The notes below the pieces were generated by a model that did not search any database, had not been told where the DNA came from, and was given only the letters and a program-made list of their open reading frames with translations. From IMG/VR virus record IMGVR_UViG_3300046467_003049: a stretch of 55,438 nt of DNA. One strand, given 5' to 3'. The stretch comes from an uncultured virus (IMG/VR IMGVR_UViG_3300046467_003049) (taxonomy: Duplodnaviria; Heunggongvirae; Uroviricota; Caudoviricetes). A program made the translations under genes and the position numbers. Each line of letters opens with the position of its first letter. Position 1 is the stretch's first letter. Of this stretch, positions 1 to 55,438 are shown in pieces.

Positions 1-337
1 TGTCTAGCATGCCCTGTTTTGTTTCCTGTTTAGTCAAGCTGTAATTTTCATCAGCATCAAGGTTTGTTTCCCATAGGTAATTATAGACGCCTGCTACCTC
101 TTGAGCAGACGGCAATCGCCAACCCTCGTAAATACCACCTTCACCTAATTCAGACTTAACATAAGACAAAGACTTGTTAGCCGTAGCCTCAAGCTTAAGC
201 CACTCAACACCCGTCTCTTCATGCAAAGTCGCCTGTTCATCGCCATCAACCTTCCAGTCCAACGACACAAACCCTGCATTAGCTACACTTGAAATACTAA
301 GCGATACAGCTAAAACCAATAAGCTAATCTTTTTCAT
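1..337 (-). CDS. PEP-CTERM family secreted protein (partial, runs off window start); paralog of 1580..2308
   Basis: Manual translation MKKISLLVLAVSLSISSVANAGFVSLDWKVDGDEQATLHEETGVEWLKL...GWRLPSAQEV closely matches the N-terminus of 1580..2308; C-terminus not in window. Confidence 0.85.
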   Translation of the reverse strand, partial: MKKISLLVLAVSLSISSVANAGFVSLDWKVDGDEQATLHEETGVEWLKLEATANKSLSYVKSELGEGGIYEGWRLPSAQEVAGVYNYLWETNLDADENYSLTKQETKQGMLD

Positions 338-647
338 CACAACATCCAATTGTTTAAATTTTAATCCATTAATAAAAATAGTATCATAATTTATAATTAA
401 TTCATCACAGGCACATTTAATTACATTGTTATTGTGCTAACCATATTCTGAATGGTATTTACAATCGAAGTGTATGTCGCAAAGTTGATGTAAGTGATGG
501 AAAAGAGGGACAGGACTGTGAATAAAAAAGCTTACAGGAAAATAAACTCTTATCGCCTTCACAGCCCTATACTGCTAGTTGTTGGTTGGTCAACTAGCAG
601 CAGTATTCTGCATATGGAAGCGCCAAGGACTCCATACAGCATAACTT

Positions 648-836
648 TTAAATATACGCCTGACAGTTACGGATTATATGACTTCTCGCCATCTCGTTAC
701 TTAGGCGCTCTTCTGGGAACATTTTTTTGAACTTGGTTACCAGTGAAGACTTAACAATAATCGCTCCAGTTGCAGAAGTATCTATTCGCTCAGCAAACCA
801 TTGAATTTGTTCGTCATTTAAATTGCATTGATTCAT
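648..836 (-). CDS. hypothetical protein (62 aa)
   Basis: Start moved to ATG after CACACAAGG leader; own promoter at ~870-901; decayed paralog at 2475..2640. Confidence 0.75.
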   Translation of the reverse strand: MNQCNLNDEQIQWFAERIDTSATGAIIVKSSLVTKFKKMFPEERLSNEMARSHIIRNCQAYI

Positions 837-925
837 TATATTGCCTTGTGTGCTTTGAGTCAGTAAGCACATTATATTATCATTATGATGTTTTATCAAT
901 CATTTGTTTTTTATGGTGGGTTGTA

Positions 926-1543
926 AAAAACAACCCTTGACACAAAATTATAGACGGAAAAAATCGCTTCACGCCCTTCAATCAACATTTAACAAAAACA
1001 ATATCAACCATACCCCGCATGCCAAAGCCAATCACCACTTTCTAGCTCATGCTCACCGTCAGCTGACAAGAACACCACATTAGAGCCGCCATCCCACTTC
1101 ATTAGCATAGATTCACCTTCATACTCATCATCATCACGTTCACCTGATTCAATTTGAGCCGCATACTGCTCTCTGCCTTCTGCGATTAAATCCTCAACTT
1201 CATTAGCACTGCCATATACACAAGGCATACTTATCGTTTCGCCACTGATATCGTATTCAAAGCAACCCATCGCGAACCGACCAGATAGCGTTTGTATAAC
1301 CTCGACATGAAAAAGCTCATTTTCAATAGCCGTTGCCATAGCATCAATTCTTCCTTGATCGCCCGTCTCAAGCGCCTCATTCATCAATATTTTAAAATTA
1401 GGGTTCATATGTGTTTCCATTGCATTTTCAGTAGTCAAATGATATCTTTAACGAATAATTTTGTCAATCATTTATTTTTACACTGTACGATAAAAACAAC
1501 CCTTAACACAGAATTATAGGCGAAAAAAAACCTCTTCATACCC
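926..1543. repeat. ~50-bp imperfect direct repeats (926-977, 1493-1543) flanking the 1004..1438 gene
   Basis: aaaacaacccttgacacaaaattatagacggaaaaaa vs aaaacaacccttaacacagaattataggcgaaaaaaa. Confidence 0.7.
1004..1438 (-). CDS. hypothetical acidic protein
   Basis: 144-aa ORF; start uncertain. Confidence 0.7.
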   Translation of the reverse strand: MTTENAMETHMNPNFKILMNEALETGDQGRIDAMATAIENELFHVEVIQTLSGRFAMGCFEYDISGETISMPCVYGSANEVEDLIAEGREQYAAQIESGERDDDEYEGESMLMKWDGGSNVVFLSADGEHELESGDWLWHAGYG

Positions 1544-1579
1544 GTAGACATCAAGAGGCTTTCGTAACGTAAACAACCG

Positions 1580-2308
1580 CTAAACTTTGCTTTTTTTACT
1601 CATTCTAGCAGCACCAAGACCAAGTAAACCTAAACCTAAAATGGCCATTGAGGTCGGCTCCGGCACCGAAGTCGCACTGCTAACATAAGCCGTACTGTTC
1701 GGATTATTTGCCGTTAACGCCATATTTTCTTGAGTGGTCTTTGTTGCTCCGCCATCCGCAACCAAGAACACTGCGAAAGTGGCATGTTTAGACACTTCCG
1801 AATTGAAAGTGTCATTGTAATTATCTTTTACAAACCGGCCATTCGAACTGTAGTAGCTTGAACCAGAATAACGAGTAGTGCCATCATCAGGATCTACAAA
1901 AAGACCTTTGGTCATATATGTTGCCGGATTACCCGCTTTATAAACCACACCAAACACATCAGAGTACTGCGCGTAAAGCGTAGCAGCATCGCGACTCACT
2001 ATATCTTCTCGCACAAGCTCTGTATCACCAAAGGTAGTTCCCCATATATAGTTATTGACGCCGGCAACTTCAGAAACAGTCGGCAACCTCCAACCTTCGA
2101 AAGTGCCACCCACGCCTAATTGAGCCTTAACGTCCGAAATAGACATGAAACCCGTGTTATTAAGCTTTAGCCACTCAATACCAGTTTCTTCATGTAAACT
2201 TGCCTGACTATCACCATCAGCCTTCCAATCAAGCGACACAAAGCCGGCATTAGCAACACTTGAAATACTCAAAGACACAACCAGTGCCAACAAACTAATC
2301 TTTTTCAT
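1580..2308 (-). CDS. PEP-CTERM sorting domain protein
   Basis: Signal peptide ending ANA; GWRLPTVSEV (DUF1566/Lcl-like motif); C-terminal VPEPTSMAILGLGLLGLGAARMSKK. Confidence 0.9.
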   Translation of the reverse strand: MKKISLLALVVSLSISSVANAGFVSLDWKADGDSQASLHEETGIEWLKLNNTGFMSISDVKAQLGVGGTFEGWRLPTVSEVAGVNNYIWGTTFGDTELVREDIVSRDAATLYAQYSDVFGVVYKAGNPATYMTKGLFVDPDDGTTRYSGSSYYSSNGRFVKDNYNDTFNSEVSKHATFAVFLVADGGATKTTQENMALTANNPNSTAYVSSATSVPEPTSMAILGLGLLGLGAARMSKKSKV

Positions 2309-2474
2309 CACAACATCCCTTTTGAACTGCATTTGTTCAAGATGCTATCACAATTGATGATTTATCCATCAACAACGAGAATTAAAAGAAAAAATAAAAA
2401 GGGTGTTTTGGTTTATACAGGGGAGGAGCGGTTTTACAGGGTAGTTGCACACCACGGCGCAACTACCCGTGGTT

Positions 2475-2640
2475 TTATATATGCTTGACAGTTACGGATT
2501 ATATGGGTTTTAGCAGATTGATTGCTCAGATTTGCTTCTGGGAAAAGTTTTTGGAATTTAACAACTAATGACGACTTAACCATAATTCTGCCAGATGATA
2601 AAGTATCTATTCTTTCAGCGAACCATTCTATTTGTTCATC
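2475..2640 (-). pseudogene. start-less copy of the 648..836 gene
   Basis: Frame DEQIEWFAERIDTLSSGRIMVKSSLVVKFQKLFPE...HIIRNCQAYI* is intact, but the first codons including ATG are deleted and an in-frame TAA lies just upstream. Confidence 0.75.
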
Positions 2641-2711
2641 ATTTTAATTACCTTGTATGTGTGTTCAGCTAGGTTATTGTATTATCATTATTACAATAGA
2701 AGGAATGCGAC

Positions 2712-2953
2712 ACAAAAAAATAGGGCGATTCAGCCACACACAGCCAAATCGCCCGTAAAGGGGTGGGTGATAAAACCACACACAGCTCTATCACCCTAAA
2801 GAGGGAGTGTTTCAACCACACACAATCAAAACACTCTTAAAGATTAGGCGTTCAAGCCACACACAGCTTGAACACCCGTAAATTGGGATGGCAAGAACAC
2901 TCGGCCTCACCATCATAAGTAAGCATGGGCTACTAAAAATTCATAGCAACCCC
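2712..2953 (-). ncRNA. candidate sRNA / 3' UTR RNA with four hairpins presenting identical UGUGUGUG loops
   Basis: Hairpins ~2723-2754, 2765-2796, 2805-2836, 2847-2876; stems close with G-U wobbles only on the minus strand; last hairpin followed by a U-tract; two further hairpins at 2887-2953. Confidence 0.75.
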
Positions 2954-2965
2954 TATATAACAATA

Positions 2966-3598
2966 CTATTCGAACAAGACGTAACCCGTGCCTTCATCAT
3001 TCTTTTCCATGATGGCAGATGTCCCGCCACCCAACTCAGAAGATTCTGTTTTCTTGTTGATGAGGCCAGATCGCTCTCTGGCTTCTTCCAAATCATCAGT
3101 CTCTAACACGTACTCGCCGTTCTGATCAGTAACCGCATAATCAAAAACCTTTGTTGGGTTTATCTGTTCCCAGTCATCATGATCATAATGGTAAATCAAC
3201 ACAATGCACTCTTCAATCTCTTCAAGGCCAACTCTAAGGATTTTAGCTATATCCTCCAACTCATCCTGAGGAATACCTCGGGTATCTAAAAATGCCTCAT
3301 CTCTTGCATCACTTCGCATAGACACATCGTAAGTGTTCGCGATGTCATAAAATGCGGTCTTTGTAACATCTACACTAACCATGTCAGAAACTTTGCTTCG
3401 ACCGGCTTCTGGGATATCACCTTCTACTAAAATAGCTTGGATCTTTAACGCCTGGGCAACAGACACCGATAAATTTTTAGACTTCTGACCGCTGGCAGAC
3501 AAAACAACTCCACCTTTATATCCGTCCTTTGCAAGCTCAGTCATCGCATCAATAATTTTTTGCGTCTGTGATTGCATATAGTTTTTATCGTCTGACAT
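2966..3598 (-). CDS. hypothetical protein (210 aa) directly upstream of the hairpin RNA
   Basis: ORF track, start trimmed to MSDDK after a CACACA leader; TCATWATGA promoter ~3630-3665. Confidence 0.75.
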   Translation of the reverse strand: MSDDKNYMQSQTQKIIDAMTELAKDGYKGGVVLSASGQKSKNLSVSVAQALKIQAILVEGDIPEAGRSKVSDMVSVDVTKTAFYDIANTYDVSMRSDARDEAFLDTRGIPQDELEDIAKILRVGLEEIEECIVLIYHYDHDDWEQINPTKVFDYAVTDQNGEYVLETDDLEEARERSGLINKKTESSELGGGTSAIMEKNDEGTGYVLFE

Positions 3599-3789
3599 CT
3601 CGTTACCATGTGTGTTTTGATTCAATAAAGCCATTCTACATTCATTATGATAAGTTGTCAATCATTTATGTATTGTTTTTTTATGTTTTCTTGAAAGCTA
3701 TATAAAACAAGCACACGCACATAATTAACTTGTAATAACGAACTACAATACTTATAATATAGTGTATTTAAAAACAATTAGGGGCACAC

Positions 3790-4257
3790 ATGAAAGATAA
3801 GTTTAAAACAGGTGACCAGGTACTTAATGTTAGTCATCTTAACTACATCGGTGATTACCATATGTGGCCAAAAGTAAGCACTAAGCTATTTAATACCGTT
3901 GCCGGCGTTGGAGAGTGCCGACCATGGAGCGAAATCGTATCTTGTTTCAGCATCTCTTTCTCAGACGTAAAAAAAGCGGCTGAAACACCTATGCACAGAA
4001 ACAAAATCTTTCATCAAGACACCGGCTTTGATATGGATAGACAGCGTGAACGCTACTTGCACACCAAAAATGACCGAGACGAAATAATCAAAGTGCTTGA
4101 CAAAAAAGTTAAAGACTCCATCAACAAGGAAAGCCTAATACTAGATCAAAAAATCAGGGCGGTAGAGCAAGAACTCGCTGCTCTAAGGGGCAAAAAGGAC
4201 AAACATGTCGTATTTTGCAATAGCTGTAGAAGCGAAGTCATCAACAGTTTGTCCTAA
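3790..4257 (+). CDS. hypothetical protein, C-terminal coiled coil
   Basis: 155-aa ORF with AGGGG SD, TATAAT upstream and downstream terminator. Confidence 0.75.
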   Translation: MKDKFKTGDQVLNVSHLNYIGDYHMWPKVSTKLFNTVAGVGECRPWSEIVSCFSISFSDVKKAAETPMHRNKIFHQDTGFDMDRQRERYLHTKNDRDEIIKVLDKKVKDSINKESLILDQKIRAVEQELAALRGKKDKHVVFCNSCRSEVINSLS

Positions 4258-4320
4258 GCTAACTTTACATAGGCAACAAAAAAGGGCTTTTAAAGCCCTT
4301 TGTAAACGTTCATTTTGCGA

Positions 4321-4737
4321 TCAGCTTGCTTTCTTTAGTTGAGGGGTAACCTCTGATGAAGGCAAACGAAAAATACCTCTTTCATTGCGCCCCTTAAATC
4401 TGTTTTTTGGTGCTTTCAAGTTAAACCCTATCAACTCAAACTTTTCACCATAAACAGTCAATTCCATACCAAAATCTTCGGCAGTCAAGCCAAACATAAA
4501 TGCGTTAGACTCAAATTCATCGCGAACTCGCTTTTCCTTAACCTCTTCAGGACTTAAACCATCAACATCGCCAATTATCGTCATTTTAAGCTTGAAATCA
4601 GCCTCAATAGTGTCGTATCTTGCATTACCTACACTAAAAGCAATTCCTAGCCGCTGACCAAGCTCTGCTAATCCAGTTTCAATTTCGGTACGAAGGTTCT
4701 TAAGTTCTACGGGGGTAAACTCTGTTAATTTAGGCAT
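4321..4737 (-). CDS. hypothetical protein
   Basis: 138-aa ORF with own promoter and CCACACAGAGGA leader. Confidence 0.8.
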   Translation of the reverse strand: MPKLTEFTPVELKNLRTEIETGLAELGQRLGIAFSVGNARYDTIEADFKLKMTIIGDVDGLSPEEVKEKRVRDEFESNAFMFGLTAEDFGMELTVYGEKFELIGFNLKAPKNRFKGRNERGIFRLPSSEVTPQLKKAS

Positions 4738-4851
4738 GATGTTCCTCTGTGTGGCTTGTTTCTCAGTAAAACCATTTTATCATTTTGAGTATAACTGTCA
4801 ATCTTTTATCTGAAATAAGATAAACAAGAGAGTGGAAACCCTCTCTTGTTG

Positions 4852-4980
4852 TCAATCAAATCGATAAAAGCACTCTAAACTTACCAAATTAAGATTCGTA
4901 ATTCTAACTCTTGTTTTGGCATCTAAAGTAATAATTTCTCTAATACCATTCCTATCCACTATTTCAATCTCAACATACAG
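4852..4980 (-). CDS. possible 42-aa ORF with CTG start (or decayed gene)
   Basis: AAGGAAACCA-CTG then open frame YVEIEIVDRNGIREIITLDAK... Confidence 0.3.
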   Translation of the reverse strand: MYVEIEIVDRNGIREIITLDAKTRVRITNLNLVSLECFYRFD

Positions 4981-5004
4981 TGGTTTCCTTTGTGGTTTAT
5001 TGCT

Positions 5005-5226
5005 TTATTTAATTAAACTTGTAGCAAGAGATACAGGGCAGTCTTTATCATGCTTAACTTGTTGCTTGAGGTAGTTTAAATTGCGATTAGAAGTAATCTC
5101 TTTTTCGCTAGCTCGACACCATAAACACTGCACTTCAGATGTGCTCTCGCTAGTTGGTTGGGGAATGAATTCATAACCAACCTCATGAAGTGCGCTCGAC
5201 AATCGCTGTTCGTTGCTTTGTGTCAT
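5005..5226 (-). CDS. hypothetical protein, CxxC...HxxxC possible Zn-binding
   Basis: ATG after AAGGA; GTCGGA-type operator promoter upstream. Confidence 0.7.
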   Translation of the reverse strand: MTQSNEQRLSSALHEVGYEFIPQPTSESTSEVQCLWCRASEKEITSNRNLNYLKQQVKHDKDCPVSLATSLIK

Positions 5227-5328
5227 GACTTCCTTTACGGGCAATTAATTAACTTATGCACTCATTATACTGGGACATCCGACCGCATGCAAGTGCTTTG
5301 TTTCCCACACTAAATTAAGCCAAAGTGG

Positions 5329-5448
5329 CCGTGACTTCCTTTAGAAGTCATGGTAAAATCTAGTCGCTTCTTTGTTGATTTTTTCTTTACTCATTTATTT
5401 TATCAATGTTGTCGAGAATACTCGGTGCTTTAGTGCCGAGCAGTTCAC
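5329..5448 (+). mobile_element. possible miniature non-autonomous IS200/IS605 remnant
   Basis: Two CTTTAG-centred hairpins; GAATACTCGGTGCTTTAGTGCCGAGCAGTTCAC resembles the right end of the TnpB element. Confidence 0.4.
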
Positions 5449-5473
5449 TTAAGGTGTTTTTAAAACGGGGAGG

Positions 5474-5845
5474 CTACCCATGAAAACGAGCGAAACGTTC
5501 GATAATATCATCATCAAGTAATCGCTCAGGCTCAACCCACTGATTTACACCACCCGTAGTGTCTTTTCGACCGTTACATGTGCGATACATCTGCTTTATG
5601 CTGCCGCAAGTCCCCTCAGACAACGAGAGTGAGAACTTATCTGTTTTTAACTTAACATCACCAGAACAAGCGACACCTGATTTATTTACAGTTATGTCGT
5701 AATCGCTTTTAGCAAGCCCTAGGCGGCTAACGATCTCCTTAAGCACTTTTTTTGCTTCTTTGTGGAACGCTTTTTTATTTGGCTCGTTGTACCCAAGTTC
5801 ACTATTAAGGAGTTGAGTTAGCTTGTCTGTAGTTACTGTAGACAT
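5474..5845 (-). CDS. hypothetical protein
   Basis: 123-aa ORF, own promoter, AGGA SD. Confidence 0.8.
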   Translation of the reverse strand: MSTVTTDKLTQLLNSELGYNEPNKKAFHKEAKKVLKEIVSRLGLAKSDYDITVNKSGVACSGDVKLKTDKFSLSLSEGTCGSIKQMYRTCNGRKDTTGGVNQWVEPERLLDDDIIERFARFHG

Positions 5846-5937
5846 AATGATGTTTCCTGTGGTTTTGGTTTGTTTTCAATAGATACAATGTTATCACAAT
5901 ACCTATGCTTGTCAATCATTTATTTTGTATTTTGGCG

Positions 5938-6234
5938 TTAATAACCGATATTCGCAATAGTCGCCAATCTATCAAAAGCTCTCTCAGGGGACATCTCTTT
6001 TGCTATGGTAGGTTTCATACCTTCATGCTTTTTAGCATTCACCGTACCTGTTGTGGCATACAACGAAACTTCTCTCACTTTGCCTTGGACAACAAAATGT
6101 CGGTTTTTAGAGTTGGCAAGTCTAAAATTCAATCCGCGCTCGGATAAACTCGCCTTTATACTTTCGATTGACAGGCTCGCCCATTCAAGACGAAGTTCAC
6201 GTGATATCAGTAACGGTTTCTTTAGTGTAGGCAC
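5938..6234 (-). CDS. hypothetical basic protein
   Basis: 98-aa ORF, GTG start with AAGGGA SD, own promoter. Confidence 0.7.
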   Translation of the reverse strand: MPTLKKPLLISRELRLEWASLSIESIKASLSERGLNFRLANSKNRHFVVQGKVREVSLYATTGTVNAKKHEGMKPTIAKEMSPERAFDRLATIANIGY

Positions 6235-6446
6235 GACTCTAATCCCTTTGTGAAAGTTTATATATCATTTGTTGTTTTTAACTATATAAATAATATCACA
6301 TAACACCACTTTGTCAATCATTTATTTTGGACATATCCCTTATTAAAGCTTTCTCATAACGAGAAAACCCAACAATTTCAATCAGGGCAGATTTATCTAG
6401 ATTTTGACGACAAAAATACAACAAAATATTAACCTTAATGCTGTCG

Positions 6447-7993
6447 GTGAACTACTACGGCCATAAATGACCGAGCTTCAAAATCAAGCAGCTTTAGCCG
6501 CTTGATTTATCTTTTTTGACGTTTCATTAGTAGCTGCCTGTTCGCTATGCTTGCAGGTCTTACGTTTACTTCCGCGCCCATTACCTAAACGAAGCACACC
6601 CCGTTTAGACAACTCCGTTCCAGAGTCTAGTATTAAATTAATTGCTCTTTTTACTATGACACGAGCGGCGTTTCTATCCGCATTATCAGCATGTTCACAA
6701 CTAATGCAAACGAACTCACTTTGAGAGCGTCTATTGGCTGAGTGAGTGTGACCGCAATTAGCGCACTCCTGACTTGTGTATGCTGCATTGACTTTAAATA
6801 CACCCTTTGCTTCACGTTTAGCTTTGTACTTAATGTATGATTCCAGTAGGTGCCAACCATTAGCTAAAATGGCTTTATTTAATCCTGATTTTTGTGCGGC
6901 GTTATTAGATATAAATTTACCGTTTTGATTTTGCTTAGCTTTTGCTTTCTTTGTCATGCTAGCGGTTTTTAGATCCTCAAATACAAATACCTGAAAACCA
7001 GAGTTAACAAGCTCGTGACTCGTTTTGTGGCAAAAATCTTTTCTTATACTGGCACACTTTGCATGATGTTTTGCAATGCCGTTTTTAGTTTTATTTCTAC
7101 GTTTCGAGCCTTTGGTTTGCTTTGATAACCTGCGCTGTAATCGCTTAATGTATCGTTGTGATTTAGTGGTTGATTGTTTTTGCTCTTTAGTGAAGTCAAA
7201 CGCCTTATAACCTGCATGAACAGGGACGGCCACACCACGATCTAGACCAACTGTCTTAGTCGTTAATGACTCTTTTGCTTCACCTTGAAGGTATTTTAAG
7301 TGCGCTTTATCATCGAGTAATTGTCTTTCATCAAAGCCGTCATCGTAGCAAAACGAAACGCTATATAGACCGCGCTCTTTCTTGATGTAGATTGATTTTG
7401 GCTCACTGAAATGTCGATGAGATTTAAACGACAAATAACCAATATTGTTCGTTTTAGTGCCTATAAACAGCCGTGTTACACCATCGCTACAGCACTCAAA
7501 ATTAAAGACCTCACTGGTTAGATGAATAGAGCCACGGTCTGATTTAGGTTTGAATTTTGGCTTACCACACTCGCCTTTCATGAATTTTTGATAGGTCTGA
7601 TACCAGTTTACTGCGCTATTTCTAATGATTTGACTAGGGCAGTCGTACAACCAAGGGCTTAGCTCTTTTGACTTAAATTGTGCTGCTTTTTGATCTACGG
7701 GTGCATAAGTGCCGATAGGACAGTATTTACGGGCAAAGGCAGTGTGATATTTTTCTTCACCACACTTGGCATTCCAAATGAATTTGGCGCAACCCATCCA
7801 CTGAGAAAGGCTTTCTTTTTGTTTATCGGTTGGTGTAGCTTTTAACTTAATACCTAATAACATGTTAGCCCTCCTTATTTGAATGGTTGATGTGCCTGTT
7901 TAACAATACTATCATCCTGCGCTGTATTTTTTTGTAGTGTGATTTTATTTGCTAACTCGCCCGTAAACTAACGAGATTGCGCTCACTGTTTTG
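6447..7993 (-). mobile_element. IS200/IS605-family element carrying only tnpB (IS1341-like)
   Basis: Right end GAAGCTCGGTCATTTATGGCCGTAGTAGTTCAC ending 6447; putative left end TTGAA|CAAAAC followed by a subterminal hairpin; no intact tnpA. Confidence 0.7.
6484..7863 (-). CDS. tnpB: RNA-guided endonuclease TnpB
   Basis: N-terminal HTH-like region, RuvC motifs GLDRG / FEDL / NADRNAA, YTSQEC and CANC...CISC zinc ribbon. Confidence 0.95.
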   Translation of the reverse strand: MLLGIKLKATPTDKQKESLSQWMGCAKFIWNAKCGEEKYHTAFARKYCPIGTYAPVDQKAAQFKSKELSPWLYDCPSQIIRNSAVNWYQTYQKFMKGECGKPKFKPKSDRGSIHLTSEVFNFECCSDGVTRLFIGTKTNNIGYLSFKSHRHFSEPKSIYIKKERGLYSVSFCYDDGFDERQLLDDKAHLKYLQGEAKESLTTKTVGLDRGVAVPVHAGYKAFDFTKEQKQSTTKSQRYIKRLQRRLSKQTKGSKRRNKTKNGIAKHHAKCASIRKDFCHKTSHELVNSGFQVFVFEDLKTASMTKKAKAKQNQNGKFISNNAAQKSGLNKAILANGWHLLESYIKYKAKREAKGVFKVNAAYTSQECANCGHTHSANRRSQSEFVCISCEHADNADRNAARVIVKRAINLILDSGTELSKRGVLRLGNGRGSKRKTCKHSEQAATNETSKKINQAAKAA

Positions 7994-8000
7994 TTCAACA

Positions 8001-8258
8001 CTAAAAATCTAAAACAAAGAATATGCAGAATGCTCCTGCAATTAAAACAAAAAACAAAATCGGTGAACCATTATCACCAAAAACATCAAGCAACATCACC
8101 AAAGACACGCCAAACCAAGGTCTCATAAACAAAACAATGAATGACAAAGTCGCAAGCAACAGCGTTCTAATCACTAATATTCGCCTTAACCTATTCCTTA
8201 TCGACACATTATTTAAAATAATGTCCAAAGTTCCCTCTTTCACCCTACCCGACTCCAC
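8001..8258 (-). CDS. small membrane protein
   Basis: Hydrophobic segments; start uncertain. Confidence 0.45.
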   Translation of the reverse strand: MESGRVKEGTLDIILNNVSIRNRLRRILVIRTLLLATLSFIVLFMRPWFGVSLVMLLDVFGDNGSPILFFVLIAGAFCIFFVLDF

Positions 8259-8513
8259 GTCTAAGATAGTTTATTCAAATCACGCCCTACAACAGGGTAT
8301 CTCCAAACATACGTTTGGCGGAATAAGCATCACACAAGATCCGAAAAGCACTATGATCAACTCATGCTTTCTTTACAACCTTGCGCTATGCAACAGTTAG
8401 CCACCTCCGTCGAAGTCGCTCATACTAACCGTTCACAGTTTCCCACGCGATTTGAATAAACCATCAAACAGCCCCTGCTCTTTAACAAGGGCTAACTCAT
8501 TACTTAATAAGGA

Positions 8514-8981
8514 TTATACACAAGCTCTTGTGCCTTGGGTATATAAACAAACAGGTATATTCAGTGCTTTTTGACGCGTATACTTTGCAAGTCTCACAAA
8601 ATCTGTCGCAACACGACCACTTTGTGGATCTATAAACGATACAGACGCAATATAACCGTTAGATTTACACTCTAATTTACTACCAGAACGTTTATCTCCT
8701 TTGGTCACACTGACACCAACAACCGCACCTAGCAGTGTCATAGCCACACGACCTTTTCCCTTACCAAACTGATTACCAAGCAAACCACCCACAGCAGCAC
8801 CCGCAATTGGATTGCCACGACCATTGTTGTCAGTAGTACAAATTTTAGGGGCACGATCAATGCTATTAATCGAAGCATCTACATACATTTTTGGTACGCG
8901 AGGTGTACTTGAACAACCTGACACCATTAATGTTGCCAATGCCGCAGAGATCATTAAACGCTTTTTAAATGAAAATTTCAT
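8514..8981 (-). CDS. glycine-zipper 2TM outer-membrane lipoprotein
   Basis: Lipobox VSGC; GAAVGGLLGNQFGKGKGRVAMTLLGAVVG; CACACACAGGAG leader. Confidence 0.85.
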   Translation of the reverse strand: MKFSFKKRLMISAALATLMVSGCSSTPRVPKMYVDASINSIDRAPKICTTDNNGRGNPIAGAAVGGLLGNQFGKGKGRVAMTLLGAVVGVSVTKGDKRSGSKLECKSNGYIASVSFIDPQSGRVATDFVRLAKYTRQKALNIPVCLYTQGTRACV

Positions 8982-9034
8982 AATATCGCTCCTGTGTGTG
9001 ATTGAGTTCATTATCCATCATTATGATAATTTTG

Positions 9035-9742
9035 TCAATCATTTATTTTCACAAGTAAGTGTGAAAGATAAAACTTCTGCAAATCAATTGCACTTTCAAG
9101 AGCCTTAAACACACTTGCTAAATTCTTATACTTGTACAATTCATCGATATCATATTCTTGATCGTGAATATTGACGGCATAAAAATTACGGTCAGCAAGG
9201 GGATTGCTGCGATCTAACTCTATAAGCTCATAGCAATGCTGCATCGCGTCGGAAAAGAACGTGTAACCATCTAAATCCGCATCACACACCCGTTTATCAA
9301 AGCTCTCTTTGGTGTTGTAAAACTTAACCCTAAAGCTAGAACTTTGATTTAATATCACCTTCATACCTTCCAACAAATACGGAGTTAAGCGATCTTCTGA
9401 AACTTCGTACTCTCTAAGCACAAAGTCTAAAACCTCACCATCCGTAAAGTCAGATGACTGGCGGTTTCCTAAAACAAATTCACTAACACTGTCATCTTGG
9501 GAAAATTTAAACAATATTTCATCTTCATCATCACAATCAAACACACCTAACACAACATAAGGCGGATCTTCTAGCAAAGCTGCATTTAATTGGTGGTGAT
9601 TATCAAAACCCAGAACAAAAGCTGCTCCGAACTCCATTAACCCGTTAGATTGTTTCTTGATGTTGTATTTTTCTTCTATGAAGCTCGCTAAACGCTCTTG
9701 TGCAAGCTTAAATTGTTTTTCTGTTACGTTGATATGATTCAT
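9035..9742 (-). CDS. hypothetical protein
   Basis: 235-aa ORF. Confidence 0.7.
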   Translation of the reverse strand: MNHINVTEKQFKLAQERLASFIEEKYNIKKQSNGLMEFGAAFVLGFDNHHQLNAALLEDPPYVVLGVFDCDDEDEILFKFSQDDSVSEFVLGNRQSSDFTDGEVLDFVLREYEVSEDRLTPYLLEGMKVILNQSSSFRVKFYNTKESFDKRVCDADLDGYTFFSDAMQHCYELIELDRSNPLADRNFYAVNIHDQEYDIDELYKYKNLASVFKALESAIDLQKFYLSHLLVKIND

Positions 9743-10027
9743 GACACTTCTCTCAATATGATGGCTTAGAGGTGGCGCATTACATCCTCTGCCATAAATT
9801 AAAAGTAGCGTTTAATATAAGGGAGTGAGTCGTAATATTTTTAGCCTGCCAAATGACAGTGCGCTCGTGCAAGGCTTTCGCCTCTCAATGTACTAATTCG
9901 AAACCTGTCCGAGTAATGCATTTGATAAACACATATTATCATAATGAAATAAATAGTCAAGATAAAACTGTTTTACACCCAATAAAAAAGGCACTAAATA
10001 GCGCCTTTTTTTTATCCGTATTTCGAG

Positions 10028-10669
10028 CTACAGATTTTTCTTCTTACGTCTGGATAAACCAAAACACATCAAGCCGGCTGCAAGCACAGCTAATGATGTA
10101 GGCTCTGGTACAGAAGTAGATGCCGAAACACTTTCACCTGATACCAGAAATACGCCCATGGTGTCAGCAAAATAGTTTTTGTCCGAGACGCCACCAACAT
10201 TAAAATCCATATAGTTAGCATTAAATAGATTGTACTTGACGGTCGTTCTATAAGCAAAACCATCATCGCCATTTAAATACTGACCAAAACTGTAAACATT
10301 GCTTCTGTCCCGATAAGTTTCACCAAACAAGCTCGCAAACTCTAAAGCCGGCTCATCAGCTATCTCCAATCGAGTATTACCTACATTAGATAGCCCATCA
10401 AACCCAAAGAAGTCACTATAAAGTCGGTTAACCTCCTCAATACTTGGCATTCTCCAACCGGCAAACTCACCTCTTTCGAGTGCTCGCTCAACGTTACCAA
10501 TAGACATACCTATGGTTTGGTTAAGATTAAGCCACTCAATACCAGTTTCTTCGTGCAGCACTGCCTGATTATCGCCAGTAGTCTGGTAGTCAGTAAGCAC
10601 AAACCCCGCATTAGCGCTTAAGCTAAAAAACAGCAGTGGCACAACTGTTAAAAACACTTTTTTAAACAT
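10028..10669 (-). CDS. PEP-CTERM sorting domain protein
   Basis: Signal peptide; LHEETGIEWL, GWRMPS; VPEPTSLAVLAAGLMCFGLSRRKKK. Confidence 0.9.
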   Translation of the reverse strand: MFKKVFLTVVPLLFFSLSANAGFVLTDYQTTGDNQAVLHEETGIEWLNLNQTIGMSIGNVERALERGEFAGWRMPSIEEVNRLYSDFFGFDGLSNVGNTRLEIADEPALEFASLFGETYRDRSNVYSFGQYLNGDDGFAYRTTVKYNLFNANYMDFNVGGVSDKNYFADTMGVFLVSGESVSASTSVPEPTSLAVLAAGLMCFGLSRRKKKNL

Positions 10670-10724
10670 TATCAACTCCCTTTGCAAAATGTAAATCCAA
10701 ACACACCTTAACACATCAGCCTAT

Positions 10725-11450
10725 TTACACATCAATCTTACCGACAGGACTCTCGCCTTTAGACTTTCTTCTTGAAAAAGCAAAACCCATCAGACCGGCA
10801 GATAAAATAGCTAGCGAGGCAGGCTCAGGCACGGTCACGTTATTTACCGGTGCATTCGCATTATTAGCGTTCAATGTAGGATCGTTCAGTGATGAATACG
10901 TCGCACCACCATCAGAAACAAGATAAACCCCATATCCCGAATCCGAATATGACGTTGTCGCATTGAAACTCTGATTATAATTCACCGTACTTTGCCTGTA
11001 TGCAGCCGCATACACATACGTGCGATAGGCTACACCCTCATCAACCCCCAAGTGAAGGCCGCGTGAAAAAGTGCCGTTTGCATTTTCGAACGCATAGCCA
11101 AACAGTTCATTGTAAGCAGTAGCAACATCGCGCGAAAGATTGCGAACACTCCCTGCATCTCTAGATAGCTCATTTTGTAACCCAAAGTACTCCGACTCCA
11201 TCGTATACATGTCATCAAGAGTCGGTAGTCTCCACCCGCTAAATTGACCGTCTAGCTGAGCAACAACATCATCAATACTCATTCCCGCAGTTTGAGTGAT
11301 ATTCAGCCACTCAATACCTGTCTCCTCATGCAATACTACTTGATTGTCACCCTCAACTTTGTAGTCAGATAAAACAAAGGCAGCATTAGCTCCCAAGCTT
11401 AATGCTAGCAAAGACATACCCATCGCCATTTTTATTAGTTTCACACACAA
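10725..11450 (-). CDS. PEP-CTERM sorting domain protein
   Basis: Signal peptide; LHEETGIEWL, GWRLPT; VPEPASLAILSAGLMGFAFSRRK. Confidence 0.9.
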   Translation of the reverse strand: MCVKLIKMAMGMSLLALSLGANAAFVLSDYKVEGDNQVVLHEETGIEWLNITQTAGMSIDDVVAQLDGQFSGWRLPTLDDMYTMESEYFGLQNELSRDAGSVRNLSRDVATAYNELFGYAFENANGTFSRGLHLGVDEGVAYRTYVYAAAYRQSTVNYNQSFNATTSYSDSGYGVYLVSDGGATYSSLNDPTLNANNANAPVNNVTVPEPASLAILSAGLMGFAFSRRKSKGESPVGKIDV

Positions 11451-11803
11451 TTCCTTTTGAAAGACTGTTCAATATTAAAGCAATTTTAACATATAGATCT
11501 ATTTATACATCATTAACAAAATAAAAAGCAAAAAAAAGAGGCCGAAGCCTCAACGCAGGGAGTTGCATTTTAAATTGTTACCACCGGAGGAGACACCCTC
11601 CGGTGGCGCTTAATTAATATTCAGATAAATCCATAAACACACTCACCTCTCGCTCTGCATCATCAAGCGAATTAAGCATCTCTACACCTTTTTCGCCAAG
11701 CGACTCCGAAAGGTAGTTTTTAATCGAAGTGCGTTTAACACTATACTCTCTGTCTTTTTTGGCCTTTAGTTTGGCTTTAAGATCTTTGATTTGTCCTTCT
11801 AAG

Positions 11804-12273
11804 TGTGGGAGAGTAATAAAGTATCATACTGAATTGCTCCACAAGCTCTATCACTCAGTTCTAAAACTTATACCATTGAAAATAAAGTCTCATACTGAAA
11901 TATAATTTCTAAGATGCTAGAGCAATCAAGTAGTAATAAAGATTCATACTATTTAATTTTTTGGAATAATTTCACGATAGTGTGCGCCATTAATCACATT
12001 CCATTCTTTTGCTTTTACACAATCATTCATTGTAAAGCAAGACCCTATATTTCGACCTTCAATCGACCACAAAAAAGCTCCTGACTCACGTTGAGCAGAA
12101 TTTGGGTAGAACCTTGAAACCTCATGCTTCTCGTTAACATCAGGGAACTGTTCTATTGCTCTTTTTAATATTTTATCTCTTAAACTCATAATAATACCTT
12201 AAAAATAGTACGATACTTTAAAACTTGGTATGACACTTTATTGCTAAGTATGAAACTTTATTACTCACCTACA
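11804..12273. mobile_element. 470-bp non-autonomous Tn7-family mini-transposon
   Basis: TGT...ACA termini (TGTGGGAGAGTAATAAAGTATCATACT / TGTAGGTGAGTAATAAAGTTTCATACT), 3 spaced + 3 contiguous AGTATGANACTTTATTAC repeats, 5-bp TSD CTAAG. Confidence 0.9.
11953..12189 (-). CDS. 78-aa cargo protein of the mini-Tn7, unknown function
   Basis: Only ORF between the ends; AAGGT SD. Confidence 0.75.
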   Translation of the reverse strand: MSLRDKILKRAIEQFPDVNEKHEVSRFYPNSAQRESGAFLWSIEGRNIGSCFTMNDCVKAKEWNVINGAHYREIIPKN

Positions 12274-13059
12274 CTAAGCTCTGCGTCTCTTTAGCGATAT
12301 CAGCCACTTCATTCTTGTCAGCATCACAAAGCAACTTATCAAAAACCCCTTCTTTTACATCTAAATTTACCAGCACACGCTCGATTGTTTCTTTAGCCTT
12401 GTTGTTGCTTTCAATAACAAGGCGTTTAAGTGCTTTTGTCATTTTAGCCAATGCATCAGCAATTATATCTTCAGCATTTTCATTGAATTTGACAGTAGTA
12501 GAATCAATCGTGTCTAAATATCTTTTTTTCTTAGTTGCTTCTGAGCGTAAACCTGTAAACTTAATCTCAGTCTTCGCTCTCGCAACATAAACAGTTGGTT
12601 TTCTACTATCCCAACCGTCAGTAATACCTGATAACTGATCAGAGCCGCATGTAAAACGTTTATCAATAGAGATCTCAATACCCATCGCATCAATCAAGCT
12701 ATCAATCACATCTTGCTTTAACGTCAACGCTTTACCCACGCTAACACAAGATACGTATTTTAAATTTGCATCTAGTTCATTGGTGAGGTCTTTAGCATCC
12801 ACGTCATCTAAAGTGATATCGCGAAGTAATGTTATAATATTGTGGCTTACAGCTTCTTCAACGGAAAATAAGTTCATGTGTGCGATCTCTTTTGGTGTTT
12901 GTTTTTCAGTATGTATATATTATCACAATGAACCATAGTGTCAATCATTTGTTTTCATAATAGACAAAAAATCAACCGGCATGTCTGGTGATGTATTCCA
13001 CCACCAGACGCAAGCAACTAAACAATCAAGGCAATTAAACACTACCTCAGGAAAGTGTA

Positions 13060-13219
13060 CTTAGATTAAGTTTGCAACCGGATTCTAACCGATGTTTCTA
13101 CAGTGAAGCGCGTCCTATCATGTTAGACGAGATAGATCATAAGACCTATTTATCGGATTGAATGCCGACATTTCGCTGTCGTAGTGTCCTAACGCTAGAC
13201 GACACAAACTTAATCTAAG
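13060..13219 (-). ncRNA. double tRNA-like (dumbbell) RNA, copy A
   Basis: Order D1-T1-closed acceptor-D2-T2, closed by a 15-bp IR; cross-paired anticodon stems; own promoter ~13265-13297; no ORF down to ~12965. Confidence 0.7.
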
Positions 13220-13292
13220 CCCACTTACCAAATTCTTTCATGGTAAGTGGTGTTTTAATATGCAATAAATATTATCATAATGAAACCTTGTG

Positions 13293-13754
13293 TCAATCTT
13301 TACTGTTCGTTTTTTTCATTATTTTACTGGATTGCAACAAAGCCGCTGACGACGAGGACAAAAGCGAATTTGTATGCTCTCTCAATGGTACGTCGTATTT
13401 AAATCTATGCACATTAGTGATGATTTCTATCATTGCATTACCGGCAGTTAAAGAAGGCTCTACTCTTGGTAAGTTAAGGTTTTCAAATGCATCTAAAGAG
13501 ATCTCAGAAGCACGGTCATCCATCAGTGAACGCGCCAACAACAAACTCGTTGAACCTACACCAGGCTGACCAATAACGGGGACAGGTAAATGCTTTATAC
13601 GAGATAACGTACCACCCACCAATCGTTCATTTTTATACCTTTCAATACGCAGGCTTTCTTGAGTCGCCAACAGCTCTTCTCGCACTAATGCAAGTTCTCT
13701 GTTCACTTCATCAAATTCAGCCAACGACACCATACGTTCTGCTCTATTTACCAT
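13293..13754 (-). CDS. hypothetical protein, N-terminal coiled coil
   Basis: 153-aa ORF overlapping upstream ORF. Confidence 0.6.
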   Translation of the reverse strand: MVNRAERMVSLAEFDEVNRELALVREELLATQESLRIERYKNERLVGGTLSRIKHLPVPVIGQPGVGSTSLLLARSLMDDRASEISLDAFENLNLPRVEPSLTAGNAMIEIITNVHRFKYDVPLREHTNSLLSSSSAALLQSSKIMKKTNSKD

Positions 13755-13975
13755 GTTAGTTTTTCCGCTTCACGTCTAATACTGATTTCCGCTTGCTGTC
13801 TTGGCGTATAAATATGCCTTTCAAGCGTCTCTCGCTGCGTTATCAGCTGTTTTTTTGATAGCTCAAGCAAATCAAGCTTGTTATTTACTTCTGCAAGCTT
13901 AGACTCCAAAACAAGGCGTTTCTGGTTCGCTTTATTAACGTCCTTTACGGTCGTCATTAATACTACTTTTCCCAT
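13748..13975 (-). CDS. hypothetical coiled-coil protein
   Basis: 75-aa ORF with own promoter. Confidence 0.65.
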   Translation of the reverse strand: MGKVVLMTTVKDVNKANQKRLVLESKLAEVNNKLDLLELSKKQLITQRETLERHIYTPRQQAEISIRREAEKLTW

Positions 13976-14117
13976 GACACGTGCCCCTTAGCTGTTTAAT
14001 CTTATACATTAGAGTATACCAGAACACACCTGCTTGTCAATCATTTTGTTTTTCAGTCGCCACCATTGAAACAAAAAAAAGCCCACACCATGGCGGACTT
14101 ACTTTAGCACTATAAAA

Positions 14118-14615
14118 CTAATCGCAGCCGCCTGAGCCACCATCAGAGCCACTGTTGCTGCTTGATGTTGATTCACTACTGCTTGAACCAGAGCTACTGT
14201 AAAGGCCGTCTGAAGAACTTGCTTTTATCGGTTCGCTGCTTACATGCGAGTGTGACTTCGACACTGAGTCAATCTCGCTATCATCAACCGGCGCTGATTT
14301 CTTAGGCACCACAGGCTCAGTATTCACCTTTTCGTTTTGATCTTCATCAGACTGCGCATCCCAATAAGCTTCACCATGATCTTCTGCCAACATAGCTGCG
14401 GTTGCCATCAAACTGCTATCTTCACGTGCAGCTCCATGTCGTGAGCTAGCGGCTTTAATCACCGGTTTTTTTATTTCGGGGTGTCTTGGTCTAATTGACT
14501 GGCTTTGCATGTCAACAACGCCTTCTAAAAAAGCGTTGCGCTTCTTTAGCGCTTTGTTTTCTTCTTCCAGTTCAGTAATTTTATCTTTAAACTTTTTATT
14601 AAACATAATACGCAA
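14118..14615 (-). CDS. hypothetical protein with Ser/Gly-rich tail
   Basis: Coiled-coil N-terminus, C-terminal SSSGSSSS...GGSGGCD. Confidence 0.7.
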   Translation of the reverse strand: MRIMFNKKFKDKITELEEENKALKKRNAFLEGVVDMQSQSIRPRHPEIKKPVIKAASSRHGAAREDSSLMATAAMLAEDHGEAYWDAQSDEDQNEKVNTEPVVPKKSAPVDDSEIDSVSKSHSHVSSEPIKASSSDGLYSSSGSSSSESTSSSNSGSDGGSGGCD

Positions 14616-14920
14616 CCCTCATTAACTAATTAACACTAAATTCCATTTTAATTCTTAGGCTTATCATTTTGATCAAACACACCCATTAAAGGTAAATATT
14701 CAACAGATCATACTTGTGGTTGTCATATTAAAACGCACTAGTAATCCAATTAACTAGCCACCTTTACTTTCAAACCACCATTAAGCATAATAAACGCTAC
14801 TAAAAAACTATCTTATCCTATTACGCCAAGTAATTTACCGGTGACGGTGAGATGTGGCATAGCGCAACTAAAATGCTAAAATGGATCAGCGCAAAACATA
14901 AATTAAATAAAGGATTTCAC

Positions 14921-15436
14921 ATGAAGCATGACGCTAACGCAATTAATGGCTCATTAAAGCAAATACGACTTGAAGTGTTGACATGGCTAGCTAATGGTAA
15001 CGTTGGCATGTCTTCGAAAAGCATTGCCTTTCACATGGCTAAAATAGATGATGGCGCTAAAGCCATACCACGCGACCCCGCAGATTTCAAACGTTGTACA
15101 GAAATGCTTAGTGCATGCCCTTCAATCAAAAACCTATCATCACTGGCTGAAGACGCACCACAATACGCGCCTTACATCAACAACTGGGGTAAGATGCTAG
15201 CGTTGCACAAAGAGGATGTGGAACGTTACGAAAGCAAAGCACCAAACCTCTATAACTACATGAAAAAGCTTGAAGCCGAATCGCTACTGATAAGTGGCCA
15301 AGTCGTTTTTGGCTTTCGTTACATGAGCGTAGATGTATTTAAAGAACTAACCGGCGTCACACCGTCAATTGAAAACATTCATGACTTACAGCGCATCGGC
15401 GATGCCGCTTTAAAAATAAAAAACAGCAAAAAATAA
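14921..15436 (+). CDS. hypothetical protein
   Basis: ATG after AAGGA; WLANGNVGMSS...PRDPADFKRC. Confidence 0.75.
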   Translation: MKHDANAINGSLKQIRLEVLTWLANGNVGMSSKSIAFHMAKIDDGAKAIPRDPADFKRCTEMLSACPSIKNLSSLAEDAPQYAPYINNWGKMLALHKEDVERYESKAPNLYNYMKKLEAESLLISGQVVFGFRYMSVDVFKELTGVTPSIENIHDLQRIGDAALKIKNSKK

Positions 15437-15482
15437 CAGGGGTGTTTGAGGGGTGGCTTTGGTTGAGCTACCTTACTCTATT

Positions 15483-15830
15483 TTACTTGAAATCCGCTTC
15501 ACGCAGCTGTTTTGCTGTAACATTGAAACGCTCTTTACCTATACTACCTTTCGCCTGTGCAACCCAGTGGCCGCGAACCTTACCTCTTGATATCAACTGA
15601 TAGTTTTTGCCGTAAAGACTGAACTCCATTAACGGTTTTAACGTTTTAGGGCGGTTACCTTGCTTTTCTGAAACAAGAGAAAACGAGTTTGGGGTAATAT
15701 TAATTTTAAGCTCTGTGTTATTGTTTGCCTTCGCTATTTCAACCCATTCAGTCGGAACTCTTAGCACACCATCACCACCACCGAACACACTATACTTACT
15801 ATAGTCGGACTTCCAGCTAATGACAAGCAA
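15483..15830 (-). CDS. hypothetical protein (true start probably downstream of 15795)
   Basis: ORF track; an operator-promoter lies inside the annotated 5' end (~15800-15827). Confidence 0.55.
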   Translation of the reverse strand: MLVISWKSDYSKYSVFGGGDGVLRVPTEWVEIAKANNNTELKINITPNSFSLVSEKQGNRPKTLKPLMEFSLYGKNYQLISRGKVRGHWVAQAKGSIGKERFNVTAKQLREADFK

Positions 15831-15863
15831 TATATTAGCTATTTTTACTCGCTCTACAACAAC

Positions 15864-16145
15864 CTAATTACCTGTCACACCTTGATTTAGTATTTCCGAC
15901 TCATCACTGCCGTTTTTTACCATTAAATTAAACTTCTCTAAAGCCTTCTCATACGTCACAAAATAACCACTTGAGCAGAATATACTCTTAGTTGTTTCAT
16001 GCACATAATAAGCGCGTCCATCTGCATAAGGCTTAAACAGCTTAATTAAATTAACATGACTACCATCTTTAAAATTCGCATATTGAATCAACGGACTTTG
16101 AGATACTCTTTTTGGTAAACTGTTCGGTAAATTGCGTACTGGCAT
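15864..16145 (-). CDS. hypothetical protein
   Basis: 93-aa ORF, GTCGGA-type promoter upstream. Confidence 0.75.
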   Translation of the reverse strand: MPVRNLPNSLPKRVSQSPLIQYANFKDGSHVNLIKLFKPYADGRAYYVHETTKSIFCSSGYFVTYEKALEKFNLMVKNGSDESEILNQGVTGN

Positions 16146-16288
16146 GTGGTCGATTCCTTTATGAATTTGCTCGATAACTTATACACTCATTATAGTCGGA
16201 CTTCCTGCGAGTTGCAAGCAGTTTATTTAGCTATTAACGCTTAAATTTTAAATACGAAAAACCACCCCGCAGGAAAACAACAACCTTA

Positions 16289-16636
16289 TTATTTGATTTT
16301 GTCTACTAAAAACCACATCAATTCATCACCAGTAAACACAGACCTACGAGATGTACAAATTGCCTGAGATATTAACTTTTGGCTAGGCTCTATACTTTCA
16401 ACGAAAACAAGCGCCTCAAAAAGACTCTTAGCCTCTTTTAAAGTCATACTAATACGGGTAACTAAATGCTCAAAAACACCTTCCGCCACATAATAAGAGC
16501 TACCGTCATAACCCCAACTAAAACTAGCGCTCTCGCCTATCTTACCAACAGGAAGGGATTGCTTTAAAGCGCGAGCTGACCTTCTTGCTGCCATATCACC
16601 TTGAGAAACAGGGGTGTGATAACTGAATTGAGGCAT
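16289..16636 (-). CDS. hypothetical protein
   Basis: 115-aa ORF, AAGGA SD, downstream of tRNA-like RNA copy B. Confidence 0.7.
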   Translation of the reverse strand: MPQFSYHTPVSQGDMAARRSARALKQSLPVGKIGESASFSWGYDGSSYYVAEGVFEHLVTRISMTLKEAKSLFEALVFVESIEPSQKLISQAICTSRRSVFTGDELMWFLVDKIK

Positions 16637-16662
16637 TGTATAGATCCTTATATTGAATAGAG

Positions 16663-16799
16663 TACCTGCACCTGGATTCGAACCAGAGTTTGTCTCTTGC
16701 TTCGCATTGACCGCTATGCTACATAAACATAATGCTTACGACCGGACTCGAACCGATGTGTGAGCCTTAGATTGTCTTAGTCCACTAGACGAGATAGGC
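16663..16799 (-). ncRNA. double tRNA-like (dumbbell) RNA, copy B
   Basis: Two canonical T-arms (GGTTCGAGTCC, GGTTCGAATCC), two D-arms, inner closed acceptor CGTAAGCA-TTA-TGTTTATG, no anticodon loops. Confidence 0.7.
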
Positions 16800-16905
16800 T
16801 TTAAAAACTGTTTACTTTCTTTGCCTATGTAAAAGGCTCGATTCATTAACTTATGTAACTACTATAGTCGGACTTCCTAAAAATTGCAAGCGCTTTATCA
16901 CTTAT

Positions 16906-17208
16906 TTAACGCATACTCATTTGACTTTGATTCTGACTGTCTCTACGAGCAAATAAAGCATCTTTATTACTAACTACAACATACTGCTTACCTAATTTCT
17001 CCATTAAAGCCTTAGACACTGTCTCAAATGATGTAACAATACGCGTATACTCCATCACCCAGTAATCACCAACCTTTTCTGAAGTATTAAAACGAAAGCC
17101 GTGAGCTTGCATCAAGTTAACTTCTTTAGATAATGCAGTACGAACTTTTCTGTTGCCCGTAAACTGAATTGTTTGAGTTGAAAATCTACGACCAATAATA
17201 TTATTCAT
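16906..17208 (-). CDS. hypothetical protein
   Basis: 100-aa ORF, TCATWATGA promoter, CACACAAGG leader. Confidence 0.75.
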   Translation of the reverse strand: MNNIIGRRFSTQTIQFTGNRKVRTALSKEVNLMQAHGFRFNTSEKVGDYWVMEYTRIVTSFETVSKALMEKLGKQYVVVSNKDALFARRDSQNQSQMSMR

Positions 17209-17533
17209 GATCTAAAACCTTGTGTGCGTGTTCCGACTTGATGAACTTATTGTACTTCATTATGATAATTTGTCAATCATTTATATTTATTTTCAACACA
17301 ATAAAACCTAAACAATTAAGATTATAATTCAGTCGTAATCAAGTGATTTTATCCACCTGTCTTTTTATCATCCCCATGGCGTTTTTGACATGCACCCGAC
17401 ATTTCACAACTCAACTATTTCCCACACGGGCACTTTGGAGTAATTGAGTATTATAAAAAAAGTGCTTGCATTTTGTTGGACGTCCTACTATAATGGTTGC
17501 ATAAATTAATGAATTAACCGCAAAGGAAATCAC

Positions 17534-17968
17534 ATGAGAGTAGTTACAGCCAAAGAAGGTAAAACGCTTAGAGACTTCGCTAAATCAGTAGAAAATAACA
17601 ACCTTATTGCCATCTTCCCTGAACATGGCTTGTCTCCAAACGAGCAAGCAGCTTGGTTAAAGGAAAACGAAGGGAGATTCATCTCAGTTATTACTTTTTC
17701 ACCATTCATTGTAAGTGATGCTCAAGACCTACACGTAATGGATAGTGATGTAAATATTGACATGGGATCTTCGGTTAACAAGGTAACGCTTGTACTGTGG
17801 AGGAGTGAGACCATTGGAGACGTTGCTAAAGATAAACTTAAACAGTTAAGAGATAAAAGCGAAAAAGCCAACAAAGAAGATCTACAGGCTATCATTGATG
17901 AAGCATACGAACTCGGGGATAGCGTAGAACGAGTTTTGTTTATCAAGACAATAATGGACAAGCAATAA
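17534..17968 (+). CDS. hypothetical protein
   Basis: Starts directly after repeat copy 1. Confidence 0.8.
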   Translation: MRVVTAKEGKTLRDFAKSVENNNLIAIFPEHGLSPNEQAAWLKENEGRFISVITFSPFIVSDAQDLHVMDSDVNIDMGSSVNKVTLVLWRSETIGDVAKDKLKQLRDKSEKANKEDLQAIIDEAYELGDSVERVLFIKTIMDKQ

Positions 17969-18140
17969 TATTAAAAACCAGCATATACTAACCACATTTT
18001 TTGTGGTTTTTCTTTATCTACATTTCCCACACGGGCACTTTGGAGTAATTGAGTGTTATAAAACAAAGTTCTTGTATTTTGTCGGACATCCCACTATAAT
18101 AGTTGCATAAATTAATGAATCAACCGCAAAGGAAACCAAC

Positions 18141-18305
18141 ATGATTTCAATTCACAATAAGATACAAGCAAATGTAATTAGAGCGACTTGGTTCAACCAA
18201 CCAAAAAGCAGAGCAAGAACTATCATGCTAAATCACTCGAAAAGAATCAATCCAGTTAGCATGCAATACATCTCGCTACATCATTCAAAACAAACAGATT
18301 CATAA
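18141..18305 (+). CDS. 54-aa hypothetical protein (not in ORF track)
   Basis: ATG directly after the SD of repeat copy 2; MISIHNKIQANVIRATW... Confidence 0.6.
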   Translation: MISIHNKIQANVIRATWFNQPKSRARTIMLNHSKRINPVSMQYISLHHSKQTDS

Positions 18306-18319
18306 AGGAGGCCACTATA

Positions 18320-18547
18320 ATGATCATCTCTAGAACTGCCAACGAAACAGAAAAGGACTTGCTTATTGGTTTTGAAAAGGAGCCATTAACGATTAAGTGT
18401 ATGGATGATAAAGTAGATATTGTCATTGAACCTGCCGATGGTTTCTGGACACATGAAGCATTAGAAGCGATTGATTATAATAAACATAGCCCTTTTGGAT
18501 GGGATGCTTATTTAGGTGAACAATGGATCGGAAGTTCAGAAATTTAA
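18320..18547 (+). CDS. hypothetical protein
   Basis: AAGGAGG SD. Confidence 0.75.
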   Translation: MIISRTANETEKDLLIGFEKEPLTIKCMDDKVDIVIEPADGFWTHEALEAIDYNKHSPFGWDAYLGEQWIGSSEI

Positions 18548-18722
18548 TTTACACTATTAGCACTCTTCATTTAGAGTGCTTTTTTGCCATTATCCCAATA
18601 GTCATTTCCCACACGGGCACTTTGGAGTAATTGAGTATTATAAAAAAAGTGCTTGCATTTTGTTGGACGTCCTACTATAATGGTTGCATAAATTAATGAA
18701 TTAACCGCAAAGGAAATCACTA

Positions 18723-19046
18723 ATGCTAAAAATGTATACATCATCAAATGCACATTCATCAATTCCAGAAAAACCGTTTGTTAAAATAGGAGAAGTAACA
18801 AATCACTATTGCACAGGCACGGAATATACATCTGTGTATTCCAACGAACCTAAGAATGATATTCCACCCTGTCTTGAAGATGACAACTTTACATTAGACA
18901 TAAAATTTAAGCCTGTAGTATTTGTTCAAGGCGTTGAGTGTACACTGAAATTATTGCAGAAGGGCGCAGGCGGCTTTAACACATATCTAACAGTACCCAC
19001 TAAAAGTGTCAGCATAAATATAGGAGATCGTAGAACAGCAGCGTGA
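18723..19046 (+). CDS. hypothetical protein
   Basis: Starts after repeat copy 3. Confidence 0.75.
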   Translation: MLKMYTSSNAHSSIPEKPFVKIGEVTNHYCTGTEYTSVYSNEPKNDIPPCLEDDNFTLDIKFKPVVFVQGVECTLKLLQKGAGGFNTYLTVPTKSVSINIGDRRTAA

Positions 19047-19180
19047 CGGTGTCAAGTGCAGTGTATCCAGACATAGAACACATAACCTTAACAAACTCAA
19101 GTTACCGCAAGGCAGTCTGTTTCATTGTCATCATGATCGCCAACCGATACAGCAAAAAATACACTGCATAAGGAATTAAA

Positions 19181-19402
19181 ATGTTAAACACATCAGCACT
19201 GCCGACAAAGGTTATTGACGATCTTAAATCAAGAGGCCACTCGTTAGAAATAATCAACCAAATGACGCCCAAAAAAGCATTTGATGAATATTGCAATTGG
19301 AACGGTCTGATCGGCTGGGGCGACCACTTATGGAATATGATGCATAAAATCAAAGTATCAGAAGACATTTCACCTAACAACAACGAAATTAACACGGACT
19401 AA
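19181..19402 (+). CDS. hypothetical protein
   Basis: AAGGA SD. Confidence 0.7.
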   Translation: MLNTSALPTKVIDDLKSRGHSLEIINQMTPKKAFDEYCNWNGLIGWGDHLWNMMHKIKVSEDISPNNNEINTD

Positions 19403-19407
19403 ACAAT

Positions 19408-19674
19408 ATGAAGCCAATTAAAGAAAAAAATCAAACCAACGTTGATCCTGAAAAAGTTGAAACAAAACACACGCGCTATGATGAAAAGCGGAAAAACTTA
19501 TCTCGCCTGCCAAGCTCTCGCATTAAAGACAAAAGCAAAGCCCAAGGAATGGAAGATCTTTATGCTCTAGATGAAGCCGAATCAAAGCTTAATATGATTG
19601 CTGATGCGGCATTGTTTGCTCTTAAAAATAAAGCCGAATTCAAAAAGTTCAGAGAGAACTTAAACAAAAGTTAA
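19408..19674 (+). CDS. small basic protein, candidate ribbon-helix-helix-like repressor
   Basis: YDEKRKNLSRL motif similar to 24482..24712; last gene of the GTCGGA-operator cluster; fold is inference. Confidence 0.55.
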   Translation: MKPIKEKNQTNVDPEKVETKHTRYDEKRKNLSRLPSSRIKDKSKAQGMEDLYALDEAESKLNMIADAALFALKNKAEFKKFRENLNKS

Positions 19675-19787
19675 TCACCTGTCCTGGCTGAACAGCTAAC
19701 AACAAAAGGTTATTAGCTATTCGACTAAAAAACAAACTTGTCCCACGCCCCAATAGGGGTTCAGTGCTAAATAGTTTTAAGTACACA

Positions 19788-19824
19788 AAAGCCAACAGAA
19801 CTCTAGAAAATTCTGTTGGCTTTT
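19788..19824. terminator. bidirectional intrinsic terminator
   Basis: AAAAGCCAACAGAA...TTCTGTTGGCTTTT between convergent genes. Confidence 0.75.
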
Positions 19825-19931
19825 TGTGTTAACCAAGATCAGTTCACCCAAAGAAAACCAAAAATTAGACAAAAACATCTTCAGGGAAGGCTATTAACTC
19901 TTCCGTTAACCACCCTGCACAAATAAATTAA

Positions 19932-20390
19932 TTAATCTTCTACACCAAAAAGGTAATGTGCCACCTGACCTTTTTTAAGCTCCTCCGCCTCAACAGTTTC
20001 ATTGCCATTCACACCCATCGTAAGAATTCTCGATGTATGAACATCATCTATACCATCTAAGCAAGTGTAAGCGTGCTTAAAGCCAAAAGACTTATAGAAC
20101 TCCAATGTACAGCCACTAACCCCATCAATAGCAACCAAACGAATTTGAGTCACACTTTCTGGAAGTGAATCAATCCAGTTTTTAAGCATAGATGTACCGA
20201 AACCATTACCTCTTAATGATGCCGGTGTAAAAATCTGCTCTAAATAAGCAACACTTTCTATCACATCACTTTCAATATAAGGAAACGGCTTAAAAATATC
20301 TTCGTAACCCTCTTCAGACAATGGCGCTTTTACTTCATTAAGCTCAGCTATTTTCTTACTGTCTTTTTCGCTTAAAAATTCAATTATCAT
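19932..20390 (-). CDS. GNAT family N-acetyltransferase
   Basis: LRGNGFGTSML acetyl-CoA motif and FYKSFGF motif. Confidence 0.8.
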   Translation of the reverse strand: MIIEFLSEKDSKKIAELNEVKAPLSEEGYEDIFKPFPYIESDVIESVAYLEQIFTPASLRGNGFGTSMLKNWIDSLPESVTQIRLVAIDGVSGCTLEFYKSFGFKHAYTCLDGIDDVHTSRILTMGVNGNETVEAEELKKGQVAHYLFGVED

Positions 20391-20665
20391 AATGATTGCC
20401 TTTGTGGTCGGTTTGCTAAATTATGCACTTATTATATCTGGACTTCCGACCAACATCAAGCACTTTATCTTTTACTTTCCGGTATTACGCACAAGCACAA
20501 CAAAAAACAAAACATTTGACTTTGTCGTGTACACGGGTATAGTGGTTTTAAGAGTTAAGGGCACAGTTTATTTTGGGTGAACCCGTAATCGCTTGTTGCC
20601 ACCGTAACAGATTTCATATTACAGTAGCCACTTTCATTAACCAACTATCACAAGGTATACAAACC

Positions 20666-20851
20666 ATGACTTATAATGAACTTTCAGACGAAGCTAAATC
20701 AACATTAAAAGGAATGGTTGAATTCTGCATTAATAAAGGCTACTCCATGGGGATGGACGAAGGAATAATACAACACAAAGAAGATGGCAAGCCTGAAATT
20801 AAACACCCCTTCAGAAAAGAGTTAGAAGCTTTTTGCACTACCCCCAATTAA
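20666..20851 (+). CDS. hypothetical protein
   Basis: ATG after CACAAGG; CGTGTACACG promoter upstream. Confidence 0.65.
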   Translation: MTYNELSDEAKSTLKGMVEFCINKGYSMGMDEGIIQHKEDGKPEIKHPFRKELEAFCTTPN

Positions 20852-21112
20852 CCTTTGGTGACCATTAAATGACCGTCAAACATATACCAAGGAGCATGAA
20901 GCTTCCGCAGCGCAAGAATAAGTGGAAAAGACACCGTGGAAAGTCAAACTCCTACAGTGAACATTTGCTCATGCGTAAAGGTTACACCATGCCCAACAAA
21001 CTGCTTTGTGCAATATAAATCATTAGCAAAAAAGATTGACATAGATTGTCATTATGATAATATTATTTTATTGGGATTCGTCTCAACTTAATTTTAAATA
21101 AGGTACAATTAT

Positions 21113-21481
21113 ATGTTCAAAAAAGTTCACGGCGTTATTGGTTCATGCGTAGTAATCGCAAGTGCTATTGCCATCCTCACCATTGGTCTATCAAGTTCAA
21201 AAGCTTCTAACTTTCAGCGCGTAGCCACTTCATGCACCGTATCAGGGGATGACAAATCTTCTGAATGTAATGAATTGCTGAAATTCGGGGTCGAACAAAC
21301 CGCTTATTTCAATGATGAGCAGTATCGAAATGATGTGGATAGAATGTACATCAGAGCCATCGAAAACAACGCAAATATAGCACCCAAGATAGCTCAGTTC
21401 ACGCTAGACTATGGCGTAAAGAAAAACGTCAAATTCGTCGCTAAAGTATACGAAAAACTCCATCAGCTAACAGAAGACTAG
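21113..21481 (+). CDS. exported or membrane-anchored hypothetical protein
   Basis: N-terminal hydrophobic segment; TCATWATGA promoter at 21036-21064. Confidence 0.75.
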   Translation: MFKKVHGVIGSCVVIASAIAILTIGLSSSKASNFQRVATSCTVSGDDKSSECNELLKFGVEQTAYFNDEQYRNDVDRMYIRAIENNANIAPKIAQFTLDYGVKKNVKFVAKVYEKLHQLTED

Positions 21482-21629
21482 CACTTATCGATCTAGCGAA
21501 GGGAACAAATTTTTTCCTTCGCTAACGCCATCAAAAATATCACTGGTTGTTGAAATTATATTAACAAATATTACTTGCTTTTATCGTGTACACGAGTATA
21601 ATAAAGTCATACTCAAAAAGAAGAGAAAC

Positions 21630-21701
21630 ATGAAAGGTTACACTCAAGAGCAACTTGCTACTCTAAAAAATGAAATAGATCTGCTTATTGCTACACGCTA
21701 A
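21630..21701 (+). CDS. possible 23-aa peptide
   Basis: First ATG after a CGTGTACACG promoter; MKGYTQEQLATLKNEIDLLIATR. Confidence 0.4.
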   Translation: MKGYTQEQLATLKNEIDLLIATR

Positions 21702-21741
21702 TTAACACACCACTAAACGATAATTTAAGGATATTGCTACC

Positions 21742-21951
21742 ATGGCGAATACTGAAAAAGCAAAAGGTTACGCAGGGGTTTTACTTGTTCTTGAGGACAA
21801 TGAATTACTCAGTATGAAACTATTTCACGAGTTCAAGAAAAACATCGCCAGTGATTGCGGTGTTAGCGACAAGGAATTAGACAAAATAATGGAAGACGCC
21901 AAAAGCGAAATTCACTTTGACTCTAGTAGTGTATTTGTTCACTGGAAATAA
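21742..21951 (+). CDS. hypothetical protein
   Basis: AAGGA SD. Confidence 0.65.
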   Translation: MANTEKAKGYAGVLLVLEDNELLSMKLFHEFKKNIASDCGVSDKELDKIMEDAKSEIHFDSSSVFVHWK

Positions 21952-22074
21952 TACACTGCCACTATAACTAGCCGCATTTGTTGCGGCTTTCTTTGTCTGG
22001 AATTTGAAAATAAACCTTGCTTTTTGTCGTGTACACGATATAATGTAATCATAATCAACAACCAAGGCAAACAC

Positions 22075-22602
22075 ATGAGCAATCCAATTGTAGCTGGCAT
22101 TATCAATCTGAAAACTGGCGAAATCACTGACACGACCACACTTAACAAAGAAAAAACAGCTATACGCTTAAAAGTGCGCAATGAGTTAGGTTGTAAGCAT
22201 GGCCGTGGGGACTTCATGGCTTTTGAATTCGGCACAATGTGCAGTATGGACTACTACAGCAGACAGATGATCAATAAGTGCCCAAGTGCATTTAGAGGCC
22301 TTCAAATCTTAAGCACCAAATACCGAATCGCTGAAAGCAACCGGTATGTAGAAAGAACTAAAGTTGAATTGGAATTGGCTGAATCTGTGTCTGATGAGTG
22401 TGCCGCGCTTTATCAGTCTGAAGAAAACAAAAACAAACTAACTTACATTAGTGAATTAACGGAAAGTGGGATACATGAAGCTAAAGAAAACCTTGATGAT
22501 GCCAAGTCAACATTGAATAGTCGTTTACGTGCTCTTCAAAAACTAATAGATCTGCAAAGCTCAGACGAAAAAACAACAGAAAACCAAAATATATCTGGCT
22601 AA
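22075..22602 (+). CDS. hypothetical protein
   Basis: Start trimmed to ATG after AAGG; CGTGTACACG promoter. Confidence 0.75.
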   Translation: MSNPIVAGIINLKTGEITDTTTLNKEKTAIRLKVRNELGCKHGRGDFMAFEFGTMCSMDYYSRQMINKCPSAFRGLQILSTKYRIAESNRYVERTKVELELAESVSDECAALYQSEENKNKLTYISELTESGIHEAKENLDDAKSTLNSRLRALQKLIDLQSSDEKTTENQNISG

Positions 22603-22674
22603 CCATTGACGCCCTTGCAAGTATTGAGGGGCATCAAACTTATGCGTAAATTAATTAAAGAGGACGTTTTAACC

Positions 22675-23106
22675 ATGGAATTATCAGTAACAGAGCAAGT
22701 CGGTAATTTAGAACGCAAAGCAGAACGTTTTGATGATGCAGTAGACCGTATTATGGATTTAAAACTTTGGGTTGAAAATTTTGAAAGTGGTGACGTTTCT
22801 CATCATGGCGTTATCAACAAGGTTAAAAGTCTTATTAGCTTCTACGAATCAAGCTCACGCGCTTGGATTGCCAAAATAGAAGAACAAGGTTATCAACAAG
22901 GTGAACTTGAGAAGTATTTTGATAGTAAGTTCAACGGCGAAAAAATCATTACAGTAAAAGCCACACGGGATGGTGAAGTGTTCGCCAACACCGAAAGTGG
23001 CCAGCACTTAATAGGCCGCATGGAAGATGATCATGACTATAAGCAAGGCTTAGATTATATATTGTGCGGATTGCAATTCACAGAAGGTTTAGAACTAATA
23101 AAATAG
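22675..23106 (+). CDS. hypothetical protein
   Basis: GAGGA SD before MELSV. Confidence 0.7.
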   Translation: MELSVTEQVGNLERKAERFDDAVDRIMDLKLWVENFESGDVSHHGVINKVKSLISFYESSSRAWIAKIEEQGYQQGELEKYFDSKFNGEKIITVKATRDGEVFANTESGQHLIGRMEDDHDYKQGLDYILCGLQFTEGLELIK

Positions 23107-23183
23107 CTTAACTTTAGAATAGGAAGCGGAAATGACAAGTACATCAAACATATCTTATGAGGTTGAGCTGTCGCAGATGAGAG

Positions 23184-23438
23184 ATGTTGTCTGGGTACAT
23201 GCTTCAGATGGCTCTACCACAGGTAGATTTGGGAAGTTTGGGGGTTGACCTACATAACACGAACACCGAACAATTAGATGGTAAACCTCAATGTCGTCTA
23301 TGCACTCATGGAAAGGTATCTAAATTGGATTGGGAACTGTTTAGAGAAAAAGCTCTTGAATGGTGGGGTGTAAACATTCCCGATAACGCTTTTAATCAAA
23401 AACTATTAACACAGGAAACACCATATGAAATATCGTAA
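23184..23438 (+). CDS. hypothetical protein
   Basis: ORF track; start uncertain. Confidence 0.5.
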   Translation: MLSGYMLQMALPQVDLGSLGVDLHNTNTEQLDGKPQCRLCTHGKVSKLDWELFREKALEWWGVNIPDNAFNQKLLTQETPYEIS

Positions 23439-23760
23439 AAGTTATTTTAGCTCACTTAATGCTACCGACTACGCCAAGCTTTCCTATTTTGAGTTACTGA
23501 TAAATGACTTAACTGGTTGGTATTTTGATTGGTTTTTACAAGACGTCATGAATATGACTACAAGGGACTGGCTAAAATTACCATGCATTATATTTGTTGT
23601 TTTTCACCCCCTTTTTACTTGGTTTCAGTATAAACGCATTAAAGATATGGCAGAAAAAAACAAGGCAGAAAATGGTAGGTTTGTTAGTTATTCAAATGTT
23701 TATATTTATTGGCGAGATATTAGCGACTTTAATGAAACACCAAACAGTTATTTAAAATAG
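23425..23760 (+). CDS. hypothetical membrane-associated protein
   Basis: AGGA SD; one hydrophobic segment. Confidence 0.65.
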   Translation: MKYRKSYFSSLNATDYAKLSYFELLINDLTGWYFDWFLQDVMNMTTRDWLKLPCIIFVVFHPLFTWFQYKRIKDMAEKNKAENGRFVSYSNVYIYWRDISDFNETPNSYLK

Positions 23761-23768
23761 GAAAACAC

Positions 23769-23897
23769 ATGAATCACTTATCGCAATACCCAGTTATTGG
23801 TGCTCTTATTTTCATTCTTGTCGTTGTAGTCCCAATTGCCTTGGCAGTAAGCAAGAAAAAGAAACAAGACAACATTAACAAAGCCGACTCACAATAA
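23769..23897 (+). CDS. 42-aa single-pass membrane protein (not in ORF track)
   Basis: AGGA SD; VIGALIFILVVVVPIALAV followed by SKKKK. Confidence 0.6.
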   Translation: MNHLSQYPVIGALIFILVVVVPIALAVSKKKKQDNINKADSQ

Positions 23898-24018
23898 CCT
23901 AGCAAGATAAAATGTGCCGTAGAGTGTTTTAAAACATTCTACGGATAAGCATAAATATACCTTGCTTTTTTCGTGTACACGAGTATAATAGCTTTATACT
24001 TTAAAAGGAAAATTCACA

Positions 24019-24480
24019 GTGACCATTTCATTCTCGAACGTCAAAACACTTAGCGATTTATGCAAACTCTTAGATGAGCATGACGCTGATCAGGTGTTTG
24101 TCTACAAAGCATCTTATGGCCATATCAATAATGCTGAAATGCATCGCCTGAAGAATCAATACATTGATGCACGAAAAGCTATCTTCAATTATTTGAATGA
24201 TGAATCTGTTATGGACACACCATTGAATGAAGCACGTGATGCAGAACATGGCTGGGACGGTATAACAACAGTGCGAGACATAGCCCTGGTTTGCCAAAAC
24301 GAAGGTTTCGAATATGGCCTCCTCCATAAATCTGGGTTCTTAGGTGTTGATGATCCTATTGTACATCAATTAATTCGAGCTTATTCTGATGCACACTGCG
24401 AATTACTTAAATTTTTAAACGTTGACTTTATGCAAACGACACCATCCGTGTTCGTTCCGATGAGCCAAACTGGAAGCTAA
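24019..24480 (+). CDS. hypothetical protein with internal two-fold similarity
   Basis: GTG start after a CGTGTACACG promoter; H.L...Y.DA in both halves. Confidence 0.75.
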   Translation: MTISFSNVKTLSDLCKLLDEHDADQVFVYKASYGHINNAEMHRLKNQYIDARKAIFNYLNDESVMDTPLNEARDAEHGWDGITTVRDIALVCQNEGFEYGLLHKSGFLGVDDPIVHQLIRAYSDAHCELLKFLNVDFMQTTPSVFVPMSQTGS

Positions 24481-24481
24481 A

Positions 24482-24712
24482 ATGAAAAAACAAAGCAAAA
24501 ACAAAACAACAAAACCCAAACCCAAAAGCCTTAAAGACAGCAAATACAACGAAAAGCGCATACCGCTCTTTCGTATTGAAATTGTTCAATCTGATAACGC
24601 TGAGCTGTTAAAGCAAATCAAAGAAGATCTCATCGCAAAATCGGGTAAGCCAAAACAAGGCATTATAGAAATGCATGAATTCGCTAAAAAGCATGGCTAC
24701 TTTAACGAATAG
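24482..24712 (+). CDS. small basic protein, candidate ribbon-helix-helix-like repressor
   Basis: KYNEKRIPLFRIEI then two helical-looking segments; co-transcribed from a CGTGTACACG promoter; fold is inference. Confidence 0.55.
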   Translation: MKKQSKNKTTKPKPKSLKDSKYNEKRIPLFRIEIVQSDNAELLKQIKEDLIAKSGKPKQGIIEMHEFAKKHGYFNE

Positions 24713-24722
24713 GGAATAAACA

Positions 24723-24875
24723 ATGAAATCTGTAAGATTAGCAACATTAACCAGAATATTAGGTAAGGTTGAAGATGTGCCTTTAACGGCTATGCAAAAA
24801 CGCTTATTAAGAAAACCCAATAAAGCAAAAATTAACATGAGTGCCATGCCAAGAGCATTTATCGCCCAAAAATAG
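24723..24875 (+). CDS. 50-aa basic hypothetical protein (not in ORF track)
   Basis: AGGGA SD; MKSVRLATLTRILGK... Confidence 0.5.
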   Translation: MKSVRLATLTRILGKVEDVPLTAMQKRLLRKPNKAKINMSAMPRAFIAQK

Positions 24876-24951
24876 AAAATAGTCCTTGTTTTTATCGTGT
24901 ACACGAGTATAATGTTTTGCATAGAAACAAAAAACATAAGCAAGGAATAAT

Positions 24952-25311
24952 ATGATCAAGAAATCTTTTACGGAATTAGCAACAGACTATCTTTTAAGTC
25001 AAACTAATACCACTTTGACTGATGAGTCTGGAGAGAAAATACATCAAGATCTGTCTGTCTTTATGGTGAGTTCTTATTATGATGTTAGTGTTGAAGAGGC
25101 AAGAAACTTTCGTCTTGCTAATGGCACACTTGTAAAGGATATTGCAAAAAAAGCAACCACATTGGTTATGAAGTATTTGGGTGATTCTAATGAAGCAACT
25201 ATAGAACCTAAACACTTTAAATGCTTAGTTAAAGATTTTCATGACCGATCTGAAGAAGCATTTAAAAAGAATATTTGGAGTCCAGATAAACTTATTGCGA
25301 GTAGGGAATAA
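24952..25311 (+). CDS. hypothetical protein
   Basis: CGTGTACACG promoter, AAGGA SD. Confidence 0.75.
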   Translation: MIKKSFTELATDYLLSQTNTTLTDESGEKIHQDLSVFMVSSYYDVSVEEARNFRLANGTLVKDIAKKATTLVMKYLGDSNEATIEPKHFKCLVKDFHDRSEEAFKKNIWSPDKLIASRE

Positions 25312-25559
25312 ACATGCGCCCATACAAAGACCAATTCACACCATCACTAATGTCATTAATCGAAATGATTGAGTGGATGAATATGTACCCAATCGAAGTG
25401 GCTGAGCTACAACGAAAGCTAGTATAAACTCACCAATCGCCCTGCTCAAATCAGACAACACTCTTGCTAAAAAAAGATGCAATCTATAGAACAAAACCCT
25501 TGCTAAAGTCGGACATCCGACTTGTAATAGATTCATCAATTAGGAAAAGGGCTATCGCA

Positions 25560-25775
25560 ATGGGCATAGCAACAGTAGTACCAAATGAACACGGAGACTT
25601 TGAAGTACAAGTGGATGGCAAGTGCGTCAAAGATGGCGTGATCGACACAGAGCGCGTATTTACTAATGAGACTGACGCTAAGAGCCATGCACTTAAAAAA
25701 CTAGCGCAAGAAGAAGATGTCTTGTTGCAAAAGCTTGAAAACTTACGATGCACTAAAAACAAGCTTCAGGGTTAA
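25560..25775 (+). CDS. hypothetical protein
   Basis: Start trimmed because a promoter with palindromic GTCGGACATCCGAC lies at 25500-25528. Confidence 0.65.
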   Translation: MGIATVVPNEHGDFEVQVDGKCVKDGVIDTERVFTNETDAKSHALKKLAQEEDVLLQKLENLRCTKNKLQG

Positions 25776-25824
25776 TGTTTGCCTTGTTTAACTGGCATTA
25801 CCTAAAATAACCGAGTTACATCAC

Positions 25825-26031
25825 ATGAACATTGAAAGACTAACCAATCACATTAAATCACTAAGCGATGCTGAAAAGCATGTTTTCATGAAAGATGTGG
25901 CACTGGAAGTGAATAAGATGCATAAACGCATGGAGAAGGCTCTTAAACGCGAGTTAGAGACGACTTCTCACTGTAGCCGAGCGTTACTCACTACTTTGTA
26001 CGCAAACTCATTTAAAGCGACTAAGAGCTAA
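25825..26031 (+). CDS. hypothetical protein, possibly truncated by a nonsense change
   Basis: Frame continues NDAVEMLKVAVKVIL* after the TAA. Confidence 0.5.
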   Translation: MNIERLTNHIKSLSDAEKHVFMKDVALEVNKMHKRMEKALKRELETTSHCSRALLTTLYANSFKATKS

Positions 26032-26105
26032 AATGACGCGGTTGAAATGTTAAAGGTGGCCGTTAAAGTTATTCTGTAAATCGGATAACTTTGTTTACGA
26101 CACAA

Positions 26106-26734
26106 AAAAAAGGGCTATCACAGCAAGCCATTAACCTTTCGTGTTCATGGCAAAGTTGAATTCCTTTTTTGTCCTTTGGTTTGAGAGAGTATTGATGGAC
26201 ATATATAATTCCATCAATACGGAGTTATGGCTGATAGATAACAACAGTGTGTTCTTCGCCCTTAAGCTCCTCGCTTATTATTGTTGATATGACATCCCAA
26301 TCTCCTCCTGCCAATCCTGCCCCAATTAGAGGATATCCAATCCTTTTGCCAGAAAAGTTTTGTTTTATGAGTTTCATAACATTTCTGATTGCATCGTAAT
26401 CAGCGTTACGACCTTTGCCAGCCCAATGATATTGAGTATAAGCATTAACAATGGTGAAATTTCCCGTATCAGCCTTGCTGTATGTACCGAGCTTATTTTT
26501 TTCACCCTTAGCTGTTTCTAAGTCGGCTTTATACGCCTCTGGAAACTTGTTTTTAATTGTTAAAGCAATCCCTTTTCCCATTTGGCAAAAGCAGTTACAG
26601 CCGTGAATTATTACGTCAAAATTTCCATCTTCTGCAAACTGCAAAAGATCGCCTTTTAATGTTTTCATTTTATAATTGTTCCTCTAAAAATATGCACACG
26701 AAAGTTTAATGGCTTGCTGTGATAGCCCTTTTTT
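26106..26734. repeat. 43-bp inverted repeat (26106-26148 / 26692-26734) enclosing the macro-domain gene
   Basis: AAAAAAGGGCTATCACAGCAAGCCATTAACCTTTCGTGTTCAT, 2 mismatches between arms. Confidence 0.9.
26225..26668 (-). CDS. macro domain (ADP-ribose binding/hydrolase) protein
   Basis: GDL...IIHGCNCFCQMGKGIA and YPLIGAGLAGGDW motifs. Confidence 0.9.
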   Translation of the reverse strand: MKTLKGDLLQFAEDGNFDVIIHGCNCFCQMGKGIALTIKNKFPEAYKADLETAKGEKNKLGTYSKADTGNFTIVNAYTQYHWAGKGRNADYDAIRNVMKLIKQNFSGKRIGYPLIGAGLAGGDWDVISTIISEELKGEEHTVVIYQP

Positions 26735-26779
26735 AGTGTTTTTGATAACTCACATTATCATTTTGAATAAACCACTAAT

Positions 26780-26992
26780 TTAACTAGCACAAGGACTAAG
26801 ACCACTTTCCTTAGTATAAACCACGCAACCTGAATTTAGCGTATTGTCCATATCGACAACATCTACTTTCTTAAGTGCGTTATACAAATCACCGAAAACA
26901 CTATTCTGAGCTGAGTACTCATCATGATCGTTCGATTCCATCATAAGTGCATGTAATTTTTCTGCAAAAACTGCTTTGCCTGCTGTATCCAT
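26780..26992 (-). CDS. hypothetical protein
   Basis: Own TTGACA-17-TATAAT promoter. Confidence 0.7.
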   Translation of the reverse strand: MDTAGKAVFAEKLHALMMESNDHDEYSAQNSVFGDLYNALKKVDVVDMDNTLNSGCVVYTKESGLSPCAS

Positions 26993-27037
26993 GATTGTCG
27001 CCTTTTTGTAGTTGATGGTTTATATAACCTAGAACCA

Positions 27038-27065
27038 ATTATACACGTCTAGAGGTGTATGTCAA
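27038..27065 (-). promoter_or_regulatory. consensus sigma70 promoter with a 20-bp palindrome over the spacer
   Basis: TTGACATACACCTCTAGACGTGTATAAT; ATACAC-G-TCTAGA-G-GTGTAT at 27041-27060. Confidence 0.7.
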
Positions 27066-27141
27066 CTGTCAGCACACAAAAAAGAGGCTGCAATAGCCCC
27101 TCTCCCTTATACTTTAACAACAATAAAGCTAACCGAACGCA

Positions 27142-28161
27142 CTACCCCGCTTTTTTCAGTTCATCATTACATCTGATAGCATATATTTTTAACTCATCAA
27201 GCATGTTAACACCCTTGTTTGGTCCACTAACGCTAACATCTCTAAAACCACGAGTGCTTAAGCCGTACTTCTCGATCTCATCTGTATAACAGTAACTCGT
27301 TTGCATAACACCATTTACATGCTCACTGCCGCTTTTACCGTACAAAGTCACTAGTGCTAGTGATAAACTCACTTTATCCGCTACCGTATCATGCGTATAA
27401 AATTCAAATCGTGCACAACCTAACGCTGTAAAGGCATCTTCAACAGACCAACTACCATCAGTCGATAGGCGATCTTCAGCAAGAATACCCTTGATTCGCC
27501 CAATTGGATCTGAATAAATATCATCAAAATCGTTCAACAGCGGAGAAATAAAATACTTCTTACATTTTACCTGTTTGTCCGTTTCAAATATCGCACTTTT
27601 ATCAATAAAAGGCATTAGCGCATCATCAAACTGAGATATCAGCGACGAAGGGAATACAATGGCAATTTTTGCACTGTACGTATAACGAGAATGCTCAGGG
27701 TTGTCCTTGCGGATCACGTCTAATATTTGCACATCGCCTTTTTGCTCTAACGCTTCAAGTGCCGACATGACTTTTTCAACATCATTATCGAACATCACAG
27801 TAATTGTACAGGCCATATCGTAAAACCCAGTACCACCCGCTTCAGTGAACGCATTCACAGACTCGATATATTCAGACGTTAGACGTTCATGTAATACATC
27901 TCTAGACTCTTGAACCGGCATGTGAGACATAATCTCATCTTTTAAAACCATTAATCGCGCTGTCACGTCAGCTTGTAAACCCAAAGGCATATCATCTGCA
28001 AGAGAATTAACAGTCGAAAACTCATCATTCACATTTTCAACAGCCTTAGCTATCGCATTACCAACACCAGAAACACTATCACCAAAATGGCTCGCCTTCA
28101 CTTCTGCAAAAGACGACTGATAAAGACCTGCTAATTGATGGATTAATGTCTCGCGATTCAT
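27142..28161 (-). CDS. hypothetical protein (339 aa)
   Basis: Long ORF with TCATWATGA promoter. Confidence 0.8.
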   Translation of the reverse strand: MNRETLIHQLAGLYQSSFAEVKASHFGDSVSGVGNAIAKAVENVNDEFSTVNSLADDMPLGLQADVTARLMVLKDEIMSHMPVQESRDVLHERLTSEYIESVNAFTEAGGTGFYDMACTITVMFDNDVEKVMSALEALEQKGDVQILDVIRKDNPEHSRYTYSAKIAIVFPSSLISQFDDALMPFIDKSAIFETDKQVKCKKYFISPLLNDFDDIYSDPIGRIKGILAEDRLSTDGSWSVEDAFTALGCARFEFYTHDTVADKVSLSLALVTLYGKSGSEHVNGVMQTSYCYTDEIEKYGLSTRGFRDVSVSGPNKGVNMLDELKIYAIRCNDELKKAG

Positions 28162-28256
28162 GATAGTTCTCTCGTATTTATTTAGTATTTGTTTAATATT
28201 TATTTAATACAGCTACTCTACTTCATTATGATAATTTGTCAATCATTATTTTTCAA

Positions 28257-28714
28257 TTAAGACTGCTTTTCAACAAGCTCAACCGGCACTTCAACGGATG
28301 CACCCAATTTAGACGCAACATAAGCACGTAAACCAGCAACCAACATAGTTTTACCCTCAAATCGTTTAGTGCGTAAATGCACCTCATAAGACAGCTTGCC
28401 ATAACGCTCACCACCCGCTGCCGTCTTTGCAGTCCAGGACACATCTCGAAGAGTGCCACTGTCACGACTTGTCATTGCAAACCATTTACCATCATTTTAC
28501 GCAAAGAAATACCTTCGCGATCAAGAATAGGCGCACCCTGCTCAAAGCATTCCGATGGCGCATACAAACAATCATCAACGAAATGGCCACCTACACAAAA
28601 CAAATCACCATCTCGAATTTCAACGTCAACCTTATCCAACTCACACAGCGAAACAGCATAGTTAAGTGATGAATCGATTAAATCAACAACAAGAACAGGT
28701 ACAGTGCTTGACAT
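28257..28714 (-). pseudogene. DUF2591/NinX-like phage protein split into two ORFs (28472..28714 and 28257..28475)
   Basis: LNYAV...YAPS..FEQGAPILDREGI in the first ORF, W.A...GKTMLVAGLRAYVASKLG.VEVP in the second; ATGA overlap; family recognised from motif memory. Confidence 0.6.
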
Positions 28715-28802
28715 AATAATTACCTACGTTTTTTTATAAATAGTGAAACAGAGATGTTAAAATAGCGCTAGGGAGCCATTAAGCCCCCTAGTCGCTTTCA
28801 AT

Positions 28803-29015
28803 TTAATTCAGTAGTGCAGATGCCGCACCAGAAACATTATAGACTTTAGCGTCCGTTACAGTGTGAGTGCTACTACCACCCAATGTACCATAAACACCTT
28901 CAATTCGAATTGTACTCGGCTTCTCTTCATTACCCATCTCAATCGCTTCATCTAAAAGCTGTGAATAATAAGCGTCAGAACTAAAATCAAATGGATTAAC
29001 TTGTGAACGTCTCAT
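28803..29015 (-). CDS. hypothetical protein
   Basis: CACACGCAAGG leader, own promoter. Confidence 0.65.
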   Translation of the reverse strand: MRRSQVNPFDFSSDAYYSQLLDEAIEMGNEEKPSTIRIEGVYGTLGGSSTHTVTDAKVYNVSGAASALLN

Positions 29016-29124
29016 AATAATAACCTTGCGTGTGTGGACTTGTTTAAGTAACTCCATAATAAATCATTATGATAATCTGTCAATCATTTTATGTTAATAA
29101 TTGGCAAATTAATTAATAAAATTA

Positions 29125-29604
29125 TTAAGCTGCTTTTTCGAGTAAAACCTCACCGTTACAGAAAGTGCCGACCTTGTTGTACTCATTAAACATATCCATA
29201 AATTTAGCTTCGATTTGAGCCACGAAATTCTTACTCAAAGGCGCTCTACTAGCCTCCTCTGCATAATAGCTACCATCTAGCTCATCAAACTTAGACTTAA
29301 GCCATACTGCCGTTAAACCGCAATACTCAGAAACACCGATATATGCTAAATCATTCTCTAGCAACACTCTATCTTCTCTCCCTAACCACTTATCGTTTAC
29401 AACAACAAATGATGGCCATTGCTCTTGTGCGCTTTCTATGATTGATTCTTTAAGAAAATCATAGTCGTCTTCAGCTTGAAATTCAGAGTAACCGGCATCA
29501 AAATCATACGCTTGCTTCTCATCGTTGTAATCGTAACCAAAATAACCAGTGTCTTTTCGTGCAACCGCTTGACAGTTGCTTGGTGTACTTACTGAACGAC
29601 CCAT
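29125..29604 (-). CDS. hypothetical acidic protein
   Basis: CACACACAAGG leader, own promoter. Confidence 0.8.
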   Translation of the reverse strand: MGRSVSTPSNCQAVARKDTGYFGYDYNDEKQAYDFDAGYSEFQAEDDYDFLKESIIESAQEQWPSFVVVNDKWLGREDRVLLENDLAYIGVSEYCGLTAVWLKSKFDELDGSYYAEEASRAPLSKNFVAQIEAKFMDMFNEYNKVGTFCNGEVLLEKAA

Positions 29605-29765
29605 AATTTGTACCTTGTGTGTGTTTGACTATACACCTATATTATCATAATGAAATTCACTGTCAATCATTTATTTTCTTTCTGGCACAACTAAACACTA
29701 AAGCTTAATAATAAACTTCAGTTAATTTGAGCAAGGCACATTTAAATCAAATCAGTTACCAAAAA

Positions 29766-29972
29766 CTAGTCGCCGGCAATTTTACGGATCATATCGTCAT
29801 GACTCATTCTTGTTAGTGTGCCAAAAGAAACCCAATAAGCAATAGCAAGAAAACTTCTTTCATTACCCCAAAGGCGCTTAGCAACAAACGTTAACGCGAG
29901 AACATACACCAATAGCATCACTAATAGCACTATTGCCACTTTTCCCAAATAAACCATGATTAAAGCTTCCAC
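29766..29972 (-). CDS. small membrane protein
   Basis: Hydrophobic ORF adjacent to upstream ORF. Confidence 0.6.
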   Translation of the reverse strand: MEALIMVYLGKVAIVLLVMLLVYVLALTFVAKRLWGNERSFLAIAYWVSFGTLTRMSHDDMIRKIAGD

Positions 29973-29973
29973 G

Positions 29974-30183
29974 CTAACCCTCTTTACCTAAACTGATTAT
30001 TTTATTAAGGCGTTCTATCTCATCCGCCATGCCCAAGCAAAGGCATTGAAGTTCTTCGAAGTGAGTTCCGTTACTATGAACAAATTCATTTACAGCTGTA
30101 AAGCTATAATCAACAGGCATGGAAACACCCTCAACCTCTTCACTTACGGCTATACCTGTTTTCCCATCAATTGTTACACTCAT
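29974..30183 (-). CDS. hypothetical protein
   Basis: GGAG SD. Confidence 0.65.
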   Translation of the reverse strand: MSVTIDGKTGIAVSEEVEGVSMPVDYSFTAVNEFVHSNGTHFEELQCLCLGMADEIERLNKIISLGKEG

Positions 30184-30222
30184 ACTTCAACTCCAACAAA
30201 CTCTGTGTGGTAATATGAAAGG

Positions 30223-30441
30223 CTAACTGTCAGCTTTTGCAGACTTCAACCCATCTATTATAGCCTTAGCATTCAATTTTGTGATCACCGTTATTAAAAC
30301 AAAAACTAGGACGGCTAAAAGCTCATGGCCAGAACCCCACATTACAAAAGCAACCTTCCATATTGCGAATATATAAATAACAACCAAAAACAGGCTAAAC
30401 AGCGGGTTTATTGACAATAGCTTTATTAACATTTTGATCAT
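30223..30441 (-). CDS. small two-TM membrane protein
   Basis: GAGG SD, hydrophobic. Confidence 0.65.
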   Translation of the reverse strand: MIKMLIKLLSINPLFSLFLVVIYIFAIWKVAFVMWGSGHELLAVLVFVLITVITKLNAKAIIDGLKSAKADS

Positions 30442-30506
30442 GCGTAGATGCCTCTATTAAAAACAAAGGGCAACCAAGCCCTTTGTACTTTGATTTCAAA
30501 TCCCAC

Positions 30507-30641
30507 TTAACTTGACACAACCTGAAACTTAATGCCTTTACTACGCTTACTTTCGTATGAGTAGGTTTTGTTTTCGTGACGTTGCGAAGCTACAGCAAGT
30601 ATGCCTAAAGCTCCTAAAGCAAGTGAAAATAACGTTACCAT
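30507..30641 (-). CDS. 44-aa membrane-anchored peptide
   Basis: AGGAG SD before MVTLFSLALGALGILAVA. Confidence 0.55.
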   Translation of the reverse strand: MVTLFSLALGALGILAVASQRHENKTYSYESKRSKGIKFQVVSS

Positions 30642-30846
30642 GTGTATGACTCCTAATAAATAAAAGTGCGATCTGGCGCTCCCCAAACCGTGCATAAAGC
30701 ATATTATCATTTTGATGTTTTGTCAATCATTTTATTTCATGTTGGAGTAGTTTTAGTCTTGACTTGGCAACAATAAAGGGTATATAATGGCTATGAATTA
30801 ACAAACAAGGTACTTAGCTGTGAATACAAATAAACTTTATATTTCA

Positions 30847-31110
30847 GCTTTAGCTTAATTCCAACCACAACTTTTGTGGTGCGACAGTCGGAAGCGGACA
30901 CCTCTCTTTGAAGTGAAATCTCGACAGCTAGGTCTAGTCGCATAGAGCATTAGTTTACGATCTACCGGTAAGTCGCTTTGCGCCATGTGTAATCGCTAAA
31001 CTGCTTAAATAGGAACGACCAGAGTACAGTTGCTATATCGCGTGAACTCGCGATAGCAATTAAGCTAAAGCGAGTTTCCAAGTTGTATTAAACTACAATC
31101 AAGGAAACTC
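30847..31110 (+). ncRNA. structured leader / ncRNA closed by a 14-bp inverted repeat
   Basis: GCTTTAGCTTAATT (30847-30860) / AATTAAGCTAAAGC (31058-31071), several internal hairpins, SD-sequestering hairpin 31072-31110; promoter TTGACT-18-TATAAT at 30759-30788. Confidence 0.6.
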
Positions 31111-31113
31111 AAC

Positions 31114-31863
31114 ATGATCAACAATATTTCTGAATTACTGTGGGAATTTAACCACAACACTATCAGCGACCTTAAAAGCGTTGAACACATCAATTTCACT
31201 CACATTCAAGTGGGCGTCATTGTGGGTGAAAAACATTACTTCGACCTTGGCCAACCAATCGACCCAGGCGCAGTAACCGGTGTTGTTTTAACTACCCAAA
31301 ACAGCAAACCATCCACGTCTTGCTTTACGTTCCCATTCGACCTTAATCAGTTGCATGAACGCGCACTTATGCTTCACGTAAAAGAAACTTTAATCGCTCG
31401 CTATGGCAAATGCCACGAAAGCACGTTAACCGCAATAGAGCACTATCTATGTTGGGATGCCTTTTACGATGCATTACTTGGAGAGCAAAACTTCGACTGC
31501 CCACCAGAATCAACTGAAACCTGTCATTGGCAACCTCAGTATGACGATGGAATTTGGACGAACTTCTATTTCACCCAAAGTGTAAAAATCGACAAAGATG
31601 GACTATGGGGCGTGCTACATTCCTATGACAGTTGCGACTGGGATGAAGAACATCTCGACCTATTAGATGAAGACGGCGTACACTGGTTCCTAAAGGCTCA
31701 GCAAGAATCAATAAGTCAAACGGAATACCAAGAATACTTAGAATGGGTAATTGAGCACAAAACAGATCCCCTGCAACAATTCTTCATTACCAAATCAGGT
31801 GAGGATTACGAAAATAAACTTGTTGAAATCGCCACATCATCACTAAAGGAGATAAAATCATGA
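31114..31863 (+). CDS. hypothetical acidic protein (249 aa)
   Basis: AAGGA SD inside a hairpin. Confidence 0.8.
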   Translation: MINNISELLWEFNHNTISDLKSVEHINFTHIQVGVIVGEKHYFDLGQPIDPGAVTGVVLTTQNSKPSTSCFTFPFDLNQLHERALMLHVKETLIARYGKCHESTLTAIEHYLCWDAFYDALLGEQNFDCPPESTETCHWQPQYDDGIWTNFYFTQSVKIDKDGLWGVLHSYDSCDWDEEHLDLLDEDGVHWFLKAQQESISQTEYQEYLEWVIEHKTDPLQQFFITKSGEDYENKLVEIATSSLKEIKS

Positions 31864-32258
31864 TCGAACGCATCAAAGACCAGGCGGGGATAACTATTTC
31901 TGCCTTATCGTCTCTATTTAACGGCACATCACCCTTTACCATTAGCACGTGCACGTTTAATAATGAATCTATTGATCAAGATGTCACCGGCATTAAAATA
32001 TCAATGACCAACTATCCGCATATCCATTGCCTGATAGGGGTCAAAGAAAAAACAAAATCAATCAGGAAAAGTACACGGCTGTACTACGTGTTTACTCCTG
32101 AACTAGACTTTGGTGATAGTGAAGTAGGGTTAAGCGAGCAATACCACGTGTCAACCGAAGAAATGCCAGATAGCAACCAAGCATTCAACCTCTATAACGA
32201 TGCGATATACTTTGCTATTTTCGAGTTACTGAAAATAAGCACCAACAGTGACGACTAA
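31860..32258 (+). CDS. hypothetical protein
   Basis: ATGA overlap, AAGGAG SD. Confidence 0.75.
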   Translation: MIERIKDQAGITISALSSLFNGTSPFTISTCTFNNESIDQDVTGIKISMTNYPHIHCLIGVKEKTKSIRKSTRLYYVFTPELDFGDSEVGLSEQYHVSTEEMPDSNQAFNLYNDAIYFAIFELLKISTNSDD

Positions 32259-32333
32259 ACCAATATAACGCAAACACAGAAAAGGGCACATAGTGCCCTT
32301 TATTTTGCTTTAAATTATTATTCGAGTGATACG

Positions 32334-32618
32334 TCAAAGATAAGCAGTAAGTTCCTCTGGTAACTCCTCAGAGACAACACGTAGCACTATAGAGCTAATC
32401 TCAGACTCCCGTTCATCACTTAAACCTAGATCCAACGTCCAAACTTCGTTCATATCGCTAATAAATGAAGATGGCGTATCTAGATCACTTCCTGTTTTCG
32501 GGCAGATACCTTCGGAAGCATCGCTTTGTTCAGGTGTAACAAGCAAACCATCTAGCAACGCTGCTTGCACGTACTGCCTAGTTCTTGATGATATGTATTC
32601 GTTTGAAAATTGTTCCAC
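32334..32618 (-). CDS. hypothetical protein
   Basis: ORF in co-oriented operon. Confidence 0.65.
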   Translation of the reverse strand: MEQFSNEYISSRTRQYVQAALLDGLLVTPEQSDASEGICPKTGSDLDTPSSFISDMNEVWTLDLGLSDERESEISSIVLRVVSEELPEELTAYL

Positions 32619-32630
32619 GGTATTTTCCCT

Positions 32631-32864
32631 TTAGGTGTCTATTAAATCCGTACTATAGATTAATCCGCTTCTTGACCTAGCCATGCCTATTTCGCAACGA
32701 ATTTTATTTGTAAGAGGTTTGGGGCATTTATTTAAAGGCTTACCCTCAACAGTGCATTCAAAGTCATCAAGCTGACATTCAACAACATATGGATTGTGAT
32801 GCTCAAATCTAGCTGCACAACCGTTACAAGTTCTTGCTTTAATCAATTGAACAAACATAAACAA
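32631..32864 (-). CDS. Cys-rich hypothetical protein
   Basis: CNGC...C...C...CPKP; AAGGA SD. Confidence 0.65.
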   Translation of the reverse strand: MFMFVQLIKARTCNGCAARFEHHNPYVVECQLDDFECTVEGKPLNKCPKPLTNKIRCEIGMARSRSGLIYSTDLIDT

Positions 32865-32882
32865 TAATTTTCCTTTATTTTT

Positions 32883-33095
32883 TTACGCGTTAATTGTTGA
32901 TGTTCTACGTGAACCTAATGATTCAAGCATATTTTCAATTTTGATACGATTGTATTGAGTTGCTGATAATTGACCTTGAGCATACATATCGCTTTTAGGT
33001 TTGCTTTTAAGTTCTTTTTCATCTTCTAACATTTCAACTAAAAGCAATTTCAAAGAGTTTTTCAACTTGTCGTTAATCATCACATTTAACCCCAT
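32883..33095 (-). CDS. hypothetical protein
   Basis: GAGGGGA SD. Confidence 0.65.
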   Translation of the reverse strand: MGLNVMINDKLKNSLKLLLVEMLEDEKELKSKPKSDMYAQGQLSATQYNRIKIENMLESLGSRRTSTINA

Positions 33096-33111
33096 TTGAA
33101 TTTCCCCTCAA

Positions 33112-33435
33112 TTAAGCTGCAATTGCTGCACGTGCTTGTGCGCGTTTAGCTCTACGATCTGCAATGCGTTTTATATTACGCGCTTTAGCTGCTGACTGCG
33201 TATTGTACGTATCAGTTAGCATCATACCCATTTTTAACTTATGGATTAGCTCTACTTCCCAATCTGCTCTTCGCACAGAACTTTCAGTGATAACTAAACC
33301 TGAACAACCCTCATTTGCCTTTACAATACGACGAGCGATTCTGTTAGTTATTAAATCAAGCAATCTACGCGTTCTTGTTTGACCGATTGACTCTACAAAA
33401 TCTTTAGCTTGTTGTTCGTTTTTTAGTAATGACAT
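33112..33435 (-). CDS. basic hypothetical protein
   Basis: Start trimmed to MSLLK; own promoter. Confidence 0.75.
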   Translation of the reverse strand: MSLLKNEQQAKDFVESIGQTRTRRLLDLITNRIARRIVKANEGCSGLVITESSVRRADWEVELIHKLKMGMMLTDTYNTQSAAKARNIKRIADRRAKRAQARAAIAA

Positions 33436-33585
33436 GTGGTGTGCTCTTGTTAGTTGGTATGTATATATATTAACACAAAGCACGCTTTTGTCAATCATTT
33501 ATTTTTAAATAAGCACAAATAAACACAACTTTTTAAAGCCATGTTTACTGTTTTTATTTTAGATTAATACGCTTAGATTCGCCTT

Positions 33586-33990
33586 TTACGCGACTAGCTC
33601 AAGCTCGGCTATATCGGACGGGATTTCATCGAGAATTTCACCTATGACCTCACCATGGCGTTCTTGCCATTCAAACCAAGGTTGGTTAATAACTTTGTAC
33701 CCTGCAAACGCTTTATTTTCCGCACCTTGCAAAAATGCTAAAAGCTCAACTTTAGTTGCTTTTATGTCAGTGTAAATAAGCTTAATAATATCGGTACCAG
33801 TGATATGTAAACCATCAGGTGTTTCTAATTTTGCACAACCTACAATAAACAACTCTGCACCATCTTTTGCACAAACAAATGATGTTTGATCTACTTTAGT
33901 GTGATTTAGCTGAATGCTTGCCTCAAAATCCGACATTATATTCGAATCAAATCTAAGCATAGCGTTATAAGGCTTGTTCTGCGTATCCAT
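33586..33990 (-). CDS. hypothetical protein
   Basis: GGGA SD before MDTQ. Confidence 0.7.
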   Translation of the reverse strand: MDTQNKPYNAMLRFDSNIMSDFEASIQLNHTKVDQTSFVCAKDGAELFIVGCAKLETPDGLHITGTDIIKLIYTDIKATKVELLAFLQGAENKAFAGYKVINQPWFEWQERHGEVIGEILDEIPSDIAELELVA

Positions 33991-33991
33991 G

Positions 33992-34138
33992 TTATTTCCC
34001 ATTTTTTGAAACTGCTAATACAGCACCTAACTTGCTCTTTTTAGGCTCACTGGCGCGTGCATTGTGATCAGGCACCTTTGTTTCTTTTGATTGGAATGCA
34101 CATCTATAACAATCACATTTATAACCGTGCATAGCCAT
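33992..34138 (-). CDS. 48-aa hypothetical protein with CxCxxC (not in ORF track)
   Basis: AAGGA SD; MAMHGYKCDCYRC... Confidence 0.5.
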   Translation of the reverse strand: MAMHGYKCDCYRCAFQSKETKVPDHNARASEPKKSKLGAVLAVSKNGK

Positions 34139-34172
34139 GATAAATCCTTTGTTAAGAAAAAGTGAGTGTTAT

Positions 34173-34682
34173 CTATTCAGCAAGCAGCTTTCTCGCTTCA
34201 CACAATTTTTCGAACAATGCTTGAGATTCTTCATCACAAACATCAATCCCATCAATAATTTTATTTAATAAAGCAGCTGATGTTTCAGCTTTGCCTCCAA
34301 CAATCAATTTGTACACTTCGTGTAATTTTTCGAACAATGCTTGAGATTCTTCATCACAAACATCAATCCCATTAAGAGCTTCATTCAACAAGGGAATTGA
34401 CGCTTTAGTTTTATTTTGAACTAACATTATATCAGCAAGCAGCTTTCTCGCTTCACACAATTTTTCGAACAATGCTTGAGATTCTTCATCACAAACATCA
34501 ATCCCATCAATAACTTTATTTAATAAAGCAGCTGATGTTTCAGCTTTGCCTCCAACAATCAATTTGTACACTTCGTGTAATTTTTCGAACAATGCTTGAG
34601 ATTCTTCATCACAAACATCAATCCCATTAAGAGTTTCATTCAACAAGGCAATTGACGATTTAGTTTTGTTTTGTTCTAACAT
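34173..34682 (-). CDS. repeat protein with 4x GIDVCDEESQALFEKL
   Basis: Near-perfect ~250-bp tandem duplication, each half containing two repeats. Confidence 0.8.
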   Translation of the reverse strand: MLEQNKTKSSIALLNETLNGIDVCDEESQALFEKLHEVYKLIVGGKAETSAALLNKVIDGIDVCDEESQALFEKLCEARKLLADIMLVQNKTKASIPLLNEALNGIDVCDEESQALFEKLHEVYKLIVGGKAETSAALLNKIIDGIDVCDEESQALFEKLCEARKLLAE

Positions 34683-34759
34683 TATATGCTCGCTTGTGTG
34701 TGTTGTTTCAGTAACTTAATATTATCATAATGAAACTATACGTCAATCTTTTATTTCTA

Positions 34760-35419
34760 TTAAGCGGCTATTTCACCCTTTTCTTTTTCAAGGGAATTTA
34801 ACAAGTGATCTATCACATTATACACCGCATACTCACACACTTCCTCAGCGCTTTCAGCACCAACAATATCTGCCAAGCTATGCGTATAGCCATAAGTCGC
34901 TGTAAGCTCCGTTAGCTGGCGTACAACATCATTTTCACCCTCTTCTATGATGTTATATGAGGTGTACTCATTAATCACTATATCGTCCATTGTTAAATCA
35001 TAACGACTCACAATATCTTCAACGTTCTTAAATATACCGCAAGCATCAACAAAGTAATCTTGACCTGATACATTGACTTTTATAAACCCATGCGCAGATA
35101 CGCCAACATTGCTAAGTATCACATGCATATAGCTAACCTTTAAGCTATCTTCGAAACAAACTAATGCATACAAAAGGTGCTCTGCAATCGCGTAACAGTC
35201 AGCCTGGGCATACTGCTTTGTAATTAGTTCATTTACAGGGAATAACAACGAGTCGCCTTGCATTGCTTTAATTGCATCAAGTAGCTTTTTCGATATTACT
35301 CTATCGTCATGCATCATTTGCTCCCAATCAGTCGTAGGGAACATTAAATTACATAGCGATAATGGCATTTTGTGATCTGCTGATAACTGCTCTTGTACAT
35401 TGGCTGATAAAGATGGCAT
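34760..35419 (-). CDS. hypothetical protein
   Basis: GAGG SD; DCYAIA...H...DACG pattern suggestive of a Cys-His-Asp site (weak). Confidence 0.75.
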   Translation of the reverse strand: MPSLSANVQEQLSADHKMPLSLCNLMFPTTDWEQMMHDDRVISKKLLDAIKAMQGDSLLFPVNELITKQYAQADCYAIAEHLLYALVCFEDSLKVSYMHVILSNVGVSAHGFIKVNVSGQDYFVDACGIFKNVEDIVSRYDLTMDDIVINEYTSYNIIEEGENDVVRQLTELTATYGYTHSLADIVGAESAEEVCEYAVYNVIDHLLNSLEKEKGEIAA

Positions 35420-35549
35420 GTGTAACCTCAATTGATTTCTTATTTGTATAACTTATTTTATCATAATGAAATGATTTGGCAATCTTTTTTCTTGAATTTT
35501 GGGCACAAAAAAGAGGCATTAAATGCCCCTTGATTTTAACTGTATTTAC

Positions 35550-35879
35550 TTAACAAGCAAAATGATTATTGTTGTGACGTAACTCTTCATCACTCATTAA
35601 ATGCGCATCGCCGATGCTTTGATGATACTTAGAGCCATAAGAGGGATCTATATCAACCCATCTACCCGCCTGAACATCAAAAACATTTTTCCCCGCATCT
35701 TTAATTTCTTTACAAGAGGCAATAAACCCCTCTACTTCTTCAAGCGAACGAAACGACTCAACGTAAGCAAAACGACGACCAGACTTTAATTCAATTGTTG
35801 GTGTATAAATACTACCAAAAACAGCACCGTCTTCATTAAAATCTACTTCTACTTCGCGATCTGTCCAATAAATTTCCAT
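35550..35879 (-). CDS. hypothetical protein
   Basis: GAGGTCACACAC-ATG leader, own promoter. Confidence 0.75.
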   Translation of the reverse strand: MEIYWTDREVEVDFNEDGAVFGSIYTPTIELKSGRRFAYVESFRSLEEVEGFIASCKEIKDAGKNVFDVQAGRWVDIDPSYGSKYHQSIGDAHLMSDEELRHNNNHFAC

Positions 35880-35973
35880 GTGTGTGACCTCTTAAAAACT
35901 AACTGACACCATGATACCATACGATATCACTTTGTCAATCATTTTGTTTTATATTAGGCGACTTATCTGGTAA

Positions 35974-36183
35974 TTACGCGATACTTTTTAAACCGTTAAT
36001 TTCATCCTTAACCTTGCTATTGTTTTGAATTGCAGGGCTAAAGTGATACTCAACAATTTCATGGGTTGACGACTGACAGATAATATCAACGATCATATCT
36101 ATCGTGTTACCATCACTCTTAGTCAAGAACACAGGTAATTCATTAATGAAACCGTGGTGCTGTACCATATGGTAATGCATCAA
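35974..36183 (-). CDS. hypothetical protein
   Basis: ORF track; start uncertain. Confidence 0.45.
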   Translation of the reverse strand: MMHYHMVQHHGFINELPVFLTKSDGNTIDMIVDIICQSSTHEIVEYHFSPAIQNNSKVKDEINGLKSIA

Positions 36184-36270
36184 ACAATCACTTTCATTAA
36201 CGCTGATAACTTTAAATTATTTACTTGTTGCATAATACTGCTCCATTAAGTGGTTTTTACGGCTAATTCT

Positions 36271-36663
36271 TTAGCGCAATGCGCGTTTATGGCATCTTTG
36301 CGTTCTTTGGTGCGACACCAACCCTTGCTTTGCAACCGTTCGACCACAATCAGGACATTCAACAGGGGTATTTCGCTCATTTTGACGTTCTATACGCTTT
36401 CGCTCGTACTTCTCAGCAGCTATGCGTTCTGATTCTGTCTGACGATTCAAACCTAATCGCTCACGCTCGATTTCAAGCCACTTGTCACCAAGTAATTCTT
36501 GCGCGACTAACGAAAGGCAATCATCTTCACAATCACCCTCATTCAAGTCTACTTCACAGAACTTACAATGCGTATACGTGCGACCATCATATTCAGTGTC
36601 GAAAGTGCCACCTTGTGCTACCTCCGACAATAACTTTTGAGTTGGAGTTAATTTAAGCGCCAT
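36271..36663 (-). CDS. hypothetical zinc-binding protein
   Basis: CKFC and CPDCG...H...C motifs. Confidence 0.7.
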   Translation of the reverse strand: MALKLTPTQKLLSEVAQGGTFDTEYDGRTYTHCKFCEVDLNEGDCEDDCLSLVAQELLGDKWLEIERERLGLNRQTESERIAAEKYERKRIERQNERNTPVECPDCGRTVAKQGLVSHQRTQRCHKRALR

Positions 36664-36665
36664 AA

Positions 36666-36968
36666 CTAGTACTCTTCATCTTCGACGTCTAAGTCTTCAA
36701 CCGATGAGCCATTCAATACGTAAACCGCTGCACCTTCCACATCGTCACCCAAATCTTCTTTAGCACGACTTTCACTCACTAACTTGTAACCGCTGTTCGA
36801 ATACGCAGATTCAACGGCATAAGCCTTGGTAGGCGTCAACTCAAGAGCTATTGCTTGAATAGTGGAGGCACGATCACCATAGTCAGCACCAACAACTAAT
36901 TGCGCATCCATAGGTAAGCTAGCAATTGCACAAATAAGTTCTTCTTTAGAGATAGTAAGTAAGTCCAT
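36666..36968 (-). CDS. hypothetical acidic protein
   Basis: CACACACACAGGA leader, own promoter. Confidence 0.75.
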   Translation of the reverse strand: MDLLTISKEELICAIASLPMDAQLVVGADYGDRASTIQAIALELTPTKAYAVESAYSNSGYKLVSESRAKEDLGDDVEGAAVYVLNGSSVEDLDVEDEEY

Positions 36969-37186
36969 AATAATTTCCTGTGTGTGTGTTGGCACTTGTT
37001 TCAAGTGAGTAACGCTATATTATCACAATGAGCACTAGTGTCAATCATTTATTTTATAAATAACAAAATAACCTAACCCGATTTTAGCTAATGTTTAGTG
37101 GGCGGGAACAAAAAAACCCAACAATAAAGTTAGGTTTAGGTCTAGGTTTACTTAGGCTTAATTACTCAAGCATTGCGCTACATCAG

Positions 37187-37486
37187 CTATATATGGTTTT
37201 CAAAATCAATATGCACATTCTCAGTAAGCCAACTACCAACACTTAACGTTTCATCACCTACGCTGTCAATCTGCCACTTTTCAAGCAAGACCTTAACGTA
37301 CTTCTTCAAACCATCATCACTCAGCTTCCCACAACTAATCGAACTAGGAAGATCTAAAACCATGATAAATGCATGCGCTTTACTAAAAACAGGTGCTGCC
37401 TTCCCAGAGTCATGAGTAGCCTCACAATGAAGGGCTATAAAATACCATCTAACAGCTAATTCTCGAACTCGAATCTCTGATAACAT
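37187..37486 (-). CDS. hypothetical protein, paralog of 37599..37901
   Basis: SEIRVRELA.RWYF.AL...AFIMVLD shared; upstream regions also similar. Confidence 0.8.
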   Translation of the reverse strand: MLSEIRVRELAVRWYFIALHCEATHDSGKAAPVFSKAHAFIMVLDLPSSISCGKLSDDGLKKYVKVLLEKWQIDSVGDETLSVGSWLTENVHIDFENHI

Positions 37487-37598
37487 GAACTTTAACCCCT
37501 GGTGAATGCTTTATCATTTAATATAGTTACAGTATAGCAAATAACAACAGCTTGTCAATCATTTATTTTGCATGCGTCGCGCCACAACAAGGTAACAG

Positions 37599-37901
37599 CT
37601 ATATATAATGCTCAAAATCAACGTTCACATTCTTATGTAGCCAATTACCAACATTTAACGTCTTATCATCTTCACTGACAAGCTGCCACATCTTAAACAA
37701 AAGCTTGGCGTATTCTCTCAACCCCTCATCACTCCTCTTCCCACTACAAATTGCACTAGGAAAATCTAAAACCATAATAAAAGCATCTGCCGCAGCAAAA
37801 GCGCACGCCGCCTTCTCTTGGTCACCATCAACAACCTCATTGTAAAGCGCTAAAAAATACCACCTTATAGCCAACTCACGAACTCTAATCTCTGATTTCA
37901 T
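37599..37901 (-). CDS. hypothetical protein, paralog of 37187..37486
   Basis: Tandem duplication. Confidence 0.8.
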   Translation of the reverse strand: MKSEIRVRELAIRWYFLALYNEVVDGDQEKAACAFAAADAFIMVLDFPSAICSGKRSDEGLREYAKLLFKMWQLVSEDDKTLNVGNWLHKNVNVDFEHYI

Positions 37902-38638
37902 AATACCTAACCCTGGGGAACGTCTCATCATTCAATATAATCACATCATAGCAAACGACGTTATCTTATCAATCATTTATTTTAACAATGGGCGATTAAG
38001 CGATAATAGATTTAAACCTTACCACTAGGCAACGAGGCAACACTTTCCCCTATACGTATACAAGGCATCTAAAACGACCAAATATGACTTCAACCCATTA
38101 ACATGTAATGTTACGCCTATATCACTAGAATGCTTTATATGGTGTTCTTGGTGAGCTTAACTGCCTATTGCCCAATAGACCCTAACGCAACTAACTCAAG
38201 ACGCCTTAACAAGTTTATTACTACGCGCTAACCGGTTAACATCTCCCCTATACTACTACATTCACCTATAGCGTAGAACAACATGCAATAATACCTAACC
38301 AATCAATAAAGCAACGCACACAAAAGCACTATCTCTGTACCATCAGTAAAGTAGGCGAATGAATCTTAGGTCTCGCTTTTTGCACGAACAATCTTCAACG
38401 AATTTACAAACGCGCACCCTACCACCGTCACAATAATACCCAATGGTACTGCTAAAAATATGGCTAAAAACTTGCCTTCCAATAAATACATGTAAACCTC
38501 TACTAAGCTATACACACAGTCTATCACATTATTTCATTTTGATAAAGAGTTATTATTATCATTTTAAAATTTATTATAGTTGACACGACTTTTCATTATG
38601 ATAAAATGGTTTTACTAATCACACACAAGGTAACGCAA

Positions 38639-39070
38639 ATGAAAACCATAATTAAAAACTCAGTAAAAGTAGCCTTAACACCACGTGGCGGCGATATTCT
38701 TCAATCACTAATTAAAATTGAAGATGCGGAAAAAGTTGTCGTAAACATTGGTGGCGGAATGGGTGGTGGGCGTCATGAGATCTTAACCAATTCATATACT
38801 ATTGATGGTTCATTAATGAGCGTGAAAAACATAGTCACCGGTGAAGTCGAATTGATTGGTGTAGGTGCACTTGCTTACATTGAGCCTATTAGCTTACACA
38901 TAGCTGTTGTTGATAACACGGTAAACGCATCACATCACGATAAAGACATCATCAAATCAACACTCACTACTTACATCGTCGCAAATGCTCTTACTAAAAC
39001 CGTTGTTGACGGCAAAAACAGTTCCGACAGTAATGTTGAAACGATAGAGATGTTGGAAATCATCATCTAG
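38639..39070 (+). CDS. hypothetical protein
   Basis: TTGACA...TCATTATGATAAAAT promoter and CACACACAAGG leader on +. Confidence 0.8.
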   Translation: MKTIIKNSVKVALTPRGGDILQSLIKIEDAEKVVVNIGGGMGGGRHEILTNSYTIDGSLMSVKNIVTGEVELIGVGALAYIEPISLHIAVVDNTVNASHHDKDIIKSTLTTYIVANALTKTVVDGKNSSDSNVETIEMLEIII

Positions 39071-39163
39071 CGTACAACAAGCAAGTGTCACCTCAGCTTA
39101 ATAGTGGGGTGATCCTTATGTTTTAGGCAAAACACAGTATTCATCACACACAAGGCAGCAACT

Positions 39164-39499
39164 ATGAATAAACATTACAATGAAAATGACTTTTTAAATA
39201 ACGTAAGTGAACTGGCCATTAAAACAACAGGTGAATGTGCTGGTGATGTTATTCAAAACCTCGCTAACATTGAAAAGAAGGATAATACAGCTCTCGCTGA
39301 TACGCTAAAAGAAGTCGGTTACTCGATGGTTGACGTTGCAGAGTTCACGACAATCAAAGATAAAGCCTCTTTTACGGTTTGGGTTGGTGGGGTTGAAGTA
39401 AACGACCACAAACTAACACTTTCTAATGCTTGCGATATGGCATCATACTGGACTAATGAGAAATCTCATGATGATGTTCACGTGTGCACGATCACTTAA
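39164..39499 (+). CDS. hypothetical protein
   Basis: CACACACAAGG leader. Confidence 0.75.
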   Translation: MNKHYNENDFLNNVSELAIKTTGECAGDVIQNLANIEKKDNTALADTLKEVGYSMVDVAEFTTIKDKASFTVWVGGVEVNDHKLTLSNACDMASYWTNEKSHDDVHVCTIT

Positions 39500-39590
39500 A
39501 GCAGCAGCAAACAACGAATAAAGGAGGCATTACGCCTCCTTATATTTAAAAACAACCACACAGGGATTGGGCTTAATATAAATTAAATAT

Positions 39591-40040
39591 TTATTTAGTA
39601 TCTCTTAGTTTGATTAGTTGATCTACTGCGTAAACCACCTCACCTAAAAACACTTCCATTAAGAATTTTGTCTTGTCAATATCAAGCACTGTCGTTTTTT
39701 CAACGTCAACACTCTCTAAAACGTCCTCAAAGGCATTTAAGATACTTTCGCTAGCACTTCCTTCACCTTCACCAAAAATAGGCAACAATGGCGCTAGTCT
39801 GTCTCGGATATCCCAGTGGGCAATGTTATTTGCATTATTGACATACAAGTCATAATAAACGGTGTAAGCAAGGTGAGTTACTTTAGTGTAAGTTTCATCA
39901 AATTCATCAAGTGCCACGATAGCATCAAACGTTGAGGCCAATGGGTGCGTATTTCCCCAAAAACAAGGCATACTCAAATAATCGTAAGAAGTCTCACCAT
40001 CGGGTAATTTAAAAGGATTTGGGTTAGCCGGTATAAACAT
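39591..40040 (-). CDS. hypothetical protein, paralog of 40221..40718
   Basis: MP.FW, YDLY.N, ILNAF, KT.FLMEVF..E.VYAV shared. Confidence 0.8.
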   Translation of the reverse strand: MFIPANPNPFKLPDGETSYDYLSMPCFWGNTHPLASTFDAIVALDEFDETYTKVTHLAYTVYYDLYVNNANNIAHWDIRDRLAPLLPIFGEGEGSASESILNAFEDVLESVDVEKTTVLDIDKTKFLMEVFLGEVVYAVDQLIKLRDTK

Positions 40041-40220
40041 TTTAAGTGCCTTGCGTGTGCGTTAATTCAGTATGTATATATTATCATAATGAAACTACTT
40101 GTCAATACTTTATTCTTAAGTAGCGCAAAAAATGACAATAAAGTCACAACCATTAAAGCACTAAGAGGCCACAGGAAGATATGGCAAGCAAGGGTTCTCC
40201 CCTGCTTGCTCTATGTAAAC

Positions 40221-40718
40221 TTATTTCAATTCCATATGCTTACCAACAGCATAAACAATTTCTGTCATAAACACTTCCATTAGAAAATGTGTTTTGTTTT
40301 TATTTAGCGGAAACCACTCTTCGTCCATGCTATCAACAAGATCACTAAAAGCATTCAGTATACGATTACCCGTTTCTAAGTAACCATCACCACCATATTG
40401 ATTGAAAATGGCATTAACAGCTGACTTCATTTCAGAGCTTATTGTCCAATAGCACCCGTTACCACCACCATTGTTATACAAATCATAGTTTACATTGCTA
40501 GCCATACGAATGATATCCAGACCAGCATCTTCGCCAGCTTCAACGTCAAAAGATAGTTTGCTTAGCTCTCTCAACTTCGCCATTTTATCATCTGACTGAG
40601 ACCCATACCAAAAGTTAGGCATCACCCGATAGTTGTAAGATTTTTTATCTTCGCCTTCTGGCATCGTATAAGTTTCTTGGTTGACTGGGAACTCAATTTT
40701 TGTGTTAGCTAAAGTCAT
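40221..40718 (-). CDS. hypothetical protein, paralog of 39591..40040
   Basis: Shared motifs; own promoter and CA leader. Confidence 0.8.
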   Translation of the reverse strand: MTLANTKIEFPVNQETYTMPEGEDKKSYNYRVMPNFWYGSQSDDKMAKLRELSKLSFDVEAGEDAGLDIIRMASNVNYDLYNNGGGNGCYWTISSEMKSAVNAIFNQYGGDGYLETGNRILNAFSDLVDSMDEEWFPLNKNKTHFLMEVFMTEIVYAVGKHMELK

Positions 40719-40891
40719 TTTATTGCCTTGTGTGTGTTCGTTAATTTAGTATGCAAATTTTATCATAATGAAATAATATGTCAATACAATACTGCTCGCA
40801 TTAAGCAAAAAAAACAGCGACTACTAAGCCACTGCCCCTTATTAAATCCTATTGGCCAACCATCAAACCGCTAACCACACAGGGAAGAGCT

Positions 40892-41143
40892 TTAGGTCGG
40901 AGAATAAACAACATATTCTGTGCCCTGATGATTTACATCACCATAAAAATCCCATTCACTGTCGATGTGATCATTGTCGGTAACGCCCGACTTTACCAAT
41001 TTGATCTCTTCCACAAAAACAACATTGCGACCATCTTTGAGTTCAGCCACGATTTTATCCGCATCAAGCTCACAAAAGTACTCTTCTACAAGCGCTTCGA
41101 TAGTTGGGTATACATAGGTATTAGCTGCATTAGATTCAGTCAT
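40892..41143 (-). CDS. acidic hypothetical protein, paralog of 41311..41574
   Basis: YVYP..E...F..D..H.G..Y.VY shared. Confidence 0.75.
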   Translation of the reverse strand: MTESNAANTYVYPTIEALVEEYFCELDADKIVAELKDGRNVVFVEEIKLVKSGVTDNDHIDSEWDFYGDVNHQGTEYVVYSPT

Positions 41144-41310
41144 TTAAAATTCCATAGTGTGTGTAAATTCAGTATGTAAATTTTATCATAATGAATATTC
41201 ATATCAACACAATACTGCTCATATCAAACAAAAAAGCAGCGTCCACCAGGACACTGCTTTATATTATTTTTAGCGGTAAAGTTCGAAAAAAAATCAGACT
41301 AAGCGCTTAA

Positions 41311-41574
41311 TTAATCACGCTTGTACACGGCATATGAAACACCATAGTGCTCCATATCTGCAATGAAGCCTAACTCATCATGTCTGCCCACAAGAAAACT
41401 AACATCATCAGTTATTCTAACGAACTCTAAGCCTTCAGAATAAATCAAGTCACTTTCATTAGACAAGTCCTCAATAACAGTCGCTTCATTTATTTCATCT
41501 ACATACTTATCAAGAAACGTTTCTAGGTTCGGGTAAACATATGCTTCTTTTGGATCTACCTTGGCTTTAGTCAT
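41311..41574 (-). CDS. acidic hypothetical protein, paralog of 40892..41143
   Basis: Shared motifs; own promoter. Confidence 0.75.
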   Translation of the reverse strand: MTKAKVDPKEAYVYPNLETFLDKYVDEINEATVIEDLSNESDLIYSEGLEFVRITDDVSFLVGRHDELGFIADMEHYGVSYAVYKRD

Positions 41575-41737
41575 TTTGAATTCCATGTGTGTACGTTAAT
41601 TCAGTATGTACATATTATCATAATGAAACTCTTTGTCAATACTTTGTTTTTAAACACCACAAACAAAAACAGTGACATTTAAGTCACTGTTTGCCACCAT
41701 TGCTGGCGCTAAAAATCAGGGTAGAACCAGGGCTTAT

Positions 41738-41887
41738 CTAAATATCAATTACCACGGTGTCTTCGCTACAAATATCAATGGCTATATCCGACTCTGTCAA
41801 ATAACCTTCTTCAACAGTGCCACGCACTTCCATCTTAGCTTTAGGGTTTGCCTGTAACAACTTTTCAATCATATCTTCAACTAACAT
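41738..41887 (-). CDS. small hypothetical protein
   Basis: AGGT SD before MLVEDMIEKL. Confidence 0.55.
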   Translation of the reverse strand: MLVEDMIEKLLQANPKAKMEVRGTVEEGYLTESDIAIDICSEDTVVIDI

Positions 41888-41957
41888 AATAATACCTATA
41901 TATTTAGGGTTGTGCGGCAAAGTATTGACCTTGCCGACTCTTGATGCTTACTTAAGC

Positions 41958-42119
41958 TTAACCATTTACAACATAATCTAAATAAAGCTCTGGCTCTCGC
42001 TTCTTCCAGTCATCAATATCTTCTGAAAAGAAGCCATTTGACATATCAAAGCCGCAAGCTTCTAAAAACTCTTTCTCGCGTGCCTCTAAAGGTCTTTTTT
42101 TAGGTGTAGTGTTAGACAT
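41958..42119 (-). CDS. 53-aa hypothetical protein (not in ORF track)
   Basis: CACACACACGGAG leader, own promoter; MSNTTPKKRPLEAREKEF... Confidence 0.7.
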   Translation of the reverse strand: MSNTTPKKRPLEAREKEFLEACGFDMSNGFFSEDIDDWKKREPELYLDYVVNG

Positions 42120-42296
42120 ATATAACTCCGTGTGTGTGCGTTAATTCAGTATGTACATATTATCATAATGAAATGCTCTGTCAATGGTTTTTACATCAAA
42201 AACAGATTTAAATTCCAAGTATATTCCATGGCACTTCCTCCCAAAACAAAACATCACCATCAATTGATTTCTATTGCGCTCATGCACACGGAGTTT

Positions 42297-42671
42297 TTAA
42301 ACAGTATCTTTGATAACCCACTCAAGCGATGCTCTTCCGATAGGCTTTATATCTTCAATCATGGCTGTGAAACAACCGCTTTGATAAAAGTTAATTTTGC
42401 GCTCGTTATCGTCAACACTCACACAATACACTCTATGACCTTCAGGGTATGTGTCATGCTTACCGTGACCACCTCCCCCTCCTTCGGTTTTTGTTTTTAC
42501 AACAACATATTTACCTTTAAAGTAAGAGAAGTCACCACCCACAACAATGTTAGTGTTCGTTAGCTTAGATGATCCTTTCTTGCTGCTATAAACTAGATGC
42601 TCAAGCACTGAAGCATACACCTCATGACCTTCTTTCAATTCAATAACATCGTCTTTTTTTAAAAAATTCAT
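42297..42671 (-). CDS. hypothetical protein
   Basis: CGTGTACACG promoter; AAGGA SD. Confidence 0.75.
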   Translation of the reverse strand: MNFLKKDDVIELKEGHEVYASVLEHLVYSSKKGSSKLTNTNIVVGGDFSYFKGKYVVVKTKTEGGGGGHGKHDTYPEGHRVYCVSVDDNERKINFYQSGCFTAMIEDIKPIGRASLEWVIKDTV

Positions 42672-42888
42672 CACAGCACTTCCTTCTTTTCGAATATACA
42701 CTTATTATACTCGTGTACACGATGCCAAGCAAGCTTTATTTAACGAACATTGAGAATATAACCTCACGAATAAGCAGGGAACTTTTTGCAATCACTTGTT
42801 TTTTTATAGGCAAAATAAACCTTAGCTGATTCAAATAGCTTATTTACACAGTCGTTTTGTTACAATGCTTATTAAACTTCACACTATT

Positions 42889-43059
42889 TTATAATGCAGC
42901 AATCTTATCCTGAGTCTCAATGAGCTGAGCAAACAGTTCTTGAACTTCCTTGTCATTATCTGGATTCTCACCATCATACTCTACACGACTTCGGACAGTA
43001 TCATAAGCCTCTTGCTGAATATCTTCCAATGCGACTAGCTTGTTTAATTCTGTGTTCAT
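42889..43059 (-). CDS. 56-aa acidic protein (not in ORF track)
   Basis: CGTGTACACG promoter, AAGGGGG SD; MNTELNKLVALEDIQQEAY... Confidence 0.7.
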   Translation of the reverse strand: MNTELNKLVALEDIQQEAYDTVRSRVEYDGENPDNDKEVQELFAQLIETQDKIAAL

Positions 43060-43129
43060 TTCGCTGAACCCCCTTCTTTTTTAATATACAACTATTATAC
43101 TCGTGTACACGATATTTTGCAAGGTTTAT

Positions 43130-43507
43130 TTAATGACATTTATACTCAACAAAAATCATATAACCAGAATCGTTATCAGGTGTTGGCATTACACCGTAAT
43201 CTGTAACAACAGCATTGTTTATTAACTTATATTCACCGCTTAAAAGGCTTTTATACGTTTTGCTTCTCATTGCTTTTGATTCTGAAACAAAACCTTTTCC
43301 TGATGAGGTTACATGCACTTGAGAAACCTTGCAGTTAGGATTTGATTCATTATGCATTTCTGACCTCAACCATTGAGCCGCAACCTGTTTGGGGTTTTTA
43401 TAACCTTTGCCTATAATTGAGCTAGGTTTTACGCTACCGTTCATTAAACCATTTAAATCAGATTGAAGCTCAGCAAGGCGAGTTAATTTTACAGTTTGTG
43501 TGTTCAT
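43130..43507 (-). CDS. hypothetical protein
   Basis: Start trimmed to MNTQ after CGTGTACACG promoter. Confidence 0.7.
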   Translation of the reverse strand: MNTQTVKLTRLAELQSDLNGLMNGSVKPSSIIGKGYKNPKQVAAQWLRSEMHNESNPNCKVSQVHVTSSGKGFVSESKAMRSKTYKSLLSGEYKLINNAVVTDYGVMPTPDNDSGYMIFVEYKCH

Positions 43508-43695
43508 TGCAGTGTTTCTCTTCTTTTTGAATATGACTTTATTGTACTCGTGTACACGATAAAAGCAAGCTTTATTTGACGAACATTGAAAATAAAACTC
43601 CACGAATAAGTAGGGAGCATTCGCAATGTTATTAAACAAAAAAGCGACCTAATAGATCGCTTATGTTTATGGAATAATGGTTTGTTTAACAGTTT

Positions 43696-43887
43696 TTATA
43701 TTTCTTTAAATTTTCGGTTGTTTTTTGTGGTTTGATTAAAATCATACGAAAAGTTACCTTGGCCACAATAACTATTACCTTCGCCTATAAGGTAATCTGC
43801 AACATCACCCTCATTTTCAGCCTTCAGCAAATACGTTTGTTCTCGCCCTGTACCCTTATTTCTTAAAGCTGCTTCGAAAAATTTCAT
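43696..43887 (-). CDS. hypothetical protein
   Basis: AAGGA SD; variant operator promoter. Confidence 0.65.
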   Translation of the reverse strand: MKFFEAALRNKGTGREQTYLLKAENEGDVADYLIGEGNSYCGQGNFSYDFNQTTKNNRKFKEI

Positions 43888-43982
43888 TTGATAACTTCCT
43901 TTCTTTAAATTATGCACTTATTACAGTCGTGCACACGATGCAAAGCAAGGTTTATTTAATGATATGCACAAAAAATTCAACC

Positions 43983-44231
43983 CTATCGACGCATACCACC
44001 TCTCGAAAAATCATCACATTGCAAGCCACCTTCGATAACATCGAACTTAGGGTATTCTTTCATTGGCGCGACATTGTCTGACACGTCAACAACAACCAGG
44101 TGATTATCGTTGCTCAAACCACCCTCATAACCATGCCCTGACGCTTTAATACCACCACCGGCACCATGACTTAACTTTTTCTCACAAGACGCATTACAAG
44201 CCGCCTTACCTTTACAAACTGATTTGCACAT
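43983..44231 (-). CDS. hypothetical protein
   Basis: GGGGA SD. Confidence 0.55.
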   Translation of the reverse strand: MCKSVCKGKAACNASCEKKLSHGAGGGIKASGHGYEGGLSNDNHLVVVDVSDNVAPMKEYPKFDVIEGGLQCDDFSRGGMRR

Positions 44232-44316
44232 AACCGTTTCCCCGTATCAACTAATATCTTCAATAGATTGCTTTACAGCACATGTAAGCCCCAATGACAT
44301 TTACAGCCATTATAAC

Positions 44317-44523
44317 TCACTCTTTGCCAAAGTTCGTTTCAACAAGGCTACGATGAGATTCACGCATAGGAACAATACCTTCGCGCTTCTTTTCGCATCG
44401 ACCTTCAAATTCCGCCTTAGTGTACAGGTAAACTCGCCACATTCTGGCCGGCGTATGCGCATCACCAATAACTTTGATGTAAGTATGACCTCTAAATGTC
44501 ATTAATGGAGTTTGATCGCTCAT
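44317..44523 (-). CDS. hypothetical protein
   Basis: AAGGGT SD. Confidence 0.6.
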   Translation of the reverse strand: MSDQTPLMTFRGHTYIKVIGDAHTPARMWRVYLYTKAEFEGRCEKKREGIVPMRESHRSLVETNFGKE

Positions 44524-44547
44524 ATCACTACTACCCTTTACTTAAAC

Positions 44548-44886
44548 TTATTTACACCAATTAACGATTGACTCATAAAGCGATTTGACGCTATAAGGCT
44601 CAACTGAACTCTTGATCGTCTCTTCACCGTTCTTATTTGGTCTATGATGCCCAAGAACATCTGATTTTTGCATAACAAACTCATCATCAAGACTTGTTCG
44701 CTTATGAGCAGCACCATTAAGGCTAATTCTTTTCTTACCTTTAAAATTGGTTGACTCTAACCACAATACAACTTTAATCTGGTCGTCTTCGTCGATTTGA
44801 TCACAAATAACAATTTTATCCTCAAAGCCTATCTTGCCCAAGCTTGTGACTTTAGAGTGATCTATTTCAATTTTATTTTTAGGCAT
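44548..44886 (-). CDS. hypothetical protein
   Basis: Start trimmed to MPKNK; own promoter. Confidence 0.7.
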   Translation of the reverse strand: MPKNKIEIDHSKVTSLGKIGFEDKIVICDQIDEDDQIKVVLWLESTNFKGKKRISLNGAAHKRTSLDDEFVMQKSDVLGHHRPNKNGEETIKSSVEPYSVKSLYESIVNWCK

Positions 44887-45028
44887 TCTGTGTATCCGTA
44901 TTTGACGACTATTTAACGTAAACCTATGATATTTCATTATGATAATGTTGTCAATCATTTAGTTCTAGTTGAGCAAAAAAAAAGAGGCATAAGCCCCTTT
45001 CTTCTCCTAGCCAATATTAAGTGACTAA

Positions 45029-45664
45029 CTATACACAGTTATCATCGAATTCAACGCGAGCTATATTAAGTATTTCACCCTTATCATACATGCGTATCAT
45101 ATTGTAAAGCTTAGCCCCATCAGCATCGATACATCTATCAGAAGATACATACCCACCATTTGCCAACTTACCAACATAAACAATCGTTGAAGGCTCATCT
45201 CCATCAGCATCAGTAAACATCGTACTAGGAACGACATCGTCCTTTAAAGCCATATATAACAAGCCTAGTTCATCTCTAAAATCAACATCTAACTTCAAAC
45301 AATCCTGACTTGTATATCGTCTATCTACTTTGCTATGACTAACAGTAAAAAGACAATCAGGGAAGTTTTCGCTCTCAACCTCTCTTATTTGCAAGTTATG
45401 TACTGAGTATTCATAATCAATCGTCACCGGAGCAACTTGATCTGCCGCCTGTTCAATTAAAGTTTCACCATGCAATGAACATTCAAGAGTATCCGCGCAA
45501 ATATTATTAGGTGTAAGCTCGCCATTAACTCTACTATGCGAAATCGCTTCATGAAGATTGTCAACCATAGACTCAGCATCAATGCCTTCAACAGTGCCTT
45601 CATTTTCATCAGCAACAGAATACTCAATAGTCACTAATACCTGTATACGCTTTACCTTAGACAT
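45029..45664 (-). CDS. hypothetical acidic protein
   Basis: 211-aa ORF, AAGG SD. Confidence 0.75.
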   Translation of the reverse strand: MSKVKRIQVLVTIEYSVADENEGTVEGIDAESMVDNLHEAISHSRVNGELTPNNICADTLECSLHGETLIEQAADQVAPVTIDYEYSVHNLQIREVESENFPDCLFTVSHSKVDRRYTSQDCLKLDVDFRDELGLLYMALKDDVVPSTMFTDADGDEPSTIVYVGKLANGGYVSSDRCIDADGAKLYNMIRMYDKGEILNIARVEFDDNCV

Positions 45665-45730
45665 AACAATACAACCTTATAAATTATTTTTTGTAATAGA
45701 CGCCCTAAGACGTCTTGTGTGTGATTAACT

Positions 45731-46042
45731 CTAATCTAAGATAACTATCTTAGACATTCCAATGTTATCCGCTTCAATGCTATCCAGCTTCGTCGTAACA
45801 GTCGTGTTAACAGAGTACATAACAGAAGAAAACATGAAATAATATAAACAATAACCAAAAGACACAGACTCACCCGAATAAAAACCGCCAGTAAACTGAA
45901 TTGTTACAACCGATGGTGACAGAGTAAATAAAACATCTGCCAACGCCATAATAAAAAACATAGCCGACAATACATAGGTTAAAACCATTAGCATTCTAAG
46001 ATAATTTAAACCATTTCCGAAAAAGTTATTTAAAGTTTTCAT
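45731..46042 (-). CDS. membrane protein
   Basis: Two hydrophobic segments; ACACACAAGG leader. Confidence 0.7.
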   Translation of the reverse strand: MKTLNNFFGNGLNYLRMLMVLTYVLSAMFFIMALADVLFTLSPSVVTIQFTGGFYSGESVSFGYCLYYFMFSSVMYSVNTTVTTKLDSIEADNIGMSKIVILD

Positions 46043-46202
46043 AAGTTCCGCCTTGTGTGTAGTTAGTAAAACCATATTATCATACTGAAACATTTTGTCA
46101 ATCGTTTATTTTTATTTATTTTCTTTCGCCCAGGTGCCCTCCTCGCACTTTATTACAACACGCTATTAACTTGTAACCCATTAATTAAATACTCACTATC
46201 CC

Positions 46203-46517
46203 CTATTGCAGCACACTACTAACTTGTGAATTAGTAACCAAGTGCTTACAGCAAGTAACATCACCTAATTGATTGTCCATATAGAACGTCATTAGCTTTT
46301 CATGAGTAACCTTAGTCAACTCAGAGCCAGACTTCTTATACACAACCACACGGTCTTCACTAAACAACGGTTGCGCTCGCACGATAGCCTCAGCCTTTTC
46401 AATTGCTGTCACCATATCTTCAGCTTGATTTAACTTAAGCGTTTCATAACGACCACAATAAGATGCAATCTCCGCTTCAGCAATACTTGAAAATTTCTCT
46501 TTGGCAATAACAAACAT
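46203..46517 (-). CDS. hypothetical protein
   Basis: Own promoter. Confidence 0.7.
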   Translation of the reverse strand: MFVIAKEKFSSIAEAEIASYCGRYETLKLNQAEDMVTAIEKAEAIVRAQPLFSEDRVVVYKKSGSELTKVTHEKLMTFYMDNQLGDVTCCKHLVTNSQVSSVLQ

Positions 46518-46646
46518 AATCTTTAATCCGTGCAAACTTGATGATTACATTATAATTCATTATGATAATTTGTCAATCATTTTATTTTAACTAGGCAATA
46601 AAAAAGACCCGTACAATACGAGCCTTTAATTTAAATATATACAGCC

Positions 46647-47102
46647 TTAGTGGTTGGCTGTTTTTAGCATAGCAACAACAAATAACTCAGGGGTTTCCTT
46701 GGTTGCTTTAATTGTATCTATTAATGCTACATCGTCATTCGCTGCCATATGAGCATTAGCCGCATCTACACTGGCCGTAATATACGTTACTTGGTACAAA
46801 GATTTTTCAACTTCAACGTACAAAGGTGTATTCTTTCTATCTTTATTTGAAAAGTTACCAACAAGCGCACCCGCATAAGCAACATTATCAGTGCTTTTAC
46901 TTGTGATCAGTGTTGCCACTACTTCACTACCGGTATCGTTAACCATGTAAGCAATCGTACCTTTAGTTTCAGCAAGTAAAGCATCAGTGCTCTGAGCGTA
47001 CATAGCTAAATGCGTAACCTGAGACACAATGCCGCGTTTAAACTTAGCAAAATATCGCATACCAATATTGTCTGAAACCAGCTTTTGTTCTGAAGTGTTC
47101 AT
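46647..47102 (-). CDS. hypothetical protein
   Basis: GGAG SD, own promoter. Confidence 0.75.
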   Translation of the reverse strand: MNTSEQKLVSDNIGMRYFAKFKRGIVSQVTHLAMYAQSTDALLAETKGTIAYMVNDTGSEVVATLITSKSTDNVAYAGALVGNFSNKDRKNTPLYVEVEKSLYQVTYITASVDAANAHMAANDDVALIDTIKATKETPELFVVAMLKTANH

Positions 47103-47189
47103 GGTGTAACTCCGCTTAAGTAAGTGGTTATATATTAACGCATAACCACTTATTTTGTCAATCATTTATTGTCGTGTCAATGAGTTGTT

Positions 47190-47423
47190 TTAGGATTTCT
47201 GTTTTCTTGTGTGCTCTAGGTATGAATACATTGCAATAAGAGTTGTATGAACTAAAATACGACCAACAACAATCAAAACCAAAGCCAACAATATAAGGTA
47301 ATTGTCAGTAAGTATAACCAGAAAATCAAAATACTCTGCAATAAAATGAGCCACCAACATAATAGCTACAAATTCTATTGAGTTCGTTAATTTCGCTTCT
47401 AATTTCTCTAATAATGCAATCAT
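47190..47423 (-). CDS. small membrane protein
   Basis: Hydrophobic; CCACACACAAG leader. Confidence 0.7.
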   Translation of the reverse strand: MIALLEKLEAKLTNSIEFVAIMLVAHFIAEYFDFLVILTDNYLILLALVLIVVGRILVHTTLIAMYSYLEHTRKQKS

Positions 47424-47583
47424 AAATTTCTCGCTTGTGTGTGGTAATCAATTTATGTATCCATTATAACGCCCACAGCTATTTTGTCAATCATTTATTT
47501 CTATTTAATTAATAAATATACTAAAAACTCTCAACAAAACAATTGTGTTTTATACACTTTAATGTTCGCCTAAGTAAGGTTAA

Positions 47584-48441
47584 CTACATGTTTATAATAT
47601 AGCTCCGCGTAGCATCTTCAACCTGACGTTCTCCGCAATACCTTTCATCAATACCCGCAAAAATAGATAAACTTTCAGAAGGGCTAACACTGTCTTTTTC
47701 GTAGTAACAGACACTACCCCTAGCTACATCACCATTTTCACACTCTTTAATCATTATCTTTGCTGACACACCATCTTCAAATTCAACAGTCCGATCTACA
47801 ATATAACCACCATTGCCATTACCACCGGTAGTTAACGCCAAGTTAGCTGCTTCATACTGCTCCTCGGTAAGAGTCACAGCTACACTATAACTAGCGTCCA
47901 TTTTGTCAGCAAACACCTCTTCAATAAACTTAGGTAGGTTACGATAAAGATACGTAGCAACACCAACGCTAACTGAACTGTTAGGATATCTGGTAAACAA
48001 AAACCCAAGAAGACTAGAATGGTAATTATCAAACATATGATCAACAAGTAATTGGTAATTATCTCTCAGGAAAGACATCGTCATTTTTGAGCACGCCATT
48101 TTCAATGCTATTAGTAAATCACAATTTTCCTTACTCTGGTAACACGAGAGCGCATACACATCACCTTCACCCGCGTAACCTGACAAAGCCTTATACACAG
48201 CATGCAAATTATACTCTGCCAACTCAGACTGACCAACATAGTAATCAACAGTGTCCTTGATTTTACTTTCCGAAAGCATCTCACCAAGCTGTTCTTTAAG
48301 CACATTAGCACTGGCATCTCTGACACCTTTAAGAGTTAAGTTTGTTTTGTGCTCTACAAGAATACAAAGCGCACTTATCAAGGCATTACTGACGTTACGA
48401 TCTTTTAATGAATTCGGGTTAAATTTTAACAAGGTGAACAC
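47584..48441 (-). CDS. hypothetical protein (285 aa)
   Basis: Long ORF. Confidence 0.75.
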   Translation of the reverse strand: MFTLLKFNPNSLKDRNVSNALISALCILVEHKTNLTLKGVRDASANVLKEQLGEMLSESKIKDTVDYYVGQSELAEYNLHAVYKALSGYAGEGDVYALSCYQSKENCDLLIALKMACSKMTMSFLRDNYQLLVDHMFDNYHSSLLGFLFTRYPNSSVSVGVATYLYRNLPKFIEEVFADKMDASYSVAVTLTEEQYEAANLALTTGGNGNGGYIVDRTVEFEDGVSAKIMIKECENGDVARGSVCYYEKDSVSPSESLSIFAGIDERYCGERQVEDATRSYIINM

Positions 48442-48449
48442 CTCTTTTA

Positions 48450-48662
48450 TTAGTTTGTAAAACTTGCCAGATGGCGAGAAACCTCTTCATGGCCAACGAA
48501 CTGATCTAAATGCTCATGCGCATCAACCTTAACCAGGTCCCAGTTAATATCATCTTCACCAAAACCAAGAGACTCACCACAACCAAGCCCCATGTAGTTA
48601 TTATCTACATGCACTTGAATTTCATTTAGTAGCTCACCACCAAAGGTTTCTGTTCTGCTCAT
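48450..48662 (-). CDS. hypothetical protein
   Basis: AGGAG SD, own promoter. Confidence 0.7.
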   Translation of the reverse strand: MSRTETFGGELLNEIQVHVDNNYMGLGCGESLGFGEDDINWDLVKVDAHEHLDQFVGHEEVSRHLASFTN

Positions 48663-48850
48663 GACGCTCCTAATTCGTAATATTTTAATGACACCATTCT
48701 ATCATTTTCATAACTTTTGTCAATCATTTATTTCTTGAGACTTAAGGCTACTTTTGCGAAAATCGATAAGTCAGATACAAAAAAGCCCCCATAAACATGA
48801 AGGCTTAGTGAAACAGGTAATTAAAGGTTTAATTTAGTACTTAGGGGAAT

Positions 48851-49264
48851 TTACGCTGACATTGCTGAAAGTTCGCGGTTGTTTCTCGCCACATTCATCA
48901 TGTGCTTGTAAGTCGCACAATTCAACTCATCATAAGCTTCACGCGCAACAGAAAACCATTCTTTCGTTATTCTGGCGTAGTTTCCATATACACCAGACGG
49001 CGCACCATTTTCATCGTCATGCAGTGTAATAACGCCCATTGCGACCATCTTGTCTATCGCCGCACCTCTACGCTCATCACGAGTTATGTCTTCAACATTG
49101 ACGAAGTTATTGTAAGTTTTCTCTGCACCTTCCCAGCCATACATTCTTATACTGGTAGCCAAAAAATCTGCTAAATAATTCTTTTGAGCAAGAGTTAAAC
49201 TTCTCATTGAAATTGTAACAACTGAGCTTTTTGGAGTGTTTGCTTTTTGTGTAGAGTTCATCAT
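48851..49264 (-). CDS. hypothetical protein
   Basis: CACACACAAG leader, own promoter. Confidence 0.75.
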   Translation of the reverse strand: MMNSTQKANTPKSSVVTISMRSLTLAQKNYLADFLATSIRMYGWEGAEKTYNNFVNVEDITRDERRGAAIDKMVAMGVITLHDDENGAPSGVYGNYARITKEWFSVAREAYDELNCATYKHMMNVARNNRELSAMSA

Positions 49265-49382
49265 AACGCTTCTTCTTGTGTGTGTTTTCAGTGTAATCAT
49301 ATTATCATTTTGAAAAATTAATATCAACAAAAAAGGCACCTAAATAGATGCCTTTTCATTCATAATTCAATTTAAAAATCCG

Positions 49383-49592
49383 CTAAGCACAAGCCAAAGT
49401 AACACTCGTTGCTTGCAAGCCCTTTTCACCGTTGTCGAACTCAAATTCAACCTTTTGGCCGGCGCTAAGTGTCTTGAAACCATCAATTGGGATCACAGAG
49501 TAATGCACGAACACATCATCCTCTTTTCCATCCTCATTAATAAAACCGAAACCCTTTGCGCTATTAAACCACTTTACTGTTCCAACTGCCAT
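49383..49592 (-). CDS. cold-shock domain protein (CspA family, CspD-like residues)
   Basis: [15 protein letters not shown] (RNP1), VFVHYS (RNP2), DGFKTL..GQ.VEF. Confidence 0.95.
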
Positions 49593-49626
49593 ATATTCAC
49601 TTCCCTAGTTAAATTCAAAGCAATTG

Positions 49627-49675
49627 ATGACCACTCAATGACCACTCAATGACCACTCAATGACCACTCAATGAC
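49627..49675. repeat. 11-bp tandem repeat (ATGACCACTCA x4) upstream of the csp gene
   Basis: Directly visible. Confidence 0.9.
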
Positions 49676-49842
49676 AGATTGAACATCAATTACCTGTTGG
49701 TTTGCTGGTTATATACTAACACCATTTAACAGCCTTATATTGGCAGTAGATGACTTAGTATTGTAATCAACAATATTTATTCTGCCATATACAACATAAC
49801 CAAGTAAAGCACCATTTAAGGTGCCTCACATGTCATAAAACA

Positions 49843-50850
49843 CTACACGCCAATAGGCAGTAAAATCTCTGTATCTGCCATTAATTTGTTGGTCTTTTCA
49901 AGCTCAGATTGCTTTTCTTTAATCGCTAACTCATCATCAAAGTTAATAATACCAGACAGCATATTATCCATCCAAGCTTCGTGATCGCTCAATCTTTTAG
50001 CTTTTTGTTCTGGCGTCTCATTGGCTATACGCTCTAACGCTTCAGCCTCTAATTTAAGCTCAGCATCCAAGTCACTCTGCGTTGGAAACTTAATAGACTC
50101 AAAACCCATCAGGAAAGAAAAGTATTTGCTTTTTGACAACTCTATTAGCAATTCTTCGCCATTACCAATCATCAAAGGCTCATCAATATATTTTTTATAA
50201 AATGGTACTAATACATTCAGAATATCTGCTGTGTTATTGTTGCTCGCGCAGCTCATACCATGTTGATATATGCCGTTAACCAACCACTCATAAAACTCTA
50301 TACCTACCGACTCAACAGAGCCTTTAGCGTATTTCGGAGCTAGCTTTTCAAGCACGCTATATGTTCTTTCATGACTACCTTTAAAGCCAGTATAATCTGC
50401 CATTAAATAACCATGCATTTCATCTTCTACGTAAGTTAATGGAGTTAACCCCATCATCACTTGACCATACTTAGTTTTCATTTCCTGCGCTAAAACATCA
50501 ATCGTGTTAGAGCTGATCCCTTTCCATGAAGCATCAAAAATACGGGTGCTAACATCATCGATAAAGCGATAAATCAAACACAAAGAGTCATAGTCAGAAC
50601 CACAAACATAATTGCTATTAGTTGCCATTAAAGCTCTACGATGGTCTACAAAGTCTGCATAGTCTTTACCCATCTCTTTAGCTGCTGCAAAGTTAATGTA
50701 TTGCGTAGATGAATAACGCGAATCAATCACACCACGCATAAACACTTCTTCAACCATAAGCTCAAACCATTCACCCTGGGTGCCTGCCCAAATAGATGAA
50801 ATAAAATCGCTTAATAACTTTGATTCTTGCTTAAAATTAATAGTATTCAT
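49843..50850 (-). CDS. hypothetical protein (335 aa)
   Basis: Long ORF, own promoter, CACACAC leader. Confidence 0.8.
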   Translation of the reverse strand: MNTINFKQESKLLSDFISSIWAGTQGEWFELMVEEVFMRGVIDSRYSSTQYINFAAAKEMGKDYADFVDHRRALMATNSNYVCGSDYDSLCLIYRFIDDVSTRIFDASWKGISSNTIDVLAQEMKTKYGQVMMGLTPLTYVEDEMHGYLMADYTGFKGSHERTYSVLEKLAPKYAKGSVESVGIEFYEWLVNGIYQHGMSCASNNNTADILNVLVPFYKKYIDEPLMIGNGEELLIELSKSKYFSFLMGFESIKFPTQSDLDAELKLEAEALERIANETPEQKAKRLSDHEAWMDNMLSGIINFDDELAIKEKQSELEKTNKLMADTEILLPIGV

Positions 50851-50944
50851 AAGTGTGTGCTCTGCAATTTGTTTGTATAATCATATTATCATAATGAAAT
50901 ATTTTGTCAAGAAAAAAGGCACCTAAAATAGATGCCTTTTCAAA

Positions 50945-51187
50945 TCAACTTACATGTTTTAAATCATACTTCATTGCTTCAACTGCAACCTTTTCTGACT
51001 TGGTTAAACCATCTACCTTACGACGATTACAGCACATTAAACAACTACAATCATTAGGTGTATCAATAGAAGAACTTAACTGTACTACCGTTCTATTCTC
51101 CCCTAATCCGTGATAGTTACCTCTTACTCGTTTAACCTTTAATCTTTCACGTTGTGCACGTCGATAAGCGCGTTTGTTTTCTTTCAT
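50945..51187 (-). CDS. basic Cys-containing hypothetical protein
   Basis: RAYRRAQRERLK...TP..CSC.MCCN.RK; GGAG SD. Confidence 0.7.
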   Translation of the reverse strand: MKENKRAYRRAQRERLKVKRVRGNYHGLGENRTVVQLSSSIDTPNDCSCLMCCNRRKVDGLTKSEKVAVEAMKYDLKHVS

Positions 51188-51440
51188 CAGTCATTACTCC
51201 AAAGTTCAAAACTCTGGTGGCACATGCTTCCACATACCACCTGATCGTGAACCGAAACAAACAACTTGATGTAAATATTTTATTCATAAAACACCCCGTA
51301 ACAGGTAAGTAAAGCTTTAATAAATTGATGCGTTTATATTATCATAATGAGTTTTTTAGTCAATGTTTAATATGCCATTACACAATAAAAAAGGCACTCA
51401 TAACAAGTGCCTTTTTCACATCTACAAAACTGTTACATCG

Positions 51441-52142
51441 TTATTTTATATATGTTAAATAAAAGTGGAATATACCTACATCCTCACCATAACAATGAAC
51501 ATCAACACCCACATGAGCATTACCAGAATACTCAAATATACCACCTACATAAGATTTCCAATGTCCGTTTTTCATTGCAGCAGGCGTTCTTACATTTGTT
51601 ATTTTAAGCAAATATTTAGTTGTGATCTGCCAGTTAAAACCATTAAATTCCACAGTGCAATCAGTTGGCATATTAATACTATCACTACATACATTGTATC
51701 TTTTTCTACCATGGGTAAACACTGAAATCTCATGGACTTTATTTACAAAAGCAATAGCCGACATCGCATCTTCATCATCTAGGTCGATATCCAAATAGAT
51801 AGCTAAAGCACAATGCTCATCAGTATATTCAGGTACGGCAACAACAACTTCCTCTTGAACTTCTTCAATTGCTTCTACATCAATAGCACCGCTTTTATGC
51901 AACTTGATTTCTACTTTACTACCATCATAACTGATGATGTCATATGCCGTTGCATCTTCCCAATATTCGAAGTTCTCAAAGCTTACTGGCGTAATAACAA
52001 GCTCTAACATATCACCATCAATGCGATCAGTGAATATTGAAATAGTTCCCGCTTCAATGCGACCTATTGTAAACGTAGAGTCTTTAAACTCCTTAGGGAT
52101 TTTACTTAAAAATACGATATTTCCATCGACACCAATAATCAT
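51441..52142 (-). CDS. hypothetical protein
   Basis: CACACACAAG leader, own promoter. Confidence 0.75.
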   Translation of the reverse strand: MIIGVDGNIVFLSKIPKEFKDSTFTIGRIEAGTISIFTDRIDGDMLELVITPVSFENFEYWEDATAYDIISYDGSKVEIKLHKSGAIDVEAIEEVQEEVVVAVPEYTDEHCALAIYLDIDLDDEDAMSAIAFVNKVHEISVFTHGRKRYNVCSDSINMPTDCTVEFNGFNWQITTKYLLKITNVRTPAAMKNGHWKSYVGGIFEYSGNAHVGVDVHCYGEDVGIFHFYLTYIK

Positions 52143-52277
52143 TTTTCTTCTCGCTTGTGTGTGTTTTCAGTACGTATATATTATCATAATGAAATATTTT
52201 ATCAAGAGATTTCGCTTCATTTAAAACAAAAAAAACACCCCGAAGGATGCCTTTTTATCAGGTGAAGACTTAAGCTT

Positions 52278-52538
52278 CTACGCAAACATTTCTAAGTTCA
52301 TAAACTTGATCATGCCATCAACTAAATAGTTCAAAAAATGAAACACATCACCATTATTGAAATCGATTTTGGTACACGTTTCGATAATCTTTTCTTGGTC
52401 TTTAGGGTTTACTTGCTCACAAAACTCAATCAAGTTTTCCCACGTTAAACCAATGTGACCATCGCGCTCAACCGCAGTATCAACAGTCTGACCTTTCTCT
52501 GTGATTAAGTTGGTTAAGTAAGTTCTAATATTTTGCAT
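52278..52538 (-). CDS. hypothetical protein
   Basis: CACACACACACAAG leader, own promoter. Confidence 0.8.
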   Translation of the reverse strand: MQNIRTYLTNLITEKGQTVDTAVERDGHIGLTWENLIEFCEQVNPKDQEKIIETCTKIDFNNGDVFHFLNYLVDGMIKFMNLEMFA

Positions 52539-52679
52539 TTTTCTGCTCGCTTGTGTGTGTGTGTTTTCAATACATATATATTATCAAAATGAAAAATATT
52601 GTCAAGGTTTTATATGCCATTTAAAACAAAAAAAACATCCCGAAGGATGCCTTTTTATAATGCGGTATTCAACAGCTAT

Positions 52680-52901
52680 CTAATGAATTACCGTTGAGAA
52701 TGGTATTGAATAATCACCCATATGATATCCATGTGTACCTTTTTTAACATAGCTTTTAATATCATTAACAATAGACTTTGGATCTACTGCAAATTTCGTA
52801 TTAAGACCAACCTTAGACGCATGGTATTGAGCAAATGCCATCAATGGTTCGTTATGTGAGTAAGTAACTTCTTCGCCAGTAAAAAGATTAATAAGTTTCA
52901 T
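52680..52901 (-). CDS. hypothetical protein
   Basis: CACACACAAGG leader, own promoter. Confidence 0.75.
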   Translation of the reverse strand: MKLINLFTGEEVTYSHNEPLMAFAQYHASKVGLNTKFAVDPKSIVNDIKSYVKKGTHGYHMGDYSIPFSTVIH

Positions 52902-53047
52902 AATTGTCTGCCTTGTGTGTGTTAACTCAGTAGGTAAATATTATCAAAATGAAATAATAAAGTCAAATAAATATCGCACAATTAACCACTAAAACCTCAT
53001 GCTTTAACACAAGGCTCTGCTCACACAAGCAAACCAAACAATCGCAC

Positions 53048-53445
53048 CTAAGCAAGCACATTATGCAACTTAAATGACACCTCTAACGAGAAGTCACCAA
53101 GGTAATCCAACAGCACAACACCACCGTTAAACTTCATTCTATCAATATAGTCTGGGGTAACACTACACTCCAACAACTTACCGCCTAACACACCTGTTCT
53201 AAAGATATACTCATTTCGGTTTATCTCAACAAGTGACAACGGACAAGTCATAAAACCTTCAGGTATCGCTACTAGGGCTTGTAGTGTTCTTATATGCTCG
53301 TTCAATGTATTTACTGGCAAACGAAGTAAGCTTTTGCGTATATCATCATCTATATCTTGATCACTCAACACATCGCCTTCCAAATGCATTAACGTAAAAC
53401 TAAACCAACAATATCGTTATAAATCCTATCCTGATAATCCAACAT
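53048..53445 (-). pseudogene. disrupted paralog of 53511..54011 and 54072..54533
   Basis: MLDYQDRIYNDIVGLVLR* matches the paralog N-termini, then a deletion/frameshift into the 53048..53389 frame. Confidence 0.55.
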
Positions 53446-53510
53446 AACTCACACCACCAATTAAATAAAAACAAATACTACACGTATACAGCAATCATAA
53501 AAAAAACAAC

Positions 53511-54011
53511 CTACACTAACGGTTCATCTACAACTTCTTTAACATTAAACCCTATAGAACCATCAACCAAATACTTCCACAAAGGCTTAGTGCAAAGATA
53601 ATCAAAATCAACCAAGCTCTCTGGTGTAAACTCGACAACACACGCAAATTCTTTTGCATTCAGTGTGAAAGCACGTATCTCATAAACCCCACCTTTAATA
53701 GAATGAATAATATAGGTAGTGTAGTTAATACAACTCTCAGGGATAGACACAATTTGCTTTATTTCTTCAGCCCTAGATAACAATACATCTACAGGCGTAT
53801 CCTTCAAACCTACGCGCAAAACATCAGAAATATCATCATCAGACATAACCTCAACTTCACTTCCTTCACGCGTTGTTATTGCATCTTTGTCTATACTGTA
53901 AAAATACAAACCACCTAACAACCTTCTTAAACAAATAAACTTAATCTGATTGCGCTCACACAGTGTTAGAGCAACAATTACATCGATAACCTTTGAACTA
54001 CAGTACTCCAT
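53511..54011 (-). CDS. hypothetical protein, three-member paralog family
   Basis: IPE, TP and YL.D motifs shared. Confidence 0.75.
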   Translation of the reverse strand: MEYCSSKVIDVIVALTLCERNQIKFICLRRLLGGLYFYSIDKDAITTREGSEVEVMSDDDISDVLRVGLKDTPVDVLLSRAEEIKQIVSIPESCINYTTYIIHSIKGGVYEIRAFTLNAKEFACVVEFTPESLVDFDYLCTKPLWKYLVDGSIGFNVKEVVDEPLV

Positions 54012-54071
54012 AAAACACTCACTTACTGGCCAATAAAAAGAAACTAAAACGCATACCCAAGGACATTAACC

Positions 54072-54533
54072 TTAGATTAATTTAATACTAAACCTCATTG
54101 AACTATCAGACAGATAACCCACTAAGGAAGAGCTTCCATTGAACTTAAAATCAATCGGGTTATCTGGTGTCACCTCAAGACTAAACCTCTCCTTTCTTGT
54201 CCATGGACTAACCTTATAAACACCATTTTCAATCGTATCCAAATACAACCAAGCATTAATCAGATCTTCAGGAATAAGTGACAATTCTTTTAACTCTTTC
54301 CAGTGTATTAGTAACTCATCAACAGCAACAACATTAAAACTTTCGCGTATGTCTTCGCTAATTTTCTTATCGTCAACTACTACACCATTAACATTAGTTA
54401 CTATACCGCTATCCTTATCGCACTCATAAGAATCACTGAGTATTCTACCTAGATAAACGCCTTTAACGAGATTGTTCAAACCTAACACTAAAGAGATTAT
54501 CTCATCGATGATTTTGCCATTACTTTCTTTCAT
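54072..54533 (-). CDS. hypothetical protein, three-member paralog family
   Basis: Shared motifs and similar upstream DNA. Confidence 0.75.
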   Translation of the reverse strand: MKESNGKIIDEIISLVLGLNNLVKGVYLGRILSDSYECDKDSGIVTNVNGVVVDDKKISEDIRESFNVVAVDELLIHWKELKELSLIPEDLINAWLYLDTIENGVYKVSPWTRKERFSLEVTPDNPIDFKFNGSSSLVGYLSDSSMRFSIKLI

Positions 54534-54673
54534 AAAACGTTCACTTATTGGTTAATAAAACGAGCTTTCAAATTAATTCAAAATGATAATAAAGAACTAC
54601 GAATTAATTGATTTCAAATACAAGAAAACGCCCCTAAGAGCGCATTACTTAATAAATATTGGCTACAAACAAC

Positions 54674-55024
54674 TTAGTTTTTCAAGCCAGTAAATAACGG
54701 ATGTACAGCCTTAAACAACGAGTCATCAACAGATAATTCTTTCGGATCTGCCATTTCATCCTTGCCAGTATTAATAGCATCAACCAACAATTCTCTAAAC
54801 TGGATCAGCTCAGCAATCGTGCTATCAATTTCATCTACTAACATGACTTGACTAGCTTCTTTGTCAAGCTCTTCAACAAAATCTATTTGCTCTGATGGTT
54901 CGTCAGTGCCAACCTCACCACACAAAACAACCAACTCATTAAGAGCTAAATTTGCTACGCTGGCGTGAATATCACCCTCTACTTTTGATACCGCTTCAAG
55001 TATTGTTTTTAAAGTTAATGGCAT
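54674..55024 (-). CDS. acidic hypothetical protein
   Basis: AAGGA SD, CACACAC leader, own promoter. Confidence 0.75.
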   Translation of the reverse strand: MPLTLKTILEAVSKVEGDIHASVANLALNELVVLCGEVGTDEPSEQIDFVEELDKEASQVMLVDEIDSTIAELIQFRELLVDAINTGKDEMADPKELSVDDSLFKAVHPLFTGLKN

Positions 55025-55249
55025 TTGAGAATCCTTAATTAGTGTGTGTTTATTTAGTGTATTTATATTATCATAATGAGAATCTATGTCAATACTTTTA
55101 CTAGTTTTAGGCTTGAAATATCAATATATTTAGCGTGATAACAACAATTAAAATGACGGTGTAACCACCAGTAAACAACCGTACTATATGGCAGTTTAAA
55201 CAACAGCCAAACACCACATTCACCGACAAAATAAATAGCATGTCGATAG

Positions 55250-55438
55250 CTATTTAGATGCCGATATACCCTTGCTGCTTTCCTCTCTTACCATACCATC
55301 ATCGTCAATAATTAAACCCTTAACAGAATCCATCACCGCACTTTCAACCTCTTTCCACGCTTCCATAGCACTAGCATCTTGCTCAGACAAATACTCCTGC
55401 ATATACCTGATGATTGTATTAGTTACACGTTTTTTCAT
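55250..55438 (-). CDS. hypothetical protein (5' end at window edge)
   Basis: ORF track. Confidence 0.55.
   Translation of the reverse strand: MKKRVTNTIIRYMQEYLSEQDASAMEAWKEVESAVMDSVKGLIIDDDGMVREESSKGISASK

Follow-up and report, generated by a model that had tools for sequence, protein, structure and literature searches.

A candidate RNA of UG-loop hairpins predicted to pair with the CA leaders of a repeated-promoter regulon on a putative marine megaplasmid

Introduction

The small RNA GcvB acts in an Hfq-dependent manner and holds its seed in one single-stranded stretch, and the hairpin loops of the CsrB/RsmZ sponges display a GGA motif that also occurs in the leaders of their targets. ACA motifs upstream of the Shine-Dalgarno (SD) sequence enhance translation, and GcvB silences them (PMC3879156). 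In NfeR1, identical loops on variable stems serve as redundant antisense seeds (PMC10746234; family, PMC4615179), and the CcsR RNAs are cut from a small gene's 3′ untranslated region (UTR) (PMC8034643). It is an open question by what means establishment genes are expressed for a short time and later shut off when a plasmid enters a cell; single-stranded DNA promoters and protein repressors have been described (PMC13370423, PMC8708921, PMC6294495). Repeated, repressed promoters time the establishment genes of p576 (Reg576/EGeRS2; PMC6294495, PMC8708921), and in EGeRS1 of pLS20 the shut-off works via an unknown cis structure before each operon (PMC8708921). In phage T4, the early endoribonuclease RegB cuts GGAG at ribosome sites, its own message included (PMC3014915).

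Here, we analyzed IMG/VR virus record IMGVR_UViG_3300046467_003049; "the window" refers to this whole stretch of 55,438 nucleotides. It carries an array of hairpins with UG loops and a set of genes whose leaders carry the complementary CA repeat.

Results

Four hairpins close the same UG loop

A preliminary description of the window, made from its letters, had noted on the minus strand four stems of about 11 to 12 bp that are distinct in sequence and share one 8-nt loop, the last being followed by a U-tract. Our analysis of this locus revealed the following features.

2713..2877, minus strand: core candidate RNA, consisting of four UG-loop hairpins, short pyrimidine-rich linkers, and a terminal U-tract
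2846-2877, minus strand: hairpin 1, loop at 2858-2865
2805-2836, minus strand: hairpin 2, loop at 2817-2824, the most open loop of the array in the accessibility model
2765-2796, minus strand: hairpin 3, loop at 2777-2784
2723-2754, minus strand: hairpin 4, loop at 2735-2742; also a terminator-like stem
2713..2722, minus strand: U-tract 3′ of hairpin 4, the likely RNA 3′ end; not conserved in the homologous locus L081
2887-2914, minus strand: hairpin without a UG loop, between the 2966..3598 gene and the array
2927-2952, minus strand: hairpin without a UG loop, directly past the stop codon of the 2966..3598 gene

As described, the stem sequences differ and all close the loop UGUGUGUG; each stem is 12 bp long, and the folding program adds an outer U-G pair in the loops that leaves 6 nt open. 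The U-tract was found where it had been placed, and together with hairpin 4 it was scored as a terminator. The range originally given to the element, 2712..2953, held only in part: the UG array occupies 2713-2877, and the remainder up to 2953 consists of two hairpins without UG loops. No other cluster of UG loops occurs in the window.

Folding of positions 2700-2965 yielded -105.5 kcal/mol (z -7.8) for the minus strand versus -74.3 kcal/mol (z -5.8) for the plus strand. A search of Rfam gave no match to the array at gathering score, and weak sub-threshold matches only. The pyrimidine-rich linkers (2755-2764, 2797-2804, and 2837-2845) recur in L081 at 573-582 and 611-621. They could pair with the G-rich ribosome sites of leaders that have no CA run (14040 and 37558) or be processing sites.

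The array lies in the 3′ region of a gene with the regulon promoter

Upstream of the array on the same strand, the following features were found.

2966..3598, minus strand: gene for a 210-aa protein, with the array in its 3′ region; a 50%-identical ortholog also precedes an array
3633..3661, minus strand: sigma-70-like promoter (11/12) of the 2966..3598 gene, with an operator-like palindrome inside the spacer
3609..3615, minus strand: CA leader of the 2966..3598 gene, with the ATG 10 nt downstream; predicted pairing, -5.6 kcal/mol

Five promoter-like sites were found in positions 2400-3800, and the only one on the minus strand is the promoter of the 2966..3598 gene. Since this gene has the regulon promoter, a CA leader, and the sole minus-strand promoter-like site, the array would most simply be the 3′ UTR of a regulon member. 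The promoter result fits the earlier proposal that the RNA is probably the 3′ UTR of this gene, and the CACACA-type leader that had been noted before the gene is present at 3609..3615.

The 210-aa protein had no Pfam, PHROG, Atlas, or PDB match, its structure model reached a pLDDT of only 62.7, and no fold or family match supports RNA binding by it. Four further homologs were found (P0002/P0005, P0026, and P0027). Beyond the 3′ end of the array, at 2476-2664 (minus strand), lies a second copy of a 62-aa gene (648-836); this copy has a CA leader, no in-frame start, and a 5′ end that looks broken. One intact copy of the 62-aa gene is located close to the array of L081.

CA leaders follow a repeated promoter

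The motif CACACACA is present in 23 copies in the window versus 3.2 expected, with a maximum of 10 among 100 shuffles. Fourteen of the 16 distinct sites outside hairpins are leaders, the exceptions being 11442 and 45716. The preliminary description had placed the motif before about 25 to 30 genes; we counted 26 genes with a CA run of at least 6 ahead of the ATG, of which 21 have it at 10-17 nt and 5 have it abutting the ATG. In addition to the leader of the 2966..3598 gene, these motifs are as follows.

847..852, minus strand: CA leader motif
3785..3790, plus strand: CA motif abutting the ATG
4748..4753, minus strand: CA leader motif
8993..9000, minus strand: CA leader motif, kept in the L080 ortholog
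12877..12882, minus strand: CA motif abutting the ATG, kept in the L080 ortholog
17221..17226, minus strand: CA leader motif
29030..29036, minus strand: CA leader motif
29616..29624, minus strand: CA leader motif
34695..34703, minus strand: CA leader motif
35879..35886, minus strand: CA motif abutting the ATG
36979..36989, minus strand: CA leader motif
38620..38627, plus strand: CA leader motif
39145..39152, plus strand: CA leader motif
40729..40737, minus strand: CA leader motif
41157..41164, minus strand: CA leader motif
41586..41592, minus strand: CA motif abutting one ATG; a second in-frame ATG lies 11 nt downstream
42130..42138, minus strand: CA leader motif
46054..46060, minus strand: CA leader motif
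47436..47443, minus strand: CA leader motif with the strongest predicted pairing (-11.8)
49277..49285, minus strand: CA leader motif
50853..50859, minus strand: CA motif 2 nt ahead of the ATG
52156..52164, minus strand: CA leader motif
52552..52564, minus strand: longest CA leader run, 13 nt
52914..52922, minus strand: CA leader motif
55042..55049, minus strand: CA leader motif

CsrA was considered as the reader of these leaders and rejected; GGA is absent after the CA run in most leaders of the window. A 169-aa CA-leader gene contains a 255-bp tandem duplication (97%) at 34177-34686.

Most of the CA leaders lie behind one repeated sigma-70-like promoter, which the preliminary description had left unmentioned and which makes up the largest repeat families of the window. 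The promoter pattern revealed 39 copies (37 on the minus strand) between 899 and 55092, such as that at 41612-41639 (minus strand), and overlooks at least 3 further copies visible in the window. A palindrome of the type TCA-N3-TGA spans the spacer and -10 box of 29 of the 39 promoters in two registers. The palindrome may be an operator; no repressor gene was identified within the 55-kb window. A CA run of at least 6 was present in 20 of the 39 promoter leaders (null mean, 1.2; maximum, 5 in 2000 shuffles).

The window also has a second repeated promoter-like family that is distinct from the palindrome class (5244-5299, 16169-16224, 16841-16896, 20411-20466, and 43900-43955; 42671, 43061, and 43887), and three copies of a 117-nt repeat, two of them identical, upstream of plus-strand genes (17417-17533, 18023-18139, and 18604-18720).

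Loops and leaders are predicted to pair

We compared the 39 promoter transcripts with the array RNA by using an accessibility-corrected duplex model. In this test, which is partly circular and leaves out the geometry of pairing into a 6- to 8-nt loop, 24 of the 39 promoter leaders paired with the array at -6 kcal/mol or below, 22 via loops and 2 via linkers. The frequency was 4.6% for shuffled leaders (n = 195) and 0/39 for the plus-strand RNA. The loop-paired sites (22/39 leaders) lie at -24..-3 or -7..0 from the AUG, and predicted pairing sites fall mostly between -22 and -11. The remaining 15 leaders pair poorly; that of the 2966..3598 gene falls just short at -5.6 kcal/mol.

The pairing energies are modest (mean, -8.1 kcal/mol), and the whole 8-nt loop is open with a probability of only 0.06-0.2. 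The leaders are short and already open, with an opening cost mostly below 1.6 kcal/mol. Energies are not element-specific, as evidenced by the window RNA on leaders of the megaplasmid pAMCP48-600 (-7.1) and by the L081 RNA, which binds the window leaders at -10.2, better than the window RNA itself. C and A cannot wobble, and thus only an exact UG run reads the CA leaders. Several leaders have A-to-G or C-to-U variants at which pairing is kept by wobble; this is weak support, since A-to-G and C-to-U are also the commonest mutations.

A homologous element has UG loops on different stems

To find homologs, a metagenome scan was carried out with an alignment of 7 proteins of the 2966..3598 family, and 2 loci, L080 and L081, were obtained from 165 candidate stretches. 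Both belong to the same element and therefore count as a single independent homolog. Synteny of L080 with the window extends to five more genes, and 6 promoter-plus-CA leaders were counted in its 9.8 kb; the homolog shares the promoter and the CA leaders with the window. In L081, the ortholog of the 2966..3598 gene (protein 50% identical, DNA 61%) has six hairpins directly 3′ on the same strand, with loops UGUGUG or UGUGUGUG. This array, which has no clear U-tract, folds at -126.7 kcal/mol (z -5.8), and its opposite strand folds at -89.7 kcal/mol (z -2.5).

Across the ten hairpins (four in the window and six in L081), 116 of 120 stem positions are paired, and all ten hairpins are individually more stable on the gene strand. 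The count of 27 G-U versus 1 A-C favors an RNA on the gene strand. The gap in folding energy between the strands was 23 kcal/mol when calculated as RNA versus 4 kcal/mol as DNA, which likewise favors an RNA. The preliminary description had noted that the stems complete only with G-U wobbles on the minus strand, and the G-U bias selects the gene strand in both the window and L081. The stems are homologous between the elements, with a mean identity of 47% and a maximum of 79%. Seven of the ten hairpins have 8-nt loops, and among these both sides had changed in 8 of 12 pairs, a value found in 0 of 500 shuffles; since the hairpins of each element are duplicates of one another, these counts of covariation lack independence and show maintained pairing, not a probability. 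Conservation of the loops in related elements had been suggested as a check, and L081 keeps the UG loops on stems that change in compensatory fashion.

A helix-turn-helix gene (L081:796-1086, minus strand), so assigned because it matches an annotated regulator of pKD01 at 60%, faces the six-hairpin array in convergent orientation at the array's 3′ end; it has no match in the window.

Searches for further arrays and leaders

Neither blastn of the array locus among phages and plasmids nor tblastn of the 2966..3598 gene among plasmids and viral contigs yielded a match. A scan of viral sequences with an array pattern gave 6 matches, all simple repeats; another array pattern scan gave 1 unrelated match; and a further scan gave at least 120 matches, with no array among the matches listed and 3 tandem repeats that pass the stem filter. 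In a genome collection, 29 matches were obtained and none was an array, with a pattern that would miss the L081 array. Four of 301 gammaproteobacterial genomes had matches to the array pattern, all tandem repeats. Two promoter-plus-leader patterns gave 0 and 11 matches in viral contigs, none with more than 3 loose sites. Searches of the main texts of the open-access literature turned up no report of such a UG-loop RNA or of the CA motif.

The window resembles Alteromonas megaplasmids

The longest contig with proteins of the window measures 583,042 bp; a contig of 564,925 bp carries a 2966..3598 homolog (P0027), and the homolog P0005 lies on a 327-kb contig. The best DNA matches of the window, which are weak, are to Alteromonas megaplasmids; 8 window open reading frames have homologs in pAMCP48-600 and 3 have homologs in pAMRG65-300. 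On this evidence we take the window to be a piece of a marine, megaplasmid-like element of about 580 kb that resembles pAMCP48-600. The element may instead be a jumbo phage, but a phage origin is less likely: 5 of 55 window proteins match PHROGs, none of them structural, and the best DNA matches are those to megaplasmids.

Among other genes of the window are several PEP-CTERM paralogs (55-347, 1580-2332, 10028-10714, and 10725-11450), with homologs at four places in pAMCP48-600, and a TnpB (IS605 OrfB, Cas12f-like) gene (6484-7863, minus strand) that is inserted in the syntenic block and has no L080 match. A Macro-domain protein, a weak GNAT acetyltransferase, and a glycine-zipper lipoprotein are encoded at 26225-26668, 19932-20390, and 8514-9011, respectively.

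pAMCP48-600 (NZ_CP018025.1, Alteromonas mediterranea, ∼600 kb) has been called conjugative (PMC5217437) and is typed as non-mobilizable in the plasmid database; transfer/pilus genes are annotated at 50-65 kb, adjoined by a block of CA-leader genes at 66-211 kb. Our pattern revealed 23 leaders in this plasmid and overlooked at least 5 more. The layout of promoter, palindrome, and CA leader is the same as in the window; the palindrome differs, with the related form ATCA-N3-TGAT, and TT stands ahead of the CA run. The accessible parts of PMC5217437 do not mention a CA/UG motif. Type IV CRISPR-associated genes are located within the CA-leader block (L036:29641-33191). In the plasmid set, pAMCP49-600 was the only close relative of pAMCP48-600 found. 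Whole-record 8-mer counts were 30 for pAMCP48-600 versus only 2 for pAMRG65-300 and 1 for pKD01, two Alteromonas plasmids that lack the leader motif. Script-based scans covered pAMCP48-600 in full except for 300 bases that lie within a gene, and covered 260 kb of the 302-kb pAMRG65-300.

No UG-loop array and no homolog of the 2966..3598 gene were found in pAMCP48-600. Multivalency is thus not required for this class of leaders, and the earlier claim of a multivalent RNA would apply to the window and L081, with their four to six loops, but not to pAMCP48-600, which has CA leaders without an array. At 242,930-243,015 (L096:42930-43015, minus strand), an unannotated gap of this plasmid folds into an imperfect hairpin of 82 nt whose apical loop carries UG, at the site of the longest CA run outside a leader. 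The UG loop is flanked by the complement of the leader TT, a C/U-rich stretch follows the hairpin, and the fold scores z -3.6 versus -1.2 for the opposite strand. The hairpin ranked 1st of 270 seeds not flagged as leaders, with pattern-missed leaders in the next five places; this single sequence, selected post hoc, lacks a homolog to check it against and was overlooked by both strict hairpin detectors. It is predicted to bind its own leaders only slightly better than the window's (-8.9 versus -8.1). We regard this hairpin as a candidate counterpart RNA in a cultured strain. Co-occurrence with CA leaders was also to be looked for according to the preliminary description; a UG-loop element and the leaders occur together in all three leader-bearing elements (the window, L080/L081, and pAMCP48-600).

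A GU-rich intergenic stretch at 343.6 kb of pAMCP48-600 was dropped as a seed, its UG run being paired to its own complement. This stretch (L095:5585-5660) is structured, with several GU/CA runs and a z of -4.3 on the plus strand.

Discussion

We consider it reasonably probable that a multi-loop antisense RNA derived from a 3′ UTR covers the CA enhancers of the promoter regulon and so damps this gene set of the element itself. Loop conservation, the gene-strand G-U bias, and the co-occurring leaders support the multivalent antisense RNA of the preliminary description as the reader of the leaders, as judged from sequence. Dozens of small genes share one strong promoter with an operator-like palindrome, and in their short leaders a CA repeat directly precedes the ribosome site. 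According to this model, the set would be switched on upon entry into a new host. Transcription of the regulon would also make the array from the 2966-3598 3′ region, and after release from the mRNA the array would persist as a stable structured RNA. Its exposed UG loops would pair with the CA repeats of the sister mRNAs and cover the translation enhancer adjoining the ribosome site, so that the whole set is damped. The result would be delayed negative feedback atop a DNA-binding repressor. A broader proposal, which we put forward only tentatively, is that marine megaplasmids tag their entry genes with a CA leader and silence them via a UG-loop RNA that was built twice, as a 3′ UTR array of 4-6 loops and as a single long hairpin.

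One alternative is that the CA repeats are mere translation enhancers for strongly expressed genes and that the array works in cis, by ending and stabilizing the upstream mRNA or as DNA hairpins, with an incidental match between loops and leaders. CA/ACA motifs raise translation unaided (PMC3879156), pAMCP48-600 has leaders and no array, and hairpin 4 is terminator-like. However, a terminator or 3′ shield needs neither four to six hairpins nor an invariant loop on changing stems, the strands differ strongly when folded as RNA and little as DNA, and pAMCP48-600 carries the top-ranked UG-loop hairpin; we regard this explanation in its several forms as unlikely.

The main targets could instead be host mRNAs, in which case a plasmid-borne GcvB mimic would retune host transport or defense and the element's own leaders would be minor targets or bystanders. 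Those leaders have long perfect CA runs in a fixed place at ∼17 times the shuffled expectation, and they are conserved across elements, which makes this possibility quite unlikely even though GcvB targets have ACA/CA enhancers, the seed is of low complexity and not element-specific, and host reprogramming by factors of the leading region has been described (PMC13370423).

A slightly smaller chance still is given to the array as a multi-site decoy, without leader pairing, for a UG-loop-recognizing protein or for CA-rich RNA. Such a role would leave the exact complementarity of the leaders unexplained. Identical loops on variable stems are also the design of CsrB/RsmZ, and the upstream protein could bind RNA, as CcaF1 does for CcsR, but that protein has no fold or family sign of RNA binding (model pLDDT, 62.7). 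A sponge for a leader-binding protein is disfavored, since it would show CA loops, and these are on the poorly folding strand. Finally, pairing with a positive effect, in which nucleases are kept off the ACA-rich 5′ ends or the ribosome site is opened, is very improbable: 21 of 26 motifs end 10-17 nt ahead of the ATG and leave the purine-rich ribosome site unpaired, but the leaders are short and already open (mostly <1.6 kcal/mol to open), 5 motifs abut the start codon, and GcvB pairing at such a position represses.

If the broader proposal is true, the UG-loop RNA would play the part of T4 RegB at the RNA level and be a third means of timing beside single-stranded DNA promoters and protein repressors. 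The antisense model, if true, would add translation-level control of ∼25 tagged genes to plasmid establishment; the cuckoo-type design would gain a new seed and reach another bacterial class, and the CA tag would mark co-regulated members among many unknown genes. The model is readily testable, as pAMCP48-600 lives in a cultured strain that has relatives with and without the plasmid. As a simple tool, an RNA of several loops and a two-letter seed could also find use in the co-repression of tagged genes.

How does this locus compare with the described systems? At the level of the regulon, it resembles the establishment regulons of p576 and pLS20, in which a promoter with operators recurs ahead of many small genes that are proposed to be expressed for a short time once transfer has occurred; here, 29 of the 39 promoters carry the operator-like palindrome. 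Unlike p576, with its protein repressor, and pLS20, with its cis structure, it would add a layer at translation through a leader tag and a separate complementary RNA. As for T4 RegB, a product of the set is proposed to inactivate the mRNAs of the set via a shared motif at the ribosome site; in contrast to RegB, the proposed agent is an RNA and not a protein nuclease.

Like the cuckoo/alpha-r14 small RNAs (NfeR1 and CcsR1-4), which line up two to four hairpins of variable stem sequence around one shared loop motif, the array sets hairpins with changing stems and a common loop side by side, four in the window and six in L081, and like the CcsR RNAs, which come from a 3′ UTR, it lies in the 3′ region of a gene. 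The loops are UGUGUG or UGUGUGUG and not the anti-SD CCUCCUCCC, and they would read a CA motif 5′ of the ribosome site, whereas the cuckoo RNAs read the SD. The cuckoo RNAs are alphaproteobacterial; here, up to six hairpins are found on a gammaproteobacterial megaplasmid-like element whose own genes are the predicted targets. In contrast to the main cuckoo subgroup, there is no Rfam match at gathering score, and the upstream gene is not DUF1127. As judged in silico, the G/U seed of the array could pair with C/A enhancers that many mRNAs carry directly ahead of the SD, a feature shared with GcvB; unlike GcvB, the array has no family-model match, repeats its seed across 4-6 hairpin loops, and is encoded by a mobile element. 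It differs from CsrB/RsmZ in that its loops, which have no GGA, are complementary to the motif in the leaders. With neither the CCUCCUCCC loop, the GcvB model, nor the GGA loops of CsrB, the array is a member of none of these families. The predicted RNA combines a cuckoo-like build with a GcvB-like aim and belongs to neither.

Follow-up and report, generated by a model that had tools for sequence, protein, structure and literature searches.

A near-minimal natural mini-Tn7 element with a single gene carries ends shared with a glmS-targeting tnsABCDE clade

Laboratory mini-Tn7 vectors consist of the transposon ends and a cargo, and are moved by Tns proteins supplied in trans. Natural transposase-less units have been described as mobile insertion cassettes (mic), in which, according to the account of mic-qnrS2 in PMC2600179, a passenger gene replaces the transposase between inverted repeats accompanied by a target duplication; in that account a trans-acting transposase was inferred for mic-qnrS2 and none was named. 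The sections of PMC5444012 on such cassettes treat them as derivatives of insertion sequences, and those of PMC11832570 on mic-qnrS2 give 22-bp repeats only, the word 'Tn7' being absent from these sections of both papers. In the portions of a review of MITEs that touch on Tn7 (PMC10969869), it appears only for its att site. TnsE is described in excerpts of PMC11014353 and PMC4678854 as directing Tn7 into conjugating and lagging-strand DNA. A literature search, to which subscription journals were mostly external, found no paper describing the cassette family reported below, and supplementary element tables may bear on this point. The search also found no paper with qnrS2 and TnsB together and, among the matches listed, none joining qnrS2, mobile insertion cassette and Tn7 and none joining mic-qnrS2 and Tn7.

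The stretch of DNA analysed here (the window; 55,438 nucleotides, IMG/VR record IMGVR_UViG_3300046467_003049) contains a 470-bp mini-transposon at 11804-12273, which has TGT/ACA termini in the window sequence and a GC content of 32%, compared to 37-41% in its flanks. The first-pass annotation, made from the letters alone, had claimed these termini, this size and a perfect CTAAG duplication, and all of them were found where it had placed them. The repeat of about 18 bp that it had read as three spaced copies at one end and three with a 20-bp period at the other was recovered as 19-bp sites at agreeing positions (Table 1). A possible fourth right-end site near 12188 is absent, six registers there giving scores of -8 to -65 bits. 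The sites were searched for with a profile derived from 158 inner sites in other genomes. The result showed that the window contains six sites of at least 16 bits, all inside the element and scoring 16-32 bits, and that 100 Markov-1 simulated windows contain a mean of 0.08 such sites, with a maximum of 1. The six 19-bp sites are predicted TnsB sites. Their arrangement is asymmetric as in the Tn7 family, spaced at the left end (66/54) and contiguous at the right end (20/20). No match to TnsA-E was detected in the window by tblastn, indicating that the element is not autonomous, and the sole ORF of at least 75 aa inside it is the 78-aa gene, which, as had been claimed, is read from the right end, starting 85 bp inside it. 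The element is confirmed as a real, near-minimal natural mini-Tn7 with one gene. It belongs to known kinds, the mobile insertion cassettes and the non-autonomous Tn7-family elements, and the passenger gene, inverted repeats and duplication of a mic are all present in it.

Table 1. Features of the mini-transposon and the gene it interrupts (window positions)
Feature	Position	Strand	Basis or remark
Terminator-like hairpin 3' of resident gene	11538..11551	-	weak: 1 found, 1.0 expected in shuffles
Interrupted resident gene, 3' part	11614..11798	-	262 aa when intact
Target-site duplication CTAAG, left copy	11799..11803	+	single copy in empty allele
Left end: TGT terminus and three spaced TnsB-type sites	11804..11950	+	site search, profile
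Left-end 19-bp sites	11812-11830, 11878-11896, 11932-11950	+	spacing 66, 54
Cargo gene, 78 aa, unnamed family	11953..12189	-	ORF, profile relatives, AlphaFold2
Possible ribosome-binding site AAGGT, 6 nt before cargo ATG	12196..12200	-	putative role
Right end: TGT terminus and three contiguous TnsB-type sites	12207..12273	-	site search, profile
Right-end 19-bp sites	12207-12225, 12227-12245, 12247-12265	-	20-bp period
Target-site duplication CTAAG, right copy	12274..12278	+	perfect 5-bp match to left copy
Interrupted resident gene, 5' part; now 202-aa ORF ending at 12269 inside element	12274..12877	-	
Sigma-70-like promoter of resident gene, TTGACA-16-TAATAT	12917..12944	-	family D1, 19 copies in window

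The element resembles Tn7 (plasmid R721, NC_002525) in its TGT/ACA termini, its contiguous right sites and a gene running inward from the right end, and the Tn7 end sequence given in the first-pass annotation agrees with the Tn7 end on this plasmid. The left sites of Tn7 are spaced about 64 and 56 bp, close to the values for the element. However, the element has no tns genes, three rather than four right sites and a different site sequence. It also differs from the laboratory mini-Tn7 vectors in being natural, in belonging to another specificity group and in not lying at attTn7.

The end motif was found at no fewer than 123 places in GTDB genomes, mostly of Alteromonadales, Vibrionales, Aeromonadales and their kin, and 80 of these places were taken with long flanks. 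Most of the GTDB loci show the same left or right layout as the window element, and the five protein clusters that occur most often within these ends are TnsE, TnsD, TnsC, TnsB and TnsA. The left ends of tnsABCDE elements have the same spacing (66/54-55), the right-end layout precedes tnsA, and all five tns genes lie beside such ends at L014, L023, L042, L058 and L083 and on the plasmids L180 and L181. The autonomous partner sharing these ends, for which a search had been proposed, was thus found in other genomes as tnsABCDE elements. In sixteen cases the right end is located about 25 bp beyond a glmS stop, and four paired loci (L014/L016, L023/L049, L032/L026 and L005/L060) show matching duplications just behind glmS; the glmS site is used by these autonomous relatives and Tn7 alike. 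The autonomous clade, which is common in marine Gammaproteobacteria and represented in Oceanisphaera, Rheinheimera, Colwellia, Shewanella and Vibrio and on the Proteus plasmid pPp47, shares its site consensus and layouts with the window element, and in two of its members (L019 and L042) the stop of the last gene, tnsE, and the left terminus are about 150 bp apart, as are the cargo stop and the left terminus of the window element. Its TnsB proteins are 56-98% identical to each other and 47-53% (about 48%) identical to Tn7 TnsB, and the clade profile detected no site of at least 13 bits in the 28-kb Tn7 locus, implying that the clade is a separate specificity group. Taken together, the shared ends support a non-CRISPR, glmS-targeting tnsABCDE clade as the probable cognate family.

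Unlike the window element, the autonomous elements supply a transposase of their own; their length is about 13-28 kb, and none of them closely resembles the window ends between the sites. The window ends are 65-76% identical to the nearest other ends compared. For the right end, the highest similarity (88-89% over 71-75 bp) was to an element for which no tns gene was found in the 39 kb examined. The first-pass annotation had also proposed a search for further copies of the element, and no second copy was found: none of 72,556 plasmid records covers 80% of it, and 140 Pseudoalteromonas genomes gave end matches only, save one weak 25-bp match in the cargo region.

When the element and one duplication were removed, a 262-aa ORF was restored, as had been claimed for a frame of about this length, and it is identical to the public protein P0005 at 262 of 262 positions. 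Further uninterrupted full-length alleles are P0027, P0028 and P0006. The insertion site was compared in four sequencing runs. In run X9, which comes from another study, a 10,027-bp contig skips exactly 475 bp at this site; its joint is 11798/12274, five letters fit either side, and CTAAG is present once. The empty allele that had been suggested for relatives therefore exists both as a protein (P0005) and as DNA (the X9 contig). This contig shows only two other differences from the window in about 2 kb, and the insertion is therefore recent. Short contigs of X12 and X14, from two other studies, cross the junctions of the filled form, and X11 had no coverage there. Eight further runs contain 97-100% of the window words and may be its source data. 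The interrupted gene had no Pfam match above the cut-off and no NCBIfam or PHROGs match, no relative of it was found in IMG/VR, and the region 11000-13200 had no DNA match in phage records. The promoter-like repeat in front of it occurs in at least 19 copies before small orphan genes (for example at 12897-12959, 34699-34761 and 40058-40120).

The reading that the element is a natural non-autonomous mini-transposon of the glmS-targeting tnsABCDE clade, moved in trans, is held with high confidence. Such an element would keep only the cis-acting ends, a single gene having taken the usual place of the tns operon. An intact relative within the cell would supply TnsA, TnsB and TnsC; these proteins would bind the six sites and excise the element, and its insertion into the resident gene would leave the 5-bp CTAAG duplication. 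The helper presumably acts in trans. TnsABC together with TnsE, supplied in trans by a chromosomal relative, would be the likeliest route because the target is not attTn7-like and the replicon resembles megaplasmids; granted the rest, the target was probably chosen by TnsE, which favours conjugating DNA. After insertion, the cargo would be read from the promoter of the interrupted gene. The right flank in the window scored -13 on a profile of glmS ends (background -16 +/- 6; true sites 25-38), and the window has no glmS. A second att site shared among elements was also considered, as CTAAC-like duplications recur, and was rejected: the flanking genes differ and the flanks share nothing obvious.

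Movement of the small unit has to be weighed against the shrinkage, in place, of a larger and possibly autonomous Tn7-like element, in which case the 470-bp unit never moved. No 470-bp unit was found at a second site, which fits such a history, and at L129 an array with a cargo relative lies near a decayed left end, so that larger cargo-bearing forms may exist. However, the two flank differences in about 2 kb leave little time for shrinkage, no larger form was seen at the site, where the X12 and X14 contigs fit the small form as far as they reach, and cargo relatives of 95-97% identity on other contigs suggest that the small unit has relatives elsewhere. Shrinkage in place is accordingly considered unlikely.

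Ends of the Tn7 type with 5-bp duplications are also common to CRISPR-associated transposons and TnsD/TniQ systems, and in this respect delivery by a CRISPR-associated transposon, or by TnsD/TniQ at a secondary att site, would fit the element. It is nevertheless very improbable: all autonomous elements observed to carry these ends are of the tnsABCDE type, no Cas family was found in 55 cargo proteins (48 from autonomous elements and 7 from minis; 10 kb examined at each end), the glmS-end profile gives the target flank a background score, and 18 other non-glmS flanks have no common signal. The first-pass assignment to a non-autonomous Tn7/CAST-type element therefore holds for the Tn7 family and is unsupported for the CRISPR-associated part. 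Still less credible is movement by the transposase of prototype Tn7, which the resemblance of the terminus to that of Tn7 might suggest, or by an unrelated IS-type transposase, the origin from which the relevant passages of PMC5444012 derive such cassettes. Against the former stand the zero clade-profile sites in the Tn7 locus and the divergence of TnsB; against the latter, the asymmetric 3+3 inner sites and their linkage to tnsABCDE do not fit an insertion sequence.

Twenty-three other two-ended elements with these ends were tabulated, 19 of them with perfect duplications, and 18 of these 19 have no tns genes; L004/L133 (729 bp, duplication with two mismatches) and imperfect pairings in L059, L077 and L084 stand outside the table. 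Among the complete elements seen, the transposase-less ones outnumber the autonomous ones. The tabulated minis span 202 bp to 11.5 kb and carry, among other cargo, restriction-modification genes, a GIY-YIG nuclease, nhaA-hflKC and, in a prophage, a methylase; just one of the 18 was found at glmS. On a Shewanella khirikhana plasmid (L180, 24282-27032), a 2751-bp mini that carries an Imm49 gene and a hypothetical gene, and is bounded by the duplication TGTGC, is situated within the tnsD gene of an autonomous element from its own clade, although target immunity would be expected; of the observations made here, it comes closest to direct evidence that minis meet their helpers.

Several further elements were observed. 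Transposase-less elements with perfect duplications and type III restriction-modification-like sets are present on Aeromonas pAhD4-1 (L002, 3318-13714) and at L079 (10001-15580). On an IMG/VR contig (L176, 4826-6026), a phage genome contains a 1201-bp mini whose right end is doubled and whose cargo is a D12-class adenine methylase gene; the ends of this mini recur on several related contigs. On Vibrio gangliei pVgang (L001, 10973-15068), a clade right end lies just past an integron integrase accompanied by qnrVC7 and fos cassettes; neither a left end nor a tns gene was found in the 30 kb examined. Gene-less, MITE-sized members with perfect duplications were seen at L077 (10001-10202, 202 bp) and L134 (14723-15050, 328 bp), and the gene-less member from Pseudomonas has a variant site sequence. 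At L006, L031, L039, L064, L084 and L110, two ends face away from each other with 5 bp between them, the arrangement that tandem insertions into a single site should produce.

The clade sites were also found in mic-qnrS2, a resistance cassette of Aeromonas plasmids (L131; L132, NZ_KT315928.1, 2670-4039), which carries 19-bp TnsB-type sites, three of them spaced (66/55) at one end and the others contiguous at the other end. The cassette is 1370 bp long plus a 5-bp CCTCC duplication, which agrees with the 1,375 bp given in the description in PMC2600179. Like the window element, it has one gene between two ends, no transposase and a 5-bp duplication, and lies inside a plasmid gene; unlike it, it is three times longer and its cargo is QnrS2. 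Between the sites, the two elements match at 92 of 150 positions on the left and 68 of 110 on the right. Among six compared, the autonomous element on Proteus plasmid pPp47 is nearest to the right end of mic-qnrS2 (91/110), near-identical left ends (98-99%) occur in Pseudidiomarina taiwanensis (L046), L110 and L118, and 118 plasmid records cover at least 80% of the cassette.

On balance, these comparisons favour the view that a single tnsABCDE clade acts on a large and so far unrecognised pool of gene-sized natural mini-Tn7 cassettes, including the window element and mic-qnrS2. If so, the pool would move single genes, restriction systems and resistance genes among the chromosomes, plasmids and prophages of aquatic Gammaproteobacteria, and the transposase family would be named behind a resistance cassette that was described in 2008 without one. 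The value of the window element lies in the family it exposed, whose minis carry restriction, efflux, ion-transport and resistance genes. Its 19-bp site is a simple handle for finding such cassettes, and its ends, of 147 bp and 67 bp, form a minimal pair provided by nature for a Tn7-type system with non-Tn7 sites.

The cargo stop codon is 2 bp from the innermost left-end site. The cargo protein has three full-length relatives at 74-95% identity and 75 proteins in its family by profile, none of which is named or has a Pfam domain, and proteins 95-97% identical to it occur on other contigs, one of them from a Pseudoalteromonas isolate. It had no Pfam or PHROGs match above the cut-off and none in NCBIfam. 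Its AlphaFold2 model is confident (pLDDT 95). The fold comparison proposed in the first-pass annotation was carried out and gave no convincing match: Foldseek found nothing at E <= 0.001 in PDB or BFVD, the best VIA-align Z was 3.0 and matches in the ESM Atlas were all below 0.9, a result which does not show that the fold is new. With 75 proteins, a confident model and no fold match, the family is a small structural puzzle. IMG/VR contained no relative of the cargo, and phage records gave one weak match (E 0.05). Genomes of the Alteromonadaceae-level family contained none (0/401), those of the family of Vibrio one (1/401, with the same coordinates as the match on the V. tubiashii plasmid), those of the family of Shewanella one that is marginal (1/179), and two further samples none (0/5 each).

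Three cargo relatives had readable DNA, on two metagenome contigs and the Vibrio tubiashii plasmid. All three sit in arrays of small co-directional genes and none is directly flanked by transposon ends; at L129, where the relative is 49% identical, the array stops about 2 kb on, at the decayed left end. Capture of a small plasmid accessory gene from such an array is the most probable origin of the cargo, which has no evident role in transposition. No promoter for it stood out inside the element (5 in the region against 5.3 expected). It runs in the same direction as the interrupted gene, and read-through from the resident promoter could occur. Small co-directional gene arrays with cargo relatives were observed at L128, L129 and L130, and in the first two of these a recurring TAGGAAAC-like motif stands between many of the array genes.

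The window has a GC content of 38%, and nearly all of its ORFs are orphans behind repeated sigma-70-like promoters. Two neighbouring window proteins had their best matches on megaplasmids of Alteromonas (603-610 kb) and Vibrio (880-940 kb). These matches are distant (28-39% protein identity, and one 305-bp DNA match at 72%), and neither the interrupted gene nor the cargo had a match on the two megaplasmids tested, which contain only three isolated 3-mismatch site matches, equal to the control count. The longest contig carrying the truncated resident protein is 583 kb. The replicon may be a conjugative marine megaplasmid. The Alteromonas replicons are classed as conjugative in the part of PMC5217437 that deals with them, and PLSDB types the same megaplasmids as non-mobilizable; the window itself contains no oriT.

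Some other features of the window were seen. Paralogous PEP-CTERM-type genes lie at 1580-2332, 10028-10714 and 10725-11450 and near 55-347, and their relatives occur at six places on each Alteromonas megaplasmid. An IS200/IS605-family TnpB gene is present at 6484-7863, and a second repeat family with the palindrome TCGTGTACACGA occurs, for example, at 21583-21623 and 43073-43114. A 43-bp inverted repeat (26106-26148 and 26692-26734), 95% complementary and with its arms 543 bp apart, encloses a minus-strand ORF which, judged by eye, we take to be possibly macro-domain-like.

Follow-up and report, generated by a model that had tools for sequence, protein, structure and literature searches.

A dumbbell of two cross-wired tRNA bodies in a marine mobile element: an apparently undescribed RNA architecture and a possible decoy for tRNA-targeting defence enzymes

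Can two tRNA bodies be wired into one another within a single RNA, and what use would a mobile element have for a tRNA-like molecule without an anticodon? These questions are raised by a locus on the minus strand of a 55,438-nt stretch of DNA (the window) from an uncultured virus (IMG/VR record IMGVR_UViG_3300046467_003049), for which an earlier note had proposed a dumbbell-shaped RNA in which a circularly permuted second tRNA replaces the anticodon loop of the first (copy A). Parsing of the sequence recovered every part that had been named (Table 1). Both 4-bp helices through which the two halves cross-pair are complete (8/8 pairs), the anticodon loop is absent, CCA is not encoded, and the outer acceptor extends into a perfect 15-bp inverted repeat (13219-13060), which becomes a closing helix of 18 bp when G-U pairs are included. 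The two connector strands form these 4-bp helices around an internal loop. Two refinements were made: the inner acceptor hairpin lies 1-2 nt off the tRNA register, and the T1 loop has 8 nt. The D-stem is of the Glu/Asp/Gln type, and the same stem was seen on such tRNAs here; positions in the copies and their relatives follow the tRNA numbering.

Table 1. Coordinates of the dumbbell loci and other features in the window
Feature	Position	Strand	Remarks or basis
Sigma-70-like promoter, repeat family preceding many genes of the element	13269..13296	minus	10/12, extended -10; putative function
5' hairpin, 10-bp stem, ahead of the dumbbell	13221..13250	minus	predicted
Copy A with 18-bp closing helix (7-bp acceptor + 11-bp extension)	13059..13220	minus	folding
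Copy A dumbbell	13209-13070	minus	two tRNA bodies joined via connector helix
Outer acceptor stem, 5' strand	13203..13209	minus	pairs with 13076-13070, 7/7
D arm 1 (D1; Glu/Asp/Gln-type stem; G15, G18, U19)	13186..13200	minus	elbow with T arm 2
Connector strand 1, 11 nt, replaces anticodon arm	13174..13184	minus	pairing, covariation
T arm 1 (T1; 8-nt loop, U56)	13152..13169	minus	elbow with D arm 2
Inner loop-closed acceptor-like hairpin, 7 bp	13132..13149	minus	matching helix covaries in family
D arm 2 (D2; A15, G18, A19)	13112..13128	minus	sequence parse
Connector strand 2, 13 nt	13098..13110	minus	pairing with strand 1
T arm 2 (T2; A56 replacing C56)	13077..13093	minus	strict T-arm scan
Small downstream hairpin	13028..13048	minus	predicted only
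11-bp hairpin, then T run about 11 nt later	12966..13009	minus	folding; candidate transcript end
Copy B	16664..16799	minus	same architecture as A; 56% identical to A
Promoter-like site, second repeated family (D17), upstream of copy B	16861..16889	minus	read by eye
IS605/TnpB-type gene	6484-7863
Macro-domain gene	26225-26668
GNAT-like gene	19932-20390
Cold-shock gene	49383-49592

The architecture is found twice in the window and again in unrelated contigs of viral and metagenome origin. When viral sequences were scanned for a Glu-type D arm with a T loop too close behind it, 109 stretches with 84 distinct matches were obtained, comprising 40 single tRNA bodies with a shortened anticodon arm, 34 matches with a T stem and no acceptor of their own, and 10 that look like chance. 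Further pattern scans returned 3, 5, 2, 26 and 5 viral stretches and 38 metagenome stretches. In GTDB, 8 stretches were retrieved and 0/8 had the dumbbell fold; since the pattern used for GTDB and the metagenomes would miss A and B, this blank covers only pattern-matching members. The search patterns required a Glu-type D-stem, so the dominance of that stem among the relatives is partly selected. A parser yielded 18 distinct two-elbow matches; 16 of these, counting A and B, are dumbbells. Between pairs of 14 representatives, identity was 46-83% (median 57%).

Three forms could be distinguished. Form I, to which A and B belong, combines an outer acceptor with an inner one that is closed by a loop. 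In form II the inner acceptor is absent and a link of 3-4 nt leads from T1 to the second U8 (L183, L172, L186, L081 and L037; L207 by the parser; L205 and L001 by eye). In form III the ends lie inside the connector, and the two acceptors are either closed by a loop or missing (7 records, a count that left out the mis-parsed L183 and L186); its pairing of 56/56 is given no weight, as these records had been chosen for cross pairing. Read from their sequences, forms I and III are related by circular permutation: the same circle is opened at different points. The form III dumbbell L010 recurs letter for letter, without annotation, within the tRNA array of the cultured Sphingobium phage Lacusarx (record 67,077-67,237), which also carries two ordinary tRNA-Glu genes. 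Two dumbbell-like units stand back to back in a 210-kb phage record that encodes RtcB (L086/L120).

How are the four arms of copy A wired? We consider it very probable that D1 with T2 and D2 with T1 each form a tRNA elbow, the D-stems being joined by the connector, which is made up of two helices of 3-4 bp that flank a small internal loop. This cross-wired double elbow, as the earlier note had it, drew support from covariation in the family and from compensation of tertiary pairs within copy A. Because the sequence sets were chosen by a score that includes cross pairing, the cleanest evidence comes from the tertiary contacts of copy A, which entered no search score. D1 has U at position 19 and G at position 15, and D2 has A at both; T2 has A at position 56 and is preceded by C at position 48, and T1 has U at position 56 and is preceded by U at position 48. 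Cross wiring gives all four pairs (U19-A56, A19-U56, G15-C48 and A15-U48) and self wiring 0/4, with the 8-nt T1 loop numbered from its 3' end, an assignment of our own. In L164, cross wiring likewise satisfies 2/2 of the 15-48 pairs and self wiring 0/2; the other 12 sequences do not discriminate between the wirings by tertiary pairs.

The cross-paired stems do covary. Applied to a MAFFT alignment of 10 form-I sequences, RNAalifold recovered the full dumbbell unaided, with compensatory changes at 27 of its 38 pairs, and in each connector helix 3/4 pairs were compensated. When the dumbbell structure was assumed, 93.1% of 390 cells were paired, a value reached in 0/500 shuffles, and slid controls gave 30-51%; the alignment contains one close pair (L002, L167) and the shuffle ignores relatedness. 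With a fixed register in 14 sequences, cross pairing reached 92/112 and self pairing 68/112, and permuted partners gave 59.5 +/- 4.7 of 112, with 0/20000 reaching the cross-pairing count; the outer acceptor formed 91/98 pairs against a permuted mean of 47. These counts omit L007 and L077 (two separate bodies or a poor parse) and the near-duplicates L017 and L167, and they lean upward since the descriptor rewards cross pairing. The descriptor itself found no match in 60/60 shuffled windows, where A and B score 40.7 and 43.0. A model built from 8 sequences without A or B recognised B with 72 bits (E 2.4e-14) and A with 68 bits (E 1.7e-13), and the best unrelated match had 11 bits.

These results bear on two readings in which the locus would be derived from ordinary tRNAs. 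In the first, copy A would be two decayed tandem tRNA-Glu genes whose halves cross-pair by chance. Both D arms of A do resemble those of tRNA-Glu, and Rfam gave sub-threshold tRNA matches of 24 and 20 bits in the two halves of B. Against this, neither half of A has an acceptor of its own (3/7 pairs each), folding as two separate bodies costs +7.8 kcal/mol as against -32.7 kcal/mol, the tertiary pairs compensate across the halves, and the layout recurs at 46-83% identity. This candidate was rejected, being contradicted by the cross pairing, the covariation, the RNAalifold fold and the tertiary compensation, and we regard it as the least probable of all the explanations considered. Scarcely more probable is a precursor that would be cut in the connector and re-ligated in the manner of RtcB, giving one working tRNA and an excised permuted tRNA. 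A UUC triplet in strand 2 of copy A stands in a context like that of a tRNA-Glu loop, and RtcB is encoded in 3/24 related records and is adjacent in L192. However, the two connector strands total 22-26 nt where two anticodon arms would need 34, the triplet is not kept in B or in the relatives, copy A would lack U33, and the acceptor identity elements are not conserved.

Secondary-structure energies by themselves do not favour the connector in the folding models. The dumbbell of copy A lies 0.1-0.6 kcal/mol from the minimum energy, with a competitor that pairs the 5' strand of D1 with connector strand 1, and the outer cross pair is present in 47/315 near-optimal structures. Connector pair probabilities were 0.08 and 0.17 in A and 0.0 in B, and exceeded 0.2 in only 1/14 sequences; the dumbbell of copy B lies 9.3 kcal/mol above the minimum-energy fold of B. 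Folding energies leave out tertiary contacts and Mg2+. In that minimum-energy fold, the leader of copy B (window 16850-16793) can pair with the outer acceptor strand and connector strand 1, and B may therefore be a switch or partly decayed.

The two copies differ in detail. Copy B has a canonical inner acceptor of 7-8 bp and a weak outer one (5/7 pairs), the reverse of the situation in A, and its D2 is that of another tRNA type. A strict T-arm scan of the window gave four hits, T2 of A, both T arms of B and one stray. Since model R1 includes A and B, a search with it shows only that the window holds no third copy. Contigs of a 2017 marine run, which was not flagged as a possible source of the window, cover 13070-13285 and 16662-17145 with no listed difference, and as both copies are matched in a separate run, an assembly artefact is not the explanation.

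Copy A had been described as an ORF-free transcript with its own promoter and extra hairpins. The own strand of the unit indeed lacks any ATG-started stretch of more than 17 aa, and hairpins are predicted on both sides of the dumbbell. As to the promoter, a sigma-70-like site is present, but a single site by itself is near chance: the scan found 3 such sites against a shuffle mean of 1.9. The site is a member of the repeated promoter family D1, which has 19 copies in the window. The hairpin at 12966..13009 and the T run that follows it are a possible end of the transcript, as judged by folding; it was not called as a terminator by the terminator/promoter scan. Folding z-scores were -4.9 for the copy A region and -5.8 for the 306-nt unit. 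The one RNA run (5% of words) gave a single 149-nt contig at 13310-13458, outside the copy A gene, and is uninformative either way.

The layout of the units bears on a further reading, in which the dumbbell would be a processing signal, a tRNA-shaped mark that directs cuts by RNase P, RNase E or RNase III in a longer transcript. Such a role would suit copy B, which is followed after 28 nt by a 115-aa ORF of the same unit, and the many relatives that sit inside tRNA operons. Copy A, on the other hand, is alone in a unit that contains no ORF, and the next promoter beyond it stands at 12944; moreover, one elbow would suffice as a mark, and form III has no open acceptor end. We think this reading improbable.

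What the family keeps is largely the tRNA body. U8, A14, the 15-48 pair, the contacts between 18/19 and 55/56, A58 and a 4-nt variable region are retained, as are the D-stems and a connector of 11-13 nt per strand; D2 of copy B and D1 of L205 depart from the Glu type, with compensation. Not kept are the acceptor sequence, the inner acceptor (form II), the open ends (form III) or any anticodon, and the acceptor ends of the dumbbell are, on the sequence comparison, dispensable. No base pair is fixed at positions 1-3 of the outer acceptors, and 2/15 relatives and copies encode CCA (neither A nor B does), which makes charging by one synthetase unlikely. A long closing helix beyond the acceptor recurs (11 bp in A, 14 bp in L084, 15 bp in L081) and may serve as an RNase III site. 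The internal loop of the connector is symmetric, with GAC on both strands, in the form II members L183, L172, L186, L037 and L001; L205 has AAC on both strands and copy B has AAG on both.

The retained bases U8, A14, 15-48, 18/19-55/56 and A58 are features that housekeeping enzymes read. They would thus suit an RNA that soaks up or regulates tRNA-handling factors (modification enzymes, RNase P, the CCA-adding enzyme, or the elbow contacts of the stringent response or the ribosome), reshaping host translation rather than blocking defence. The known YrlA RNA, a substrate for modification by TruB and DusA and for cleavage by RNase P (PMC4201824, available sections), offers a parallel for such contacts. 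Copy A, however, replaces the near-universal G19-C56 pair in both elbows, which base-reading enzymes may not tolerate, and we judge this possibility improbable too, if marginally less so than the processing signal.

Is the dumbbell a known RNA? The search for a strong match to a known family, by Rfam and ARAGORN, gave none. ARAGORN found 0 tRNA genes in the window, Rfam found nothing in it at gathering level, and around copy A only two chance-level, non-tRNA Rfam matches were seen. By blastn, the copy A region had no match in plasmids or in 50,697 phage records, nor had three other dumbbells against phages; two further dumbbells gave short tRNA-piece matches only, and none of the 8 inspected was a dumbbell. 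The elbow contacts and 15-48 pair of a tRNA (Rfam RF00005) are present by sequence in both bodies of A, as compensated pairs. The 5-bp anticodon arm and 7-nt loop of a tRNA are absent, as the 11- and 13-nt connector strands pair across the halves, and no anticodon triplet expected of a pre-tRNA is common to the 16 dumbbells, in all of which the connector has 22-26 nt.

The RNA class YrlA (Rfam RF02553) had been named as a precedent. The link holds for the inner module and not beyond it. The inner half of A and B is a permuted module of T arm, loop-closed acceptor and D arm, with 15-48 compensation, as in YrlA, and the YrlA module also occurs in phages according to the available sections of PMC4201824. 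There the module is described on a Ro60-binding stem with a GNCGAAN0-1G motif, with a Ro60 gene within about 4 kb (PMC4201824); in the dumbbell, a second tRNA body takes the place of this stem. The motif occurred 0 times in the A and B units and near 1/16 dumbbells, in the flank, and the Rfam scans gave no match to the YrlA model. With the motif, a nearby Ro60 gene and an Rfam match all missing, the dumbbell is not a Y RNA.

In red algae and some archaea, circularly permuted tRNA genes place the 3' half before the 5' half around a loop-closed acceptor, and their transcripts are spliced at the anticodon loop into decoding tRNAs. The dumbbell differs in having too few nucleotides for such splicing and no conserved anticodon. 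The stable RNAs of T4 (rnaC, rnaD) and T5 (RNA1, RNA2, RNA3) resemble it as non-decoding, partly tRNA-shaped RNAs in phage tRNA regions, but none has two D and two T arms in cross-wired arrangement (rnaC has one T arm, rnaD none, RNA1 one). Descriptor matches in the T4 and T5 regions were neighbouring ordinary tRNAs or weak parses only, and identity with these RNAs was rejected on architecture and sequence. T5 RNA2 (L114:8960-9084) has a tRNA body with a second T arm in place of the anticodon loop, and is possibly a reduced or analogous form of the dumbbell. Allo-tRNAs and polycistronic irregular tRNAs occur in clusters that their authors link to mobile elements or toxin-antitoxin systems (PMC5389517); those described there are single cloverleaves with anticodons, unlike the dumbbell, and the word 'dimer' is absent from the available text of that paper. 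GOLLD and ROOL were also rejected, as there was no Rfam match and the available part of bioRxiv 2024.12.08.627333 contains no such domain.

In the literature searched (titles and abstract starts, with few subscription papers, and parts of PMC5648845 and PMC13092985), no two-bodied tRNA mimic is described. Six dumbbell contig identifiers were absent from 3/6 supplementary files of PMC10690425, and the family could be among the anonymous RNA candidates of that paper. The parts are known, namely the tRNA elbow and the YrlA module, and their assembly was not found in the sources searched. The sequences define a real, selected and apparently undescribed RNA architecture. Dumbbell genes escape ARAGORN and Rfam in the window and are unannotated in Lacusarx.

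The genomic context offered few partners. The window is a marine element with many small genes and repeated promoters; Pfam identified three PEP-CTERM genes, an IS605-type gene, a macro domain and a cold-shock protein, and structural or replication genes were found neither among its 99 ORFs (Pfam) nor among 61 (PHROGs). The genes flanking copy A had only near-identical, unnamed homologues and no related viral or plasmid locus, and those downstream of A and B had no usable Atlas match. Five marine megaplasmids with a related macro-domain gene carried only ordinary tRNAs (ARAGORN, four of the matched loci), and the promoter motif was absent from four of the five. The related set comprised 24 viral records, 17 with dumbbells and 7 with single bodies, 8 of them at least 90% complete. 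In it, TROVE occurred in one record (about 8.5 kb from the dumbbell), RtcB in three and YqeY in seven. Among the flanking ORFs of the relatives (67 of 81 scanned), YqeY appeared three times and RtcB, Pth2 and a cyclic-phosphate receiver domain once each. Dumbbells often lie beside tRNA genes in the viral and metagenome contigs, and no partner gene was common to all dumbbell loci.

Y RNA tethers Ro60 to PNPase, and YqeY domains bind the tRNA elbow. By the same principle, the two elbows of the dumbbell might serve as a scaffold that holds two elbow-binding proteins, of the host or encoded by the element (for example, YqeY-domain proteins), at a fixed distance. The connector varies only between 11 and 13 nt, and its internal loop is frequently symmetric, which suggests that geometry matters beyond hiding the anticodon, and in four related records a YqeY gene lies within 0.5 kb of the dumbbell. 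Yet those four cases appear to be one lineage (the two proteins compared are 62% identical), YqeY is present in only 7/24 records and 2/8 near-complete ones, TROVE is present in 1/24, and neither domain is found among the 99 ORFs of the window. A scaffold is unlikely on this evidence, although we rank it second, after a decoy.

We favour a two-site, loop-less decoy for host tRNA-targeting defence enzymes, a proposal built on sequence comparison to which we give somewhat less than an even chance. The family keeps the tRNA body, drops the features for decoding and charging and is found only on mobile elements, and from this we infer an RNA that competes for proteins that bind the tRNA body. On this view a phage or plasmid carries a non-coding RNA gene, and the RNA made from it has two tRNA bodies in near two-fold symmetry. 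Upon entry or infection the gene's own promoter would drive transcription, a cut in the long closing helix would free the RNA, and the RNA would fold into a rod of roughly two turns with an elbow at each end. Each elbow could then bind host proteins that recognise the D-loop, D-stem and T-loop of the tRNA body, the likeliest targets being tRNA-cutting or tRNA-modifying defence enzymes; as the dumbbell offers no anticodon loop to cut, real tRNAs would be spared.

tRNA-cutting defence enzymes are the best-documented selective pressure, and phage tRNAs counter host tRNA nucleases (PMC11555353). Like the phage tRNAs that act against PARIS, retron-Eco7, PrrC and P2-OLD, the dumbbell is element-encoded and of tRNA type, and would belong to a conflict over host tRNAs, its role here being proposed. 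Those anti-defence tRNAs decode and replace the cut host tRNA (PMC11555353, PMC12409363, PMC12445682), and the rescues published in the available parts of these sources act via replacement, not via decoys. The dumbbell cannot decode, so any protection would have to be competition. Competition from viral tRNAs has been mentioned as a possibility, and an AriB dimer has been modelled as contacting both the D-loop and the anticodon stem (PMC12409363). AriB (PMC12409363) and P2-OLD (PMC12445682) cut in the anticodon stem, however, and the absence of a loop is therefore no guarantee of resistance.

A more specific version of the decoy proposal, in which phages and plasmids possess an undescribed class of non-coding RNA, a two-headed mimic with two-fold symmetry and natural permutations that evolved as an anti-defence factor and traps dimeric tRNA-cutting enzymes, is put forward tentatively, and we would sooner expect it to fail than to hold as a whole. 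Both tRNA-body sites of the enzyme would be filled, and a helix with an internal loop would be presented in place of an anticodon. Among the main targets of bacterial defence against phages are tRNAs, and the RNA-based answer known so far is the supply of replacement tRNAs; an RNA decoy, if real, would be a different counter-strategy. It would also bear on the reasons for which phages retain tRNA-like genes that do not decode, a question that dates back to the stable RNAs of T4 and T5. The permutations found within the family show which parts count, namely the elbows and connector and not the acceptor ends, and the presence of a family member in the cultured phage Lacusarx means that the decoy idea can be tested.

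The 40 single-body matches (for example, L005:394-462, L024, L028 and L093) have a good acceptor and a linker of 15-20 nt as the anticodon arm, and L005 shares the U19-A56 swap of copy A. These matches may be a one-headed form of the dumbbell family. A tRNA body whose anticodon arm is likewise shortened lies just downstream of a YqeY-type gene in Pantoea phage AAS21 (L201:594-664) and also in T5 (L114, about 17434-17580), where it overlaps the 5' end of the annotated 719-nt RNAX.

Several other features of the window were recorded. At least three families of promoter-like repeats with conserved spacers precede many of its small genes (for example, 12897-12959, 13249-13311 and 34699-34761; 16169-16224 and 16841-16896; 42661-42746), and these suggest element-wide regulators. 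Paralogous PEP-CTERM-tagged secreted proteins share a common N-terminal stretch (55-347/2026-2318, 1580-2332, 10028-10714 and 10725-11450). A 255-nt tandem duplication with 97% identity (34177-34686) lies within a 169-aa ORF (34173-34682), and an exact 117-nt promoter-bearing repeat occurs at 17417-17533 and 18604-18720, 1.2 kb apart, with a 69% copy between.
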